From an uncultured Actinomycetes bacterium (GTDB lineage Bacteria > Actinomycetota > Actinomycetes > S36-B12): a stretch of 64,000 nucleotides of DNA. The DNA lies in contig CALFHU010000097.1 in assembly GCA_937875815.1 (NCBI GenBank), positions 1,125 to 65,124 of the forward strand, written 5' to 3'. The first letter of the stretch is position 1. The number at the start of each line of letters is the position of its first letter. Below the pieces are notes generated by a model that saw only the letters and a list, made by a program, of their open reading frames with translations, was not told where the DNA came from and did no database searches. The position numbers and the translations under genes are program-made. Of the stretch, positions 1-64,000 are shown piece after piece.

Positions 1-1
1 A

Positions 2-1471
2 AGGCCGGTGGGAGCAACGCTCGTTCATGTCACCAATAAGGCCAGAGGTCTCTCTGCGGAGGGGAGCCGATTCCGCTATGGCTATTTCGAAGTAACGCCG
101 GTTGCTGTCAGCGGCAAGGTGAAACTCAATGCGGTTAATCGGTTGCGACTGCACGACGAATACCTCTACGGCGTTGCCGAAGTATCCAATTCGTGGCCCG
201 ACGCGGCATTACAAGCCCAAGTGTTAGCGGCACGAACATATGCACTGTCCAAAATTGATGCCGGACTTCGGAAAAGTTGTAACTGCCACCTCGATGATGG
301 TTATGGACCTTTCTCTGATCAAGCATTCGCCGGTTGGTCAAAGCAAGCCAGCGCCCAAGGGGAGCGTTGGGTTAACGCGGTGAATGCCACAACCACCGCA
401 CCCAACGTTGGCCTCGCGATTCTCAAAGACGGCAAAGCAATCAAAGCCTTTTACTCCTCATCTAACGGAGGAGCCTCACAAGCGGTTGCGGATGCGTGGG
501 GTGGCGCGGGGCTTCCCTATGCCGTCTCCGTTCCAGATCCATATTCAGTTGACCCCTCGAACCCGGATGCATCTTGGACAAAAGTGATCACTCAAGCAGA
601 AGCCGCACAAGCTTTTGGGGTAGCTGGCGTCTGGCAATTAGCAGTGACTGAGCGGTTTGCGTCCGGTGCTGTGAAAACTCTTGCGGCGACCTTGGCCGAC
701 GGCAGCATAGTTACCAAAACGGGGAATGAAATGCGTAGCTCGCTCGGACTCAAATCAAACTATGTCACCGCAATTGATGGAGGCGCTGGAGTTCCGGTAG
801 CGCAACCTGTCGCACCCGCGCCTGAGGTCCCTGTAGTGGTGGTACCACCAAGTGAGAGATCCGTTGCGTTGCGGACAGCACCAAGAGCAGATCAACCAGC
901 CGGCAAAGCAATGAAAGTGAAAGCCAAAGTTACCCCGGCAAAGAAAGGCTTACGCGTTTGGCTGCAACAACGTGTGGGTGAAGAATGGAAGACCCTCACC
1001 AAAAAGAAGACAAAGGCCAAAGGGAAAGTCACTTTTAAAATTAAAGATCCTTGGCCACCGGCCTCAACCCAGATTTACCGGGTTGTGACCACTAAGAAGA
1101 AGGTTGTGGTTGGAGCTAGCCAAGAACTCGCCATCGGCGTGGTTCCCAGTGTGAAATCTCGCACTGTTGCTTTGAGCAGTCCTGCCGCTGTGAGTAAAAC
1201 TGATCGGAAACGGGTAATCATCAAAGCCAAGATGCGCCCGAAAAAGAAGGGTTTAAAGGTGTGGGGACAAGTATTGGTCAGCGGCGACCCGGCGTCCGGC
1301 GAGTGGCGCACCGTCGGCAAAACCAAGACCAAAGGCAAGGGAAAGATCGTCTTTAAGGTGAAGAAAAAGGAAGTCCCACCTGTTGGAGCTACTTACGTGT
1401 TTCGGCTAGTCGTTGTCGATAACCGCCAGGCAGCCGGTGTGAGTCCGCTCGTGAGGATCACGGTTAACTAG
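2..1471 (+). CDS. SpoIID/LytB-domain cell-wall protein, 5' end probably cut by the window edge, with two C-terminal Lys-rich repeat domains
   Basis: ORF 8..1471 remains open to the window start. Motifs YLYGVAEV..WP..ALQAQVLAARTYAL and FYSSSNGG are typical of the SpoIID domain. Two ~95-aa K-rich repeats are present (..KKGLRVWLQQRV..KGKVTFKIK.. and ..KKGLKVWGQVLV..KGKIVFKVKK..). Confidence 0.8.
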   Translation, partial: RPVGATLVHVTNKARGLSAEGSRFRYGYFEVTPVAVSGKVKLNAVNRLRLHDEYLYGVAEVSNSWPDAALQAQVLAARTYALSKIDAGLRKSCNCHLDDGYGPFSDQAFAGWSKQASAQGERWVNAVNATTTAPNVGLAILKDGKAIKAFYSSSNGGASQAVADAWGGAGLPYAVSVPDPYSVDPSNPDASWTKVITQAEAAQAFGVAGVWQLAVTERFASGAVKTLAATLADGSIVTKTGNEMRSSLGLKSNYVTAIDGGAGVPVAQPVAPAPEVPVVVVPPSERSVALRTAPRADQPAGKAMKVKAKVTPAKKGLRVWLQQRVGEEWKTLTKKKTKAKGKVTFKIKDPWPPASTQIYRVVTTKKKVVVGASQELAIGVVPSVKSRTVALSSPAAVSKTDRKRVIIKAKMRPKKKGLKVWGQVLVSGDPASGEWRTVGKTKTKGKGKIVFKVKKKEVPPVGATYVFRLVVVDNRQAAGVSPLVRITVN

Positions 1472-2141
1472 AACGCAATAATTTGCAGGTTATTTGTTCT
1501 TGGGCAATCAGATTTTCATCGAGGTGATCGGTCAGCACAACGGATCCGCTGAACACAAGTGGTAAGACAAATGGGATAAGCAGATTTGGCAAAACGCTTC
1601 CGGTATCAATGCCAATTCGGTCTTTCGCAGCCACCCCATGGTCTTCGCCCCATTGCAGCGCTTGCTCAACGAGCGCACCGTGCGATGCGAAATATTCCGG
1701 ATACATCCACGAATCGGGTTGACCAAGTACCTCGGCGGTGATCTCGTACTCGCAACCTTGTGGGCGACCCCACACGTCGGTTGACACCCCGTAGACCTCC
1801 CCATCAAAACCAACAGATGCTTCGCTGACCTGAGCAGCGGCGACAATGGCGATATCGGCATTTGCCGACACCAATTGCGCTCCGGCTATCAGTGTGGCGG
1901 CCTGCCAGATGCTCTGTTGCCAGCTCCAGCCAAGATCCACGCGAACTAAAGCTCCTGGTTCAACGTCAAGCAGGTCTCGCAGGGCATTGGCAGCTTTTGC
2001 GGCGCCGTTTGTAAAAGTGGTAACCGAAAGTTCAATGCGCCCACTATCGACGAAATTTGTCGTAATGAAAGGCTGCTGTGGATCGGGAAAACCGGTGAGC
2101 AGTTGCCAAATATCTTTTGTTCCAGGAGTCTTCACGCACAC
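1464..2141 (-). CDS. Conserved actinobacterial hypothetical protein, TIGR03089-like (AMP-binding-enzyme-related)
   Basis: Track ORF is 1464..2237. Its N-terminus overlaps divergent manC, and GTG codons at 2141/2135 give a more plausible start. The ..PFITTNFVDSGRIELSVTTFTNGAAKAANALRDLL.. pattern and the position beside manC match this family. Confidence 0.6.
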   Translation of the reverse strand: MCVKTPGTKDIWQLLTGFPDPQQPFITTNFVDSGRIELSVTTFTNGAAKAANALRDLLDVEPGALVRVDLGWSWQQSIWQAATLIAGAQLVSANADIAIVAAAQVSEASVGFDGEVYGVSTDVWGRPQGCEYEITAEVLGQPDSWMYPEYFASHGALVEQALQWGEDHGVAAKDRIGIDTGSVLPNLLIPFVLPLVFSGSVVLTDHLDENLIAQEQITCKLLRSS

Positions 2142-2179
2142 GATCGTACGTCGCAAGGCTCTTATGGCAAGGTGACCCC

Positions 2180-3256
2180 ATGCGCGAAGCAATCCTTCTC
2201 GTTGGTGGCCAGGGAACCCGACTGCGCCCACTAACAATCAACACGCCAAAGCCGATGCTGCCCGTTGCCGGCGTCCCGTTCACCGTTCATCAGATTATGC
2301 GGGCACGAGATGCGGGGATCACGCGGATTGTGTTGGCCACGAGCTACCGCGCCGAAATATTTGCTAGCTTCATCGCAGATTCAGATTTAGGAATTGAAGT
2401 CGTGATTGCAACCGAAGAGGTTCCTTTGGGTACCGGGGGAGCGATTCGATTTGCTTCCGGGTTTCTCACAGGTGGCCCCGAAGATCCCGTGGTGATTTTT
2501 AACGGTGATGTCCTTACCGGTGTGAACATTGACGCACTGATCACAAACCACGAGGACACCTCTGCCGACGTCACCCTGTACTTGACAAGGGTCGCAGATC
2601 CCCGCGCCTACGGCTTAGTACCCACCTCGCCTGACGGTCGGGTCCTGCAGTTCCTCGAAAAACCGCAAACCCCGGAAGAAATCGTGACCGACCAAATCAA
2701 TGCGGGTTGCTATGTCTTCACTCGTTCGGTGATTGATTCAATTCCCGAAGGCAGGCCAGTTTCGGTGGAGCGCGAAATCTTCCCTGCTCTGTTGGCCGCG
2801 GATCGCGCGGTCATGGGAGTCGTTGATTCTGGATATTGGCTAGATCTTGGCCAACCCAGGGACTTTGTCGCTGGATCCGTTGATCTGGTGTTAGGCAATG
2901 CTCCTTCGCCTGCGGTCACGAAGCCGGGTGAGTCGCTGATTCTTTCCGGCACCACGATTGCGGCTTCGGCGAGCATTTGCGGGGGCACCACAATTGGCAG
3001 AGGGACGAAGGTCGGTGCCAACAGCGAAGTTCGGGCAAGTGTGGTCTTTGACTCGGCATCCATTGGATCCAATGTGAGTATTACCAACAGCATTATTGGA
3101 CAGGGCGCAATGATTGGCGACTCGTGCGTTATTGCTGACAGCGTTGTTGGGGACTTCGCCCAGATCGGAGCTGGGAACGAATTGCGCAATGGCGCAAGGG
3201 TCTGGGTTAATGCCGAACTTGGCGAGCTAGTTGTCCGTTTTTCCTCTGATAAATAA
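2180..3256 (+). CDS. manC: Mannose-1-phosphate guanylyltransferase (Rv3264c-like)
   Basis: Track ORF is 2117..3256, with the start refined to ATG 2180. MREAILLVGGQGTRLRPLT is the nucleotidyltransferase glycine-rich loop. The C-terminus carries hexapeptide beta-helix repeats. Confidence 0.9.
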   Translation: MREAILLVGGQGTRLRPLTINTPKPMLPVAGVPFTVHQIMRARDAGITRIVLATSYRAEIFASFIADSDLGIEVVIATEEVPLGTGGAIRFASGFLTGGPEDPVVIFNGDVLTGVNIDALITNHEDTSADVTLYLTRVADPRAYGLVPTSPDGRVLQFLEKPQTPEEIVTDQINAGCYVFTRSVIDSIPEGRPVSVEREIFPALLAADRAVMGVVDSGYWLDLGQPRDFVAGSVDLVLGNAPSPAVTKPGESLILSGTTIAASASICGGTTIGRGTKVGANSEVRASVVFDSASIGSNVSITNSIIGQGAMIGDSCVIADSVVGDFAQIGAGNELRNGARVWVNAELGELVVRFSSDK

Positions 3257-3260
3257 TTTC

Positions 3261-4631
3261 TTAATCAAGCAGGAAACCAACCGCACTTTTAGGCGGGCGC
3301 TGGCTTGGGATTGATTCTGGGACTCCAATAGCGACCGCGCCAAGAGGCAAAAGACTGCTGTGTAGACCCAAGTGATTGCGCACTGTTTCAGCACAAAACA
3401 GCGTTGAGGAGATCCAAGCCGATCCGTAGCCTTGGCTGCTGACACTGATGAGAAAGTTTTCTACTGCAGCACCACCGGCGACAAGAAACATGTCTCGTTC
3501 ACTGTTGTTGCGACCACCCGCTTCGGGGTAGGTGTGCGCGCCGGATGCAAGGTCCATGAACGCAAACACGACACATGGCGCAGTACGCAAGATGTCACCT
3601 CTGGCAATGCGCTTGGATACTTCGTCTTGTGATTTTCCTTCAGCTTGCAAGTCGCGCTGCCAGGTTGCAGCCATGGCGTCAAGTAGTGCGATGCGTTTCT
3701 GCTGGTGCTGTGGGTCGTTGAAATGGAGAACCAGAAATCTCCAAGGTGTGGTGTGATGCGGTGCGGGCGCAGTGACTGCGGCCTCTATTGCGGTCTGGAT
3801 TACACCCTGGGGGACTTCAACATGCGTGAAACTGCGAATAGTGCGGCGATCGGTAATTGCCCGCTCTTTCCCAAGCGCAATTGCTTCAGCAGTACCAAGG
3901 GAAAATAGGTCTTCTTCGGTCGGGCGAATGATTGAGCGCGCGCCAGGTCCGTGCTCTTGGGTGACGAGGTGGCCCAGCCCCCGAACAATTGCGAAAGGGG
4001 TTAAGGAGTCCTTCGGCCTGACTAATTCACTCGCTGCCGCGATTTCATCTGCCACGGCTACGATGGTCATTTCTAAAGCGCGGCCGAAAGCATCTGGTTT
4101 ACCGGTGAGGTCGTCGAGTACGGTGATTCCGGCAGCGCCGATTGCGTGATCGGTCACGCCCAGGCGCCAAGCACGCCCGAGTGTGTCGGTGATGATTACA
4201 CCAATACTCACCCCCGCACGCTCCTCGATTTTCTCTCGAATTCCGCGCGCGCTGTGATCTGAGTCAACGGGCAGCAACACGATCGTTCCCGGTTCGGTGT
4301 TGCTGGCATCAACTCCCGCGGCTGCGAGAATCAAGCCGGCGTGGGTTTCAACAATCGTGGTTACACCTCGATCGTGAACTTTTGTTGCGACCACGCGCTT
4401 GGCCTGCGACCTAATTGCGGATTCGCGGTCATTGGCTTCGGTGACCACGCGCCCCTCGCATTTAGCGACCACTTTGCTCGTGATCACGATTATGTCCCCG
4501 TTGTGCAAGGTATTCGTGGGGCTGAGGGAATCAAGGAACATAGCGACCAAGTCATCTTGTGATGTGAATTGGTGGTCGGTTGGTATCCCGAAAACCTGAA
4601 CGACCGCAGATGTGTTCATCGGAAATCGCAC
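3261..4631 (-). CDS. fbiB: Bifunctional F420 gamma-glutamyl ligase / nitroreductase-like protein FbiB
   Basis: N-terminal CofE-like domain plus a C-terminal nitroreductase-like domain (..DRRTIRSFT..). GTG 4631 abuts the fbiA stop; an alternative ATG lies at 4619. Adjacent to fbiA, as in mycobacteria. Confidence 0.9.
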   Translation of the reverse strand: MRFPMNTSAVVQVFGIPTDHQFTSQDDLVAMFLDSLSPTNTLHNGDIIVITSKVVAKCEGRVVTEANDRESAIRSQAKRVVATKVHDRGVTTIVETHAGLILAAAGVDASNTEPGTIVLLPVDSDHSARGIREKIEERAGVSIGVIITDTLGRAWRLGVTDHAIGAAGITVLDDLTGKPDAFGRALEMTIVAVADEIAAASELVRPKDSLTPFAIVRGLGHLVTQEHGPGARSIIRPTEEDLFSLGTAEAIALGKERAITDRRTIRSFTHVEVPQGVIQTAIEAAVTAPAPHHTTPWRFLVLHFNDPQHQQKRIALLDAMAATWQRDLQAEGKSQDEVSKRIARGDILRTAPCVVFAFMDLASGAHTYPEAGGRNNSERDMFLVAGGAAVENFLISVSSQGYGSAWISSTLFCAETVRNHLGLHSSLLPLGAVAIGVPESIPSQRPPKSAVGFLLD

Positions 4632-5639
4632 TTAGTTTGCGAGCACCAAATCAAGGGCCGAGTTGGCCATTGCACCGGCAGCATCAACGTCGGTCATGAG
4701 GAGCGGAATTGCGCGAGCGGTGATCCCCAGGTCTTCGATCTCGCCCAAAGAGTCGGCATCCGTGTGATCGATCAACCAATAGTCTAAAAGTCCACCATCA
4801 GATCTTGATCCGTAATGCCGCGCAACTGCCGCGGCATTTGTCTCGACGTTAATTGCGCTCAAGCATGCGTCAGCCATGCCGCGTACGGGGGCATTGTTTA
4901 CGATTGGAGACAGGCCAATCACGGGAGCTGAAGTATTGCGAATCGCGTCGGTCACTCCAGGGATGGCAAGGATCGTGCCGATTGACACTACAGGATTGCT
5001 CGGTGGCAAGACGACCAAGTCAGCGCTAAGGATTGCATCGATTACGCCAGGTGCAGGCTGCGCGGTGTCAAGTCCAACCTGAATGAATTCGTGGGCTGGC
5101 AGTTTCGCACCGTAGCGTATCCACCACTCTTGAAAATGTATGGCTACGCGTGCGCCAGTATCCGGATGGTCAACAACAACGTGAGTTTCGCAGCGACTGT
5201 CTGACATGGGAATCAAGTTGATGCCCGGCTGCCAACGATCACAGAGTGCGGTGGTGACTTCGCTGAGGGTGTAACCGGCATTAAGGGAAGTCGTGCGGAT
5301 CAGGTGGGTGGCCAAGTCCTTGTCGCCGAGGCCAAACCAAGTGGGATCGACGCCGTAAGCGGCAAGTTCATCTTTTGCGGTGAAAGTTTCGCCTTCGCGT
5401 CCCCAACCGCGCTCGACACTGATGCCGCCGCCGAGGGTGTACATCACGGTGTCAAGATCTGGGCAGACCCGCACGCCGTGCACCCAAATATCGTCACCAG
5501 TGTTTGCGATTACGGTGACGTCTACTTCCCGGGTCACCTTTTTTGATTGGGTCAGGCCACGAAGAAAGCGGGCACCGCCGATGCCTCCGGCGAGGGCAGT
5601 GATTTTCACGGCGCTATCTTTGCACGACCTGCTTACCAT
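4632..5639 (-). CDS. fbiA: 2-phospho-L-lactate transferase (CofD/FbiA)
   Basis: CofD signature ..VKITALAGGIGGARFLRGL... Track ORF runs to 5678. ATG 5639 is preferred because of a G-rich SD-like GGGGGA about 6 nt upstream. Confidence 0.9.
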   Translation of the reverse strand: MVSRSCKDSAVKITALAGGIGGARFLRGLTQSKKVTREVDVTVIANTGDDIWVHGVRVCPDLDTVMYTLGGGISVERGWGREGETFTAKDELAAYGVDPTWFGLGDKDLATHLIRTTSLNAGYTLSEVTTALCDRWQPGINLIPMSDSRCETHVVVDHPDTGARVAIHFQEWWIRYGAKLPAHEFIQVGLDTAQPAPGVIDAILSADLVVLPPSNPVVSIGTILAIPGVTDAIRNTSAPVIGLSPIVNNAPVRGMADACLSAINVETNAAAVARHYGSRSDGGLLDYWLIDHTDADSLGEIEDLGITARAIPLLMTDVDAAGAMANSALDLVLAN

Positions 5640-5740
5640 GGCGCGTCCCCCGCCATGGGGACAAAAAATTGCAGACACACCGAGATTTGAGGTTTTTTAC
5701 AAGAAATCTCAGAAAATTGCCCTAAATGTCTGTTTTGCGC

Positions 5741-5769
5741 TTGACCTTTGTGAATCACACCCTTGTAAT
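5741..5769 (+). promoter_or_regulatory. Candidate sigma-70-type promoter of whiB (TTGACC, 17-nt spacer, TGTAAT)
   Basis: TTGACC at 5741-5746 and TGTAAT at 5764-5769, about 55 nt upstream of the whiB start. SD GAGGAGG at 5811-5817. Confidence 0.4.
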
Positions 5770-5822
5770 ACAGAGTAGCGAAAGAAAAATCTGTACTGGA
5801 ATTTTGGGTCGAGGAGGAATTC

Positions 5823-6134
5823 ATGGTGGGTGATACGCAGTTCATTGCGCAGGTCGTCACGCAACCGGCGCAAGGAGCCGTGCTGGGCTTGGTGCCTCTG
5901 TCAGACGCGCAGGAGCTGGCGTGGCAGGAACAGGCCTTGTGCGCGCAGACCGACCCTGAGGCATTCTTCCCGGAAAAAGGCGGAAGTACCCGTGAGGCCA
6001 AAAAAGTATGCCTCTCCTGTGAAGTACGTGTGGATTGCTTGGAATATGCCCTCGAGCAAGATGAACGTTTTGGAATCTGGGGAGGCCTTTCTGAACGGGA
6101 GCGCCGTCGCCTGAAAAAACTCGCTATTTCGTAG
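5823..6134 (+). CDS. whiB: WhiB-family Fe-S transcription factor (WhiB2/WhmD-like)
   Basis: Four Cys in the C..C-x2-C-x5-C arrangement (..ALCAQTDPEAFFPEKG..AKKVCLSCEVRVDCLEYAL..) and the GIWGG turn. Strong SD. Syntenic with fbiA, as for Rv3260c. Confidence 0.92.
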   Translation: MVGDTQFIAQVVTQPAQGAVLGLVPLSDAQELAWQEQALCAQTDPEAFFPEKGGSTREAKKVCLSCEVRVDCLEYALEQDERFGIWGGLSERERRRLKKLAIS

Positions 6135-6190
6135 GCACTTCGGCGCGACTGCGCGTGCACTCCAGCCTAGGCTTGTCTGCGTCGTAAGGT

Positions 6191-9100
6191 GTGTCGGTGA
6201 GTGAAATCGGCTTTGAGCCAGAACCGGCGCTTGGCGGGGACCCTCAATGGTTCGACCAAGATGTCAGCTATGACTTCGATGAAGAGCCCATCAGCGAACC
6301 GGTAATAGCGCGTTCGCACTTTGTCACCACGGTTCTCGTCTCCCACAACGGAGCGACCTGGTTACCTGCGGTACTTACTCAACTCGCTCGCACCACCAGA
6401 CCCCCCGAAGTAATTGTCGGAGTCGATGCCCGATCAACAGATACATCCCTAGAAATTTTGACCCAGAGCTTGGGAGCAGATCGGGTGGTGGCCCTAGCTG
6501 AGAACCAGGGTTTCGGGGCGTGTGTTGACGCGGGATTGGGTTTGGTGCCGCGACCGGATTTCCGCGCAGACGCTCGTCCGGCTGACACAATTGAATGGAT
6601 CTGGCTGTTGCACGACGACTGCGCACCAGACTCAACCGCACTGGAGCAGCTCTTATTGGCCGCAGACCGTCACCCCAGCGTTGCCGTACTGGGCCCCAAG
6701 ATTCTCGGTTGGCATGACCGCAGGCTCCTACTGGAAGTGGGCGTGGGCATCACCTCGGACGGTCGGCGGGTAACCGGGCTTGAACGTGGCGAGCATGACC
6801 AAGGTCAACATGATGGTGAGCGCGATGTATTGGCGGTCAGTTCCGCCGGGATGCTCGTCAGGCGCGATATTTTCGATGCCCTAGGGGGCTTTGACCCGGA
6901 GCTGCCGCTTTTTCGCGATGATTTAGATTTGTGCTGGCGGGCCCACCGCATGGGTGAGCGCGTGATTATTGCTACGGGCGCACAAATGCACCACCGCGAA
7001 GCGTCCGCACACGGTCGCAGGCTTGACAATCAGAGCCGCCTGGAAAGCTCACGTCTGCTTCGTGCAGATCGGGAAGCCGCAGTTCACGTGCTACTTGCCC
7101 ATTCCGCTGGCGTAGCCGCAGTTTTGATTGGCCTGCGTTTATTTTTGGGCAGCGTGATTCGCTCGCTGGGGTATTTGTTGGGCAAAGATGCGAGTGCTGC
7201 GGGAGCCGAAATCGGTGCAGTCGTATCTGTAATCCTTCATCCGTCGCGGTTGCGACGTTCGCGCGCACTTGTTGCCGTGACGTCGACCGAACCCGCCTCA
7301 GTCGTTCGACATTTGCGACCGAGTACGTGGGAGCAGATCCGGTCTCTGGGAGAGGCCGCGGCCGGCCTTGCCACAACAAGTGGGTCAACAACTAATACGC
7401 TCAGCGCACTTGATTCGGGTCCAGTCGATGAAGACGCGTCCTACCTGGAAGAATCCTCTGCCGGCTTGTTCAAAAGGGTGCTTCGCAAGCCCAGCGTTGC
7501 AATAATTGTGCTGTTGACGCTCATTGCCGCCGCGGCAACCCGATCACTATGGCTCGGCGAAGGAGTAATCCAAGGCGGGGCGCTTTTGCCAAGTCCGTGG
7601 GGGGCATCGGATCTATGGAACTTCTACTTCCAAGGGTGGCACAATGTTGGCCCCGGCTCGGTAAGTGATTCACCGCCGTATCTTGCGGTGATAGCAGCCC
7701 TGTCAACAATCACGTTGGGCAAAGCCACCCTCGCGGTGAATTTCATGTTGTTATTGGCAATTCCGCTGGCCGGTTGGGCCGCTTACTTTGCGTCGCGGGT
7801 TCTGATCCCGAGCAAGGCGATTCGTTTCTGGGGTGCAGCAACGTACGCGCTTTTGCCAGCCATGACGGGTTCACTTGCACAGGGTCGATTGGGAACCAGC
7901 TTCGCTGCATTTATTTTGCCGTTCGCGCTACGTTCGGGGGTTCGCATGCTTACTCCCGATTCAACGAGAAGGCGCGCGGCCGGCACGGCATTGCTTTTTG
8001 CCTTGCTCCTCGCATTCGCTCCAGCGCTGTGGCTCATTTCACTGGTCTGTGCGGTTTTGGCACTAGCCTTTATCCGCCGAACCAAAGAAGCCGTGATCAA
8101 GGCGGCAATTACATTTGGCGCCTCATTTGCGGCCCTCGTTCCGTGGAGTTTCTCACTGGTACTTAATCCCGTGCAGTTTTTCTTTGAGCCGGGCTTAAAT
8201 TCCGCGACTCTCACCGACCCAGATATTTCAATGGTAGATATTTTCCTGCTTCACCCCGGCGGCCCGGGAATGTCTCCGATCGTGATCACGATCGGGATTG
8301 TTCTTGCAGCTGTGCTTGCCCTCGTGCGCACCGATCGACGTTCGGTAGCTGTTCTTTTGATCACGGCTGCGTGGGTGGGAATACTGTTTGCCCTCGTTCA
8401 AGTTGTCTTTCTCTTCACACCTGCCGGTGCAACAACACAAATGCGCACCTGGCCTGGCCCGGCAACACTGTTTATTGGGCTGATGCTGATTGCTGCAGCG
8501 GCATTGGGCGCGCAGGGATTACGTACCCGGTTTATCGGGCAAAGTTTCAGTCTTGGACAGCCAATCGCGGCGATCGCTGTTCTTGCCGCGCTCGCCGCGC
8601 CATTACTGTCACTTTTGTGGCTTATTCCGGCCGATACCAGCGTGCTGGCCCGTAATTCGCCTGCGACTGTGCCAGCCTTTGTTGCCGCGGATGCATTCGG
8701 CCCACAAGCGCCACGAACACTCATGCTCACGCAACTGCCCGCCGGAAGTATCGAATACACGTTGATTAATGGGGACGGCTTACGTCTCGGAGATGCGGAC
8801 ACGCCCCCGAGTTCGCAGGTGTGGCGCACAATCGATCCGTATGTTGCGGCGCTGGCCTCGGGGCGTGGTGGCGACGAGGTTGCCGCGTTGGGAGGTTACG
8901 GAGTCCGCTATGTGGCACTTGCCCCAGGATCGTCACAGGAAATCGTGCCAATTCTTGACGCTGAGCCCGGTTTGCGCCGGTTATCTAATTCTGACGGCGA
9001 AGTGCTGTGGCGCGTTTCTGGTGTCACTTCGCGGGCCCGCATCACCGATGGGGATATCCAGTCGCCGGTGGGCATCGCATCGCCGGAGGATCTGGGCACG

Positions 9101-9451
9101 GAACCGTACATTGAGCAAATATTGCCCGATGGCACAGGCACTCGCGTGCTCTATATCGGCACAGGCGCTGACTCCCGTTGGAAGGCGGGCGATTTGGGGT
9201 CGGTGGCGACTGAAGGTTTATTGGACTGGTCGGCAACATTTGAAATTCCCGCGGGAAGCCCTGAGGTTCGAGTAGTATTTGACAACTCGTCACGTCAAAT
9301 GTGGCTGCTCGCCCAACTGTTCATTGTGCTCTCACTTATTGTGATTGCATTGCCGTCCCGCACACGAATCGAAGTCGACCCTGATCTTGATATTTCGCCA
9401 GATATCACGCATATGAATGACAACGCAGAGCCTATCCAAGGGCGGGATTGA
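6191..9451 (+). CDS. Family-2 glycosyltransferase fused to a large polytopic membrane domain
   Basis: N-terminal GT-A fold (..VTTVLVSHNG..; ..WLLHDDCAP.. DxD-like). About 500 aa of hydrophobic helices follow, then a C-terminal soluble region. Confidence 0.8.
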   Translation: MSVSEIGFEPEPALGGDPQWFDQDVSYDFDEEPISEPVIARSHFVTTVLVSHNGATWLPAVLTQLARTTRPPEVIVGVDARSTDTSLEILTQSLGADRVVALAENQGFGACVDAGLGLVPRPDFRADARPADTIEWIWLLHDDCAPDSTALEQLLLAADRHPSVAVLGPKILGWHDRRLLLEVGVGITSDGRRVTGLERGEHDQGQHDGERDVLAVSSAGMLVRRDIFDALGGFDPELPLFRDDLDLCWRAHRMGERVIIATGAQMHHREASAHGRRLDNQSRLESSRLLRADREAAVHVLLAHSAGVAAVLIGLRLFLGSVIRSLGYLLGKDASAAGAEIGAVVSVILHPSRLRRSRALVAVTSTEPASVVRHLRPSTWEQIRSLGEAAAGLATTSGSTTNTLSALDSGPVDEDASYLEESSAGLFKRVLRKPSVAIIVLLTLIAAAATRSLWLGEGVIQGGALLPSPWGASDLWNFYFQGWHNVGPGSVSDSPPYLAVIAALSTITLGKATLAVNFMLLLAIPLAGWAAYFASRVLIPSKAIRFWGAATYALLPAMTGSLAQGRLGTSFAAFILPFALRSGVRMLTPDSTRRRAAGTALLFALLLAFAPALWLISLVCAVLALAFIRRTKEAVIKAAITFGASFAALVPWSFSLVLNPVQFFFEPGLNSATLTDPDISMVDIFLLHPGGPGMSPIVITIGIVLAAVLALVRTDRRSVAVLLITAAWVGILFALVQVVFLFTPAGATTQMRTWPGPATLFIGLMLIAAAALGAQGLRTRFIGQSFSLGQPIAAIAVLAALAAPLLSLLWLIPADTSVLARNSPATVPAFVAADAFGPQAPRTLMLTQLPAGSIEYTLINGDGLRLGDADTPPSSQVWRTIDPYVAALASGRGGDEVAALGGYGVRYVALAPGSSQEIVPILDAEPGLRRLSNSDGEVLWRVSGVTSRARITDGDIQSPVGIASPEDLGTEPYIEQILPDGTGTRVLYIGTGADSRWKAGDLGSVATEGLLDWSATFEIPAGSPEVRVVFDNSSRQMWLLAQLFIVLSLIVIALPSRTRIEVDPDLDISPDITHMNDNAEPIQGRD

Positions 9452-9452
9452 C

Positions 9453-10988
9453 GTGGCAAATATCGATTCGACTTTCCTGCGCTCGCGGTTCTTCGCCCCT
9501 GCTGCAGTGGTCGCTGCTGCCGCCCTTGTCATTGGAATTTCCGGGTTTATCCAAGTCGAGAAACCAAAAGCTTCAGAAGGCGCTGTCACAATTGAACCAA
9601 TTGGCTCGGCCGTGCTGCTGTGCCCGGAACCGGGCACAGGTGGTGACCTCGGTGTTCGAGTGACTGCCGCAGTTGTACCTGGGCAACCGGGCCAAGACTC
9701 TGGTCCGGGCTCGGCTGGCATAGAAACCCTCCCTGGCAAGGAATCGGCGAGTTCGCGAATAAAAGTGCCAGGGGAGCAGGGCCAAATCGAGGCATTTGGT
9801 GACCGACTTCCAGCAATCCGTGCTTACGGTGAAGGCTCGTTGGCACCGGGTCTCGTCGCTGACCAGTGGGGCCGTGATCCCAGCGGTCGAGGTCGCGGCA
9901 TGGCAAGCACTGCATGTGCACCGGCAGCATCGGAGTTTTGGTTTGTTGGCGGCGGCGCAATTGCAGGACGTAAAACCCGCGTACTTCTGGTAAATCCCGA
10001 TGACACCGCGGCGCTCGTGGACGTAATCATTCATGGCCCCGATGGAATTATTGATGCCCCGGCCGGCCGAGGCCTAGTTGTCCCTCCGCTTGATCGTGTG
10101 ACGGTGCAGCTTGATGTGCTCGCGCCAGGAGTCCCCGCGGCGGCCTTACACGTACTCGCACGCACGGGCCGGATCGGTGCCTCAGTTGATGACGAGCAAC
10201 GATCTGGCTTGCAGTCCGTTGGAACCGACTGGATTCCACAGTCAGCTTTACCGGCAATGAAGGTGTACGTACCCGGAGTAATTAATGGGTTAGGTGCACG
10301 CGTTTTGTCGATCGTTTCTACATCGGAAAACGATGCAAACGTGACCTTGCGAGTGATTTCACCTGAGGGCACATTTGAACCCGCGGAGAGCAACGCGTTT
10401 ACGGTTACCTCAGGCACGGTTGTGACGACGGATATGACGCCCGCTTTGCCGCAAACGCCCGATGGCTCTTTACCCGTGACGCTTGAGTTGACTTCGGATC
10501 AACCAATTGTAGTGGGCATGCGGCAGTTTTTTGGTGAGAGGCGAGTCCAAAATGAAACGGCATTTAGTGCTGGAGCGCAACCGATCACTGGGCCGGCAGC
10601 CGTTTCGGGATTACCGGTCCGAGATGCAACAGATGTTCGCTTGGCAATCAGCGCACCAGAAGGTGACGTGGAAGTGGATATCGTGCTACTCCCATTTCGT
10701 GGTGGAAAAAGTGTCGGTGAACCAACGGCACCTCGACGGCTAAAAGTCCCCGGGGGGCAACTGCGAAATATTAAGTTGAATCCGCCCACTGACATTGATT
10801 GGTACACCGCGATCGTTACCCCGGTGCAAGGATCGGACCCGGTCTTGCTCGCGCATCGGGTCAGGGAGAAATCGCGTTATGGTGATTTGATGACCGGTTA
10901 TCCATGGAGCCCATTACGCATCGAGGTTTCAGTCCCTAGTGCCGCGCAGAATGAAGCGGTCGCTGTGCGGCGCGCCGCCACAAGTTAG
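9453..10988 (+). CDS. DUF5719-like secreted/membrane-anchored protein, partner of the GT2 protein
   Basis: Track ORF is 9417..10988. GTG 9453 lies 1 nt after the GT2 stop. There is an N-terminal TM anchor (FFAPAAVVAAAALVIGISGF). The family call rests on position and general composition only. Confidence 0.55.
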   Translation: MANIDSTFLRSRFFAPAAVVAAAALVIGISGFIQVEKPKASEGAVTIEPIGSAVLLCPEPGTGGDLGVRVTAAVVPGQPGQDSGPGSAGIETLPGKESASSRIKVPGEQGQIEAFGDRLPAIRAYGEGSLAPGLVADQWGRDPSGRGRGMASTACAPAASEFWFVGGGAIAGRKTRVLLVNPDDTAALVDVIIHGPDGIIDAPAGRGLVVPPLDRVTVQLDVLAPGVPAAALHVLARTGRIGASVDDEQRSGLQSVGTDWIPQSALPAMKVYVPGVINGLGARVLSIVSTSENDANVTLRVISPEGTFEPAESNAFTVTSGTVVTTDMTPALPQTPDGSLPVTLELTSDQPIVVGMRQFFGERRVQNETAFSAGAQPITGPAAVSGLPVRDATDVRLAISAPEGDVEVDIVLLPFRGGKSVGEPTAPRRLKVPGGQLRNIKLNPPTDIDWYTAIVTPVQGSDPVLLAHRVREKSRYGDLMTGYPWSPLRIEVSVPSAAQNEAVAVRRAATS

Positions 10989-11006
10989 CCCTTATCTGCG
11001 ACTAAC

Positions 11007-11384
11007 GTGCCTCGAGTGAGTAGACGCCGTTGCTCCAAGCCGTCCTGTAGCGGTACTGGGGTGTCCACATTGACATATGTTTATGCCGATTCAACCGCGG
11101 TACTTGGTCCGTTAGCGACTTACGCTGAACCGCACTGCTACGACCTTTGTTTAATGCACAGTGAGCGACTTACCGCACCCCGCGGCTGGGAGATTGTTCG
11201 CATTGCCCCGGATCCTGATTCCTTAAAGCCATCTTCTGATGACCTTGAAGCCTTGGCCAATGCGGTGCGTGAAGCTGCCCGGCCCCGGTACCTTGAGCGC
11301 GAAGCTGCTGCTGCCGAGTCGGGCGATGCCGTTGAGGTCGCTCGTCGCGGTCATTTGCGGGTTCTGGCCACGCCCGAGTCCTAA
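11007..11384 (+). CDS. DUF3499 protein (Rv3258c-like)
   Basis: ..RRCSKPSCSGTGVSTLTYVYADSTAVLGPLATYAEPHCYDLCLMHSERLTAPRGWEIVRI.. matches the conserved Cys/His pattern of the family and its position upstream of manB. Confidence 0.8.
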   Translation: MPRVSRRRCSKPSCSGTGVSTLTYVYADSTAVLGPLATYAEPHCYDLCLMHSERLTAPRGWEIVRIAPDPDSLKPSSDDLEALANAVREAARPRYLEREAAAAESGDAVEVARRGHLRVLATPES

Positions 11385-11435
11385 TCGACGGGCAGTAATC
11401 TCCAGCAGCCCAGCGGTAACCGATAGGTTTATCCA

Positions 11436-13013
11436 GTGACTTCACTTAGTGAGCGCGACCTCAACGTAATTATTAAGGCGTATGACGTCCGCGGCACCTA
11501 CCCGGATCAGTTAGATGAGGACCTGGCCCACGCTGTGGGAACCGCATTTGTTGAAGTCCTCGGCGTGAGAGCATCGGAGGGGGGAGCTGGCGCAGTAGTC
11601 GTGGGCCATGACATGCGCCCATCAGGGCCTTCGTTGGTTTCCTCATTTGCCCAAGGGGTTCGAGAGGCTGGCTGCGACGTCATTGAAATTGGATTGGCCA
11701 GTACTGACGGTTTGTATTTTGCATCGGGGAGTCTGAATCTGCCAGGTGCGATGTTCACGGCAAGTCACAACCCAGCGCAATACAACGGAATCAAGTTGTG
11801 TCGGGCCGGAGCGGCTCCGGTCGGTCAAGATTCGGGCTTGCGGGAAATTAGTGAACTGATTTCCCGAGGCATAGTCAAAGCTGAGACATTCCCGCTGGGC
11901 AGCGTTTCCGCGCGCGATGTACTCCCCGAATATGCCCGCTACCTTCGCGAACTCGTGCCGGTCGAGGCTGGACGTCAGCTCACGGTGGTTGTTGATGCGG
12001 GCAACGGCATGGGTGGCTTTACCGTCCCGGCAGTGCTGGGCACCGCGGCGGGGTTGCCGGCATTGCCATTGACAATTATCCCGATGTATTTTGAGCTGGA
12101 CGGAAGTTTCCCCAACCATGAGGCCAATCCCATTGAACCGGCGAACCTTGTTGACCTGCAAAGCGCTGTGATTGAGCATAAAGCTGATCTTGGGTTGGCA
12201 TTCGATGGAGATGCCGACCGCTGCTTTGTCATTGACCACAATGGCGATGCTGTCACCCCATCCGCGATCACCGCCCTGATCGCTACGCGTGAATTAGCCC
12301 GCCATCCCGGTAGCAACGTGATCCACAACCTCATTACCTCACGAACTGTGCCGGAGGTAGTAGCCGAAAACGGCGGTATTGCTATTCGAACTCGAGTCGG
12401 ACACTCATTTATTAAGGAGACCATGGCGCACACCAATGCGGTGTTCGGGGGCGAGCATTCCGGCCATTTCTATTTTCGCGATTTCTGGCGGGCTGACTCT
12501 GGCATGCTGGCGGCCCTGCATTGCATTGCGGCATTGGGGGAGACGCAGCCCGGAATAACTTTTGCAAGCCTGATGGCCCCGTTCAATCGGTATGCAGCGA
12601 GCGGTGAAATCAATACTCGCGTCGAGAATCAAGCGGCAGTGATCGCGGCCATCACTGCGCAATACGCCGAACACGATCTCGACGAGCTTGACGGCCTTAC
12701 TGTATCTGCGGATACGTGGTGGTTTAACGTGCGAGCGAGCAACACCGAACCGCTTTTGCGCTTGAATGTCGAGGCGCGCGACACAGTACAGATGCACCGA
12801 CTGCGCGACACGGTTCTTGAGCTCATGCAAGCCCCCACTATCTCCGCCCCGTATGGCATCGCGCCGCAATTGTGGGCAGTCCTGGCCTGCCCATGCGATT
12901 CCCATGGCCCGCTTGTTGGCGCACCAGAGTCAGCTACCCCAGAGCTTGAATGCACCGTATGTAACGCCCGATTCCCGGTACGTGATGGCATCCCGGTCAT
13001 GATGCTGAAGTGA
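11436..13013 (+). CDS. manB: Phosphomannomutase/phosphoglucomutase with a C-terminal Trm112-like zinc-ribbon extension
   Basis: Alpha-D-phosphohexomutase motifs: active-site TASHNP, Mg loop FDGDADR and GEHSGH. The last ~45 aa (..LACPCDSHGPL..LECTVCNARFPVRDGIPVMML) form a Trm112p/UPF0434-type domain. Confidence 0.9.
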   Translation: MTSLSERDLNVIIKAYDVRGTYPDQLDEDLAHAVGTAFVEVLGVRASEGGAGAVVVGHDMRPSGPSLVSSFAQGVREAGCDVIEIGLASTDGLYFASGSLNLPGAMFTASHNPAQYNGIKLCRAGAAPVGQDSGLREISELISRGIVKAETFPLGSVSARDVLPEYARYLRELVPVEAGRQLTVVVDAGNGMGGFTVPAVLGTAAGLPALPLTIIPMYFELDGSFPNHEANPIEPANLVDLQSAVIEHKADLGLAFDGDADRCFVIDHNGDAVTPSAITALIATRELARHPGSNVIHNLITSRTVPEVVAENGGIAIRTRVGHSFIKETMAHTNAVFGGEHSGHFYFRDFWRADSGMLAALHCIAALGETQPGITFASLMAPFNRYAASGEINTRVENQAAVIAAITAQYAEHDLDELDGLTVSADTWWFNVRASNTEPLLRLNVEARDTVQMHRLRDTVLELMQAPTISAPYGIAPQLWAVLACPCDSHGPLVGAPESATPELECTVCNARFPVRDGIPVMMLK

Positions 13014-13035
13014 ACGACTGAATCGAACTCGGCAG

Positions 13036-14091
13036 ATGCAGATCATTAATGGTGCACTAAAGAATTATGCTTGGGGAATTCCTCGTGGGCTTGACCAGTG
13101 GATCGGAGCCACAGTCTCTGCGAGGGTGCAGCCACAGGCCGAACTGTGGTTCGGCGTGCACCCAAACGGCGCATCAACAGTCGCCGATTCGGGCGTGGCC
13201 CTCGACCGAATTCTTGGCCGCGCTGACGTTCCTATCCTTGTGAAAATCTTGGCGGCGGCCAAGCCACTTTCAGTGCAGGTGCACCCGAATAGTGCTTTGG
13301 CCCAAGAAGGCTTTAACACACTCAATAACACGGTTCAGTTTGCGGGTGCATTTGCTGATCCTTATGAAAAAATTGAATTGCTCTATGCACTTACGCCTTT
13401 TACCGCCTTTTGCGGCTGGCGTCCGGTTGAGCAAGTTCGGCAAGTTTTTGATGCCCTTGGAATCGACGGACCCGCCGAGGTGTCTAGCGAGAGCGGCGTT
13501 TCCCGTCAGGACTTATTTGTTTACTGTGTGAACCATGAAGTTGCACCCGACACCCTTGGGCGTATTCCTTCTGCGATTCGTGCGGCCGGTCTTTCGCAGT
13601 TAGAAATCAGTTCCTACGAGAGGGTAGTGTCCGATTACCCGGGTGATCAGGGCGCATTGCTCGCAGTTTTCTTACAACCAATCTCACTAGCTCCGGGGGA
13701 GAGTGTCTATATTCCATCGGGCGTCCCGCACAGCTACATCGCAGGGACCGGGATTGAGGTCATGACCTCATCTGACAATGTCCTGCGATTGGGGCTGACA
13801 CCCAAACCTGTTTATCCCGAACTGGCATTGCGCGCACTTGACTTTGATGCTTCCCGGTCCCGCTCGACGGATGCGCCATTTAGTGTTGAAGTGATCAATG
13901 CAAACTCAGATGTGGCCTCGCATCTGGAATTGCCAAGTGGTCAGTTCCGCGTAGTTTTATGCTTGGCTGGACGCACCCACGTCCTTGGCACCGAACTTTC
14001 CTGCGGTCAAGCCGCGGTGATCACGGCCACTGAGCCCGCCATTTCTATCTCCACGACCGGTAGTTACGCCATCATTCGGACAGAGTTGTGA
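13036..14091 (+). CDS. manA: Mannose-6-phosphate isomerase, class I
   Basis: ..NYAWG..; ..AELWFGVHPNG..; ..LSVQVHPN..; ..YIPSGVPHSY.. are cupin metal-ligand motifs of type I PMI. Confidence 0.85.
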   Translation: MQIINGALKNYAWGIPRGLDQWIGATVSARVQPQAELWFGVHPNGASTVADSGVALDRILGRADVPILVKILAAAKPLSVQVHPNSALAQEGFNTLNNTVQFAGAFADPYEKIELLYALTPFTAFCGWRPVEQVRQVFDALGIDGPAEVSSESGVSRQDLFVYCVNHEVAPDTLGRIPSAIRAAGLSQLEISSYERVVSDYPGDQGALLAVFLQPISLAPGESVYIPSGVPHSYIAGTGIEVMTSSDNVLRLGLTPKPVYPELALRALDFDASRSRSTDAPFSVEVINANSDVASHLELPSGQFRVVLCLAGRTHVLGTELSCGQAAVITATEPAISISTTGSYAIIRTEL

Positions 14092-14111
14092 GTTGTGAGT
14101 TGTGAGTACTG
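14084..14111. repeat. Heptamer tandem repeat (AGTTGTG x3 plus one degenerate copy) spanning the manA stop and the CDF start
   Basis: Perfect copies at 14084-14090, 14091-14097 and 14098-14104, then AGTACTG. The manA TGA is at 14089-14091 and the CDF GTG at 14102-14104. Confidence 0.95.
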
Positions 14112-15097
14112 AGGGTGGAATCAAGGCCGTGATCGCGGCGCTGATCGCAAACGCCGGAATTGCGGTCAGTAAATTTGTGGCTTTCAGTTTCACCGGTTCG
14201 TCGTCGATGCTCTCAGAGGCGATCCATAGTGTTGCTGACTCCGGTAACCAAATATTGCTGCTGATTGGTAATAAGCGCGCCAGGAAACCCGCTGACGAAA
14301 AGCATCCATTTGGCTATGGCCGAAGGCGCTACGTGTATGGATTTATTGTTGCAATCGTCCTGTTCATGGTGGGTGGGGTCTTTTCCCTTTATGAAGGGAT
14401 CCACAAATGGCAACACCCTGAACCGCTGAATGATTGGTGGATTGCAGTTGTTGTGCTGGTAATTGCAATTGGTCTTGAGAGTTATTCATTTCGTACGGCG
14501 TTGCGTGAGGCAGATAAATCGCGAGGGAACCGTTCGCTTTTTGGATTTGTAAAAGCCGCGCGACAGCCTGAACTTCCCGTAATTCTATTAGAAGACGCGG
14601 GCGCGCTGATTGGCTTGGTGCTGGCTTTGTTAGGAGTGGGTGCGGCCGTGATCACCGGCGACGGTCGGTTTGATGCCGCAGGCGCGATGAGTGTTGGCAC
14701 GCTACTTGTCGTTATTGCGATTTTTCTTGCAATTGAGATGACTGCAATGCTGGTGGGTGAAAGCGCATTGCCCGAACAGGTTGCGGCGATCAGGAAGGCG
14801 CTGGAAGACTCTGGGGGCGTTGAGCGGGTGATCCACTTGCGGACAATGCACGCGGGACCGGATGAACTCATAGTTGCGGCCAAGATCGCAGTGCACCATT
14901 CTGATACGGGCACGCAAATCGCACGAGATATTGATAAAGCCGAAAAGGCACTGCGCGCTGCAGTGCCGAGTGCGAAATATATTTTTCTTGAACCAGATCT
15001 AGACCGAGGCCGCCACACCGATCCCCAAGCCCCTGGGCTAGATATCGACGACTCCGATGCCCAGGCTGGCCCGGACTCTTCCCGGACCGGGGACTAA
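14102..15097 (+). CDS. Cation diffusion facilitator (CDF) family metal efflux transporter
   Basis: ..AVIAALIANAGIAVSKFVAF..; HSVADSGNQILLLIG; six predicted TM helices plus a C-terminal cytoplasmic domain. Confidence 0.9.
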   Translation: MSTEGGIKAVIAALIANAGIAVSKFVAFSFTGSSSMLSEAIHSVADSGNQILLLIGNKRARKPADEKHPFGYGRRRYVYGFIVAIVLFMVGGVFSLYEGIHKWQHPEPLNDWWIAVVVLVIAIGLESYSFRTALREADKSRGNRSLFGFVKAARQPELPVILLEDAGALIGLVLALLGVGAAVITGDGRFDAAGAMSVGTLLVVIAIFLAIEMTAMLVGESALPEQVAAIRKALEDSGGVERVIHLRTMHAGPDELIVAAKIAVHHSDTGTQIARDIDKAEKALRAAVPSAKYIFLEPDLDRGRHTDPQAPGLDIDDSDAQAGPDSSRTGD

Positions 15098-15322
15098 CCC
15101 GCCCCGATTGCACTAAATCACGCCGATTTCGCAATTCACACGAGGCCGGCGGGGTGTGCCAGCATGCATCAGTTCGGATCTCTGGCATACTAGGGGAACC
15201 ACGCAGCCGGAGCCCTGGAATTTGTTGTGGAAATCCAATTAATTAGTTCTTGCCATCTTTGCTGTCTGCTCGCATGCAGCGGGTGCGGGAAATATCCGGA
15301 AAAACATACATGAGGAGTTTCA

Positions 15323-16810
15323 ATGGCGAACACCACAACCGATCCAAATAAGGGAAGCCTTTTCACGGCTGATGGAGCACCAGATTTCAAGGTGGCAGAT
15401 CTGAGTCTTGCTGACTTTGGTCGAGACGAAATTCGACTGGCTGAGCACGAAATGCCAGGGCTAATGGCGATGCGCGAGCAGTTTGGTGTCACCAAGCCAC
15501 TTACAGGTGCACGGATTACCGGTTCGATCCACATGACGGTGCAGACCGCAGTGTTGGTCGAAACGCTGGTCGCGTTAGGCGCCGAAGTGCGTTGGGCTTC
15601 GTGCAACATTTTCTCCACCCAAGACCATGCGGCCGCCGCAACCGTCGTTGGCCCAACTGGCACCGTTGACAATCCCGCCGGTGTTCCGGTGTTTGCATGG
15701 AAGGGCGAGACCCTTCCCGAATACTGGTGGTGCACCGAGCAGATTCTGATGTGGCCAGACGGTAAAGGTCCGAACATGATTCTAGATGACGGCGGAGACG
15801 CCACGCTTCTTGTGCATAAGGGCAAGGAATTCGAGGCAGCGGGAGTTGTCCCGAGGCCAGATGCTGATACGTCAGAGGAATACACGGTCGTTCTCGAAAC
15901 ACTCGCGCGCACTTTGACCGAAGATTCACAGCGGTGGACGAAAATCGCAGGCGGAATTATGGGTGTCACAGAAGAAACTACGACGGGTGTTCACCGGCTG
16001 TACGAAATGCTTCGCGAGGGGTCGCTGCTGTTCCCCGCGATCAACGTCAACGATTCGGTTACCAAGAGTAAGTTTGACAACAAGTACGGTTGCCGCCACT
16101 CGTTGGTCGACGGAATCAACCGCGCAACCGACACATTGATCGGTGGCAAGGTTGCAGTTCTTGCGGGCTACGGCGACGTGGGTAAGGGCTCAGCGGACTC
16201 ACTTCGTGGCCAAGGTGCGCGCGTAATTATCACTGAAGTCGATCCAATTTGTGCGCTGCAGGCTGCCATGGACGGCTATCAGGTTGCTCGAATGGAAGAC
16301 GTAGTCGCGGAAGCAGACATCTTCATCACGGCCACCGGCTGCTACGACGTTATTACCGCCGAGCACATGTCCAAGATGAAGCATCAGGCGATCGTCGGAA
16401 ATATTGGTCACTTTGACAACGAGATTGACTTAGTGGGACTGACCAAGACTCCGGGAATCACACGAAAGACGATCAAGCCTCAGGTTGACGAATGGACTTT
16501 CGCTGATGGTCATTCGATCATCATGCTTTCCGAAGGCCGACTGTTAAACTTGGGAAATGCAACAGGTCATCCCTCTTTTGTTATGAGCACGTCATTCACC
16601 AATCAAGTGCTTGCACAGATCGAGTTGTTCACCAAGCGGGATGAATACGGACTTGGGGTTCACGTTCTGCCTAAGCACCTCGACGAAATGGTCGCTCGCT
16701 TGCACATCGATGCATTGGGAGTGCGCTTGACCGAACTATCAAAGTCGCAGGCCGAATACCTCGGCCTCGATGTTGCGGGACCGTACAAGCCAGAGCTTTA
16801 CCGCTACTAA
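15323..16810 (+). CDS. ahcY: Adenosylhomocysteinase
   Basis: Highly conserved SAHH sequence throughout (..[28 protein letters not shown]..; NAD-binding ..GYGDVGKG..; C-terminal ..[10 protein letters not shown]). SD GAGGAG. Confidence 0.97.
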
Positions 16811-16852
16811 TAGCTGCGTGAAACTAGTGGCAACTTAGCCGCGTGTGTCGCG

Positions 16853-16900
16853 AGTCGGGGTGGGTGTTCCTCAGGGGACACCCACCCCGACTTTATTTGT
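16853..16900 (+). terminator. Rho-independent terminator after ahcY
   Basis: A 15-nt perfect inverted repeat, AGTCGGGGTGGGTGT (16853-16867) and ACACCCACCCCGACT (16878-16892), followed by TTTATTTGT. Confidence 0.8.
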
Positions 16901-16947
16901 GCTGGCGCGGGCTTGTGGGCAAAAGGTCGGGGTGACAGCATAGGATC

Positions 16948-17664
16948 ATGGTCATGACAAATCCGGGCGCGCGCGTCGATGGCGGACCCCGTGGCCGAGT
17001 TTTGGTGGTTGATGACGACCTCGCACTGGCCGAGATGCTCGGCATCGTGCTTCGCGGGGAGGGTTTCGAGCCGGTTTTTTGTTCCGATGGCTCCGAGGCC
17101 TTGGAGGTATTTCGAAAGAGTCGACCGGACATCGTCTTACTGGATCTGATGTTGCCTGGCAAAGATGGGGTTGACGTGTGTCGATTAATTCGCGCTGAGT
17201 CGGGCACTCCCATCGTGATGTTAACGGCGAAAAGTGACACAGTTGACGTGGTGGTGGGGTTGGAGGCCGGTGCCGACGACTACATCGTCAAACCATTTAA
17301 GCCAAAGGAATTAGTGGCACGAGTGCGCGCGCGAATGCGTCGAAGTGAAGATTCTGCCCCGGCAGAACTGCACATCGCAGACTTGATAATTGATGTTGCA
17401 GGACATTCCGTTCGCCGAGGTGAGCTAAACCTGTCGTTAACCCCACTTGAGTTCGATCTGTTGTTGTGCTTGGCACGCAAGCCGGGTCAAGTGTTCACGC
17501 GCGAGGCGCTCCTCGAAGAGGTGTGGGGATATCGTCATTCAGCTGACACGAGACTCGTCAACGTTCATGTGCAGCGGTTGCGCGCCAAGATTGAGCACGA
17601 TCCTGAACGGCCAGACATCGTCTTGACTGTTCGCGGTGTAGGTTACAAAGCTGGCCCACTTTAG
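16948..17664 (+). CDS. mtrA: Response regulator MtrA (OmpR family)
   Basis: Receiver domain (..VLVVDDD..; ..DIVLLDLMLPG..; ..LTAK..) plus a winged-helix output domain. Followed by mtrB and lpqB. Confidence 0.95.
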   Translation: MVMTNPGARVDGGPRGRVLVVDDDLALAEMLGIVLRGEGFEPVFCSDGSEALEVFRKSRPDIVLLDLMLPGKDGVDVCRLIRAESGTPIVMLTAKSDTVDVVVGLEAGADDYIVKPFKPKELVARVRARMRRSEDSAPAELHIADLIIDVAGHSVRRGELNLSLTPLEFDLLLCLARKPGQVFTREALLEEVWGYRHSADTRLVNVHVQRLRAKIEHDPERPDIVLTVRGVGYKAGPL

Positions 17665-17679
17665 GGTGATTTCACCATT

Positions 17680-19368
17680 GTGAAAATTCTTCGTTTCATA
17701 TCGACTCCTTTTCGCACGGGCAGGCATGTGTGGCGACGCTCGCTGCTCTTCCGGGTAACCACTTCGACGTTACTGCTCAGTACGCTAGTCGTGACAGTTC
17801 TCGGGTTTTCTCTATTGTCTCGCGTCACAACGGGGCTTTTAGAGTCAAAAGACCGCTCGGCGATTAGTGAGGCCTCTTCTGGTTTGGGAGAGGCCCAACG
17901 GTTACTCGATGCCGCTAATACGGGCCCAGCGACACCTTCAGCCTCGCGCTTGGTGGACAGCGTTATTGCAACATTGGGTGCCCGTTCCGGTTCGCCATCG
18001 GCATTTGATGTCTTGTTGCTTTCATCTGATGCCAATACGGATGCACCTGAGCGTGGGACCAATTTAGTCGCGGTGTCGAGTATCCCCGAGGGATTGCGCG
18101 AGTCGATTCAGCAGACGAAACGTCAATCATGGACATATGCGTCAATTGTTTTTCTGGATGGAAGATCGACACCAGGACTGATCGTTGGCGCGCCTTTGTC
18201 GGTGCCTACGGTAGGCCCCTACGAACTGTATTACCTTTTTAATCTTGATCAGGAGCAGGAAACCCTTGATTTGGTTTCCGGTGCTGTGGTCGGGACGGGA
18301 ATTATTTTGGTTATTTTGGTTGCGGTAGTGACGCTGCTCGTCACGCGCCAGGTAGTGGTACCGGTGCGTGAAGCGGCACGAATCGCTAGGCGCTTTTCAT
18401 CAGGGAAATTGAATGAGCGCATGCAAGTGAAGAAGGAAGACGACTTGGCGCAACTTGCTACATCATTTAATGAAATGGCCCAAAACTTGGCCATGCAGAT
18501 TCGTCAGCTAGAGGAGCTCTCACTTTTACAACAAAGATTCGTTTCTGATGTTTCCCACGAGTTACGGACACCGTTAACCACAATCCGCATGGCCGCAGAC
18601 GTCATGTATGAAGATCGCGGCTCATTTGACATGTCAACTGCCCGGTCTGTTGAGTTATTACAGGAGCAGCTTGATCGCTTCGAGTCGTTATTGGTTGACC
18701 TTTTGGAGATCTCGCGATTTGACGCAGGGGCGGCGGTTCTTGAAACTGATCGCACGAATTTGGTTCCCATGATTGAACGAATTATCCACGCGACTGGGCC
18801 GCTTGCGCAGCGCAACGACGTGAAGGTGCGGTTCGCAACGTATGAGCGCCCGGCCTATGTGGAGTGCGACCCGCGGCGGATTGATCGAGTTATCCGCAAT
18901 TTGGTGGACAATGGAATTGAACATGCTAACGGAACCGACGTAGTGATTGAACTTGCTGGCGACCCGGGTGCCGTGGCGGTTACCGTGCGTGATTTCGGAG
19001 TGGGTTTAATGCCAGGTGAGGCGAGCTTGGCCTTTAGTCGGTTTTGGAGGGCCGACAAAGCGCGAGCACGCACGACCGGAGGTACGGGGCTAGGTCTTGC
19101 CATTGCCTTGGAGGATGCGCGGCTGCACGGTGGCTGGCTTGAGGCGGTCGGCGAGCCCGGGCAGGGCTCTTGTTTCCGACTGACCCTGCCGAGGATCGCC
19201 GGTGCGAGTTTCACCACATCCCCCTTGCCTCTGGATGAGGGCTTTAGCCGTGCTGGTGAGCCCGGAGTGACCGAGCAATTTAAGGATCAACCCCCGACGG
19301 AAACTGGCCTGGGCACTAGGGCCAGGGACCCACTAGACATGGCTCCCTGGCGAAGGGGTGGACCATGA
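17680..19368 (+). CDS. mtrB: Sensor histidine kinase MtrB
   Basis: Two TM helices, a HAMP domain, an H-box SHELRTPL, and N/G boxes (..NLVDNGIEHA..; ..GGTGLGLAIA..). Confidence 0.93.
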   Translation: MKILRFISTPFRTGRHVWRRSLLFRVTTSTLLLSTLVVTVLGFSLLSRVTTGLLESKDRSAISEASSGLGEAQRLLDAANTGPATPSASRLVDSVIATLGARSGSPSAFDVLLLSSDANTDAPERGTNLVAVSSIPEGLRESIQQTKRQSWTYASIVFLDGRSTPGLIVGAPLSVPTVGPYELYYLFNLDQEQETLDLVSGAVVGTGIILVILVAVVTLLVTRQVVVPVREAARIARRFSSGKLNERMQVKKEDDLAQLATSFNEMAQNLAMQIRQLEELSLLQQRFVSDVSHELRTPLTTIRMAADVMYEDRGSFDMSTARSVELLQEQLDRFESLLVDLLEISRFDAGAAVLETDRTNLVPMIERIIHATGPLAQRNDVKVRFATYERPAYVECDPRRIDRVIRNLVDNGIEHANGTDVVIELAGDPGAVAVTVRDFGVGLMPGEASLAFSRFWRADKARARTTGGTGLGLAIALEDARLHGGWLEAVGEPGQGSCFRLTLPRIAGASFTTSPLPLDEGFSRAGEPGVTEQFKDQPPTETGLGTRARDPLDMAPWRRGGP

Positions 19369-21086
19369 TGCGCACGGCTTTCATGATGATTGTGGCGAGC
19401 GTTCTATTAGCTGGATGCGGCGTTGGTTCGGGATCATTTGTCGCTCAAGTGCCAACCGATGGTCCAATTGAGCAAGGGCAACTGGTTTCTAATACCAGCG
19501 CGGATCAATTCATTCGAGTGATCGCGCGTCCACCGCGAGCGGGCATGACTCCCAGCGAGATTGTTCAAGGTTTTCTGGAATCCTCAGCATCATTTGATAA
19601 TGATCATGCGGTGGCTCGGAGTTATCTCACCCCAGAAGCATCCGCTGGCTGGGATCCAAGTTCGGGTGTCAGTGTGTATGACGGTGTCCCGGCGTTAGTT
19701 GAAGCGGGTGCGGCCGTGCTATTCAGTGCGACCCTGAACGGGCGCATTTCTGACACGGGACGATACACGGTTGAGGATCCGGGAGCAGAGTTACAACGAA
19801 GTTTTTTTCTGACCCAACGTGACGGCGAATGGCGGCTCCGGCTGGCTCCTTCTGGCCTTTTGCTATCCAACTTTGACGTTAATCGGGCGTATCGAAGTTA
19901 CTCGGTGTATTTCTTTAATCCCAGCTTCCAGACTTTGGTTCCTGACGCCCGGTTAATCCCGGTAATCGGACCGGCATTAGGGACTACCTTGATTCAAAGA
20001 CTGATTGAAGGCCCCAATGACTGGCTGCGGCCGGCAGTGCGAACTGGGTTCCCGGGGGGTGTCACATTGGCGGTAGACGCGGTTCCCATTGAAAATGGAA
20101 TCGCCAGGGTCAACCTCAACGCGAGCGTTGCCTTAGCCAATGACGCAGCTCGGGTCGCTTTGTCACAACAGATTGTATGGACGTTGCGGCAACTCCCCAA
20201 AGTCCAATTCGTGGACATAACGGTGAACGGGGCCCCACTTAGTGTCCCCGGAACCAGCTCACCCCAATCGCGGGATTCTTGGCCCAATGTTGATCCGGGT
20301 GGGCTTGCCAGGGGGTCCGTTGGTTATGCAGCTACAGGCAGCGGAGTGGTGAGGTTGACCGCCGACGGAAACTTTACCGTGGCAGGTGGGTTCGGTGTAG
20401 TCGATGCAGGCCTGAGCAAATTGGCAGTGTCGGCCGATAGCAGACGAGCAATTGCAACGACGACTGCCGGAGAAATTTTTTGGGGTGACCTCCTTGTTGG
20501 GGCTGTGCCGCAACCGCTCCTCACAGGTACCGAAGCCCAATCAATTGCTTTTGATGGTCGAACCAATGCGTGGATTGTCAATGAAAAAGGCGTGGTGCAA
20601 ACCCTTTTGTCAACCGGGGAAACTTTCGACATTGAAATTGACGGATTAGAAGAGGGAGCCTTCGTGCAGGCCGTGGTGCCTTCTCGAGATAGCACCCGCG
20701 CTGCAATCATTGTGTCCACTGAGACTGGATCGGTACTTCTGATTGCCCGCGTGGATCGGCCCTCACCCGCGAATGCGACGCGAATTCGATTGGAAAAACC
20801 AATTCGAGTTGAGTCCAAACTCAGCTCGGTTGTCGGATTGGCCTGGTCGAGTGCAAATACGATTGCGGTGATCGGCAGCGAAACCGCCGGAACTTTACAA
20901 GTCTATGAAATCAATCTTGGCCGTGGCGACATCCAAGCCCAAGGTTCCCCCACCGACCCTGTGTCAATTGCGGCAGCGCCAGGACTTGCGACCCTGGTGA
21001 CATCAGCGGATGGCTCGATATATGAAAACTCGACCGGTACCTGGATTGGACGGATTTCGGGTACTGCCACGGCTTACCCTGGCTAA
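19365..21086 (+). CDS. lpqB: Lipoprotein LpqB
   Basis: Lipobox LLAGC. The start overlaps the mtrB stop by 4 nt (ATGA). Conserved third gene of the mtrAB-lpqB operon. Confidence 0.9.
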   Translation: MMRTAFMMIVASVLLAGCGVGSGSFVAQVPTDGPIEQGQLVSNTSADQFIRVIARPPRAGMTPSEIVQGFLESSASFDNDHAVARSYLTPEASAGWDPSSGVSVYDGVPALVEAGAAVLFSATLNGRISDTGRYTVEDPGAELQRSFFLTQRDGEWRLRLAPSGLLLSNFDVNRAYRSYSVYFFNPSFQTLVPDARLIPVIGPALGTTLIQRLIEGPNDWLRPAVRTGFPGGVTLAVDAVPIENGIARVNLNASVALANDAARVALSQQIVWTLRQLPKVQFVDITVNGAPLSVPGTSSPQSRDSWPNVDPGGLARGSVGYAATGSGVVRLTADGNFTVAGGFGVVDAGLSKLAVSADSRRAIATTTAGEIFWGDLLVGAVPQPLLTGTEAQSIAFDGRTNAWIVNEKGVVQTLLSTGETFDIEIDGLEEGAFVQAVVPSRDSTRAAIIVSTETGSVLLIARVDRPSPANATRIRLEKPIRVESKLSSVVGLAWSSANTIAVIGSETAGTLQVYEINLGRGDIQAQGSPTDPVSIAAAPGLATLVTSADGSIYENSTGTWIGRISGTATAYPG

Positions 21087-21107
21087 ATGCGAAGTATTCC
21101 CGGTGAC

Positions 21108-21803
21108 TCATAATTTTCGGGCTCCGGCTATCGCAGCGCATCCACTCACGTGGACTCCGCTCAGCAGAAGCTGTGAGACCGCGGCAGTGAAGGTTGTACC
21201 ACTCGTGGCGACGTCGTCAATCACAATTGCGGGAATTGGGTTGCGAACGTAGCGATCCGGAATGGCTCTTACCCGAAATGCGTCGTAGGAGGCGTTTTTT
21301 CGATCAGCAGTGCCGAGTGTTTTCGAGCGCCCGGCGGTTCTCTGGTCGATGAGCCAATGCGCGATCGGGTAGCCGGCGCGAGAGAGGTGCCGCGAAATCA
21401 GGACCATCGGGTCAAATCCCCGCGCTCTAACTGAAGCGTCTCGAGACGGAATGGGGATTAAGAGCGGCTTCTGGCTGCCGTCGGGCTCACTCGAGGCCAA
21501 TTGCTGGATCGACCCAGCCAGGAGCATGGACAGCACGCTCGCGAGTTCAGGGATCTGATTGTCTTTGTACCGGTAGATCATTGCGTCAACCGGTGGCCCG
21601 TACCGGTATGCGATCGCCAAGGGGATTCGAAGGTCTTCGGCCAATTCGTCAAAGCGCAAATCGCGCATAATATGGGCGCGGCCGCTGACCTTGTTACGGC
21701 AGGGGGCGCACAAAAGGGTGCCCAGTTCCTCACAGCCGATACATTCTCGTGCGAGAACCAGGTCGCTGAGCTCAGTTGCCAATTTTGGGAGGAATTGCCA
21801 CAT
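21108..21803 (-). CDS. ComF-family phosphoribosyltransferase-domain protein
   Basis: N-terminal Cys4 finger (CIGCEE..LCAPCRN) and a C-terminal PRTase motif (..AIVIDDVATSGTT..). Confidence 0.8.
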   Translation of the reverse strand: MWQFLPKLATELSDLVLARECIGCEELGTLLCAPCRNKVSGRAHIMRDLRFDELAEDLRIPLAIAYRYGPPVDAMIYRYKDNQIPELASVLSMLLAGSIQQLASSEPDGSQKPLLIPIPSRDASVRARGFDPMVLISRHLSRAGYPIAHWLIDQRTAGRSKTLGTADRKNASYDAFRVRAIPDRYVRNPIPAIVIDDVATSGTTFTAAVSQLLLSGVHVSGCAAIAGARKL

Positions 21804-21910
21804 GGGACATGTGTATTGGATCCAGGCTCTGGGTGGCTAGAGGCAATTTGGGCCTGTGGAACTACGATGGCACCTGCTGCTTTATCTAATCGTTACTTGG
21901 AAGGTTTCAC

Positions 21911-24682
21911 GTGGGCGTTCTTGACAAAATTCTTCGGGCCGGCGAAGGCAAGGTATTGCGCAAACTGGAGGGAATCGCGAAGGCGGTCAATGCAATTGAA
22001 TCTGATTTCGTGGATCTCACCGATGAGGAGTTACAAGCCCTCACGCCAGAGTTTAAAGAGCGTTACGCACAGGGTGAGAGTCTCGACGATCTTATGCCAG
22101 AGGCATTTGCAACCGTGCGTGAAGCGGCCAAACGTACATTAGGGCAGCGCCATTACGACGTGCAAATAATGGGTGGAGCGGCGCTGCATCTTGGGAATAT
22201 CGCTGAGATGCGCACAGGTGAAGGCAAAACTTTGGTGTCAACATTGCCGGCCTATTTGAATGCGATTTCTGGCGAGGGCGTTCACGTCGTCACGGTAAAT
22301 GATTACTTGGCTGAGCGTGACTCCGAATGGATGGGTCGGGTCCACCGCTTCCTTGGGTTGGAGGTCGGCACGATTGTGAATAGTATGACATCGGCACAGC
22401 GACGCGAGGCTTACGCTTCAGACATTACTTACGGCACCAATAATGAATTTGGCTTTGATTATCTTCGCGACAATATGGCGTGGTCAGCTGAGGAAATGGT
22501 TCAGCGTGGACACAATTTTGCAGTTGTCGACGAAGTTGACTCAATTCTTGTGGATGAAGCCCGTACGCCACTCATTATTAGTGGACCAGCAGACCAGGCA
22601 ACTGAATGGTACGCAGAGTTTTCGCGGATTGCCAACAAAATGTCGCGTGACAAGCATTATGAAGTTGATGAGAAAAAGAAGACCGTTGGCGTGCTGGAGG
22701 AAGCAATTGACGTTGTCGAAGACGAACTAGGCATTGACAATTTGTACGACACTGTTAACACACCGCTTGTTGGTTATTTGAACAACGCAATTCGAGCGAA
22801 GGAACTGTTCAAAAAGGATCGCGACTACGTGGTCATGGACGGGGAAGTTGTTATTGTTGACGAACACACGGGTCGTATTTTGCGTGGTCGGCGTTACAAT
22901 GAAGGACTGCATCAGTCTCTCGAAGCCAAAGAAAAAGTGGAGATCAAGGCCGAAAATCAAACCTTGGCCACAGTCACACTGCAAAACTTTTTCAGACTGT
23001 ATAACAAATTGAGCGGTATGACCGGCACCGCAATGACCGAGGCGGCCGAGTTTAGCCAGATTTACGGTCTAGGTGTTGTTCCGATTCCGACAAACCGCGA
23101 CATGGTTCGCCAAGACAATGCGGACTTGATCTACCGAACTGCGGGCGCCAAATTCGGAGCGGTTCTCGAGGACATCGTCGAGCGTCATGCGACCGGTCAA
23201 CCAATTTTGATCGGAACGACTAGCGTTGATAAATCCGAAGAGCTTTCGGCGATGTTAAAGAAAAATGGCGTGCCCCATGAGGTGCTCAACGCCAAGCATC
23301 ACGAACGTGAGGCCGCAATCGTCGCGATGGCGGGTCGTCGAAACGCAGTAACGGTGGCAACTAACATGGCTGGCCGAGGCACAGACATCATGCTCGGTGG
23401 CAATGCGGAGGCACTGGCTGCTACAGAGCTAGCTCGCAAAGGGATTGACCCGATCGAGGATCCGCAGGGTTATGAAATCGCCTGGAAGCCCGCTATTGCC
23501 GCTGCTGAAGCTGCGGTCAAGAACGAGCATGAAGAAGTTGTTGGCCTCGGGGGGCTCTACGTATTGAGTACCGAGCGCCATGAGTCGCGCCGGATTGATA
23601 ATCAGTTCCGTGGCCGCTCGGGTCGGCAGGGGGACCCCGGAGAGTCGCAGTTCTATCTCTCCCTTGACGACGACTTAATGAGGCTGTTCAAGGCTGACAT
23701 GGTCAACGCGTTTTTGCAGCGTTTCAATGTGCCCGATGACGTTCCCATTGAAGCCAAGATGGTGTCGAATGCAATTCGTTCTGCACAAAGTCAAGTTGAG
23801 GCGCAGAACTTTGAGATCCGCAAAGATGTTCTCAAATATGACGATGTGCTTAACCGCCAGCGACTCGTTATCTACGATGAGCGGCGCCGGGTTCTGCAGG
23901 GCGAAAATATTGAAGAGCAGGTGCGCGATTTCATCAATGACACTGTGAGTGGTTACGTGAAATCTGTGACCGGCGAGGGATATCCCGAATCATGGGACCT
24001 TGAGAAAATGTGGGATGCCCTTAAGCAGTTGTATCCCGTGAAGATCTCATTGGAAGAAGTGGTTGAAGAGTCAGGTGGGGATATTGGTGGCCTGAGTGCG
24101 GACTTGCTGAACACCGTGCTCGTTGATGACGCAGAGGCTGCTTATGACGCCCGTGAAGAAGAATTGGGTGAGGAAGTCGCTCGCGAGCTTGAACGCCGAG
24201 TTATTCTCTCGGTCCTTGACCGCAAATGGCGAGAGCACCTCTATGAAATGGACTATCTGCGAGACGGAATTGGTTTGCGCGCCATGGCCCAACGTGACCC
24301 ACTGATTGAATACCAACGTGAGGGATTTGATCTTTTTACTGCCATGATGGATTCGATCAAGGAAGAGACTGTCGGTTATCTTTTTCACGTTGAAGTCGAG
24401 GTCACACCTGAAATTGAAGAGGAAGCCGCGGCAGCAATTGAGGGACTTGTTGACGCAACGAGCACGAGCGCTAGTGCAGCGTTGGATGTGCAAGCAAAAG
24501 GCTTAGGTCCGCAGCGGCCGCAGCATCTGGAGTATTCGGCACCTGATGCAGACGGTGGCGTTGTGCACGGGCAGATGGAAGCAGGGGTCAATGGGGAAGA
24601 GGGACTCATTGAAATTGACCCCAACGCAAGCCGGGCCGAACGCCGTCGGGCCGAACGGGCAAACCGCAAAAATGCCGGCTAG
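21911..24682 (+). CDS. secA: Preprotein translocase ATPase SecA
   Basis: Unambiguous SecA sequence: Walker [14 protein letters not shown]-like [20 protein letters not shown], and HEREAAIVA...[10 protein letters not shown]. Confidence 0.98.
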
Positions 24683-24699
24683 ATTGACCGTGGTGTTGT

Positions 24700-25320
24700 C
24701 TAGCGCATTTCTATTGCGGTGAGCATCCACTGGCTGCCGATTGCTTCCATGCGTAGTGCAATAGCGTGGGAGCGGGCACTACCAACGAGCACCGCGCTGG
24801 CTTCGATGATGCCCGGTGCAACCTGCATGGCCTGCACTCCTCGGACCTTGCGCAGACGTGAGAGCCCTTTTTGGGCGCGAGTTGCTGGATGTCGGGAGAA
24901 ACTTTGACCCCGCAGGGATAGCAGCGAGAGCTGATCTGGACTCACCCACCGTTTGAGTTGGGCGCTTGGGCGTTCACCGCAAGCCACTTCAAAGACCATG
25001 CGGGCCATGTGCCCGGCCCAACTGATCGGGTGGGGCACCTCCACTAGTTCGCCTTCCTCGTTGGGGACGTGAATATGGCTTGGCATCTTCGTGGGCACTG
25101 GCTCTTGGGTCGAAGGAGCAGGGGGTGCAACGAGCTCAAGTGGCCGGTTTGCCGCCAGGCCTGGAGTGATCTGCCACAGCAGGGCCAGAGGCAACTGTTC
25201 TTTGTAGTCCACGTGATCGGGGATTCCGCCGTTAATGAGCCGCAGGCTCGGCACAGGGGTTCGCGCCAGCGTGCGGACACCAGGGGTGGATTCGCCTTGG
25301 GGGATTAAGTGGTTCGTCAT
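24700..25320 (-). CDS. Rv3235-family (DUF6459-like) protein
   Basis: The C-terminal pattern ..RPSAQLKRWVSPDQ..VRGVQAMQVAPGIIEASAVLVGSARSHAIALRMEAIGSQWMLTAIEM fits the family. Track ORF uses TTG 25359. ATG 25320 has a GAGGA SD 5 nt upstream. Confidence 0.75.
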   Translation of the reverse strand: MTNHLIPQGESTPGVRTLARTPVPSLRLINGGIPDHVDYKEQLPLALLWQITPGLAANRPLELVAPPAPSTQEPVPTKMPSHIHVPNEEGELVEVPHPISWAGHMARMVFEVACGERPSAQLKRWVSPDQLSLLSLRGQSFSRHPATRAQKGLSRLRKVRGVQAMQVAPGIIEASAVLVGSARSHAIALRMEAIGSQWMLTAIEMR

Positions 25321-25450
25321 GTCAGTCCTCACAAATTTTCGCGGTGGATGGTCATACAATTCATTTGTATACGTTTGACTCTGTTTACGGGTGTTTAGTT
25401 ACATGTGCATTATGCAGTTACACCTAGTGTTTTTGTCAAGCCCCAATCTT

Positions 25451-25539
25451 GTTCATATTTGTGTTATACCCAGTTTCGGCATACTTAAACACTTTTTGGC
25501 CAGGAACTGAGTCGGGAAAAGGGGTTTATCCACAGGGTC
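25451..25539 (+). repeat. Direct repeat copy A (pairs with 27088-27176)
   Basis: Ungapped alignment to 27088-27176 gives 79/89 identities. The core 25484-25539 versus 27121-27176 gives 54/56. Contains TTATCCACAGG at 25526-25536. Confidence 0.95.
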
Positions 25540-25735
25540 GCTCATATTTTTCGTTGTCATAAACACAATCGTGTGCGACAGAATCGTTAGCGCCAGGAAT
25601 CAGTGACGAGTGCGTTGCTTGGTGCGCCCTGCGTGCAATCGCTAACGACCGGAATGAGCCAATTCCCGGTACGATTGCAGACATCGAAGTCGGTAATGAC
25701 ATTACACCGCTACTACGCAATGGAAGGAACTGAAC

Positions 25736-25981
25736 GTGAGCGAAACCGGAGAGTCAATAATTCCGAAAAAGTCTTACCGCGAAAAATGGACACCCCGCAA
25801 TTTCCTGCTCAGCGCATTTGTCCTTGTCGTAACGGTCGCCTTTGTGTTTCAGGGAATCAGTTACATCACTGATGGTGTCGGAGCGCTGGTTCCCTACCTC
25901 ATGGTGATCGGCGGACCGGTCCTAGGAATTTTCTATATTTGGTATTTTCTTTTCTATGTCCCCATGCAAACTTCCGAATGA
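25736..25981 (+). CDS. Small two-TM membrane protein (81 aa)
   Basis: GTG start with SD GGAAGGA 7 nt upstream. Two hydrophobic helices (FLLSAFVLVVTVAFVF; VIGGPVLGIFYIWYFLFYV). No family recognised. Confidence 0.55.
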   Translation: MSETGESIIPKKSYREKWTPRNFLLSAFVLVVTVAFVFQGISYITDGVGALVPYLMVIGGPVLGIFYIWYFLFYVPMQTSE

Positions 25982-26028
25982 GAGCGTGTCATTGTTCGAA
26001 TTGAAGATTCACAAAACGCTGGCATACT

Positions 26029-26754
26029 GTGGAGATGAATTGGCATAAGGCTAGAAATTTCGTCGGTATTTTTGCGTGTGCCCTGGCCTTGGTAGTTCCC
26101 ACCGCGAATGCAGATCAGCAGCCGAAGGACCTCGCTAGCCTGTCAATCGCTCAGGGGATTTCCTCAATCCCTTCGGCAAAGCGAGTCGACGTTTACGCGA
26201 ATCAAATTCTAATTGCCCGCGACCTGAACGCCGGTGACCTCCAAACCCGCTCAATCAAGCCCGGCAGTTACCAGATAGTGGTGGTTCCAGCCGGCCTACC
26301 TCGAGTGACGTCGAACCAGTTGATTCGAATCTCGAAACTCACTCTGCAAGCCGGTGAGAACCGAACTCTCGCGCTCCACGCCACAGCAACCAATCGCCCA
26401 GCCAGCTCCGTGTTTACAAACAGAACCCGAACTGTTGGCCAGAACATGGGGCTCATGACTTTCCGGAATATCGCACAAGCACCCACCGTTGGGATTCGCT
26501 CACGCGGTGAACTTCTCATGAAACCCATAGCAAACGGTGAGACCGAGGGCGCCGGCCTTCAATCCGGTAACTACACCATTCGGATAGTCCGCGCGGGAAC
26601 ACGTAAAAAACTCATACCAAGCAGTGTCCACACGATTTCAAATAAACCCGGCCGAAATGACATGGGCAACAACCGAATCGTGTATCTCTGGGGTTCAGAA
26701 AAAGACGGGACCCTCGACCTTATGGTTCAAGACATTCTGCTGGGGCTTGACTAG
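26029..26754 (+). CDS. Secreted DUF4397-like protein
   Basis: Signal peptide (..FACALALVVPTANA/DQ). Two repeats carry the DUF4397-type pattern (VDVYANQILIARDLNAGDLQTRSIKPGSYQIVVVPAG; ..GLQSGNYTIRIVRAG). Confidence 0.6.
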   Translation: MEMNWHKARNFVGIFACALALVVPTANADQQPKDLASLSIAQGISSIPSAKRVDVYANQILIARDLNAGDLQTRSIKPGSYQIVVVPAGLPRVTSNQLIRISKLTLQAGENRTLALHATATNRPASSVFTNRTRTVGQNMGLMTFRNIAQAPTVGIRSRGELLMKPIANGETEGAGLQSGNYTIRIVRAGTRKKLIPSSVHTISNKPGRNDMGNNRIVYLWGSEKDGTLDLMVQDILLGLD

Positions 26755-27083
26755 AAGTTACGCATCGGGAACACATAGTTACTTCTATCCGTGCCGTAGC
26801 TGGAATTCCAATAGTTAAGGCTGTTGCGCACTGACAAACCGATAACGGCTCGGTTGTCATAAGCGATTTGCGTCTCTTCCTTGGACGGGACGAACCAATC
26901 ATTTTGACCACCTATAACCATGCCCTTAACTGTCCTGATTGTTCCGCCACTGCAAGATTTAGCTAGACACGTATTTTGGTAACCCATTCCGATTTCTTCA
27001 CATGGACGCATCTCGCTGACGGTGCTTGTACACAACGGCGCAGAGCCTGTGCTGGCACCATCTTTATGGCAATGGACACCCAT
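26751..27083 (-). CDS. Cys-rich hypothetical protein with weak DUF1566 (Lcl C-terminal)-like features
   Basis: ..GGQNDWFVPSKEETQIAY.. and ..YWNSSYG.. resemble the DW-x-LP-x(2)-EL and YWSS motifs. No signal peptide. Hand-counted GC is 43-52% per 60-nt line. Confidence 0.4.
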   Translation of the reverse strand: MGVHCHKDGASTGSAPLCTSTVSEMRPCEEIGMGYQNTCLAKSCSGGTIRTVKGMVIGGQNDWFVPSKEETQIAYDNRAVIGLSVRNSLNYWNSSYGTDRSNYVFPMRNF

Positions 27084-27087
27084 TCGT

Positions 27088-27176
27088 GTTCATAGTTGTG
27101 TTTCCCCCAACTTGGGCATGCTTAAACACTTTTTGGGCAGGAACTGAGTCGGGAAAAGGCGTTTATCCACAGGGTC
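27088..27176 (+). repeat. Direct repeat copy B (pairs with 25451-25539)
   Basis: See copy A. Contains TTATCCACAGG at 27163-27173. Lies directly upstream of the 27224/27332 ORF and abuts the start of the minus-strand ORF 26751..27083. Confidence 0.95.
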
Positions 27177-27331
27177 ACAAGATTTATTGGCAATCCGACC
27201 GGCCTTCAGCGCAGAATCACAAGGTGGAGATTCCCGAAGTCTGGCTGCAGGCCCAAGCAAGTGTGCAAGCACAATTGGATCAAGAGGCGCTTGCAGAAGC
27301 AGCAGATTTGGCTCAAGCCCAATGGAGTGAC

Positions 27332-27781
27332 ATGACTTTGGCCACTCGCCTGGTCGAGGCACGCGGGCAAAGCGTTGACTTGATGGTTGCTGGGTTGCGG
27401 ACATTCGGGACGCTCAAGGAGGTAAGTGCATCCGAAAAATTTGTATTATTGGAGTGTCGCGAAGGGGAGTCCCAGCGGCCAGGCGAGCAGCTAGTTCGGA
27501 CTTCGTGCATTAACTCAGCGCGTGGCCTACCGCGCGCCCTGGCGCCCGCCAGTGAAGCCCTAGGCAGGGTGCGAATCGGATTTCGAGAGGGTGGCTGGTT
27601 GCGCCGACAGTGGGGAAACCGAGTTCGGATCCGGGTGCCTGGGCTCGAGGATGCTGGGGTGATTGTCGGGCGCGTCGCTGCAGTGGGATACGACTTCATT
27701 GAAATTGACAACAACGAGGTCGGCAACCAGCGGCTAGTCGTGGCACTGGGATCGGTGGTGTCAATTGCGACAGCTGCTTAA
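27332..27781 (+). CDS. Hypothetical protein with two tandem ~45-aa repeats
   Basis: Track ORF 27026..27781 begins inside the repeat and the opposite gene. ATG 27332 (GGAG 4 nt upstream) or in-frame GTG 27224 are plausible starts. Internal duplication: GQSVDLMVAGLRTFGTL..FVLLE versus GNRVRIRVPGLEDAGVI..FIEID. Confidence 0.55.
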   Translation: MTLATRLVEARGQSVDLMVAGLRTFGTLKEVSASEKFVLLECREGESQRPGEQLVRTSCINSARGLPRALAPASEALGRVRIGFREGGWLRRQWGNRVRIRVPGLEDAGVIVGRVAAVGYDFIEIDNNEVGNQRLVVALGSVVSIATAA

Positions 27782-28005
27782 TCGGCCTCTTCGCCTTTAC
27801 CGAACGGGTGGGTCGAAACGAATTCGCGGGTCTGGGCGTACATATTTTCAATATATGCCTCGAGCGCTTGGGCCTCCACACGCCACTGGCCACGCCCACC
27901 AACTTTGATTGCAGGCAATTCGCCGGAACGCACTAATGCGTAGGTTTGGGCAGATGAGATGTTCAGCGTCTCAGCGACATCAGAAAGTGTGAGAAAACGG
28001 GCCAT
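27778..28005 (-). CDS. Excisionase-family helix-turn-helix DNA-binding protein
   Basis: MARFLTLSDVAETLNISSAQTYALVRSGELPAIKVGGRGQWRVEAQALEAYI is the classic TIGR01764-type HTH. Start refined from 28068 to ATG 28005. Confidence 0.85.
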   Translation of the reverse strand: MARFLTLSDVAETLNISSAQTYALVRSGELPAIKVGGRGQWRVEAQALEAYIENMYAQTREFVSTHPFGKGEEAD

Positions 28006-28027
28006 AGCGACATAGTGCCAAAGTTTG

Positions 28028-28062
28028 TGCGCCCGCGCAGCATCCACCCGCCTCCTGTGGAT
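28028..28062 (+). promoter_or_regulatory. Two adjacent small hairpins with C-rich loops in the divergent HTH/SAF intergenic region (operator or 6C-like RNA candidate)
   Basis: Hairpin 1: TGCG(28028-31) / loop CCCG / CGCA(28036-39). Hairpin 2: ATCCAC(28042-47) / loop CCGCCTCCT / GTGGAT(28057-62). The right arm is part of CCTGTGGATAA, the reverse complement of TTATCCACAGG. Confidence 0.3.
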
Positions 28063-28133
28063 AACCATTTCGCATATTTTGGTTTGGGGGAGATAGTGAA
28101 GTCACCGTTGCCAGGACGCGCAGCGGCTGAGAA

Positions 28134-28802
28134 ATGAGTGAGCAAACGAAAAGGTGCCAAATGCGAATTCGTTGGGGAAAAGAGAAATCTGCGACACCAA
28201 GAAATCGAAGATCAGCGAGATGGAGCGATATTCGACTGTGGCTCGGCGTGGTCATTTTGATTGGTTCAATGTTCATTGGAGCGCGGGTGATGGCAACCGG
28301 AGAAGAAACCGTGACGCTATGGCGAGCGAGTTCGGAACTGGCCGTAGGAAGCCCATTGAATGACTTGGAGGCCGTAGTTGTGGCGCTGAACGGTGCTCAA
28401 GCGCCCTACCTACAAGGGATAACACCGCCAAGCGGGATTGTGGGGAGACCAATTGGGGTGGGAGAATTTATTCCAGTGGAGGCGATTAGCGCACTCCCAC
28501 CGGAAGATTCACGCATTGTCACCGTATCGGTCGACCCACTGCACGTTCCGATTGGATTGAATTCCGGTGACCAAGTTGATGTGTGGTCCAGCTCGCAAGA
28601 CACGCAATCACTTACTCCGCCGATCCTGGTGCTTTCAGGTTTAACGGTTCGCCAAGTCGCAAGTGATGTCGTCGGAACAGGTGGTGAAATCGGCGTAGTG
28701 CTGTTGGTGCCCGTCGCTCAAGTTCCCGACTTAGTGCAGGCGATCCGTAGCGGTGTGATTGATCTGGTCAAGGTTCCCGCGCAATCGCAGGTGGCGCAGT
28801 AA
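28134..28802 (+). CDS. SAF-domain (CpaB/RcpC-like) membrane-anchored protein
   Basis: N-terminal basic region plus TM helix (LWLGVVILIGSMFIGARV), followed by a SAF-like beta domain (..VTLWRASSELAVGSPL..). Operon position is ahead of the ParA-like gene. Confidence 0.65.
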   Translation: MSEQTKRCQMRIRWGKEKSATPRNRRSARWSDIRLWLGVVILIGSMFIGARVMATGEETVTLWRASSELAVGSPLNDLEAVVVALNGAQAPYLQGITPPSGIVGRPIGVGEFIPVEAISALPPEDSRIVTVSVDPLHVPIGLNSGDQVDVWSSSQDTQSLTPPILVLSGLTVRQVASDVVGTGGEIGVVLLVPVAQVPDLVQAIRSGVIDLVKVPAQSQVAQ

Positions 28803-30103
28803 TGGAAAATTTTGGGGAAGCTTCACGAGCACTCAACATGGTCTGGGCATTAAACGGTGTTCCTGCAGAGGCAGAATTGCTTGCACTAGCCAGCGCGGGT
28901 GGAATTGTCGTGCGAAGACGCTGCTTTGATGCATCTGAGCTGCTTGCGGTAAGCGCCGTCGTACCCGGTACCCACGTGTTGATCAGCGCGCAACTAGCAC
29001 GCATGAGCAGGGAAATCATGTCCACGTTGCAAGCCCAGGTTGCATCGGTTGCGGTGATTGCATTTAGTGACGCTGAAGAATCCCGCGCCGAAACATGGAA
29101 CGCCGACCGCATTTTTCGGGGCGATCACCCCGAATTTGATCTGGTCGCCAAACTCAAGCAAGAGCATTCGAGCTCACCGGCGTGGCCGCCGCCGCCACAA
29201 ACATCTCTGGGACAGGTCTGTGCCATTTGGGGGCCCATCGGTTCACACGGACGGACAACCTTTGCGATTGGATTAGCTGAGGCTTTAGCGGATTTAGGCG
29301 AGCGAGTACTGCTCATTGATGCTGACACGAGTGCTCCGTCGGTCGCGTTGACGTTGGGGATTGAGGAGGATGTCAGTGGGATCGTCGTAGCCACGCGATA
29401 TGCCGAACAAAATGCACTTGACTCGAGATCGCTGGCCAACTGTGCCAGGGTAATCAGCCCAAATTTTTGGGTCATGACGGGTCTGGCGAGTCCGCAGAGA
29501 TGGCCAGAAGTACGTGCCGGTTCTTTCTGCAAAATTATTGAGCGTGCACGTGAACATTTCGATCAGATCGTGATTGACGTTGGCGCGGCGCTGGACGACG
29601 TTGAGGGAGAAGACCGGATCGAGTTGGCGCCCACTTTGGTCCCGCGCCGACATCTGGTCACGCGTAGTGTTCTAGAGAATGCGGATCAGGTGTATTTGGT
29701 GACGCGAGCCGATGCTCTCGGCGCCCAGAGGTTGGCGCACACGTATAGCGATCACGGGTCGGTGTTTGCAGGGGCCCGCAAAAGCGTTGTTGTCAACAGT
29801 GTTCACAAAACTCAAGTGCGAGAAGTACAACGTCAGTTTGTAGATCTGTGTGGTGCACTGGATCCGGAACTCAACGTGGTTTTCTTACCGCAGGATTCGG
29901 ATGCGCCAGGAATGGTCAAAAATGCACGTACGTTAGGGGAGCAAAATGCCCGTGCACCGTTGGCGAAGGCAATTAGGGAGTGTGCGGATACAAGATTACG
30001 GGGACGCGCGCACGTAGACCGTGTCACCGACCTCAGCCCATTTGTAAAGTTTCTTAGCATCTTTCGCGGCCATGCGTACGCACCCGCCGGTGGCAATGGG
30101 TAA
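28802..30103 (+). CDS. ParA/MinD-superfamily Ssd/CpaE(TadZ)-like protein with a degenerate P-loop
   Basis: A ~140-aa receiver-like N-terminal domain, then ..AIWGPIGSHGRTTFAIGLAEALADLGERVLLIDAD.. (P-loop-like, with neither Walker A Lys). The start overlaps the SAF stop (ATAATG context). Confidence 0.7.
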   Translation: MENFGEASRALNMVWALNGVPAEAELLALASAGGIVVRRRCFDASELLAVSAVVPGTHVLISAQLARMSREIMSTLQAQVASVAVIAFSDAEESRAETWNADRIFRGDHPEFDLVAKLKQEHSSSPAWPPPPQTSLGQVCAIWGPIGSHGRTTFAIGLAEALADLGERVLLIDADTSAPSVALTLGIEEDVSGIVVATRYAEQNALDSRSLANCARVISPNFWVMTGLASPQRWPEVRAGSFCKIIERAREHFDQIVIDVGAALDDVEGEDRIELAPTLVPRRHLVTRSVLENADQVYLVTRADALGAQRLAHTYSDHGSVFAGARKSVVVNSVHKTQVREVQRQFVDLCGALDPELNVVFLPQDSDAPGMVKNARTLGEQNARAPLAKAIRECADTRLRGRAHVDRVTDLSPFVKFLSIFRGHAYAPAGGNG

Positions 30104-30802
30104 TCCCAATTGATCGGTTGAATGCATCATGCTGCCGTCGTAGTAGAGCGGGATGCTGTGAAATCCGATCGCCGTTTTGCCATCATTACCGTAGGCAAAT
30201 CTGGTCATATGATCAAAAGTGACTTTTGAGTTGGGGTTCCCGCTGTACTTTGACTGCGAAAAAATCTCGTACTTGCCCTTAACGGGTCGATCCCAGCGAC
30301 CGACGACAGGGAATCGGTAGACAACTTCATCAGCTTCATTCATGGCCCACACGGTCATCAGCGCCTTGTCGTAAACGATCCGTCGACCGGTGTGCTTGCC
30401 CAACGGTCGCTCGGGAATATTCTTGGCTTTACGTTCCCGCGTTGCTGGCTTCGGCTTCTTGGTTTTTGTGGGTGTCGGGCTCGGTATGGGTATCACGCTA
30501 GTCATAGGTGCTGCGCTAGGTACTGGTGCGACACTAGGAGTGGGTGCTGCGCTAGGAGTGGGTGCTGCGCTAGGAGTGGGTGCTGCGCTAGGAGTGGGTG
30601 CTGCGCTGGGCTCGGTGGCGATGTCCTGGGCCGAGACCGTCACAGCACTGGCGCCCGCATTGTCTGAACGGTCAACAATCCCCACGAGAAGTCCGCCGAT
30701 CAAGGCGATAGCCAAAGCGGAAGCAACTACTGACACGCGGCCCACGTGTGTCCAGCGGGGAAGTTTCACGGTTTGAGTATGCCACCAAAGTGCGCAAATC
30801 AT
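29996..30802 (-). CDS. L,D-transpeptidase (YkuD domain) with TM anchor and a P/T/S/A-rich repeat linker
   Basis: YkuD catalytic region ..GFHSIP..TGGCVRM... TM helix VSVVASALAIALIGGLLVGIV. Start refined from 30991 to ATG 30802. Confidence 0.85.
   Translation of the reverse strand: MICALWWHTQTVKLPRWTHVGRVSVVASALAIALIGGLLVGIVDRSDNAGASAVTVSAQDIATEPSAAPTPSAAPTPSAAPTPSAAPTPSVAPVPSAAPMTSVIPIPSPTPTKTKKPKPATRERKAKNIPERPLGKHTGRRIVYDKALMTVWAMNEADEVVYRFPVVGRWDRPVKGKYEIFSQSKYSGNPNSKVTFDHMTRFAYGNDGKTAIGFHSIPLYYDGSMMHSTDQLGLPIATGGCVRMAAKDAKKLYKWAEVGDTVYVRASP
30507..30614. repeat. 18-bp tandem repeat x6 (three central copies identical) encoding (PTPSAA)n in the L,D-transpeptidase linker
   Basis: Units start at 30507, 30525, 30543, 30561, 30579 and 30597. 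Units 3-5 are GGTGCTGCGCTAGGAGTG, identical over 54 bp. Confidence 0.95.
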
Positions 30803-30897
30803 TGCTTTGGGCAGTACGGTGTGTGCGGCGCCACCGTGGTGGGGGATCCAGATCGTGGATTCGGACAGTTTATGGGGAACTCGAAAGGAAGTGGCAC

Positions 30898-32364
30898 GTG
30901 GAGCGGTTAAGTAGCCTCGACGCTTCATTTCTCTACATTGAGAACTCGCAGACGCCAATGAATATTGGGAGCGTGTCAATTTTTCAGCCATCTGAGGGTG
31001 GATTTGAGCATGAGACCCTGGTCAAATTGATTAAGGCACGCTTGGCATTTGTGCCGCGTTACCGGCAGCGGGTCAAGGAGATTCCCTTTGGCATATTCCG
31101 GCCGGTGTGGGTCGATGACACCGCATTTGATGTGTCGTATCACGTGCGTCGGTCCGCATTACCCAAGCCGGGTAATGGCGAACAGCTCGATGAACTAGTT
31201 GCCCGCCTCATGAGCCGTCCACTTGACCGGTCCCGTCCGTTATGGGAAATGTACTTAATTGAGGGGCTCTCCGGCGGGCGATTCGCGATTGTCACTAAGA
31301 GCCATGAAGCATTGGTTGATGGGCTCGCGGCACTCGATATTTCCCAAGTGATTCTTGACAGTGAATCCCAGGCATCGGTCGGTCCTCCAGATTCTTGGCG
31401 TCCTGCACCGGAGCCATCGGCAATTGAATTGATGAGCGCATCGGTGACCGAGGTATTTGCGCACCCGACCGCAGCTGCTGAGCTGGTTGTGAGTACCGCA
31501 TCCGAAGCCTTCACAGGTACTCAAAGCGTCGTGGGTAGCGCGGTGAGCGGCGCAACGGAGGCGATCTACGATTTAGTCTCGCTTGCACGATTTCGGACCC
31601 GGTCGCCGTTGAAGGCAAAACTCGGTGCCCAAAGGCGATTCGTTTCCGTTGACGTTGATCTTGACGAACTGCGAGAGGTCCGCAAATCTGCATCTGCGTT
31701 GACTGCCCAAAGCATCAGTGTCAACGACATTATTTTGACCGTGCTCACTGGGGCATTACGAAGTTGGCTGATTCGGCGCGATGGCCTACCAAGTGGCCAG
31801 GATCGTTTCAATGCGCTGGTGCCGGTTTCCCTGGATTCAAAAGTTGAAGAGCCGACGCTGGGCGGCTCGGTTAATGCTTATGTCATCGAGTTGCCGGTGG
31901 CACAATTCGAGCCGATTGATCGGTTGATGCGCGTGGTTGAACAAATGTCTGACCTGGATCCAATGGGTGAATTTCTCGGGGCGCGAGCGATCATTGACAT
32001 TGCCGGCTTCGGTCCAGCATCGGTACACGCTCTCGGTGCTCGCATGGCATCGACGCTCACGCGTCGCGCCTACGACGTCACAATCACCAACGTGCCTGGC
32101 CCTCAGCATGCCCTTTATGCAGCGGGGTCCCAAATGCTCGCTTCCTATCCGTGTGTGCCGTTGGTACCGGGTCAGGCGCTGAGCATTGGCCTGACGAGTT
32201 ACCACGGAAGTCTGTGTATTGGTCTAATGGCAGATCGTGATGCACTGGAAGATCTTGATGTGATTGCCGCGAGCATCCGTGACTCAATTGTCGGGCTACG
32301 AGCCTCGATTGCACAGCGACGGAGCTCGCCTGGTGGGAATTACTTACGGGTGGTCGCCTCCTAA
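30898..32364 (+). CDS. Wax ester synthase/diacylglycerol acyltransferase (WS/DGAT, Tgs-like) with a variant active-site motif
   Basis: N-terminal ..LSSLDASFLYIENSQTPMNIG.. and C-terminal ..TNVPGP.. are family hallmarks. The start is GTG 30898 (AAGGAAG upstream); the track ORF extension from 30748 is rejected. The motif reads SHEALVDG instead of HHxxxDG. Confidence 0.9.
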   Translation: MERLSSLDASFLYIENSQTPMNIGSVSIFQPSEGGFEHETLVKLIKARLAFVPRYRQRVKEIPFGIFRPVWVDDTAFDVSYHVRRSALPKPGNGEQLDELVARLMSRPLDRSRPLWEMYLIEGLSGGRFAIVTKSHEALVDGLAALDISQVILDSESQASVGPPDSWRPAPEPSAIELMSASVTEVFAHPTAAAELVVSTASEAFTGTQSVVGSAVSGATEAIYDLVSLARFRTRSPLKAKLGAQRRFVSVDVDLDELREVRKSASALTAQSISVNDIILTVLTGALRSWLIRRDGLPSGQDRFNALVPVSLDSKVEEPTLGGSVNAYVIELPVAQFEPIDRLMRVVEQMSDLDPMGEFLGARAIIDIAGFGPASVHALGARMASTLTRRAYDVTITNVPGPQHALYAAGSQMLASYPCVPLVPGQALSIGLTSYHGSLCIGLMADRDALEDLDVIAASIRDSIVGLRASIAQRRSSPGGNYLRVVAS

Positions 32365-33332
32365 TGTCTCGGCGGGCAATTGTGATTGGCGGGGGAGGAG
32401 TACTCGGCGGGACGTGGGCCGTGGGGGCTTTGAGCGCCCTGGAAAAGGAATTGGGAATAGCCGCGAGTGACGCTGACCTGCTGGTGGGTACGTCGGCGGG
32501 CTCGGTGCTGGCGGCGCTGATCGCGTGCGGTGTCAGTACGGAGGAACTGTGCCAGCACTATGGACAGGAGAAAGTCACTAGCGGACCGCTCTTGGGCTAT
32601 GAGTGGAATCCAGTCCGCGCTACCGGTGGGTCACGCCCGGGTTGGCCACGGATCTTGCGACCAGGATCACCGAAACTATTTGGCTCGGGTTTACTCAAAC
32701 TAGGCGAGCTTCCGCTCACCGCGGTGTTATCGGGCCTATTGCCACCGGGCGCAAAAAGCCTTGAGCGCGTCGGGCACTTAGTGGATGCTGTGTCGCCGTT
32801 AGGGGAGTGGGCACAAAGCCCCAGCGGTTCCCACCCAGATGTGTGGGTTGTGGCAATGGATTACGAAACGGGAAAACGGGCGGTATTTGGTCGCACCGGA
32901 GCACCAATTGCAAGTTTGTCGGAAGCGGTAATGGCCAGCTGCGCAATCCCTGGGTGGTTTTCACCGATAAAAATTGGCGCGAGAACCTATATCGACGGTG
33001 GAGCGGTGTCAGCAACAAGTGTCGATGTGCTCAGTCATGAAGGATTCGACGAGGTGTATGTGATCGCACCCATGTCGCTCACGCAGTCCGATCATCCGAA
33101 AAGTTTGACAGCTAAATTAGAGCGCCAGTGGCGCGGTGTCGTATCTCGTGCGGCAGCACATGAAATCGCTGATGTCGTTGCATGCGGTTCCCGGGTGTTC
33201 CTCGCCAGCCCAACAGCTGAAGATTTGACAGCGATGGGAACCAATTTAATGGACTCAACTCGTCGGAGGATTGTGTTGGAAACATCTTTACGCACAAGCC
33301 CGCACACCTGGTCAGAGCAGTTGGTGGGTTAG
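32364..33332 (+). CDS. Patatin-like phospholipase
   Basis: Oxyanion GGGGVLGG, nucleophile elbow GTSAG and catalytic Asp motif IDGGAVS. The start overlaps the WS/DGAT stop. Confidence 0.85.
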   Translation: MSRRAIVIGGGGVLGGTWAVGALSALEKELGIAASDADLLVGTSAGSVLAALIACGVSTEELCQHYGQEKVTSGPLLGYEWNPVRATGGSRPGWPRILRPGSPKLFGSGLLKLGELPLTAVLSGLLPPGAKSLERVGHLVDAVSPLGEWAQSPSGSHPDVWVVAMDYETGKRAVFGRTGAPIASLSEAVMASCAIPGWFSPIKIGARTYIDGGAVSATSVDVLSHEGFDEVYVIAPMSLTQSDHPKSLTAKLERQWRGVVSRAAAHEIADVVACGSRVFLASPTAEDLTAMGTNLMDSTRRRIVLETSLRTSPHTWSEQLVG

Positions 33333-33835
33333 TCCGCGAGCCACTCGTTACCCACTCGCTCCTCGGCCACAAGATAACGCTGCGTTTGCTCGGCAGCCAC
33401 CTTCTCAATCTTTCCACCAATAAATGGGACGCTGGCAGTAAATTTACCGCGGGTAGTGATTGTGGTGTTTGTTTGAGCACCGGGTGAGAGTTCGAGGGTC
33501 CCAATGAAGGACATAGGCGCGGAGAAAACAACGGAGATGGTGGCCGTACGGCTCCCGTCGGGAGCGGGCGGTGTCCATATTTGTGTTTCCGTCACGGTAA
33601 TTGTGTCGCCGACAAGTGATTTCGCCGGTCCTGGCAGATCGGCGGGAAGTACGCGGGTACTGATCAAAGTAACCGTCTCACCCCCGTCAAAAAGGACCTG
33701 ATCCACACTGGCCTCAGCGGATAGGGAGCCGGTCGCGGAACATTTGGCCAAAATAAATTTCTCTTGGGACAGCATGGCGAAGACCTTGAGCGGGCTGCCG
33801 GTAAAATTTTGGGCGAAATCAAACTGTGTGGGCAC
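33329..33835 (-). CDS. DUF2505/SRPBCC-like small protein
   Basis: 168 aa. The N-terminus MPTQFDFAQNFTGSPLKVFAMLSQEKFILAKC resembles actinobacterial DUF2505 proteins. Convergent 4-nt overlap with the patatin gene. Confidence 0.55.
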   Translation of the reverse strand: MPTQFDFAQNFTGSPLKVFAMLSQEKFILAKCSATGSLSAEASVDQVLFDGGETVTLISTRVLPADLPGPAKSLVGDTITVTETQIWTPPAPDGSRTATISVVFSAPMSFIGTLELSPGAQTNTTITTRGKFTASVPFIGGKIEKVAAEQTQRYLVAEERVGNEWLAD

Positions 33836-33888
33836 GTGAAATCCATCTCCTTGGTCCGTGTAGCACTTTTCAGTACTAGCGTAGGGGT

Positions 33889-36800
33889 GTGAGTTCCTTC
33901 CGCGAGTCAGTTCCGATTGTTGCCCACCAGTTATTTAAGGACCAGTCAAGCGTGGATTTGGGATTTAACGCTACAGACCCGATCGCTAGTGAGCAGGCCG
34001 CCGACATGCTGGACTGGGCACAGATCCGGCCCAATGGTGCACAAGGCGAAACGCTGATTCGGGCGTGGACCCCGGATTTGCCAGGTGTGAGTTACTCGGT
34101 CGTTGAAATCGTCACCGACGACATGCCATTCCTAGTGGACTCGGTAACTGCGGAAATAACTCGTCAAGGCCGAGCAATTCATCTGGTCGCACACCCACTT
34201 TTCGCCGTGACCCGCGATGAATCGCATCGAGTCAGTTCTATTCACGACTTAGATGTGAACGAAATCAAGAAAGGTGTGATTGCAGAGTCGTGGATGCGCA
34301 TCCACATTGAGCGAGATTTCATCTCCGATGATCTCAGTGGGGTTGTCGCTGGTCTTGCGCGTGTTCTTACCGATGTGCGCAAGGCAGTGAACGACTGGCT
34401 TGCAATGCGCAAGAAGGCAATTGAAGTGTCGGGTGATTTACGTCGCATGCCTCCTGTCGGTATTGATCAAGAGGATCTCGACGAATCGATTGCGCTTTTG
34501 GACTGGCTCACCCAGGACAGTTTCACTTTTGTTGGCTACCGGGAATATGACCTAGTTGATGTTGATGGCGAGGATGCATTGCACCCAGTTCATGGAACCG
34601 GTCTGGGTGTTTTGAGGACAAACGACAAGCAGGATCTTTCACATAGTTTTGCCGTTTTGCCTCCGGCGGCGAGGGTTCGTGCTCGTGAAAAAAGTCTCCT
34701 CGTTTTGAGTAAAGCAAACTCTCGGTCAACTGTTCACCGCCCCGCGTATTTGGACTACATTGGGGTGAAGAAATTTGATGCAGATGGCAATGTCGTGGGG
34801 GAACAACGCTTTTTGGGGATATTTGCAGCACGCGCATACTCGGACACCGTCTCGGACATTCCAGTGTTGCGTGCCAAATACCAACAAGTCGAGAAGAACC
34901 TTGATTATGTCGCCGGGTCTCACAGCGCCAAGGACCTCGAAGAATTCCTTGACACCTATCCGCGTGATGAACTATTTCAAATTGACTCAGTCCAACTGAC
35001 CGAGGTTGCTAGGTCCGTCTTGCACCTTCAGGAACGACGTCAAACAAAGTTGTACGTCCGGTATGACCCCTATGAAAGATTTGTCTCAGCACTCGTGTAT
35101 TTTCCCCGCGATCGCTACACGACAGCTTTACGACTTCGATTGGAAGCGATCCTGCGAGATTCATTTGGCGGAATACACGTGGACTACGCGGCGCGCGTCA
35201 CTGAGTCGGTATTGGCGCGCTTGCATTACGTCATCCACGTCCCGAGTGGGGCGGAAATTCTGCGACCGAATCTTGTTGAGTTAGAGGCACGGTTAGCTCA
35301 TGCCAGTCGCAGTTGGATGGACGAATATCACTCCCTGAGTATGGAAAGTGACAATTCTGAACTCGTCCCGATCTATGCGGAGGCATTCCCCGAGTCCTAT
35401 AAGGAGGACTTTGACCCAAGTATCGGTTTGGCCGATGCGCTCATTATTGAAAAACTTGAACCGGGTGAATTGGCCCTAGATTTGTATGCGCCGGTTGTAA
35501 GTGACTCGCGGGAGGTGCGGTTCAAGGTAATGCGGGTTGGACCTGCAATGCCACTCACCAAGATCCTGCCAATCCTGGAGCGACTTGGCGTCGAAGTCCT
35601 GGACGAGCATCCATATGAAATTAGACGAAAGGACCGCGCATCCGCGTGGATCCTTGATTTTGGACTGGTTCTGCCCAATGGTGAGATCTACTGCGCAGAC
35701 ACTCTATTTGCCCGATTCGAGTTGGCATTCGAGGCCGCTTGGCACGGACAGATCGCCAGTGACTCCTTTAACTCGCTAGTGACCCAAGCCGGATTGACGT
35801 GGCAGGATGCACAGTTAATTCGTGCGTACGCCCGGTACATGCGCCAGATCGGTTCCACCTTTGGTCAGGGGTACATCGAGATGGTGATCCTGGAGAATGC
35901 CGAGATCAGCAGGCTGCTTATAGAGTTTTTCCGAGTGCGTTTTGATCCTGCGTTTGGGGGTGATCGCGAGTCGGAGTCACAGACGGCTCGAGAGCAATTT
36001 GACGCGAGCCTTGTGCTAGTTCCCTCACTTGATCATGACCGGATTCTGCGTTTGTTCTGGACCTTAATCGAGGCGACAATGCGCACAAATTACTTTGCGA
36101 ATGCGCAGACCCTCGCATTTAAGTTGGTGCCGACCATGATTGCGGACATCCCACTTCCCAGACCGGCACATGAAATCTGGGTGCATTCACCCAGAGTCGA
36201 AGGTGTGCATTTGCGCTTTGGAGCGGTTGCTCGTGGCGGAATCCGGTGGAGTGACCGACGCGAAGACTTTCGGACTGAGATTCTGGGCCTGGTCAAGGCA
36301 CAGGAAGTGAAAAATGCCGTGATTGTCCCCGTCGGTGCCAAGGGAGGCTTTTTTGCCAAGAACTTGCCCGATCCAGCTATTGATCGCGAAGCGTGGCTGG
36401 CCGAAGGCATCGGCGCATATCAAGACTTCATCCGTGCGCTACTTTCGGTGACCGACAATATTGTTGATTCGATCGTTGTGCCACCAGTCGATGTTGTGCG
36501 ACATGACCCGGATGACCCGTATCTCGTCGTTGCGGCGGACAAGGGAACGGCCAGTTTCTCTGACATAGCAAATGCAATCGCAATTGAGGAGAATTACTGG
36601 CTAGGAGATGCATTCGCCTCTGGCGGCTCAGCCGGATACGATCACAAGGCTATGGCGATCACAGCGCGTGGCGCGTGGGATTCTGTTAAGCGGCACTTTT
36701 TCGAGATGGATCTCGATACCCAACGCGAAGAGTTCACTGTTGTGGGCATCGGTGATATGAGTGGAGACGTTTTCGGCAACGGCATGTTGCTGAGCGAACA

Positions 36801-38640
36801 GATTCGATTGGTCGCGGCATTTGATCACAGGAATATTTTTATCGACCCCACTCCGAATGCGGCTAGCAGTTTTGTCGAGCGAGTGAGACTGGCCACCTTG
36901 CCGCGAAGCTCATGGGTGGACTACAACCAAGAGTTGATCTCCGCGGGTGGCGGTGTATTTACCCGGTCGGCAAAGACTGTCGCACTGACCCAAGAGATAA
37001 AGGATTCCCTTGATTTTGATACAGACTCCGATACGTGTACGCCGGATCAATTGATTTATGCGATCTTGAAAGCTCCCGTCCAACTCTTGTGGAATGGGGG
37101 AATTGGAACGTACGTGAAAGCCAGCACCGAAACCAACGTCGATGTGGGAGATAAAGCAAATGATTCGATCCGTATTGATGGTGGAGAGTTGCGCGTGCAG
37201 GTGGTTGGCGAGGGAGGAAACCTCGGCCTGACCCAATTGGGTCGAGTCGAAGCAGCGCGAAGCGGTGTGCGACTAAATACAGATGCAATTGACAACTCGG
37301 CTGGGGTGGACACTTCCGATCACGAAGTAAATTTGAAAGTATTGTTGTCGCCACTGGTGACGAGAGGCGCTCTGACGGTGGAGGCCCGTGACAAGTTACT
37401 GCACAGCATGACCGACTCGGTCTCGGATTTGGTTTTGGCGGACAATATCAATCAGAACGTGGTGCTTTCCAATGCGCGGGCGGGAGCGATCCGGCTCGTG
37501 AGCGTGCATCAAAGAATGATGAGACACCTCGAGCGTAGGGATCTGTTGAACCGAGCTCTCGAATATTTGCCTGATGATCTGGAGATTGATACTCGGCGCG
37601 CGGCAGGTGAAGGACTCACCTCACCTGAGCTCGCCGTGCTTTTGGCATACGCAAAGATTGAAATCACGAAGGATCTCAATGCAGTTGCCTTGGGCAGTGC
37701 AAGCTGGTGTGATCAGATTGTCATGGACTACTTCCCCGTCGAAATCCAAGATAGCTATCGTGAGGAAATTCGTATTCATCCTCTGCGTGCTGAAATTGCC
37801 AACACTGTGATGGCAAATGAATTGATTAATATCGGGGGGATCACCTTCGTATTCCGGGCGGTTGAAGAAACCGGCGCGAACCCTATCGAAGTGGTGAAGG
37901 CAGCTTTTGCCGCGATGGAGGTCTTTGGCATCAGGGGCTTGTGGCATTGGATTAATACGTTGCCCGAAGATGTCCCAGCGCGGGCGCGAACGGCATTGCA
38001 TCTGGAGGTACGTCGCTTACTTGACCGATCAACTCGATGGTTCTTGCAAAACCGCGGCGCGGGAATTGACATTGAAGCTGAAATTAGTGCATTCGCAGCG
38101 AGCGTTGAGCAGTACGCCGGTGGAGTTCCGCAAGCCTTGCAAGGCCAAGACTCGGAAAGATTTGAGCGATTGGCACAGCGCTTCATTGACGCAGGCGCCC
38201 CTAAGGAGTTGGCCGATCGAGCTGCGAGTGGCCTAGACCTTTTCTCCCTGCTCGACATTACCGAATTGGCGCAATCACTTGATGCTGATATGCAGAGTGT
38301 GATCGGCTTGTACTTTGCGCTCTCGGAACGTTTTGATGTGGACCGGCTGCTTGTTCGGATCACGGCCTTGCCGCGAGGGGATCGCTGGACGGCTTTAGCG
38401 CGCCAGGCATTGCGCTCCGATTTGTATTCGGTGATCGCTGAACTCACCGGCCGGGTGTACTTGGCAACGGAGGGGAAAGCTGCGGCGGAGCGCATAACAC
38501 TATGGGAGCAACAGCGCACCGAGGGAGTTGCTCGGACGCGGGCGACCCTCGATGAAATTTTACAAGTTGAGGAGACCGATCTCGCTACCCTGTCAGTCGG
38601 GCTTCGGGTACTTCGAAATCTAGTGGCGCAAGCAACATGA
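33889..38640 (+). CDS. gdh: Large NAD-specific glutamate dehydrogenase (Bac_GDH, ~1600 aa class)
   Basis: 1583 aa. Catalytic core ..[41 protein letters not shown].. and ..[13 protein letters not shown].. are diagnostic. Confidence 0.95.
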   Translation: [1583 protein letters not shown]

Positions 38641-39740
38641 CCGAGCAATTGGACAGGGATTTCTTGCACCGGTATAGCCGACATATCAAAATTGATCAGG
38701 TGGGCGAACCTGGTCAGCGCAAGCTCAGCAGTGCTCGAGTACTCGTCGTGGGGGCGGGGGGCCTAGGGTCTCCGGCTTTGCTCTACCTCGCGGCCGCTGG
38801 CGTGGGAACGATCGGAATTATTGAATTTGACTCAATTGAGTTGAGCAATCTGCAGCGGCAAATTATTCACTCCGAGGGCGGGGTAGGAACATCAAAGGCG
38901 GCGTCGGCTGCGGCGCGGATTGCTGAACTGAACAGCACGACAATAGTGGAAGTTTTTGACCGGCCAATCAGCCGAGAAAATGCACTCGATGTGATGAGCG
39001 GGTTTGACCTCGTTGTGGACGGTTCAGATAACTTCGCCACGCGCTACCTGCTCAATGACGCTTGTGTGCTGGCCGGTAAACCGTATATCTGGGGATCGGT
39101 ATTGCGATTTGATGGACAGGTGAGTGTTTTTGGGTTACCGGGTGGCCCGTGCTACCGCTGCGTCTATCCGAGCCCGCCAGAGCCCGGGAGCGTTCCCAAT
39201 TGTGCTGATGCCGGAGTTTTTGGAGCCATTTGTGGTGTGATCGGATCACTGCAGGTCAGCGAGGCACTCAAATTAATTTTGGGGGTAGGCGAGACACTCA
39301 GCGGACGCATTGCAATTTTTGATGCCCTGAGTGCACGGATCGAGGAAGTATCAATTGCTCGGGACGTTCACTGTCCGATGTGTGGTGATTCTCCGAGTAT
39401 CACCGAATTGCAAGATTACGTTGCTTTTTGTGCGGGCGGTACCACCGACGACACGGTTACTCGTTCCCAACTCATTGGACTGTTGCAGGCCAGAGAACGT
39501 GGCGATGTGGCATTCAACTTTGTCGATATCCGCGAACGGTATGAACTCATTCACGGACAAATTCCAGGTGCTGTGAATATGCCGCTATCGACATTTGACC
39601 CAGAGGCACTCATTGGTGACGTAATTTTGTACTGCCAAGCGGGGGTGCGATCGGAGCACTTGCTGCGTGAACTCAAAGCTCAGGGATTTTCCGGCATCAA
39701 GCACTACGCGGGTGGCTACATCGATTGGGTAAGCCACTAG
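38637..39740 (+). CDS. moeZ: MoeZ/MoeB-type adenylyltransferase-sulfurtransferase (ThiF domain plus rhodanese)
   Basis: ..RYSRHI..VLVVGAGGLGSPALLYLAAAGVG..; Zn motifs CYRC and CPMCG; C-terminal rhodanese with active-site YCQAGVRS. ATGA overlap with gdh. Confidence 0.9.
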   Translation: MTEQLDRDFLHRYSRHIKIDQVGEPGQRKLSSARVLVVGAGGLGSPALLYLAAAGVGTIGIIEFDSIELSNLQRQIIHSEGGVGTSKAASAAARIAELNSTTIVEVFDRPISRENALDVMSGFDLVVDGSDNFATRYLLNDACVLAGKPYIWGSVLRFDGQVSVFGLPGGPCYRCVYPSPPEPGSVPNCADAGVFGAICGVIGSLQVSEALKLILGVGETLSGRIAIFDALSARIEEVSIARDVHCPMCGDSPSITELQDYVAFCAGGTTDDTVTRSQLIGLLQARERGDVAFNFVDIRERYELIHGQIPGAVNMPLSTFDPEALIGDVILYCQAGVRSEHLLRELKAQGFSGIKHYAGGYIDWVSH

Positions 39741-39751
39741 TCGTTGTGGGC

Positions 39752-42211
39752 TTAGAGCAAGTTCTTTTTGGTCAGATGAGTGAAAGCCCAGTAGCCCGGA
39801 ATCGTAGGTAACCAGAAAGTCACCAAGCGATATAGCAGGACTGCTGAAACAGCCACCCCAGCATCGAGCCCAGCAGCGGTGAGCCCCGCAGCAAGTGCGG
39901 CTTCGACGGCACCGAGTCCGCCTGGAGTGGGCGCTGCCTGGCCGATTGTTGCACCCGCAAGATAAACAACGGCAACAACCGCGATATTCAGATTGCCACC
40001 AAATGCTTCGACGCAGGCGAAGAGCACGGCAACATAAGCAAAATTGAGGATAAGAATTCCGCCGATCCCCTCCAACAATTTGATTGGCCGCTGGGCAATG
40101 GTCACGAATCGAGGGATCACTTCCTTAATCAGTGGACCAATTCGTGCACCAATTTCCCGTCGCACCGCGGGCACAGCCAGTAGGGCGAGCAAAATAACGG
40201 CGATGGCTGCGACGCCGACCACCGCCCAAAATGGGGGATCGAATGTGAAGTCGGCCTGGGTTCCGGCAGCGATACCAAACGCAAAAAGCAGGCCAATGTA
40301 GGTAATGAATGCGGCAACCTGAGAAACGCCAACGCTCGCGGCGGCTAAGGCTGGGTGCAGGCCGGATTTTTGTAGGAAGCGAACATTGATCGCAATGGCA
40401 CCGAGTGTGGGTGGGGAGACCAAGGTCGCGAAGTCGCCGGCAACTTGGGCCAGAAGCGTCTTACCAAAAGAAAGTTTCTCAGGAACAAAGCCAGTGAGCG
40501 ACCAGGTGGCACCGACATAGGTGACCAAACTAAAACCAAATGCTGCCAGGACCCACGACCAGTTGGCTGTACTAAATAAGGTCGCTAGGTCAACCGAAGT
40601 GAGCTGGGAGAGCAATACGTAACCGGCGATTGTTCCAGCGACAATCAGGACCAAAGTGCGCGGTTTAATGCGCTGGAATTGGATCTGATCAGTGTCAGCA
40701 TCGGGTCGCAATTCAACAATTGCATCGCGCAAGGCAATGATCATGCCTTTGTGCTTGCGCAACTCTTTGCGGGTTCTCGCGGAAAGGGCGACGGGTTGAA
40801 GCGCTGGGAGAGCGCGCGCAATCGCATCGCTTCCCAGAACTCGCCGGGCAGATGCGACACTTCGGTCAACCGAGGTCAACATGGCCAAGGAGCACAACAA
40901 TTCTGCGAGGTCTAGGCGCATGGCAACATCACTCGCCGCGATTGATCCTTGATCTATACCGAGGAGCCAGGTGGCGCCATCTGAGCCGCGTAATAGGTGG
41001 CGGCCCGAAAGCGCGCGGTGACTCATCTGATGATCGTGCAAGGTGCGGATCGCGCGCCAAGCACCATCTAGTTCAGAGTCAGTAATGTCGTCAAGTTCAT
41101 CAAATGGCTTGCCAGGAATTTGTTGGTGTACCAACGCGCAGGAGTCGGGACCTACTTCGGTGCTCAATACCAGTCGGGCGACGGGCGCTCCGGCCGCCTG
41201 GGCCGCATAAGCGATCAAGGCGGCGTGTTCTACTGATTTGCGCAGGTTAAAGGCACCCTTGCCGGGTTCATCACGCAAGCGCAGGCTGGTCCAAGCCGCA
41301 TTGACTAATCCAGCGCCTTCAAGATCTCGGTCCAAGACAGTGACTCGAAGGGTATCGCCGCTTCGGGTAGTCGCGAGATAGCGACGTCCCTGGCTGGTGA
41401 GGTGTGCAATGCGCAATTGCGTTATGGGATAGCCACCGCGGGCAAGAGCTGCTGCGACCGCGGCGCCACTGGGCCGAGTGGTGGTGGTGCCGAGCACGTA
41501 CCGGGTCAACAGGCCGATTGCCCAGCCCACCGCCAGCGAGAACCCGATTCCGGCCAGTGCAATCCCAGAACTTAAGACCGTAACTGAAATGAGCGACACC
41601 ACAACGACACTGGAGAGCACGTTCCACGGCCTTCGACCCATGAGTCGAGCGACGGTAATGAACGCGAGAATGCCACCGAGGATGGGGGCGGTCGAGCCAT
41701 TTGAGCTGCTGGTTGAGCCTGCCATGGCTATTAAGAGCCGCGTATTGTCAAAGTTACCAATCACGATTGAGGCGATGGACAGCGCGGTAACGGCGAGGAA
41801 CATGGCGACCAGTGCATCAAAAAGTTGGCGAAAGCGCCGGCGCAAAATTAGGTTGATTGAGCCCGCGATGGGAAGGCCGAGGGAGCCGATCCCACCAATT
41901 ACATTGAGGATCAGGACGATAAGTGATGGGAGAAGTGCCACTCCACTTTCGATATCGGTATCTAATCCCGCCGTAGTGCTGGTTGCGAAGTAACCCAGGG
42001 CGATGGTTCCGCTGGCCAGAGCAATCGCCACGACAAAACGGGCCAGGTCAAGTGGGCGCCGAATCCGCCTGCGAATAGCCCCATCGTCAATTAGAGGGTC
42101 TTTATTGATCGGGGTCGTAGGGATTTCCGGTGCGGGATCTGAAGCAATGTAGGGAATCGGACCGGCGATCGTGAACTGCGTTTCAATGCTTGAATCCGGT
42201 TCCGGTGCCAC
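39752..42211 (-). CDS. Polytopic membrane protein: N-terminal TM block, central kinase-like (pseudokinase) domain, and a C-terminal LPG-synthase-TM/UPF0104 (MprF flippase-like) domain
   Basis: 819 aa. The central region ..LHDHQMSHRALSGRHLL..LLGIDQGS.. is kinase-like, but HRD is HRA and the beta3 Lys is absent. The C-terminal ~300 aa are hydrophobic, in TIGR00374 style. Confidence 0.7.
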   Translation of the reverse strand: MAPEPDSSIETQFTIAGPIPYIASDPAPEIPTTPINKDPLIDDGAIRRRIRRPLDLARFVVAIALASGTIALGYFATSTTAGLDTDIESGVALLPSLIVLILNVIGGIGSLGLPIAGSINLILRRRFRQLFDALVAMFLAVTALSIASIVIGNFDNTRLLIAMAGSTSSSNGSTAPILGGILAFITVARLMGRRPWNVLSSVVVVSLISVTVLSSGIALAGIGFSLAVGWAIGLLTRYVLGTTTTRPSGAAVAAALARGGYPITQLRIAHLTSQGRRYLATTRSGDTLRVTVLDRDLEGAGLVNAAWTSLRLRDEPGKGAFNLRKSVEHAALIAYAAQAAGAPVARLVLSTEVGPDSCALVHQQIPGKPFDELDDITDSELDGAWRAIRTLHDHQMSHRALSGRHLLRGSDGATWLLGIDQGSIAASDVAMRLDLAELLCSLAMLTSVDRSVASARRVLGSDAIARALPALQPVALSARTRKELRKHKGMIIALRDAIVELRPDADTDQIQFQRIKPRTLVLIVAGTIAGYVLLSQLTSVDLATLFSTANWSWVLAAFGFSLVTYVGATWSLTGFVPEKLSFGKTLLAQVAGDFATLVSPPTLGAIAINVRFLQKSGLHPALAAASVGVSQVAAFITYIGLLFAFGIAAGTQADFTFDPPFWAVVGVAAIAVILLALLAVPAVRREIGARIGPLIKEVIPRFVTIAQRPIKLLEGIGGILILNFAYVAVLFACVEAFGGNLNIAVVAVVYLAGATIGQAAPTPGGLGAVEAALAAGLTAAGLDAGVAVSAVLLYRLVTFWLPTIPGYWAFTHLTKKNLL

Positions 42212-42266
42212 AGGGTAATGGTGTCACAGTGTGCGCCATGTCGGTGCAGCGTGGTATTCATAGGCC

Positions 42267-45200
42267 ATGCGGTGGGAACTTGATACAACTTTGAGCGTTT
42301 CGGAGCCAATAGGTGCTGACTCTCAGCAGCAGGCCGTGATTGATCTTGTCTCGGGTCGCAACCTGGTAGTGGGTTCAGCCGGGTCAGGAAAAACGACAAC
42401 GTTGATAGCGACCGTAGCTCAGCGGCTGCGTGAGGGAGTCTCACCCAGTGAAGTCCTGGTGTTGACCTACGGGAAATTAGCGGTGCGAGATTTTCGGGAA
42501 GAGCTCGCTGGGCAAGTGCAGAGCACGGTACTCCCTTACATCGGCACATTTCACGCTTTGGCCTACTCCATCGTCATGGGTGCCGGAGCTATTGGGCCCG
42601 AACCCCAAGCCCAGGAGTTACCAAGATTGCTTTCCGGCGCCGAAGAGGATGCGCGGATCCGGGACCTGATTGCGGGGCTACTCTCCGACGCCCAAGGTCC
42701 TGGAGCCTTAATCCAGTGGCCGGAGTGGTTGCGAAGTGCAGCCACCACTCACAGTTTCGCTCGCGAAGTGCGCACCGTAATTGCCCGATTAAAAGAACTT
42801 AATCAAAGTGGAACCGATCTCATTGCACTAGGTCAGGAATCGGAGCGCCCTGAGTGGGTGGTTGCCGGGCATATTGCACACAATGATGCCGAAGTCATGG
42901 CGCTGGAAAATGTCGTCGACTACAACTCACTTTTGCAGGCGGCAATTGCTCTGGCGCCCGAATCGCCGGTAGTTTCCCGGATCTCGCACATCTACATTGA
43001 CGAGTATCAGGAAGTCGGTCCACTGCATCGCCAACTTCTTGGGGCACTGGCACAGCGGGCTGCGGTGCTCGTAGCGGTCGGCAACCCTCATGAAAGTGTT
43101 TTTGGTTTCCGCGGCTCTGAAACCGACATGGCCTCGGGTTTCTATGCGGAATTCCCAAGGGCGGTGTCCCATGAACTTACTAGTGCATGGCGTTTTGGAC
43201 AAGAAATTGCGACCGCGGCTACCGCACCTTTTGATAACGATCGGCAGGCCTTGGTCGGCTTCGGGGACTTTCGCGTGGACGTGGGCGCAGTAAGTATCAA
43301 TAAGTACGCATCGCGTAATTCTCGCGCCGCATTTGTCGCCGAAGGTATCTACACGGCTCATATGGCAGAGGGTGTGCCATGGAAATCAATGGCGGTAATT
43401 GGTCGGGCGCGCTCGGATATTCCTTTGATTACGCGCGCACTGAATCGAGCGGGCGTGCCGGTCGTAGTCGCCACGGATGAAATCGCGTTAAAGGATGAAC
43501 CCGCGGTTCAGGTCCTACTGGGACTCATTTCCCTTGCCGCGCAACCGGAGCAGGCCAGCGCCGCTGTTGTGGCAGATCTTCTGACCGGACCGATTGGCGG
43601 CCTAGACGCAAGTGAAATGCGGCGTTTGGGGCGAGCCCTTCGCGCAGTACAACCAGGGGTGAACTCGTCCCAACTGATGAGGGACCTCATCGTGGGAGAA
43701 AATTCTCGCGATTTATTGGCTCAGATCACCTTGCGGGAGGACCCGAATCTGGGCGAGTTGGGCACTCGGGTGAAAGCAATCGCCGGATTAGTGGCTCACT
43801 TGCGAACCGATATCGCCAATCACGGATCTGTTCCCGATATTTTATGGACGGCGTGGAGTGGTGGGAAGAAACACCCCCATGGGTGGCCCCAACGCTTGCA
43901 GGCTGCCGCCTTGTCACATAGTGGAAGTGCCCATCATGATCTGGATTCGGTCATGGCTCTTTTTGATACCGCGGCTCGATTCTCGGAGCGATCAGGTGCC
44001 GGAATAGAAAACTTTCTCACCCAATTGAAACACCAGAGTGTGCCGGCAGAACCGGTATCGGCTCGCGCACTGCGCGCGGAGGCAGTACAAGTCATGACCG
44101 TGCACCAAAGTAAAGGCCGAGAGTGGGACCGGGTATGGATCGTGGGACTCGAGGAAGGGATTTGGCCTAATCTGGTAGCCCGCGGCAGCCTGCTCAAGGC
44201 TGAAGAAATTGGTGTTGGTGGGGCAACACCGGGTACCAATCCGATCGCACTTTTGCGTGAGGAACGCAACCTGTTCTATGTTGCGGCCACCCGCGCGCGC
44301 GAATTACTCACCTTGACTTGCATCGACCAAGGCAACGAAGGTGGGGATCAACCCAGTCGATTCATCCATGACGTGCAGTCCTACCAGATCACTGCTCGCA
44401 CGGTGACCGGTTACCCCAAGAATCGTTCAAGTTGGGCTGGGCTCGCAGGTGACATGCGAGAGACCCTGGCGGATCCGCAGGCAAGTGCGGAACTGAAATC
44501 ACGAGCCGGAGAGTTGCTCTTTCGAATGGGCCCCGGTGTTGGCCCCGAAAGCTGGTGGGGTTTGGCAGAGCTCACCCAGTCGCAGCGGCCGGTCCGTGCG
44601 GCACACCAGCCACTGCACATGTCAGGGAGCTCCTTGGACTCACTGCTGGAATGCCCATTGAAGTGGTTCTTGGACCGTGAAGTCAAAGCACAAGTTTCGC
44701 GCGGCTCTGCAACAGCTTTTGGCAGCATCGTTCATGCAATCGCTGAGTATGTAGCCAAAGGCGAGTTGGATCAAAATCCTGAGCAAATTCAGAAGCTGAT
44801 CAGCGGATCCTGGCAAGCGCTAGCTTATGAAGCCAACTGGCAGTCAGACTCTGAGCTCGCGCAGGCCTATAAAGCAGTGGAGTTGTTCCTTGACTACCAC
44901 AAACTGACACCACGAGTTTTCATAGCAGCCGAGGGCAGGTATCAGACGTCACTCACGGTCACTACGCCGAGCGGAACGCGCGAGCAAATCGATCTCAGTG
45001 GGATCCTGGACCGAGTTGAAATCGAAGAATCGGGTCGTCTAGTCGCAATAGATTTTAAAAATGTCAAGTCTGCGCCCGCAAAAGCAGCGCTAGCCCAGAA
45101 CGGTCAATTGGGGATTTATCAATTGCTACTGCGAGATCACCAAGTTGTCGAATTAGACGCCGAAGGCGAGGCCCCACTTTTCGGTGCCGCCCTTGTGCAA

Positions 45201-45449
45201 TTACGAGTCGACGCATCAAAGCCAAAAGTGCAAATCCAGGAGGCGATTAATTTTGATGATTCACCCACGTGGATTGAAGTAAAACTCGGTGAAGCAGCGG
45301 AAATCATCCGCTCCGAAGCCTTTGTTCCGCAGGTGAACCCCTCGTGTCGGTACTGCGCCTACACCCGTGTGTGTCCGACCCAATCATCCGATATTTTCAG
45401 TAGAGAACTGATTGACGAGAGTGAGAGCAATGACGACGCAATCGCATAA
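42267..45449 (+). CDS. adnA: Helicase-nuclease subunit AdnA (UvrD-like motor plus RecB-type nuclease)
   Basis: Walker A GSAGSGKTT. C-terminal nuclease ..LVAIDFKN.. and a Cys cluster (..LECPLKW..CRYCAYTRVC). Gene order matches Rv3202c/Rv3201c. Confidence 0.85.
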   Translation: MRWELDTTLSVSEPIGADSQQQAVIDLVSGRNLVVGSAGSGKTTTLIATVAQRLREGVSPSEVLVLTYGKLAVRDFREELAGQVQSTVLPYIGTFHALAYSIVMGAGAIGPEPQAQELPRLLSGAEEDARIRDLIAGLLSDAQGPGALIQWPEWLRSAATTHSFAREVRTVIARLKELNQSGTDLIALGQESERPEWVVAGHIAHNDAEVMALENVVDYNSLLQAAIALAPESPVVSRISHIYIDEYQEVGPLHRQLLGALAQRAAVLVAVGNPHESVFGFRGSETDMASGFYAEFPRAVSHELTSAWRFGQEIATAATAPFDNDRQALVGFGDFRVDVGAVSINKYASRNSRAAFVAEGIYTAHMAEGVPWKSMAVIGRARSDIPLITRALNRAGVPVVVATDEIALKDEPAVQVLLGLISLAAQPEQASAAVVADLLTGPIGGLDASEMRRLGRALRAVQPGVNSSQLMRDLIVGENSRDLLAQITLREDPNLGELGTRVKAIAGLVAHLRTDIANHGSVPDILWTAWSGGKKHPHGWPQRLQAAALSHSGSAHHDLDSVMALFDTAARFSERSGAGIENFLTQLKHQSVPAEPVSARALRAEAVQVMTVHQSKGREWDRVWIVGLEEGIWPNLVARGSLLKAEEIGVGGATPGTNPIALLREERNLFYVAATRARELLTLTCIDQGNEGGDQPSRFIHDVQSYQITARTVTGYPKNRSSWAGLAGDMRETLADPQASAELKSRAGELLFRMGPGVGPESWWGLAELTQSQRPVRAAHQPLHMSGSSLDSLLECPLKWFLDREVKAQVSRGSATAFGSIVHAIAEYVAKGELDQNPEQIQKLISGSWQALAYEANWQSDSELAQAYKAVELFLDYHKLTPRVFIAAEGRYQTSLTVTTPSGTREQIDLSGILDRVEIEESGRLVAIDFKNVKSAPAKAALAQNGQLGIYQLLLRDHQVVELDAEGEAPLFGAALVQLRVDASKPKVQIQEAINFDDSPTWIEVKLGEAAEIIRSEAFVPQVNPSCRYCAYTRVCPTQSSDIFSRELIDESESNDDAIA

Positions 45450-48400
45450 CGAACTCAGTGACGCAGATCTCGCGCACATTCTGGGTTTTTCGCTGTCAGA
45501 ACAACAATTGAGCGCCGTCAAGGCTCCGCGCGAACCGGCTGTGATGGTGGCCGGTGCAGGTTCAGGGAAAACCACATCAATGTCGGCACGCATTGCATTT
45601 CTGATTGGAAGCGGCTACCTCACACCTGAGCAAGTTCTTGGGCTCACCTTCACGACTAAGGCAACTGCACAATTACTGGAATCGGCCCGGTCGCGAATTT
45701 CTACGTTAATGGAATTGGATCCACAAAGTTTCACATCTGAGACTGGCGATCCGGTAATTGCGACCTACAACTCCTTTGCATCGGGGATTGTCAAGGAATT
45801 TGGAGCCCTCCTTGGGCGCGATTTCAGCACCGATGTGTTGACCGACGGGGAAAGGCAACAGTTGGCTTACCGGCTGGTGTGCAACACACAGCGAGACCTC
45901 TCTGGCATCTCTGTAGGCCCGGCAAAATTGACTTCGGAGTTGTTGGCACTTGATTCCGAGCTGAGTGAACTGGCGATTGACCCGGCGAGCGTGATCGAAT
46001 ACGACCTGAAATTGATCTCCTACGTTGCTGGCTTGCACGGATCAAATGCATCACTGCGGAAAATTGCGAGTACTTCGGGCCGGCGGATTGCTCTTGCGCG
46101 CATGGTACAAGATTGGCGCGAGTTAAAGAAAGAACGTGAACTTATTGAGTTCTCCGACCAAGTTCGATTAGCCACCAAGATCGTAACCCAATTTCCGCAG
46201 GTCGCCATGCAGATTCGATCCCGCTTTGAGATCGCGTTACTTGATGAATATCAGGACACGTCCATTAGCCAACGTATTCTTTTGGAGACAATATTTTCGG
46301 GTGGGTTTCCGGTCACGGCAGTGGGAGATCCGTGCCAGGCGATTTACGGTTGGCGTGGGGCCAGCGTTGAGAACATCAACAGCTTCCCGCGTCAATTTCG
46401 GACTAAAGATGATCAGCCAGCGAGTGTGTATCCGCTTTCAGCAAATCGTCGTTCCGGGGTACAAATTCTTGAGTTGGCAAATCTCATTTCGGAAAATTTG
46501 CGGGCTGAGCACCCGAGTGTGCAAAAGCTGGATCCCACCCGCGAGCTTCAGGGAAACATCACCCTTGCACTCTTCGACTTCGCCGATCAAGAGATTACCT
46601 GGATGGCAGACCGGATCGCCGAGCAGCACGAAGCGATTCACGCTGCTGGCCTTGGTGACGACATTGCCGTGCTGGCGGCAACGGGAAACTATTTGCTGCG
46701 CATGCGGGATGCATTGCAGCAGCGGGGGATCCCGGTGCAATTGCATTCGGCGGCCGGACTGCTCTCGCACCCGCTCGTGATCGATCTACGCGCAATCCTG
46801 GAAGTTATTCACGAACCCACTGCCAATCCCTCATTCGTGCGCTGGGCAAGTGGCGTCAAGTGGCGGATCGGAGCGCGGGACTTGGCGGCACTAGGTGCGC
46901 GCGCTGCTGAACTCGCGAAGACGATTGGACAACCCAGTGGTGCCAGTGTCCACGAAGCCGACAGTATCGACCAGGCGCTGAGTTCGGCAGTCGAAGGAAT
47001 CGATTTAGTCGACATTGTCTCGCTCTCGGATGCACTATTTGACCTTGGCCCGCTTGACCACTATTCAACTAGTGCGATTGATCGCTTCGGGAAAATGGCT
47101 GGTGTGATCCGATCCGTGCGCCCACATGCGGGGGAGCCACTGGTTGAATTTCTTGGGCGGGTTATTCGCGCGACTGGAATCGATGTACAAAGTCAACTTA
47201 ATGCCAGTGACGCAATTGCAGTCAACGAATTGATTAATTTGGCAGCGGACTTCACAGATGCTGACGGTCGAGTTTCGCTCGGCGCATTTATTTCTCGGCT
47301 CAACGACATCGAGAGATTCGACATAACTCTGGATTTCGAGCAGCCGGTGGAAAAAGGCGCGGTGCAGCTCATCACCATCTACAAGGCAAAGGGTCTGGAG
47401 TACACGCACGTGTACCTCCCTAACCTCAGCGACAAGGCTTTTCCCGGCGGCCAAGCGCGCAGTAATTGGAGTACAGATGCGACTATGGCGCCCTGGCCCC
47501 TGCGCCAAGACGCGCCACCTGCGATCGCCGCGTTTCCTGATTACAGCCTGACCAAACTCTCGGAAACAGATCTCAAGAATGGCTACTTGGCGCACTTCGA
47601 GTCGCTCAAAGAGCGTGAGGTTGAGCGGTTGGCCTACGTGGCATTGACCCGCGCTAAAGACTCATTAACTCTCACCGGTAGCTGGTGGGGCGTGAATTGG
47701 AAAACCCCCCATGGCCCACACCCGTTCTTGACAGCAGCCCATGACCTCCTTGCCGGGACTAGCGCCCACATTCCTTTTTGGGCGCCCAGCCCGGATGGTG
47801 ATCGACCCGAGCGAGCTGAAGATCCCGGGGAGTGGCCGTGGCCTCTGCCGGTACCCCAAGGCACCCGGGAGGGCTTGGTTCGACAATCCGAATACGTGCA
47901 TGAGAGCACGACCCCGCTGGCAGAAGTGACCGAAAATGACAGTGCCACCGTGGATCGTTGGGAAAGCGCACTGGCGGCGTTGCAGCGCGAACGTGAACGG
48001 CTTCATTTGCCGGTCCGCACGATTGCCTTGCCGCGGAGTCTGGGAGCGAGCAGCATGCTGCGTGCAATGCGCGAACCTGAAGTTCTCGCAGTAGAACTTG
48101 CCCGGCCTATGCCCCAACAGCCGAACTACATTGCAGCCCGAGGTACTGAAATCCATGCATTTATTGAAACCCATTACGACCGGGCGACACTATTTGACTG
48201 GGATGAATTGGAGGGGGCTTGGGATCGGACGGGAACAGACACTGAATCAGTGCGCAGCCTCAAAAGCGCATTTCTCTCGAGTCGCTTTGCACCCCTGAGC
48301 CCGGTCGCGGTTGAACAGCAATTCAGTCTGACGATTTGGGGCCGCTTTGTAACAGGGTACATCGATGCAGTGTTTGAAATTGATGGCCGGTATTTAGTCG

Positions 48401-48591
48401 TTGACTGGAAAACTGGGGGTACCGATCACCTTGATCCAACCCAACTCGCTTTTTATCGACTTGCGTGGGCACAAATCGCTGGAGTGGATTGGAAAGAGGT
48501 CGACACCGCGTTTGTCATGCTGGCATTAGGAACTGAACTACCGGTTGACACCGATGGAATTATTCACGACCTGGAACGTCAATTGGCGTAG
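45430..48591 (+). CDS. adnB: Helicase-nuclease subunit AdnB
   Basis: Walker A GAGSGKTT, motif II LLDEYQDT, and C-terminal nuclease ..GYIDAVFEIDGRYLVVDWKTG... Track start is 45412; ATG 45430 is preferred. Overlaps the adnA 3' end. Confidence 0.85.
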   Translation: MTTQSHNELSDADLAHILGFSLSEQQLSAVKAPREPAVMVAGAGSGKTTSMSARIAFLIGSGYLTPEQVLGLTFTTKATAQLLESARSRISTLMELDPQSFTSETGDPVIATYNSFASGIVKEFGALLGRDFSTDVLTDGERQQLAYRLVCNTQRDLSGISVGPAKLTSELLALDSELSELAIDPASVIEYDLKLISYVAGLHGSNASLRKIASTSGRRIALARMVQDWRELKKERELIEFSDQVRLATKIVTQFPQVAMQIRSRFEIALLDEYQDTSISQRILLETIFSGGFPVTAVGDPCQAIYGWRGASVENINSFPRQFRTKDDQPASVYPLSANRRSGVQILELANLISENLRAEHPSVQKLDPTRELQGNITLALFDFADQEITWMADRIAEQHEAIHAAGLGDDIAVLAATGNYLLRMRDALQQRGIPVQLHSAAGLLSHPLVIDLRAILEVIHEPTANPSFVRWASGVKWRIGARDLAALGARAAELAKTIGQPSGASVHEADSIDQALSSAVEGIDLVDIVSLSDALFDLGPLDHYSTSAIDRFGKMAGVIRSVRPHAGEPLVEFLGRVIRATGIDVQSQLNASDAIAVNELINLAADFTDADGRVSLGAFISRLNDIERFDITLDFEQPVEKGAVQLITIYKAKGLEYTHVYLPNLSDKAFPGGQARSNWSTDATMAPWPLRQDAPPAIAAFPDYSLTKLSETDLKNGYLAHFESLKEREVERLAYVALTRAKDSLTLTGSWWGVNWKTPHGPHPFLTAAHDLLAGTSAHIPFWAPSPDGDRPERAEDPGEWPWPLPVPQGTREGLVRQSEYVHESTTPLAEVTENDSATVDRWESALAALQRERERLHLPVRTIALPRSLGASSMLRAMREPEVLAVELARPMPQQPNYIAARGTEIHAFIETHYDRATLFDWDELEGAWDRTGTDTESVRSLKSAFLSSRFAPLSPVAVEQQFSLTIWGRFVTGYIDAVFEIDGRYLVVDWKTGGTDHLDPTQLAFYRLAWAQIAGVDWKEVDTAFVMLALGTELPVDTDGIIHDLERQLA

Positions 48592-49810
48592 CAGTTGTAG
48601 GGTCAGTTGAGTCAACAATGGCCTCCCCCGCTTCCTCGGTGGGAGTGGGGCGAATTCCAATCCAAGTGCGCATCCGAATCCGCGCAGGCTCTTCAACAAG
48701 ACGCCACATCACATAGGCAATCACAAACGACATGCCAAGCAGAAATACGACCGATAGCGCGTACAAGGGCCCACTTTCAATACCCAGGGCTTTCATCCCC
48801 GCGCGCCAAAGTCCGAACCAGACAAGATGAGTCATGTACAGCGAATAGGAGATAAATCCCCCAAACACCATAATTTTGGTTGCGAGCAGATTTGCCATGC
48901 CGCGACGCGACAGTGCAAGGACGCCAATCCACGCGATCAGAAGGGGTACTAGCGTGAGATGAAAAAGGGGAGGAAGCGGCTCAGCATCTGGATCTGTGGA
49001 AGTAATGGGCGAGACAGCGGCAGGAAGCCAAGCCAAAAACACGGAAGCGGCGACAACAATTGCTGGCAAGACAAAGGCCAATACATCGCACACGGCCGCC
49101 GCGCGATCAGAGTCACGAAGTCGATCCACGATCAAGTAGGAAATTGCACCGGCGGTAAAGGCGGTAAGAACTCGGTAAGTAGAACCCCAATTTTCCGTGT
49201 AATAAGGGTCCGAGGATCCCAGCCCGTAAATAACCAATGGTGTAAGTGACATGATCCAGAAAAGGCACAAAGCCCAAGTGGGTAAATGCTTATGCATTCG
49301 CCACAAAACAAGTGCCATGAACGGGAAAATTAGATATGCGAGCCATTCCATTGAAAGTGACCACGCCACGAAGTTCCATCCCCGTTGCGGGTCTGAGCCC
49401 CACTCCTGTATCAAGAGCAGATTCTTAATGAAATCCCATGGGTTAAGCCAGCTCCGGTCCAGTTCCTCACCGGTAACGATTGATTGAGCAAAAACAGCAA
49501 AGCCAGCGACCAAAAGCATGACCAAATGGACGGGATAGATGCGTGCGAGCCGTAGCCACAAAAACTTCACGGACTTATCCACTTTGAGCCGCTCACCGAG
49601 TGAACTCAAATAGGTGTGCGCCAAGATGAAACCAGAAAGGGCGAAAAATAGATCCACGCCCAGTCGGCCGACCCGAATAAAATCTGGGAGAACGGGCATG
49701 CTCAACAATCCAATTGCGTCCAAGGGGCCCTGCGAGTGGTAGAGCAAAACCCAGACAGCAGCAACTAAACGAATGCCGGTGAGTTGCCTAATAAACACGT
49801 TCACGGTCAA
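48560..49810 (-). CDS. Acyltransferase family 3 (OatA-like) membrane protein
   Basis: The N-terminus ..LTGIRLVAAVWVLLYHS.. and ..GVDLFFALSGFIL.. are hallmarks, with about 10 TM helices. The 3' end overlaps adnB by 32 nt (convergent). Confidence 0.85.
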   Translation of the reverse strand: MTVNVFIRQLTGIRLVAAVWVLLYHSQGPLDAIGLLSMPVLPDFIRVGRLGVDLFFALSGFILAHTYLSSLGERLKVDKSVKFLWLRLARIYPVHLVMLLVAGFAVFAQSIVTGEELDRSWLNPWDFIKNLLLIQEWGSDPQRGWNFVAWSLSMEWLAYLIFPFMALVLWRMHKHLPTWALCLFWIMSLTPLVIYGLGSSDPYYTENWGSTYRVLTAFTAGAISYLIVDRLRDSDRAAAVCDVLAFVLPAIVVAASVFLAWLPAAVSPITSTDPDAEPLPPLFHLTLVPLLIAWIGVLALSRRGMANLLATKIMVFGGFISYSLYMTHLVWFGLWRAGMKALGIESGPLYALSVVFLLGMSFVIAYVMWRLVEEPARIRMRTWIGIRPTPTEEAGEAIVDSTDPTTATPIDVPGRE

Positions 49811-49879
49811 AGCCTATGTGCAGGTGATCTATTCAGAGGGTAGGTCCAAGGGTAGGTTGGGGCTCGTTGAAAGGAATCC

Positions 49880-50800
49880 ATGGCATATTCGCCCAGGTTA
49901 ACCGATTTAGTACTTTCTCGGAGTGCAACTGACCGCAGTGCGCATTTGCGCAAAGATCCGGAGTGGATTGCAGAATCACTTATTGATCCCAGCACCCGGT
50001 TCATTTGTGTGCATAATTCACAGGCTCCCTTTGACGGCGAAAATCTTGTGGTTTTTAAGTTCGCAGACATTCCCGAGCACTCCTTGACCTACTTTCTTGG
50101 CCGCGATGCGGGGGTAGTTTTTTTTGGAGTTTCAGCTGATGCCGATTTTGTTTCCGACCATGACCCCGATTCCTGGCTGAACTTGCGTGCAGGCGGGGCG
50201 CTGCTCAGTGATCGAGATGCTGGATTGCTGGTGGCGGCGATTGCTTTAGATAATTGGAATTTCACGCATACGCATTGCCCTCGATGCGGGGGCAAGACGG
50301 TTCAAAGCGATGCTGGTTGGACGCGCAGGTGCACCACAGATAACTCAATTCATTTTCCACGCACAGATCCGGCAGTAATCATGTTGGTAACGGATCCCGA
50401 TGACCGAGTACTTCTTGCCCGGCAAAGCCGATGGCAGATCGGATCGGCTTCGGTCCTCGCAGGTTTCGTTGAGGCGGGTGAATCAGCCGAAGCGGCAGTG
50501 GTCCGCGAAGTGAGTGAAGAAACCGGAATCGCGATTGACCCGGACAGTATTGATTACCTGGGGAGTCAACCATGGCCATTTCCTAACTCGCTCATGTTGG
50601 GGTATCAGGCGCGAGCGGTAACTACCGACATTTGCGTTGATGGTGAGGAAATCGTGGAGGCCCAGTGGTACGACCGGGCCGAGATCAAGAAATTGTGCTC
50701 GGCGCAGAAGTTGCACTTGCCCCCGCGAGTGAGTATTGCCCACCAACTGATTGCCCGCTGGTACGGGGAAAAACTTCCCAGCAGTACCTCATTTCGCTAG
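49880..50800 (+). CDS. nudC: NADH pyrophosphatase (NudC, Nudix)
   Basis: Zinc ribbon CPRCGG..RRC and Nudix box ..GFVEAGESAEAAVVREVSEETGI... The N-terminus ..LSRSATDRSAHLRKD.. is typical. Confidence 0.85.
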   Translation: MAYSPRLTDLVLSRSATDRSAHLRKDPEWIAESLIDPSTRFICVHNSQAPFDGENLVVFKFADIPEHSLTYFLGRDAGVVFFGVSADADFVSDHDPDSWLNLRAGGALLSDRDAGLLVAAIALDNWNFTHTHCPRCGGKTVQSDAGWTRRCTTDNSIHFPRTDPAVIMLVTDPDDRVLLARQSRWQIGSASVLAGFVEAGESAEAAVVREVSEETGIAIDPDSIDYLGSQPWPFPNSLMLGYQARAVTTDICVDGEEIVEAQWYDRAEIKKLCSAQKLHLPPRVSIAHQLIARWYGEKLPSSTSFR

Positions 50801-50807
50801 CTAAAAG

Positions 50808-51056
50808 CTAAGCCGCAAGTTTGGCAATTACCTCTGCGATGGGCGGATTAGTCAGCGTTGATCCATCGGAAAACTTGAGTGTGGGCACCATTTCGTTGCC
50901 CCCGTTGACCGAAGCGACAAAAGCGGCGGCAGTTGGGTCGGCTTCAATGTCAACTTCGGTGTATTGCACCCCGGCCCGCCCCATTTGGGCCTTAAGGCGC
51001 TTACACGGCCCGCACCACGTCGTCGTGTAAACGGTTACCAAACTGGCATCACTCAT
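50808..51056 (-). CDS. Small glutaredoxin-fold redoxin (Rv3198A position) with a thioredoxin-type WCGPC motif
   Basis: 82 aa: ..VTVYTTTWCGPCKRLK..VPTLKF... Confidence 0.85.
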   Translation of the reverse strand: MSDASLVTVYTTTWCGPCKRLKAQMGRAGVQYTEVDIEADPTAAAFVASVNGGNEMVPTLKFSDGSTLTNPPIAEVIAKLAA

Positions 51057-51122
51057 GTGTTCAGTCTAGGGGTGATCCGGAGTTGGTGCGATGGGGTCAG
51101 ATCCCCATGACAAGATCAGCGG

Positions 51123-53210
51123 GTGAACCCAGAGCAACGTGCACACAGCATCCTTGAGGGATTAGATGCGGAGCAGCGTGAGGTTGCCCTAGCGGTTGGG
51201 GGCCCGGTCCGCGTGCTCGCTGGGGCGGGAACCGGAAAGACTCGAGCAATAACTCATCGTATTGCCTATTCAGTCGTGACGGGGGCAAGTGAGGCAGAGC
51301 GCACATTGGCACTTACCTTTACCAATCGGGCAGCGGGGGAGATGCGGCATCGTTTGCTGGGATTGGGAGTCCCAGGTGCGCAAGTGCGCACTTTCCATGC
51401 GGCCGCATTACGGCAACTTCGTTTTTTCTGGCCGCAGTTATCGCGTACGGCATTCCCTGAGCTCATGTCGAGCAAGGCTTCCCTCGTTGCGCGTTCATTG
51501 GCGCACTGCAAAGTTGATAGTGACAAAGCCTTGGTGCGGGATGTCAGCGGCGACATTGAGTGGTCCAAGTCCAACATGATGGATTCGGCCTTGGTCCACA
51601 AAGCTAAGCGAGATTTCGCCATTGATGTAGCGACGCTGGCAAAGGTGATGGACTCCTATGAGTCCCTGAAAAAGGATCGGAACCTACTTGATTTCGATGA
51701 CATCCTGATGTTGATGTCGGCTGCAATCCGCACCCGTCCCGAGATTCAAAGCGCAGTACATTCGGCCTATCGGTGGTTTACGGTCGACGAATTCCAAGAC
51801 GTAAACCCACTGCAAAAAAGTGTTCTAGATCTGTGGATTGGTGAACGTGACGATATTTGCGTTGTGGGGGACCCCAGCCAGACGATCTATTCATTCACCG
51901 GTGCATCATCAAAATACCTCACCAACTTTGTCAAGGCCTACCCAAATTCAACACTTGTTGATTTAGTGCGGTGCTATCGATGCTCACCTGAAATTGTGGC
52001 AATGGCTAATGCCGTTATTCACGCTGACTCCCGGACTAAGCCGCTTACCTTGCGTTCCCAACAAGCAAGTGGCCCCCCACCAACAATCACGGCCTACGCT
52101 GACGACAACGACGAAGCGGAAAAGGTTTCGGCCAAGATTAAGAAACTAATCAGCGCCGGTACTTTGGCATCCGAAATCGCCGTGCTTTTCCGGATTAATG
52201 CGCAATCTGCTGAATTTGAAACAGCGTTATCAACTCTAGACATCCCGCTGGTGCTTCGCGGTACCGAACGGTTCTTCCAACGTCCTGAAGTGAAATCGGC
52301 CGTAACTCTTTTGCGAGGAGACGCAAAAAATACTGGGTTAGTCCACACCAATCTTGCGGAGCATGTCCGTGACGTGTTATCGAGTACCGGTTGGAGCCCG
52401 CAGACCCCACGCGGCGCAGGTGCCGTGCGGGAAAAATGGGAGTCGCTCCTCGCGCTCATGACTATGGCAGAAGAAGTAGATCCGAGTACTTCACTCACAG
52501 ATTTTATTGCGGACCTGGATGCCCGGGCTTTTGTCGAGCACGCGCCAACCGCCGACGCCGTGACCTTGGCATCTATCCATTCGGCTAAAGGTTTGGAGTG
52601 GCCGGTCGTTTTTCTGGTCGGGTGTAGCGAAGGCCTCCTTCCCCTGTCCTACGCAGATTCTGAAGATGGAGTGGATGAAGAACGGCGATTGGCGTACGTG
52701 GGAATTTCGCGCGCAGCCCGAATACTTGAGGTGAGTTGGGGAAAGTCGCGAGCCCCTGGCGGGAAATCGAGTCGAACACTGAGCAGATTTTTTACCGGGT
52801 TGCCTCGGGATCTAGTAAGTGCCGCCGCTGATAGTGGTTTGTCCATTTCCGGATCAGTTGTGCGAGGAGGGTCCCAGGTGAAGCACGGGCGGAAGCGGAC
52901 CGGGCCTAAACCATGTCGGGTGTGTGGCAAAGGGCTAGTAACACCGTCGGAGCGAACAATTGGCCGTTGTCAAAGATGTCCTGGGGAACCCAATGAAGTT
53001 ATTTTTGAGAATCTGAAGGCATGGCGCAAGGAAAGATCTGCGGAGAAAAGTGTTCCCGCTTACATAGTTTTTACGGATGCCACTCTGACTGCTATGGCTG
53101 AAATTGGTCCGAGTGATCTTGATCAGCTGGCGGCGATTCCAGGGGTCGGCCCGGCGAAGCTGACCGAATTTGGCGCCGAACTACTAGAAATTATTAGGAC
53201 TCAAGACTAG
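51123..53210 (+). CDS. uvrD2: ATP-dependent DNA helicase UvrD2 (UvrD core, tetracysteine module, HRDC)
   Basis: Walker A GAGTGKTR, motif II VDEFQDVN, CRVCG..CQRC module, and a C-terminal HRDC-like ..AYIVFTDATL..IPGVGPAKL... Confidence 0.9.
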   Translation: MNPEQRAHSILEGLDAEQREVALAVGGPVRVLAGAGTGKTRAITHRIAYSVVTGASEAERTLALTFTNRAAGEMRHRLLGLGVPGAQVRTFHAAALRQLRFFWPQLSRTAFPELMSSKASLVARSLAHCKVDSDKALVRDVSGDIEWSKSNMMDSALVHKAKRDFAIDVATLAKVMDSYESLKKDRNLLDFDDILMLMSAAIRTRPEIQSAVHSAYRWFTVDEFQDVNPLQKSVLDLWIGERDDICVVGDPSQTIYSFTGASSKYLTNFVKAYPNSTLVDLVRCYRCSPEIVAMANAVIHADSRTKPLTLRSQQASGPPPTITAYADDNDEAEKVSAKIKKLISAGTLASEIAVLFRINAQSAEFETALSTLDIPLVLRGTERFFQRPEVKSAVTLLRGDAKNTGLVHTNLAEHVRDVLSSTGWSPQTPRGAGAVREKWESLLALMTMAEEVDPSTSLTDFIADLDARAFVEHAPTADAVTLASIHSAKGLEWPVVFLVGCSEGLLPLSYADSEDGVDEERRLAYVGISRAARILEVSWGKSRAPGGKSSRTLSRFFTGLPRDLVSAAADSGLSISGSVVRGGSQVKHGRKRTGPKPCRVCGKGLVTPSERTIGRCQRCPGEPNEVIFENLKAWRKERSAEKSVPAYIVFTDATLTAMAEIGPSDLDQLAAIPGVGPAKLTEFGAELLEIIRTQD

Positions 53211-54564
53211 AGACGCTGATAGGACTTGGGGCGCTCGCAAATCCTGGAACCCAGGCATTGAGTTCAGCCAATACCGGAACATTGGCATCAAGTTGGCACA
53301 GCACCGCGATGCTGCCCAACCAGACCCGGTGAATTAATGCGTAGGAAGGTGGCAGGTTGATTTTCAGTCCAATGGTGAAATCGGGGCCTTTCATGTCATT
53401 GAGCCTTGTGAATTCACCTCGGATCCAGTCCCGGTTGAAATGAAAACTCTCGTGGCGGGTGGGCTCAACAAAGGGCTCCAGGTAGTTGAGAATTTGTTTG
53501 GCGTCAACCTCGATATTGGGCTTTACAAACCCTTCAGCTCGTAAGCCCGCAAGAACGTCTTCCGCATTGCCACTTTGGGCAATTCTCAGGAGCGTGCCCA
53601 TGGCAATCGGTAAACCCTCAGGGAGCCGCGAGACGGCGCCAAAGTCAAGTACGCATAACTTGTTGTCGGCTGTGATTCGGAAATTTCCTGGATGCGGGTC
53701 CGCATGCAGCAGTCCCGCGCGTGCGGGACCGGTGAGTAGGAAGCGTTCGTAGAGTAACCCGGCGCGATCTCGTTCGGCCTGAGTTCCATGGGAAATGATG
53801 TCTGAAAGCGGCCGCCCATCAATCCATTCACTGATCAAAACATGTGGTGCAGCGGCGAGAACGTGTGGAATGTGAAAGTCCGGATCACCGTCAAATGCAA
53901 CTGCAAATGCGCGCTGATTTTGTGACTCGAGCAGGTAGTCGAGTTCCTCAATTGCTCGCTCCCGCAGTTCCTCAAGGAGGGGCCTCAGATCAAGACCGGG
54001 AATCCAGCCAGCGAAAAGCTTGCCCATGCGGATCATTTGGTTTAAGTCTGCAACGAGCGCCTTGTCGGCTCCCGGGTACTGCACTTTTACTGCGACCACG
54101 CGCCCGTCATGCCAGATACCTTTATGGACTTGACCAATTGACGCGGCGGCCGAAGGTTGATCACTGAATTCAATAAAACGACTGCGCCAATCCTCGCCAA
54201 GTTCCTCGGATAAGATTTTGTGAATTGCGCTGGTTGCCATGGCCGGGGCAGAGTCCTGCAATTTTGTCAGCATGGCTCGGTAAGGAGCAGCGAACTCTTC
54301 GGGCAGCGCAGCCTCGAAGATGCTCATTGCCTGGCCGAGTTTCATGGCGCCGCCCTTGAGTTCCCCGAGGACCTTGAACATTTGCTCAGCCGTGCGGGCA
54401 GACATTTCAGCGGCAATTGCTTCGGCAGGTTTGCCACCCACGCGTTTTCCAAAGCCAAGTGCGGTGCGCCCGGCGTAGGTTGCGGGCAAGGAAGCCATGC
54501 GGATTCCACGAGTGAACGCATTTTTGGGTAGTTCCGGCACCCCCCTATTCTCCGGCCTAATCAA
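53194..54564 (-). CDS. ABC1/UbiB-family atypical kinase
   Basis: ..LGELKGGAMKLGQ..; ..SAAASIGQVHKG..VAVKVQYPG..; ..HADPHPGN... The start is uncertain (TTG 54564 or GTG 54540). Convergent 17-nt overlap with uvrD2. Confidence 0.9.
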   Translation of the reverse strand: MIRPENRGVPELPKNAFTRGIRMASLPATYAGRTALGFGKRVGGKPAEAIAAEMSARTAEQMFKVLGELKGGAMKLGQAMSIFEAALPEEFAAPYRAMLTKLQDSAPAMATSAIHKILSEELGEDWRSRFIEFSDQPSAAASIGQVHKGIWHDGRVVAVKVQYPGADKALVADLNQMIRMGKLFAGWIPGLDLRPLLEELRERAIEELDYLLESQNQRAFAVAFDGDPDFHIPHVLAAAPHVLISEWIDGRPLSDIISHGTQAERDRAGLLYERFLLTGPARAGLLHADPHPGNFRITADNKLCVLDFGAVSRLPEGLPIAMGTLLRIAQSGNAEDVLAGLRAEGFVKPNIEVDAKQILNYLEPFVEPTRHESFHFNRDWIRGEFTRLNDMKGPDFTIGLKINLPPSYALIHRVWLGSIAVLCQLDANVPVLAELNAWVPGFASAPSPISVSSLES

Positions 54565-54598
54565 TAGCTGCGCACGGTCAGGTTATGGAAGTGGGAGT

Positions 54599-55579
54599 TC
54601 AGCGGTGTAGTTGGCATCCGCAGAGTGGATGCGGCGGAGCGTTTTGTGGATCAAATTGCGGCCATGGGAGTTTCGCGTCCCAGAGGGTGTTGGTCAATGC
54701 TGCTCCGTCGATCCAATGTCGAGTAATTAGTAGGACGTGCAGCGCCGTGTAATGGGTCAGAATCGCATCACTGTGACCAGAATTTACATGCCGTCTCCAT
54801 TGAAGATCCACCTGCATCCAATCGGGCGAGGTATCACATCGATGTAGGTGAGCACATCGAAAGCATGAACTTGAGCCTGGAATCACCAGCGGCCCGATTG
54901 TGGCTTTGTCCAGCCGAGTGGCTACGTGAAGGTGCGGAAGGGTGCATAGGTGTGAGTTTTCATGATCGAAAATGTGCGGGTGGGATTTGCTGACATAGAT
55001 CACAAAAGAAGCCAACGATCGCTGCTGTGTGAATTGGAAACCAGAGTCCAATCCGATGTGATAGACGGCTCGGGCAACAGGACCTCTGCCGACCACTTCA
55101 ATCAGAGTATTATTTCGGCGGTCGACTATCTCGGCAGCATCAGTTAAATCAAGGGCATTCGAATAATCAATATTGTGCTTTTGGACGCAGGCCAAATCAG
55201 TAGGCATTCGCTCCTTACCCCTGTTGTTAATCCAACGCAATGAACTTGGCTGGTTACGTGCATCTATGAGTGCACCTGATCTAAACCCATGATCGATCAG
55301 GTTTCGCATTAGGACCAATGGAACATTGAGCTGCTGCGCTCCGAGCCTGCTGGCCTGGTCAGCACACATTGAGCCATCAAGAGCGATGAACCATTGGACG
55401 GTCTCAGATGTGGGGGTAGAGCTCAAGGTGTAGTCGCCCAACTCGACTACGCCATGCGCTCGTCTAATTACAGGGACGCGAAAGTTGTATTCGGGGTAGG
55501 CGCGTAGGGCAAACGAATCAATCATGTGGTGATTGTCAATCTGAACGCCTGTGGATGGCCAGATGCAATCCACAGGCAA
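54599..55579 (-). CDS. E1/ThiF-like (cyclodehydratase-docking-type) protein of unknown role
   Basis: Rossmann-like ..LIEVVGRGPVARAVYHIGLDSG.., ThiF-like ..SSSCFRCAHLHRC.. and a C-terminal ..CGC... The N-terminus ..RVPVIRRAHGVVELGD.. resembles TIGR03882-type proteins. Start is TTG 55579 or ATG 55525. Confidence 0.5.
   Translation of the reverse strand: MPVDCIWPSTGVQIDNHHMIDSFALRAYPEYNFRVPVIRRAHGVVELGDYTLSSTPTSETVQWFIALDGSMCADQASRLGAQQLNVPLVLMRNLIDHGFRSGALIDARNQPSSLRWINNRGKERMPTDLACVQKHNIDYSNALDLTDAAEIVDRRNNTLIEVVGRGPVARAVYHIGLDSGFQFTQQRSLASFVIYVSKSHPHIFDHENSHLCTLPHLHVATRLDKATIGPLVIPGSSSCFRCAHLHRCDTSPDWMQVDLQWRRHVNSGHSDAILTHYTALHVLLITRHWIDGAALTNTLWDAKLPWPQFDPQNAPPHPLCGCQLHR
55548..55576. promoter_or_regulatory. 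Perfect 9-bp inverted repeat CCTGTGGAT-N11-ATCCACAGG between the M20 and E1-like genes
   Basis: Arms at 55548-55556 and 55568-55576 are exact reverse complements. The same 9-mer occurs in TTATCCACAGG at 25.5, 27.2 and 28.1 kb. Confidence 0.9.
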
Positions 55580-55596
55580 TTTCGATATAAGTAGAT

Positions 55597-56883
55597 TTAC
55601 CCGATGCGCTCTCGGATCACCTGTGCAATCACGCGAGCAGTTGTTTCAAGTTCGCGAGTTTGGACATATTCATCAGGTGCGTGAGCGATCGAGACGTCTC
55701 CCGGCCCGTACTGCAGGGTGGGAATATCCGCCAGACCCGTAAGCAGCCGTAAATCTGAACCGTAGGGAGCTCCGTATTCCTCAAGTGGCGCGCCAACGAC
55801 CTGTAAGTGCGCCCTCTGGAGACTTCTGAGCAGGTCTGAATGTGGTTCAGTTTGCCCCGATGCGAATTGACCACCCCACCACTCAATCTCCACCGGGTTC
55901 TTGGCAAGCCATAGGTCCTTTGCACAGGCATCTCGAATGCATTCTTCAAATATTGACCGGGCAGATTCGATGTCCTCGCCGAGAGCAACTCCGAATCGGC
56001 CCTCGGCCACGAGCAAGTCCGGAACCGTTGATGCCCAGTCGCCACTATGCACTGTTCCAATTGAAATGGGGTAGGCGACTGGCCATCGCCGCATCCGTGA
56101 ATCGACATCTACATTGCGGCGTGCTTCAAGAATCTCGAGTGCCTGGTAAATCGGATAAAACTTTTCGATCGCGCTGACGCCTTCGGTTCGCCGTGAAGCG
56201 TGGATAGCAGCACCGTGCACGAGTAAACGAAATGTCAACGCCCCACCGTTAGCTGAGATAGCGGCCAGTGAAGTGGGCTCGGGGATAATCGCTCCCGAGA
56301 CTTCGTGTTCGGCAAGGCTATAAAACCGTGGCAAGCCCTCGGTGATCAGTGAATAGGTGCCAAGACCACCGTCTTCTTCGCCGATCACGGGAGCAAAGAG
56401 CAGGTCACCTCTTGGGGTGAAACCGCTAGCGCGCAAGAATTTCACTGCTGCCCAAGCCGCAATCAGACCACCTTTCATATCGCAGGCGCCGCGGGCCGTG
56501 ATCACTTTTTCACCGTCAACGGTTCTCGCGCGGGGGGTAAAAGGATCGGCACTCCAGGCGCGTACATCACCGGGTGGGACCACATCTGTGTGCCCGTTAA
56601 TCAGAAGGGCGGGTGCGCCACCGGAGCCCCGCCAAATACCTAAAACGCCCAGCCCCTGTTCGCGCACCACTTCTTGACCGGGAAATTGTGGGTCCGCGGT
56701 GATGGCGTCGAGATTCATCTCCCAGGTGTTCACTTCCAACCCGGCAGTGCGCATGAGCGTGGCCATGAACTCTTGAGCGTCCCGCTCGCCGGTCGTCCCA
56801 CCTGTTGACGCGATAGAAAGCAGGGTCGCCAGTTCCTCGTACATAGCGCTTGCGGAGCACAGATCCTGCGCGGAAGTAGGCAT
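55597..56883 (-). CDS. M20-family metallopeptidase (ArgE/DapE-like)
   Basis: ..LINGHTDVVPPG..; ..ARGACDMKGG..; ..VIGEEDGG... The track ORF extends to 57111, which is rejected. Candidate starts are ATG 56931, 56883 and 56844. Confidence 0.85.
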   Translation of the reverse strand: MPTSAQDLCSASAMYEELATLLSIASTGGTTGERDAQEFMATLMRTAGLEVNTWEMNLDAITADPQFPGQEVVREQGLGVLGIWRGSGGAPALLINGHTDVVPPGDVRAWSADPFTPRARTVDGEKVITARGACDMKGGLIAAWAAVKFLRASGFTPRGDLLFAPVIGEEDGGLGTYSLITEGLPRFYSLAEHEVSGAIIPEPTSLAAISANGGALTFRLLVHGAAIHASRRTEGVSAIEKFYPIYQALEILEARRNVDVDSRMRRWPVAYPISIGTVHSGDWASTVPDLLVAEGRFGVALGEDIESARSIFEECIRDACAKDLWLAKNPVEIEWWGGQFASGQTEPHSDLLRSLQRAHLQVVGAPLEEYGAPYGSDLRLLTGLADIPTLQYGPGDVSIAHAPDEYVQTRELETTARVIAQVIRERIG

Positions 56884-57109
56884 GGAGGAATTGTGCCGGC
56901 CAGCAGGGCCGGGCGTGTGAAGGAGGGTCATTTTAGATAAATGTCCGTTTTGTCGGATAAATTTGAGTGTTTTTCGCCGCCACGCCGAATTGTGCCTGTG
57001 CGTAGCGCATGAGGGGGACCGTTTCTGCCCTATGGTGGAGTCGGCCCTAGGGCCACGAGGGTGGCGCCCGCCACCACCGCTGCGGCGGAGATTGTCAACA
57101 GGAGGACCC

Positions 57110-57268
57110 ATGGCCGAGGAAAGCTATACCGGCGAGGCATATTGCGTTAAGTGCAAAGCCAAACGTGAATTCACCGGACACGTGGAAGAAACCAATGGTC
57201 GCCGGTTCGCGAAGGGCATCTGCCCAACGTGCGGCACCAAAGTAACGCGCATTTTGGGTAAAGCCTAA
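57110..57268 (+). CDS. DUF5679 zinc-ribbon protein (52 aa)
   Basis: MAEESYTGEAYCVKCKAKREF..GICPTCGTKVTRILGKA. Perfect SD AGGAGGA 4 nt upstream of ATG 57110. Confidence 0.75.
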   Translation: MAEESYTGEAYCVKCKAKREFTGHVEETNGRRFAKGICPTCGTKVTRILGKA

Positions 57269-57293
57269 ATACCGCGTTTTATCTCAGTAACTC

Positions 57294-57335
57294 TTTAAAG
57301 GGGCGGCCCAGCTGGGTTGCCCCTTTAAATTTGCC
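57294..57335 (+). terminator. Rho-independent terminator after the DUF5679 gene
   Basis: TTTAAAGGGGC (57294-57304) pairs with GCCCCTTTAAA (57319-57329), followed by TTTG. Confidence 0.7.
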
Positions 57336-57435
57336 TAGTTCAAGGGCTTGGCTTGGAACCAGATTTCGCACAGGGTGAACTACTTGCGGGCCAACCGAGT
57401 CGGCCAAAGCGACCACGCTGCATTACCGTAAAGCC

Positions 57436-58761
57436 ATGTCACAATTCCCGTTCGGCTTTGGAGCGTCAGATAGTGGTGAACCCGGTGGCTTCGACATGAA
57501 CAACCTTGGAGCCATGTTCACCCAGTTCGGTCAAATGTTGCAACAGTCTCAAAATGAAGGACCGCTTCCTTGGTCCACGGTGATGCAAGTGGCGCGATCG
57601 GCGCTCGGCACTGATCCAAGTGTGACAGATGCGTCGGTGCGGGCAGTCGAAAGCGCGATGGAATTGGCTGATCTTTGGCTCAATGAAAGCGTGACTTTTC
57701 CAGCAAGTAGCACCGTGGTGAAAGTGTGGTCACGCAGTGAGTGGCTCGTTGAAACGGCTGATGTGTGGCAGAAAATTATTTTGCCTATTGCCACGACAAT
57801 GTCGCAGAGAATGGAAACAATGCTGCCGGGGCTCGCGGACACTGAAGATCCCAGTGGGCTCGAAGATCAGTTGCCCGAGGAACTTAAGGCAATGTTGCCT
57901 GACGGCGTGACACCTGAATTGATGGCGATGCTTAAGCCGATGCTGGGCATGGTCACGCAGCTTGGCGCCACCGCATTTGCCTACCAACTTGGACAAGCCC
58001 TGTCGGCGCTGGCCAAGGAGGTGGTCTCTTCAACTGACGTCGGGATTCCATTGGCCCCTGCCGGAACCAGGGCATTGATTCCATTGAATATCTCAGAGTT
58101 TGCGCAAGGGCTCGGAATTGAAGAGCGCGATCTTTTTCTTTTCTTCGCGCTGCGTGAGAGCGCACATCAGCGGCTATTTGATCACGCCCCCTGGCTTCGC
58201 CCACATTTGATGTCAGCGGTTGAGGAGTATGCGCGCTACATGGATGTTGACGTGGCATCTCTGGGGGAAAAGTTTGAAGGATTTGATCTGACCAGCCCGG
58301 AAGCCTTACAGCAAGTCATGGCATCAGGGGTGATGGAGCCGCAGGACACCGCCGAGCAGCGCCAGGCAGTTATTCGCCTAGAAACAATGCTCGCATTAAT
58401 CGAAGGCTGGGTCGACGAAGTTGTGACTCAGGCCGCGGGCGAGCGCCTCGCAAGCCTTGCGCAATTGCGCGAAACCATGGGTCGTCGTCGAGCAACAGGC
58501 GGCCCGGCAGAAACTAGTTTCAGCACATTGGTGGGCATGAAGTTGCGCCCGAAACTTTTCCGAGAGGCCAATACAATTTTCGCTGCGGTTCGGGCAAAGT
58601 CAGGTGTCCAGGCGCGAGATGCCCTGTGGAACCACCCCGATTTGTTGCCAAATGGTGAAGCGCTAGCCGATCCGCTGGGTTTTGTGCAGGAGACCGCAGG
58701 CGGCTCCGCATTTGACGACATTTCCATGAGCGATTTCGAGAAGGACGAGGACCAAGGCTAA
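57436..58761 (+). CDS. DUF2342-family putative zinc metalloprotease (Rv3207c-like)
   Basis: 441 aa with an N-terminal Gly/Phe-rich MSQFPFGFG.. and overall family pattern, in a syntenic position. I could not verify an HExxH motif (the sequence reads RESAH). Confidence 0.75.
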   Translation: MSQFPFGFGASDSGEPGGFDMNNLGAMFTQFGQMLQQSQNEGPLPWSTVMQVARSALGTDPSVTDASVRAVESAMELADLWLNESVTFPASSTVVKVWSRSEWLVETADVWQKIILPIATTMSQRMETMLPGLADTEDPSGLEDQLPEELKAMLPDGVTPELMAMLKPMLGMVTQLGATAFAYQLGQALSALAKEVVSSTDVGIPLAPAGTRALIPLNISEFAQGLGIEERDLFLFFALRESAHQRLFDHAPWLRPHLMSAVEEYARYMDVDVASLGEKFEGFDLTSPEALQQVMASGVMEPQDTAEQRQAVIRLETMLALIEGWVDEVVTQAAGERLASLAQLRETMGRRRATGGPAETSFSTLVGMKLRPKLFREANTIFAAVRAKSGVQARDALWNHPDLLPNGEALADPLGFVQETAGGSAFDDISMSDFEKDEDQG

Positions 58762-59328
58762 ATGCATGATCCTGCTCGAGTTGAGCAATTTGCCGGAGAA
58801 CTCGACGGCTGGACCGTCCCTGCGAGTGGTGGGCAACGTGACTTACACGATCAGTATCGAGAGCTCCTCAATAGCGAACCCAGTTCGTTATCTCGGGATC
58901 GAGAGCAGGGACATTTCACCGCGAGCGCATTAATGGTTGACCCACAGCGCGCCAGCATTTTGCTCGTAATGCACCCACGGGTAAAACGCTGGTTACAAAT
59001 GGGCGGCCACATTGAACCCGGGGATATGAGTTTTCGTGATGCTGCCGCGCGCGAATGTATTGAGGAAAGCGGTTATCGCAATGTCGAGGTGGGATCAACA
59101 CCAGCCCGATTTGATCGACATGATGTTCCCTGTAAATCGCCCAGGGGTGAAGTCGTCCAAAGTGTGCATTGGGATGTTCAGTTCCTCGCACTCGTTGATT
59201 CCCAATCTGAGTGCATTCTCACCGAGGACGCACCGACACGGTGGTGGGATCTGGAGACCGCCATGCCCAAGCTTGATCACAGTATGAAACAACTCATTGA
59301 AGCTGCTCGGCAATCTTTCCGACTGTGA
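58762..59328 (+). CDS. Nudix hydrolase
   Basis: Nudix box GGHIEPGDMSFRDAAARECIEESG. Confidence 0.85.
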   Translation: MHDPARVEQFAGELDGWTVPASGGQRDLHDQYRELLNSEPSSLSRDREQGHFTASALMVDPQRASILLVMHPRVKRWLQMGGHIEPGDMSFRDAAARECIEESGYRNVEVGSTPARFDRHDVPCKSPRGEVVQSVHWDVQFLALVDSQSECILTEDAPTRWWDLETAMPKLDHSMKQLIEAARQSFRL

Positions 59329-59335
59329 TCTTGAT

Positions 59336-59399
59336 TTATGCACAGGCTGCCCACAGTTTCTTGATCCGTTGTGCCGAAATTAGACGAGTTATCCACAGC
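59336..59399 (+). promoter_or_regulatory. Pair of TTATNCACA boxes (TTATGCACAGG, TTATCCACAGC) upstream of the small-TM/PDZ-Lon genes
   Basis: 59336-59346 and 59389-59399, same orientation, 53 bp apart, plus the related GCCCACAGT at 59349-59357. Confidence 0.4.
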
Positions 59400-59534
59400 T
59401 TATTACCTGCGTGATTCATCACATTGAGGTCTTGAGCGCCCGCTCTGAATCTATGCCATGATGGAAGCATTAAAATCAAGGGCTCGGATTTTTAGGCACA
59501 GTTGACACGGGGAACGAAAGGATAATGAAAAATC

Positions 59535-59717
59535 GTGAACACATTGTTCTGGTGGCTGATCCCCTTGGTAGCGGTACTTCTCGGCGTTGCTGTCAGCGCG
59601 CTTGTCAATTACTACCGTAGACAGCCAGAAGACCACGACTTGGGCCAGTACGCGTCCATGCAAGAAGCAATGAACAAGCCACATCGACACGGCGGTCCTC
59701 GCTCGTCACGGCGATAA
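59535..59717 (+). CDS. Small single-TM protein (60 aa)
   Basis: MNTLFWWLIPLVAVLLGVAVSALVNYY followed by a basic tail. GTG start. Coding status is uncertain. Confidence 0.45.
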   Translation: MNTLFWWLIPLVAVLLGVAVSALVNYYRRQPEDHDLGQYASMQEAMNKPHRHGGPRSSRR

Positions 59718-59752
59718 CAGACCCCGATAAGTGCCCCGACTACCATAGCCGA

Positions 59753-60856
59753 GTGAAGGAACCATTGCCGATCGGTGAAGAGCCTGTCCTTTCACCGGAC
59801 AAATGGGGAACTCGCACCATCGCTCTCCTCGTGAGCGTAGCCGTCACACTGATTCTCTTAGGAATCGCTTTTTTCTTGCCCGTCCCGTTTATTAAACTTG
59901 CGCCAGGCCCGACCTTCAATGTGATTGGTGAGGTTGACGGCAGTCCGGTCATCCAAATCTCCGGCACCGAAACCTTCCCGACCACCGGAGATTTGGACAT
60001 GACCACGGTTCGGGAATCAGGGGGCCCCCGCGGCGGCCTGACTTTCGTGGACGCCATTGGTTCCTGGTTTAATGCCGCTGATGCCCTGGTTCCGCGTGAG
60101 ATGGTGTATCCCGATGACGTGAGCGGCGAGGATGTTAAGGCAAGAAATGCAGCGCTATTTAGTACATCCGAATCAAACTCGGTCGCCGCGGCGCTTAACT
60201 ATTTAGACTTACCGGTTCAGACCAGAATCGTTGCAACCGCGGTGATTGTGGGTGCTCCAGCCGACGAAGTATTTCTTCCACGAGATGAAATTCTGTCAAT
60301 AAACGCAATGGAAGTGACTTCCCCGAGCGATGTTGTCGAGGCGGTACAAGGCTCGCCGGTGGGAACCGAATTTACGATCAAGATTCGCAGAATGTCCGAA
60401 GATAAAACGGTGACCGTGATTTCTGGCGAGAACCCAGACGCACCGGATAAGCCCTACCTCGGGATTTCTGTGGGCAAACTCTATTCGGCCGAATTCGATA
60501 TCAATTTCACGCTCAGCGACGTGGGCGGGCCTAGTGCTGGCCTGATGTTTGCCACTGGAATCGTCGACAAACTTACTCCTGCTGATTTAACCGGTGGCAA
60601 TCACATCGCTGGCACAGGCACCATCACCCCTGAGGGTGAAGTTGGGCCGATCGGTGGGATTCGCCAGAAGCTCGCCGGTGCTCGTTCTGCTGGGGCAGAG
60701 CTATTCCTGATGCCCGAGCAGCACTGCGCGGAGGCCCAGGGACATGTTCCCGATGGACTCACGGTCACGCCGGTGACCTCACTTACAGATGCTCTTACGG
60801 AGTTGGGTCATTGGGTGGCTGGAATTGCGGTTACTTCATGCCCCGTAACGCCGTAG
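59753..60856 (+). CDS. PDZ-domain Lon-like (S16) serine protease (Rv3194c-like)
   Basis: TM anchor, PDZ region, catalytic ..VGGPSAGLMFATGI.. and ..GGIRQKLAGA... Confidence 0.85.
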   Translation: MKEPLPIGEEPVLSPDKWGTRTIALLVSVAVTLILLGIAFFLPVPFIKLAPGPTFNVIGEVDGSPVIQISGTETFPTTGDLDMTTVRESGGPRGGLTFVDAIGSWFNAADALVPREMVYPDDVSGEDVKARNAALFSTSESNSVAAALNYLDLPVQTRIVATAVIVGAPADEVFLPRDEILSINAMEVTSPSDVVEAVQGSPVGTEFTIKIRRMSEDKTVTVISGENPDAPDKPYLGISVGKLYSAEFDINFTLSDVGGPSAGLMFATGIVDKLTPADLTGGNHIAGTGTITPEGEVGPIGGIRQKLAGARSAGAELFLMPEQHCAEAQGHVPDGLTVTPVTSLTDALTELGHWVAGIAVTSCPVTP

Positions 60857-60890
60857 TGCGCTTGTTTTAGGCGTAACGTAGGTTTAGAGG

Positions 60891-63881
60891 GTGAGCACCG
60901 TAAATTCGATGAGCCCTGACCTTGAACCCAAGCGCCGCGGGGGAGTGTTACTTCCCACGTTACTGATCCTGGTGGGCGTAGTAGTTGCCTTCGTAATCTT
61001 TACCGGGTTCTACACCGAGTTCATGTGGTTTGACGCAGTTGATAAGACCCAGGTTTTCACAATCTCCTTAGTCACCCGCGCAATCATGTTTGCAATCATG
61101 TTTGCAATCATGTTCGTGGTGTCGTCACTTGCACTGTTCATCGCATTTCGTACTCGGCCTTCTTATGTTGGAGCTACACCAGAACAAGCAAGCCTTGAGC
61201 GCTATCGGGTTGCAATTGAGCCTTACCGCAAGTGGATTGCACTGGCGATCGTCTTCGTGCTCTCGTTCTTTGCGGGCCTAGCTGGCTCAGGTGAATATGG
61301 AACTTATTTGCTGTGGCAGAACTCAACCCCTTTCGGACAGGTGGATCCGCAATTCGCTTTGGATCTGTCTTTTTATACATTTGAGTTACCGTTCTTTCGT
61401 TTTATTTTGGGCTACGCTTTTGCTCTTGTCATTCTGTCCCTCATGATCGTGACTGCGGTCCAGTACCTGTATGGCGGTTTGCGACTTCAACCCAAAGGGG
61501 AGCGGGCAACCCGGGCAGCGCAAGCACAGCTTTCGGCGCTATTGGCAGTTTTCCTCCTGCTTAAGGCAGTGGCTTACTACCTGGACCGCTTTGGATTAGT
61601 CACCAAGAGTGAAGAGCTCGTGAGCGGTTTCACCGGACTGAAATACACAGATGTCTTCGCGGTGCTGCCGGCATTGAATATTTTGATTTTCGTCGCGGTT
61701 TTGGTGGCGGCCTTGTTCATCTTCAATATTTTCCGTAGGCATTGGATGATTCCGACAATTGGTTTAGGCCTGTTGATTTTCACTTCGGTTGTCATTGGCG
61801 GCATCTACCCCTTGATCGTGCAGCAATTCCAGGTGAGTCCGAGTGAATTGGTTCGCGAGGAACCGTACATTCAACGCAATATTGAGGCTACTCGGGACGC
61901 TTATCGGATCGCGGACGCCGAAATTGAGGATTACGCAGGATCAGTGTCACCTCCGACAAGGGAAACCCTCAATGCGAGTGCGGGAACGTTGAGCAATATT
62001 CGACTCCTTGACCCTGCTGTGGTTTCACCGACTTACAACCAGCTGCAGCAAATTCGTGGCTATTACTCCTTTAACGACACCCTTGATGTCGATCGCTACG
62101 ATCTGCCGGAAGGTCGCCGAGGTGCAGTGGTCGCTCTTCGAGAAATCAATCTTGCGGGAATCCCGGATGGGCAGCGCAATTGGACCAATGATCGGGCCGT
62201 GTACACACACGGTTATGGCTTTGTCAGCGCATACGACAACACCGGGTTGACTAATGGCACGCCTGATTTTTTTGCATATGACATTCCGCCCGTGGGAGAA
62301 CTCGAAGTAACCCAGCCCCGGGTGTATTTCGGTGAGTTGAGCCCGCAGTATTCAATTGTGGGCGCTCCCGAGGGAACACCAGCGATCGAATTGGACTACC
62401 CAGATGACGCAAACCCCACGGGCCAGGCGACGAACACCTACGATGGCGCCGGCGGGGTCCCGATGGGTTCGCTCTTTGGAAAACTGCTTTTTGCAACCAA
62501 ATTCCAAGACTCAAATATTTTGCTGTCGGATTTGGTAAACGAGGATTCACAAATCATGTGGGATCGCACGCCGCTCACTCGCGTTGAAAAGGTAGCCCCG
62601 TGGTTGACCCTGGACCAAGATCCGTATCCCGTGGTGGCCGATGGCCGGATTCAGTGGGTCGTGGACGGTTACACGTTGTCTAATGAATACCCATATTCAT
62701 CTCGAGTGTCGCTCTCTGATGCAACAAGTGACTCAATTAGTAATCGGGCTGGGCAATCAGGATTACTTCCACGTGATCAGATCAACTACATGCGCAACTC
62801 AGTTAAAGCCGTCGTTGACGCCTATGAAGGAACTGTCAAATTGTATGCCTGGGATGAATCAGACCCAGTGCTGCAAACTTGGATGAAAGCTTTCCCTGAT
62901 GTTGTGGAACCACGAAGTGCAATGTCCGACGATATTTTGGCTCACGTGAGATACCCACAAGACATTTTCAAGGTTCAACGAAACATCATGTCCCGCTATC
63001 ACGTGACCGACGCGGTTACTTTCTACAACGGTACGGATGTGTGGATCGTGCCATTTGATCCCACGGTTACCCCAGCTCAAGTTTTCCAACCCCCTTACTA
63101 TCTAACGCTGCAAATGCCAGGTGACAGCGATACTGCTTTCTCGCTCACAACTACGTTTGCGCCGCAGCGGCGACAAACCTTGGCCGCATTTATGGCGGTC
63201 AACTCCGATCCAGGGGAGGACTATGGGAAAATCCAAGTACTCCAATTGCCGAGCAACACAACGATTCCCGGGCCTCAGCAGGTCCAGAACAACTTTGAAT
63301 CAGACCCAATAGTGAGTTCCCAACTCTCGCTCCTGCGCCGTGGCGGTTCCGAAGTCGAACTTGGCAATTTGCTATCACTGCCATTTAATGACGGATTGCT
63401 ATATATAGAGCCGGTCTACATTCGCGCGGCGGCCGAGGGTTACCCATTGTTGCGCAAGGTTCTGGCCGGGTACGGCGCGAATGTTGCACTAGAAGACAAC
63501 TTAGCTGACGCGTTGGCAAAGGTTTTGAATACAAATCCTGATGCCATTCCCGAGACCATTCCCAATATTGATCTAGGTGGCGGATCAGATCTTCCCGAGA
63601 CAACCGATCCTGATAACCCGGATGTGCCAACGCCAACACCAACGCCAACAGATCCAATCGAGCAGTTGGCGGCGGCGCTCGCGGATGCGCAGACAGCATT
63701 CGCTGACGGTGAGGCGGCGCTCGCCAATGGAGATTTCGCGGCTTATGGTGAAGCCCAAGATCGACTGGTGGCAGCCATTTCTCGGATAGCGGCGGCTGAA
63801 GCAATCCTCAACCCCCAACCAACCGAGGTTGAACCACCGGAGGATCCTGAAGTGGTTGTCGATGACGGAACCAACGCGTAG
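60891..63881 (+). CDS. UPF0182 family large membrane protein (Rv3193c-like)
   Basis: 996 aa: seven N-terminal TM helices, a large extracytoplasmic domain and an acidic/Pro-rich tail. Syntenic next to the PDZ-Lon gene. Confidence 0.9.
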   Translation: MSTVNSMSPDLEPKRRGGVLLPTLLILVGVVVAFVIFTGFYTEFMWFDAVDKTQVFTISLVTRAIMFAIMFAIMFVVSSLALFIAFRTRPSYVGATPEQASLERYRVAIEPYRKWIALAIVFVLSFFAGLAGSGEYGTYLLWQNSTPFGQVDPQFALDLSFYTFELPFFRFILGYAFALVILSLMIVTAVQYLYGGLRLQPKGERATRAAQAQLSALLAVFLLLKAVAYYLDRFGLVTKSEELVSGFTGLKYTDVFAVLPALNILIFVAVLVAALFIFNIFRRHWMIPTIGLGLLIFTSVVIGGIYPLIVQQFQVSPSELVREEPYIQRNIEATRDAYRIADAEIEDYAGSVSPPTRETLNASAGTLSNIRLLDPAVVSPTYNQLQQIRGYYSFNDTLDVDRYDLPEGRRGAVVALREINLAGIPDGQRNWTNDRAVYTHGYGFVSAYDNTGLTNGTPDFFAYDIPPVGELEVTQPRVYFGELSPQYSIVGAPEGTPAIELDYPDDANPTGQATNTYDGAGGVPMGSLFGKLLFATKFQDSNILLSDLVNEDSQIMWDRTPLTRVEKVAPWLTLDQDPYPVVADGRIQWVVDGYTLSNEYPYSSRVSLSDATSDSISNRAGQSGLLPRDQINYMRNSVKAVVDAYEGTVKLYAWDESDPVLQTWMKAFPDVVEPRSAMSDDILAHVRYPQDIFKVQRNIMSRYHVTDAVTFYNGTDVWIVPFDPTVTPAQVFQPPYYLTLQMPGDSDTAFSLTTTFAPQRRQTLAAFMAVNSDPGEDYGKIQVLQLPSNTTIPGPQQVQNNFESDPIVSSQLSLLRRGGSEVELGNLLSLPFNDGLLYIEPVYIRAAAEGYPLLRKVLAGYGANVALEDNLADALAKVLNTNPDAIPETIPNIDLGGGSDLPETTDPDNPDVPTPTPTPTDPIEQLAAALADAQTAFADGEAALANGDFAAYGEAQDRLVAAISRIAAAEAILNPQPTEVEPPEDPEVVVDDGTNA
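61080..61115. repeat. 12-bp tandem triplication (GCAATCATGTTT x2 plus GCAATCATGTTC) encoding AIMF-AIMF-AIMF
   Basis: Units at 61080, 61092 and 61104, inside the second TM helix of the UPF0182 protein. Confidence 0.95.
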
Positions 63882-63892
63882 TCGAAAAGCCC

Positions 63893-64000
63893 ATGAGTCT
63901 GGCTGATCATTGGAACGACCGGTATGAGAACAATCCAGCATCCAAGCTCAGTTGGTTCCAAGAAAGTTCGCCCGAAGTTGAATTCATCACGCTCAATGTG
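63893..64000 (+). CDS. Probable class I SAM-dependent methyltransferase (3' end cut by the window edge)
   Basis: ATG 63893 opens a frame that runs to the window end: MSLADHWNDRYENNPASKLSWFQESSPEVEFITLNV. The HW..RY...(x)SW N-terminal pattern is common in such methyltransferases. Only 36 codons are visible. Confidence 0.45.
   Translation, partial: MSLADHWNDRYENNPASKLSWFQESSPEVEFITLNV

What the first reader, a model, noticed from the sequence alone, without database searches (positions are those of the whole stretch)
25442..27176. A ~1.65-kb cassette bracketed by a ~90-bp imperfect direct repeat that duplicates a regulatory segment
Segments 25451-25539 and 27088-27176 align without gaps at 79/89 positions, and the core 25484-25539 versus 27121-27176 gives 54/56. 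Each copy lies 150-200 nt upstream of a plus-strand gene start (25736, and 27224/27332). Between the copies are an 81-aa two-TM protein, a signal-peptide DUF4397-like protein and an oppositely oriented Cys-rich DUF1566-like ORF. Hand counts of 60-nt lines give 43-52% GC for the DUF1566-like ORF and parts of the small membrane gene, against about 55-58% for the DUF4397 gene and flanking core genes, so composition is heterogeneous. In the M. tuberculosis-type synteny (secA, Rv3235, tgs3) nothing equivalent is present. No integrase or transposase is visible. One possibility is cassette capture or duplication by recombination through a promoter-operator segment. Another is two transcription units placed under one duplicated control element.
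Basis: seen in the sequence. Interest (0 to 1): 0.6.

Follow-up and report, generated by a model that had tools for sequence, protein, structure and literature searches.

The report
Duplicated promoter flanking an inserted gene patchwork
In one lineage of freshwater actinobacteria, a 1.5-kb patchwork of copied chromosomal gene pieces was inserted just upstream of a conserved gene, and that gene's promoter region is now present on both sides of the insert, probably so that the two captured genes and the original gene are each still transcribed; it is a clear example of a known kind of genome tinkering, not a new type of element.

Summary
The repeat is real. It is not dispersed, and more than 8 independent assemblies show the same layout.

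Twelve more distant Ca. Nanopelagicales relatives have an empty site: secA, DUF6459, about 200-250 nt, then p185. They carry one copy of the segment. It ends in a conserved TTATCCACAGG placed 58-60 nt upstream of the p185 start.

The 1,539-nt insert is not a mobile cassette. Positions 25624-26754 are an 84%-identical copy of another locus: a truncated acyl-CoA synthetase 3' end, a small membrane gene and a DUF4397 gene. The Cys-rich ORF is a 5'-truncated Lcl_C (DUF1566) fragment. The two intact genes are under purifying selection (omega 0.08-0.2).

Copy 1 is followed by TTGTCA-N19-CAGAAT, which mirrors the p185 core promoter TTGGCA-N19-CAGAAT next to copy 2. The most likely reading is that the whole p185 promoter was duplicated and now serves both the captured genes and p185.

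How the duplication arose is unresolved, and transcription was not tested. Two relatives join other DNA to the same repeat edge, which no model explains. This is a new member of a known kind (promoter propagation with ectopic segmental duplication).

The parts
25442..25539 (+). Repeat copy 1 (c1). It keeps the ancestral LEFT flank (TTTTGTCAAGC) and lies in the divergent region between the DUF6459 gene and the inserted genes.
27079..27176 (+). Repeat copy 2 (c2). It keeps the ancestral RIGHT flank (ACAAGATTTATTGGCAAT) and lies directly upstream of p185.
25526..25536 (+). TTATCCACAGG element inside copy 1.
27163..27173 (+). TTATCCACAGG element inside copy 2. It sits 58-60 nt upstream of the p185 start codon in the window and in the relatives measured.
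28054..28064 (-). Third TTATCCACAGG, 58 nt upstream of the true start (28005) of the convergent HTH_17 gene. It is present in all relatives examined.
25554..25584 (+). Core-promoter-like pair next to copy 1: TTGTCA (25554-25559), 19-nt spacer, CAGAAT (25579-25584). Inferred promoter of tm81-DUF4397.
   Evidence: All 12 hexamer bases are conserved in window, L028, L001 and L023, while the spacer differs at 7/19 between window and L023. The pair occurs only here and at 27187 in the 64-kb window, and in 8/50,000 shuffles.
27187..27217 (+). p185 core promoter (inferred): TTGGCA (27187-27192), 19-nt spacer, CAGAAT (27212-27217), then 6 nt to GTG 27224, which implies a leaderless mRNA.
   Evidence: The same architecture was matched in 13 of the 15 lineages scanned; see also the alignment.
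25540..27078 (.). Lineage-specific insert, 1,539 nt. It is absent from 12 relatives.
25624..25735 (+). Truncated 3' end of an acyl/acetyl-CoA synthetase gene (pseudogene fragment). It reads ...LRAIANDRNEPIPGTIADIEVGNDITPLLRNGRN*.
   Evidence: 84% nt identity to L029/L030/L031, with a matching C-terminal peptide. omega is about 1-2.7.
25736..25981 (+). tm81, an 81-aa small membrane protein. It is a paralogue of the 83-aa gene that follows the synthetase gene at the other locus. The original ATG is mutated to CTG, and the ORF now starts at GTG.
   Evidence: omega 0.08-0.12
26029..26754 (+). Secreted DUF4397 protein. The copied paralogous segment ends exactly at its stop codon.
   Evidence: (omega 0.16-0.2)
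26751..27083 (-). Cys-rich ORF: a 5'-truncated, stand-alone Lcl_C (formerly DUF1566)-like fragment. Its start codon lies inside copy 2. It is frameshifted in L023.
27224..27781 (+). p185, a conserved hypothetical protein that is the native gene downstream of the repeat. It has no Pfam family.
24700..25320 (-). DUF6459 (Rv3235-like) gene, the native divergent neighbour. A promoter-like TTGACA (25439-25434), 19-nt spacer, CATAAT (25414-25409) on the minus strand ends 2 nt outside copy 1.
   Evidence: hexamers read directly from the sequence
27778..28005 (-). HTH_17 (excisionase-family) DNA-binding protein. It is present in all empty-site relatives, so it is not part of the insert.

Best explanation
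The two 98-nt copies are a duplicated piece of the native promoter region of p185.

Ancestral state. This state is still seen in 12 Ca. Nanopelagicales relatives. There, the DUF6459 gene (minus strand) and p185 (plus strand) are separated by about 200-250 nt holding one copy of the segment. The segment ends in a conserved TTATCCACAGG element. A -35-like TTGGCA, an 18-19-nt spacer and a -10-like CAnAcT follow, then 6 nt to the start codon.

The insertion. In the common ancestor of the window's species group, 1.5 kb of patchwork chromosomal DNA came to lie between two copies of this promoter region. The patchwork has three recognisable parts:
- a 1,131-nt copy of the end of an acyl-CoA synthetase operon (truncated synthetase 3' end, small membrane gene, DUF4397 gene);
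- a 5'-truncated Lcl_C gene fragment in the opposite orientation;
- a short stretch whose first 45 nt look like a diverged copy of the p185 core promoter.

How it works now (inferred). Copy 1 plus TTGTCA-N19-CAGAAT (25554-25584) transcribes the otherwise promoterless tm81-DUF4397 pair through a 5' UTR of about 145 nt. Copy 2 plus TTGGCA-N19-CAGAAT keeps p185 under its original control. Both units, and the neighbouring HTH_17 gene, then share whatever factor reads TTATCCACAGG.

The high-identity core. The 54/56 core reflects constraint on this element. A short gene-conversion tract from copy 1 to copy 2 in the window's lineage probably adds to it.

Shown versus inferred. Shown: the empty site, the origin of the insert, the purifying selection and the conserved promoter architecture. 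Inferred: promoter activity, and the molecular event that made the duplication. That event could be an ectopic insertion with target duplication, or a tandem duplication trimmed by deletions.
For: - Empty site. All 11 genome-collection loci and L026 have secA, DUF6459, p185, HTH with none of the three insert ORFs. Their intergenic DNA is homologous to the repeat. The ancestral left flank is kept by copy 1 and the right flank by copy 2.
- Not dispersed. There are two copies per contig and only two contigs in the JGI metagenome scan, two in the window and none in viral contigs.
- Origin of the insert. Window 25624-26754 is 83.6-84.4% identical to L029/L030/L031 (synthetase, 83-aa gene, DUF4397, Zn-ADH). 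The synthetase is full length there and truncated here, and both junctions are sharp. Cassette copies and synthetase-locus copies form two clades, 94-98% and 96-99% identical within and about 84% between.
- Native composition. The paralogue has the same GC. Tetranucleotide correlation with these Nanopelagicales loci is 0.83-0.90, against 0.55-0.64 for unrelated loci.
- The captured genes are functional. omega is 0.08-0.12 for tm81 and 0.16-0.2 for DUF4397, against about 1-2.7 for the synthetase fragment.
- Regulatory nature of the repeat. TTATCCACAGG lies 58-60 nt upstream of the start codons of both p185 and HTH_17 in the lineages measured. A common element/-35/-10/N6/start layout was matched for p185 in 13 of the 15 lineages scanned.
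- Duplicated core promoter. TTGGCA (at most 1 mismatch in total)-N19-CAGAAT occurs only at 25554 and 27187 in the whole window, and in 8/50,000 shuffles. Its hexamers are invariant in four cassette lineages, while the spacer differs at 7/19.
- Conversion. In the right-hand 56 nt, window and L028 copy 2 differ from copy 1 at 0-2 sites but from their orthologue, L023 copy 2, at 9. In the left 42 nt the copies group by position.
Against: - No transcription data exist. A standard sigma-70 scan finds nothing in the region, because the proposed spacers are 19 nt and the hexamers are weak.
- The p185 core promoter lies outside the 98-nt block. The stretch between the block and the hexamers next to copy 1 is not alignable with the p185 side: the right-flank test gives p=0.055 and the spacers match at only 4/19 by my hand count. 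A duplicated core promoter therefore rests on hexamers plus spacing. That pattern was noticed after the fact.
- Copy 1 is 196 nt from the tm81 start, unlike the fixed 47-nt arrangement at p185.
- The conversion inference rests mainly on two adjacent polarisable sites. Most of the other differences are changes specific to L023 copy 2.
- L001 and L024 join unrelated DNA to the same '~12-22 nt + repeat' unit. A single insertion event does not explain this.
- It is unproven that the synthetase locus sits in the same genome as the cassette. There is only co-occurrence in one sample, plus composition.
Confidence: 0.7

Rival explanations
1. The repeats are attL/attR of a decayed site-specific integrative element, or mark an att-like hot spot. 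A circular element carrying a copy of the promoter segment recombined with the chromosomal segment. The recombinase gene was later lost or acts in trans.
For: - Imperfect direct repeats bracket lineage-specific DNA, and one copy restores the native upstream region of the target gene.
- Three different DNAs abut the same short piece (about 12-22 nt) plus repeat: the Lcl_C fragment in the window, unrelated DNA with an MMPL-like gene in L001, and unrelated DNA with an IS30-like transposase end in L024.
- An excisionase-family HTH gene is nearby.
Against: - No integrase or transposase is present in the insert or its immediate neighbours, and there is no tRNA.
- The HTH_17 gene is present in every empty-site relative, so it is not cargo.
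- The cargo is a truncated copy of a native chromosomal operon plus a truncated gene fragment.
- Both copies share derived states specific to this lineage. Copy 1 is ancestral-like over most of its length, not a host/element mosaic.
- Every relative at 94% identity or more that spans the site keeps the insert, so there is no sign of excision.
- There are no matches in viral contigs.
Confidence: 0.13
2. The repeat is a target-site duplication of a transposable element (an IS, MITE or similar) that carried the genes in.
For: - A direct duplication of the target flanks the insert.
- An IS30-like fragment lies near the site in one relative.
Against: - 98 nt (or about 140 nt) is far longer than the 2-14 bp typical of transposition (my own knowledge).
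- The terminal inverted repeat is not significant (p=0.09).
- There is no transposase.
- The insert occurs once per contig, and its content is a chromosomal paralogue.
Confidence: 0.03
3. The repeat encodes a structured RNA, such as a riboswitch, leader or small RNA, that was duplicated for its RNA function.
For: It is a conserved non-coding block upstream of genes.
Against: - There is no Rfam match at E<=1 in 20-33 kb.
- RNAalifold finds no consensus pairs in 16 sequences.
- Folding z-scores range from -0.73 to +1.18.
- The central part is deleted in three relatives.
Confidence: 0.03
4. The repeat is a dispersed intergenic repeat, a chance match or an assembly artefact.
For: None after testing. 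Some short-read contigs do break inside the insert.
Against: - Zero matches are expected by chance.
- Relatives carry a single copy, and the repeat was found nowhere else.
- The layout is identical in more than 8 independent assemblies.
Confidence: 0.01

Closest known systems
Putative mobile promoters / promoter propagation (Matus-Garcia, Nijveen and van Passel 2012, PMC3488235)
   Same: A 50-100-nt upstream region, at least 80% identical, stands in front of non-homologous genes in one genome. It is proposed to rewire transcription of newly placed or silent genes.
   Different: Here the source of the promoter is identified: the native p185 upstream region, which is single-copy in 12 relatives. 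The two copies directly flank the inserted genes, and the recipient genes are a traceable paralogous copy.
attL/attR direct repeats of integrative genomic islands
   Same: Imperfect direct repeats bracket lineage-specific DNA. The target's functional sequence is regenerated next to the target gene.
   Different: There is no recombinase, no tRNA target and no evidence of excision. The cargo is made of truncated native chromosomal pieces.
Tandem duplication followed by deletion ('remodelling'), and ectopic templated insertions by template switching or break repair (general knowledge; complex insertions in human genomes are discussed in PMC5120786, which appeared only in the search list and was not read)
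   Same: The insert is a patchwork of truncated native genes with sharp junctions, flanked by a duplication of the target site, with no mobile-element genes.
   Different: Chromosomal order and microhomology could not be examined. No closed genome was available, and the parents of two of the junctions are unknown.
DnaA box (TTATCCACA; actinobacterial TTGTCCACA)
   Same: The conserved element contains a perfect 9/9 match. The only variant seen (L026) is TTGTCCACA.
   Different: These are single isolated boxes with two extra conserved G residues, at a fixed distance upstream of two promoters, not an origin-type cluster. Binding was not tested, and the local HTH_17 protein is an equally good candidate reader.

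Membership tests
Duplicated target flanking an insertion | The segment is single-copy at the homologous site in relatives that lack the insert. | tested here: met
   12 empty-site relatives each carry one homologous segment.
Duplicated target flanking an insertion | The outer flanks of the two copies correspond to the left and right flanks of the single ancestral copy. | tested here: met
   Copy 1 keeps TTTTGTCAAG on its left, and copy 2 keeps ...AAGATTTATTGGCAA on its right.
Putative mobile promoter (PMC3488235) | A 50-100-nt intergenic upstream sequence, at least 80% identical, stands in front of non-homologous coding sequences in the same genome. | tested here: met
   98 nt at 88% identity, upstream of tm81 and p185, which are unrelated.
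Putative mobile promoter (PMC3488235) | The sequence has promoter activity. | not testable with these tools
   Only conserved -35/-10-like hexamers and spacing are available. The standard scan is negative.
Integrative element att sites | A tyrosine or serine recombinase is encoded in or next to the insert. | tested here: not met
   Pfam and NCBIfam searches of the insert ORFs and neighbouring genes give no recombinase. PHROGs and PADLOC give nothing relevant.
Integrative element att sites | Close relatives or conspecific strains show precise empty sites (excision or polymorphism). | tested here: not met
   Every contig at 94% identity or more that spans the site carries the insert. Empty sites appear only at 73% p185 identity or lower.
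Integrative element att sites | Different cargo is joined to the same att-proximal sequence. | tested here: inconclusive
   L001 and L024 join unrelated DNA to the same 12-22 nt plus repeat. Each contig ends soon afterwards.
IS / MITE / transposon | Terminal inverted repeats, a short target duplication and multiple copies. | tested here: not met
   Terminal inverted repeat p=0.09. The duplication is 98 nt. There is one insert per contig.
Rfam structured RNA | A covariance-model match or conserved base pairs. | tested here: not met
Pfam DUF4397 (PF14344) | A score above the gathering threshold. | tested here: met
   47.6 bits against a cut-off of 30.6, E=2.9e-12.
Pfam Lcl_C / DUF1566 (PF07603) for the Cys-rich ORF | A direct profile match. 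| tested here: not met
   No hit at E<=10. Homologs P0063, P0068 and P0077 match at 8.6e-35 to 2.4e-43. The ORF lacks about the first 45 residues of the domain. It is a divergent truncated relative, not a clean member.
DnaA box | The 9-mer TT(A/G)TCCACA. | tested here: met
   Four perfect TTATCCACA in the window against 0.24 expected. The 11-mer is present upstream of p185 and HTH_17 in the relatives.
DnaA box | Bound by DnaA, or part of an origin or DnaA regulon. | not testable with these tools
   No binding or expression data are available.

The most novel reading that the evidence does not exclude
The left edge of the repeat, together with the adjoining 12-22 nt, is a recurrent recombination hot spot (an att-like landing pad) in this clade. 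Different DNA segments have been joined there in different lineages: the synthetase-operon copy plus Lcl_C fragment in the window, an MMPL-containing segment in L001, and an IS30-associated segment in L024. The process would duplicate about 100-140 bp of promoter and need no recombinase encoded in cis.
Probability: 0.12. Interest if true: 0.65.

Novelty: new member of a known kind. Interest (0 to 1): 0.35.

Why it matters
This is an unusually complete natural example of how a promoterless gene copy becomes established. The donor locus, the empty site, the duplicated promoter and the selective state of each piece can all be read from sequence.

It occurs in an order known for streamlined genomes with few paralogues and pseudogenes (PMC12817590).

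The work also uncovers a conserved regulatory element, TTATCCACAGG, at a fixed distance upstream of two apparently leaderless genes next to secA. This gives a testable small regulon of p185 and HTH_17, with tm81-DUF4397 added in this lineage.

None of this changes current concepts. Its value is as a worked case and as annotation guidance: the p185 and HTH_17 start sites, and the pseudogene fragments.

Tried and rejected
- Leftward extension of the repeat with a 4-nt indel: not significant (p=0.83).
- The 84-nt stretch 25540-25623 as a third degenerate copy of the repeat: not significant (p=0.24 and 0.56).
- Terminal inverted repeats (TTGYCATAAA) at the insert ends: p=0.09.
- Structured RNA: no Rfam hit, no consensus pairs, ordinary folding energies.
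- Standard sigma-70 scan: 0 sites, because the candidate spacers are 19 nt.
- Dispersed repeat: rejected by the window, JGI metagenome and viral scans.
- Foreign origin inferred from GC: rejected. The paralogous locus has the same gene-specific GC, and tetranucleotide usage fits the clade.
- Campbell-type integration of a diverged copy. This predicts a mosaic, with copy 1's right half and copy 2's left half looking foreign. Polarising with L024 and L026 shows copy 1 ancestral-like in both halves except at two sites, so it is not favoured.
- SigB/SigF-, ECF- or sigma-54-type promoter readings of the conserved block: the spacings do not fit (inspection only).
- A full-length parent of the Lcl_C fragment: the best relatives are only 51-52% identical at the protein level and about 66% at the nucleotide level.
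- Paralogues of the insert genes within the 64-kb window: none.
- Function of p185 from structure: the AlphaFold model (pLDDT 74) shows a helix plus two small Sm/SH3-like barrels, with no PDB match at E<=0.001.
- PHROGs and PADLOC on the insert proteins: nothing informative.
- More distant DUF4397 homologs (55-57% identical) sit in unrelated contexts and do not help with the origin.
Full report
**1. The observation**

The window holds one strong direct repeat in this region: 25442-25539 and 27079-27176, 98 nt, ungapped, 86/98 identical, 1,637 nt apart. The 39-nt core occurs only twice in 64 kb, against none in 100 shuffles. A gapped local alignment stops at exactly these edges, and the outer flanks are not significantly similar.

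The genes are as described:
- secA (+);
- a DUF6459/Rv3235-like gene (-);
- an 81-aa membrane ORF (+);
- a DUF4397 protein (+);
- an opposite-strand Cys-rich ORF;
- a 185-aa conserved hypothetical, here called p185 (+);
- an HTH_17 gene (-);
- SAF/RcpC-like and Ssd/CpaE-like genes, an L,D-transpeptidase and a WS/DGAT.

There is no tRNA and no Rfam match.

**2. Where the sequence comes from, and whether the layout is real**

Exact-protein look-ups and a scan of species-representative genomes place the window in uncultured Ca. Nanopelagicales from environmental metagenomes. Contigs from many different samples are 96-99.9% identical and collinear across both copies and the insert: L028, and L040-L045 at 99.5-99.9%. 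The structure is therefore not an assembly artefact.

A pattern scan of JGI metagenome contigs with the repeat core found only two contigs, each with exactly two copies about 1.6-1.7 kb apart. Viral contigs gave nothing. The repeat is not dispersed.

**3. The empty site**

p185 is a real, conserved protein family: 39 homologs at 57-98% identity, all starting V/MEIPEVW at the position of GTG 27224.

All 11 loci from the genome collection (58-67% p185 identity) and L026 (73%) share one order: secA, DUF6459, about 200-250 nt, p185, HTH_17, SAF, Ssd, L,D-transpeptidase, WS/DGAT. None has any of the three insert ORFs.

Their intergenic DNA is homologous to the window's. It reads...GCATTATGTGGGTA...CTTTTGTCAAG | CCCAATTTTGCTTAC..GTTATGCCCA..TTTCAAACAC..(variable)..TTTATCCACAGGCC | .CGAAATCAATTGGCAAA...GTG.

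In the window, copy 1 has the ancestral left flank and copy 2 the ancestral right flank. The 98-nt segment is therefore a single-copy native sequence that now stands on both sides of a 1,539-nt lineage-specific insert (25540-27078).

Relatives at 86% p185 identity (L022, L023) already carry the insert and both copies.

**4. What the insert is made of**

The closest non-orthologous DUF4397 proteins (83-85% identical) lie at another locus: a 627-aa AMP-binding acyl/acetyl-CoA synthetase, an 83-aa membrane protein, DUF4397 and a Zn-dependent alcohol dehydrogenase.

Window 25624-26754 is 83.6-84.4% identical at the nucleotide level to that locus. The match runs from about 110 nt before the synthetase stop codon to exactly the DUF4397 stop codon. 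The window reads ...LRAIANDRNEPIPGTIADIEVGNDITPLLRNGRN*, against ...MRAIADGRDEPIPSTIEDIKVLNDITPLLREERQ* for the intact enzyme. It therefore holds a truncated 3' fragment, which fixes the direction of copying.

Evidence on timing and donor:
- Cassette copies (94-98% identical to each other) and synthetase-locus copies (96-99%) form two groups about 84% apart. This fits one copying event older than the split between the window and L023 (dS 0.53-0.64 against 0.13-0.16).
- Gene-specific GC is the same at both loci (tm81 47.6 vs 46.8%; DUF4397 53.7 vs 50.8%).
- The donor contig's tetranucleotide usage fits this clade.
- The compositional dip is therefore not evidence of foreign DNA.
- Whether donor and cassette share one genome is not proven. 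L023 and L030 come from the same sample.

The Cys-rich ORF has only one close cluster in a word-based search. An exhaustive search finds 518 relatives, many with several copies of the domain, and these hit Pfam Lcl_C (formerly DUF1566) strongly. The ORF itself gives no Pfam hit.

Its nearest full-length relatives (51-52% identical) begin the domain about 45 residues earlier. The ORF is thus a 5'-truncated fragment whose broken end abuts copy 2. It is frameshifted in L023. It shows weak constraint on few substitutions (omega 0.2-0.35).

By contrast, tm81 (omega 0.08-0.12) and DUF4397 (0.16-0.2) are under clear purifying selection, both within the cassette clade and against the paralogue. The synthetase fragment evolves neutrally (omega about 1-2.7). 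The two intact genes are therefore expressed and useful. At the donor locus, however, the 83-aa gene start overlaps the synthetase stop codon, so the copied pair most likely arrived without a promoter of its own.

**5. What the repeat does**

The repeat ends in TTATCCACAGG. This 11-mer occurs three times in the window: in copy 1, in copy 2, and on the minus strand at 28064-28054. Every relative examined has two instances. One is 58-60 nt upstream of the p185 start. The other is 58 nt upstream of the true HTH_17 start. In 10 of the 13 empty-site and intermediate relatives, the annotated 21-codon N-terminal extension of the HTH ORF is interrupted by stop codons.

Downstream of the element, both genes share one layout:
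- p185: 10-17 nt, a -35-like hexamer (TTGGCA), an 18-19-nt spacer, a -10-like hexamer (CAnAcT; CAGAAT in the window), then 6 nt to the start codon. The scan matched this in 13 of 15 lineages.
- HTH_17: TTGCTG, a 20-nt spacer, CACTAT, then 6 nt to the ATG.

This layout implies leaderless mRNAs, which are common in Actinobacteria (my own knowledge).

The p185 core hexamers (27187-27192 and 27212-27217) lie outside the 98-nt block. Copy 1, however, is followed by TTGTCA (25554-25559), a 19-nt spacer and CAGAAT (25579-25584).
- A pair within one mismatch of TTGGCA-N19-CAGAAT occurs only at these two places in the whole 64 kb, on either strand, and in 8 of 50,000 shuffles of the 84-nt stretch.
- Its 12 hexamer bases are invariant in window, L028, L001 and L023, while the spacer differs at 7 of 19 positions between window and L023.

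I conclude that the originally duplicated unit was probably the whole p185 promoter, about 140 nt. The sharply bounded 98-nt block would then be its best-preserved or re-homogenised part. The copy next to the insert most likely drives tm81-DUF4397. This is inference, and the hexamer match was noticed after the fact.

No structured RNA is indicated.

**6. Why the core is 54/56**

In the left 42 nt, copies group by position: copy 1 sequences differ from each other at 0-2 sites, copy 2 sequences at 2-5, and copy 1 from copy 2 at 5-10.

In the right 56 nt, copy 2 of window and L028 differs from any copy 1 at 0-2 sites, but from its orthologue in L023 at 9. At two adjacent sites, L023 copy 2, L024 and L026 share TT, while copy 1 and the window's copy 2 share GA. 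That pattern fits a short conversion tract from copy 1 to copy 2 in the window's lineage. Most remaining differences are specific to L023 copy 2, so conversion is suggested rather than proven.

In L023 the two copies are 83/98 identical by my hand count from the sequences printed. That is far better than the roughly 60% I would expect for unconstrained DNA of this age, which argues that both copies are constrained.

**7. How the duplication arose**

Three routes fit the end product.

(a) One ectopic insertion of patchwork DNA with duplication of the target. This could come from fill-in of a staggered break, or from replicative template switching that re-enters upstream of where it left.

(b) A large tandem duplication starting at the left edge of the repeat, then trimmed by deletions that left the synthetase fragment, the two selected genes and the Lcl_C fragment. 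This predicts a specific chromosomal order and orientation for the donor loci.

(c) Integration at an att-like site.

I cannot separate (a) from (b) without a closed genome. Several results count against (c):
- there is no recombinase and no tRNA;
- the cargo is native and truncated;
- there is no sign of excision in any close relative;
- the host/element mosaic that (c) predicts is absent.

**8. What remains unexplained**

L001 is a 95.8%-identical contig whose split genes suggest long-read errors. It is collinear with the window from 38113 down to 25442 and then diverges. Its copy 1 is preceded by 22 nt (19/22) of the Lcl_C 5' end and then by unrelated DNA. That DNA holds four xTTGTCAnnxGCAC motifs, a small GWYPDP ORF and an MMPL-like gene.

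L024 and L025 (81% p185 identity) show a repeat copy lacking its first 9 nt. It is preceded by 12-21 nt of the same piece, then by unrelated DNA and the end of an IS30-like transposase.

Three different DNAs joined at nearly the same point hint at a recombination-prone edge. This is the basis of the 'novel case'. The data are too thin to go further.

**9. Comparison with what is known**

The case fits 'promoter propagation' as defined by Matus-Garcia et al.: 50-100-nt upstream regions, at least 80% identical, in front of unrelated genes (PMC3488235). It combines this with an ectopic segmental duplication.

It resembles island att sites and transposon target duplications only in having flanking direct repeats, and it fails their defining tests.

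The conserved element equals the DnaA-box consensus, with the actinobacterial variant in L026. Whether DnaA, the adjacent HTH_17 protein or something else reads it is unknown.

**Verdict**

This is a well-documented new member of a known kind, of moderate interest.

Noticed in passing
window 27163-27173 (+), 28054-28064 (-), 25526-25536 (+); L011-L021, L026, L022, L024: TTATCCACAGG is a perfect DnaA-box 9-mer plus GG. It sits 58-60 nt upstream of the start codons of both p185 and the convergent HTH_17 gene in the lineages measured, which suggests a small shared regulon. L026 has TTGTCCACAGG at p185. The pattern scan also picks up the -35/-10/N6/start layout for HTH_17 in part of the relatives.
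   Followed up: partly
window 28006-28068 (-): The first 21 codons of the HTH_17 ORF (MVIHRRR...) are probably not coding. The same frame has stop codons in 10 of 13 relatives, and the conserved start is the ATG at 28005 (M[A/S/P]RFLTL).
   Followed up: yes
window 59389-59397 (+): A fourth perfect TTATCCACA (followed by GC, not GG) lies in an intergenic stretch. It is not at the 58-60-nt distance from an obvious gene start.
   Followed up: partly
window 27224-27781 (+): The p185 family was found only in Nanopelagicales-type MAGs and metagenomes and has no Pfam family. The AlphaFold model (pLDDT 74, pTM 0.65) shows a long N-terminal helix plus two small Sm/SH3-like barrels. It has no PDB match at E<=0.001.
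   Followed up: partly
L001 12627-14916: Beyond its copy 1, this 95.8%-identical contig carries unrelated DNA: four xTTGTCAnnxGCAC motifs, a small GWYPDP-containing ORF and an MMPL-like gene. The DUF6459 and secA genes are not there. This is either a different strain-level arrangement or an additional inserted segment.
   Followed up: partly
L024/L025 1-870: The C-terminal end of an IS30-like transposase (...LKTIQRSLNSLPRKTLGYRTPEEKLTELIALSA*) and about 500 nt of unmatched DNA lie upstream of the single visible repeat copy in the 81%-identity relative.
   Followed up: partly
L029 3709-3960, L031 3935-4186: At the donor locus the 83-aa membrane gene starts with an ATG that overlaps the synthetase stop codon, which suggests translational coupling. 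In the window copy this ATG has become CTG, and the ORF starts at the next GTG.
   Followed up: yes
window 25409-25439 (-): A minus-strand TTGACA-N19-CATAAT upstream of the DUF6459 gene ends 2 nt outside copy 1. The 19-nt spacer recurs in all the candidate promoters of this region.
   Followed up: no
L046-L049 (contig ends at window-equivalent 25776-26146): Several short-read contigs end inside tm81 or DUF4397. This is probably because of the 84%-identical paralogue or strain variation.
   Followed up: no
L022 about 6775-7675: The 347-kb JGI contig has a run of N inside the cassette, flanked by a fragment resembling the C-terminus of a DUF418/YeiB-like membrane protein. It may be a scaffolding mis-join or another variant of the insert.
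   Followed up: no
window 29996-30991 (-) and 30748-32364 (+): The longest ORFs of the L,D-transpeptidase and the WS/DGAT overlap by about 240 nt at their 5' ends. The true starts are probably internal. The transpeptidase N-terminus contains PSAAPT repeats.
   Followed up: no
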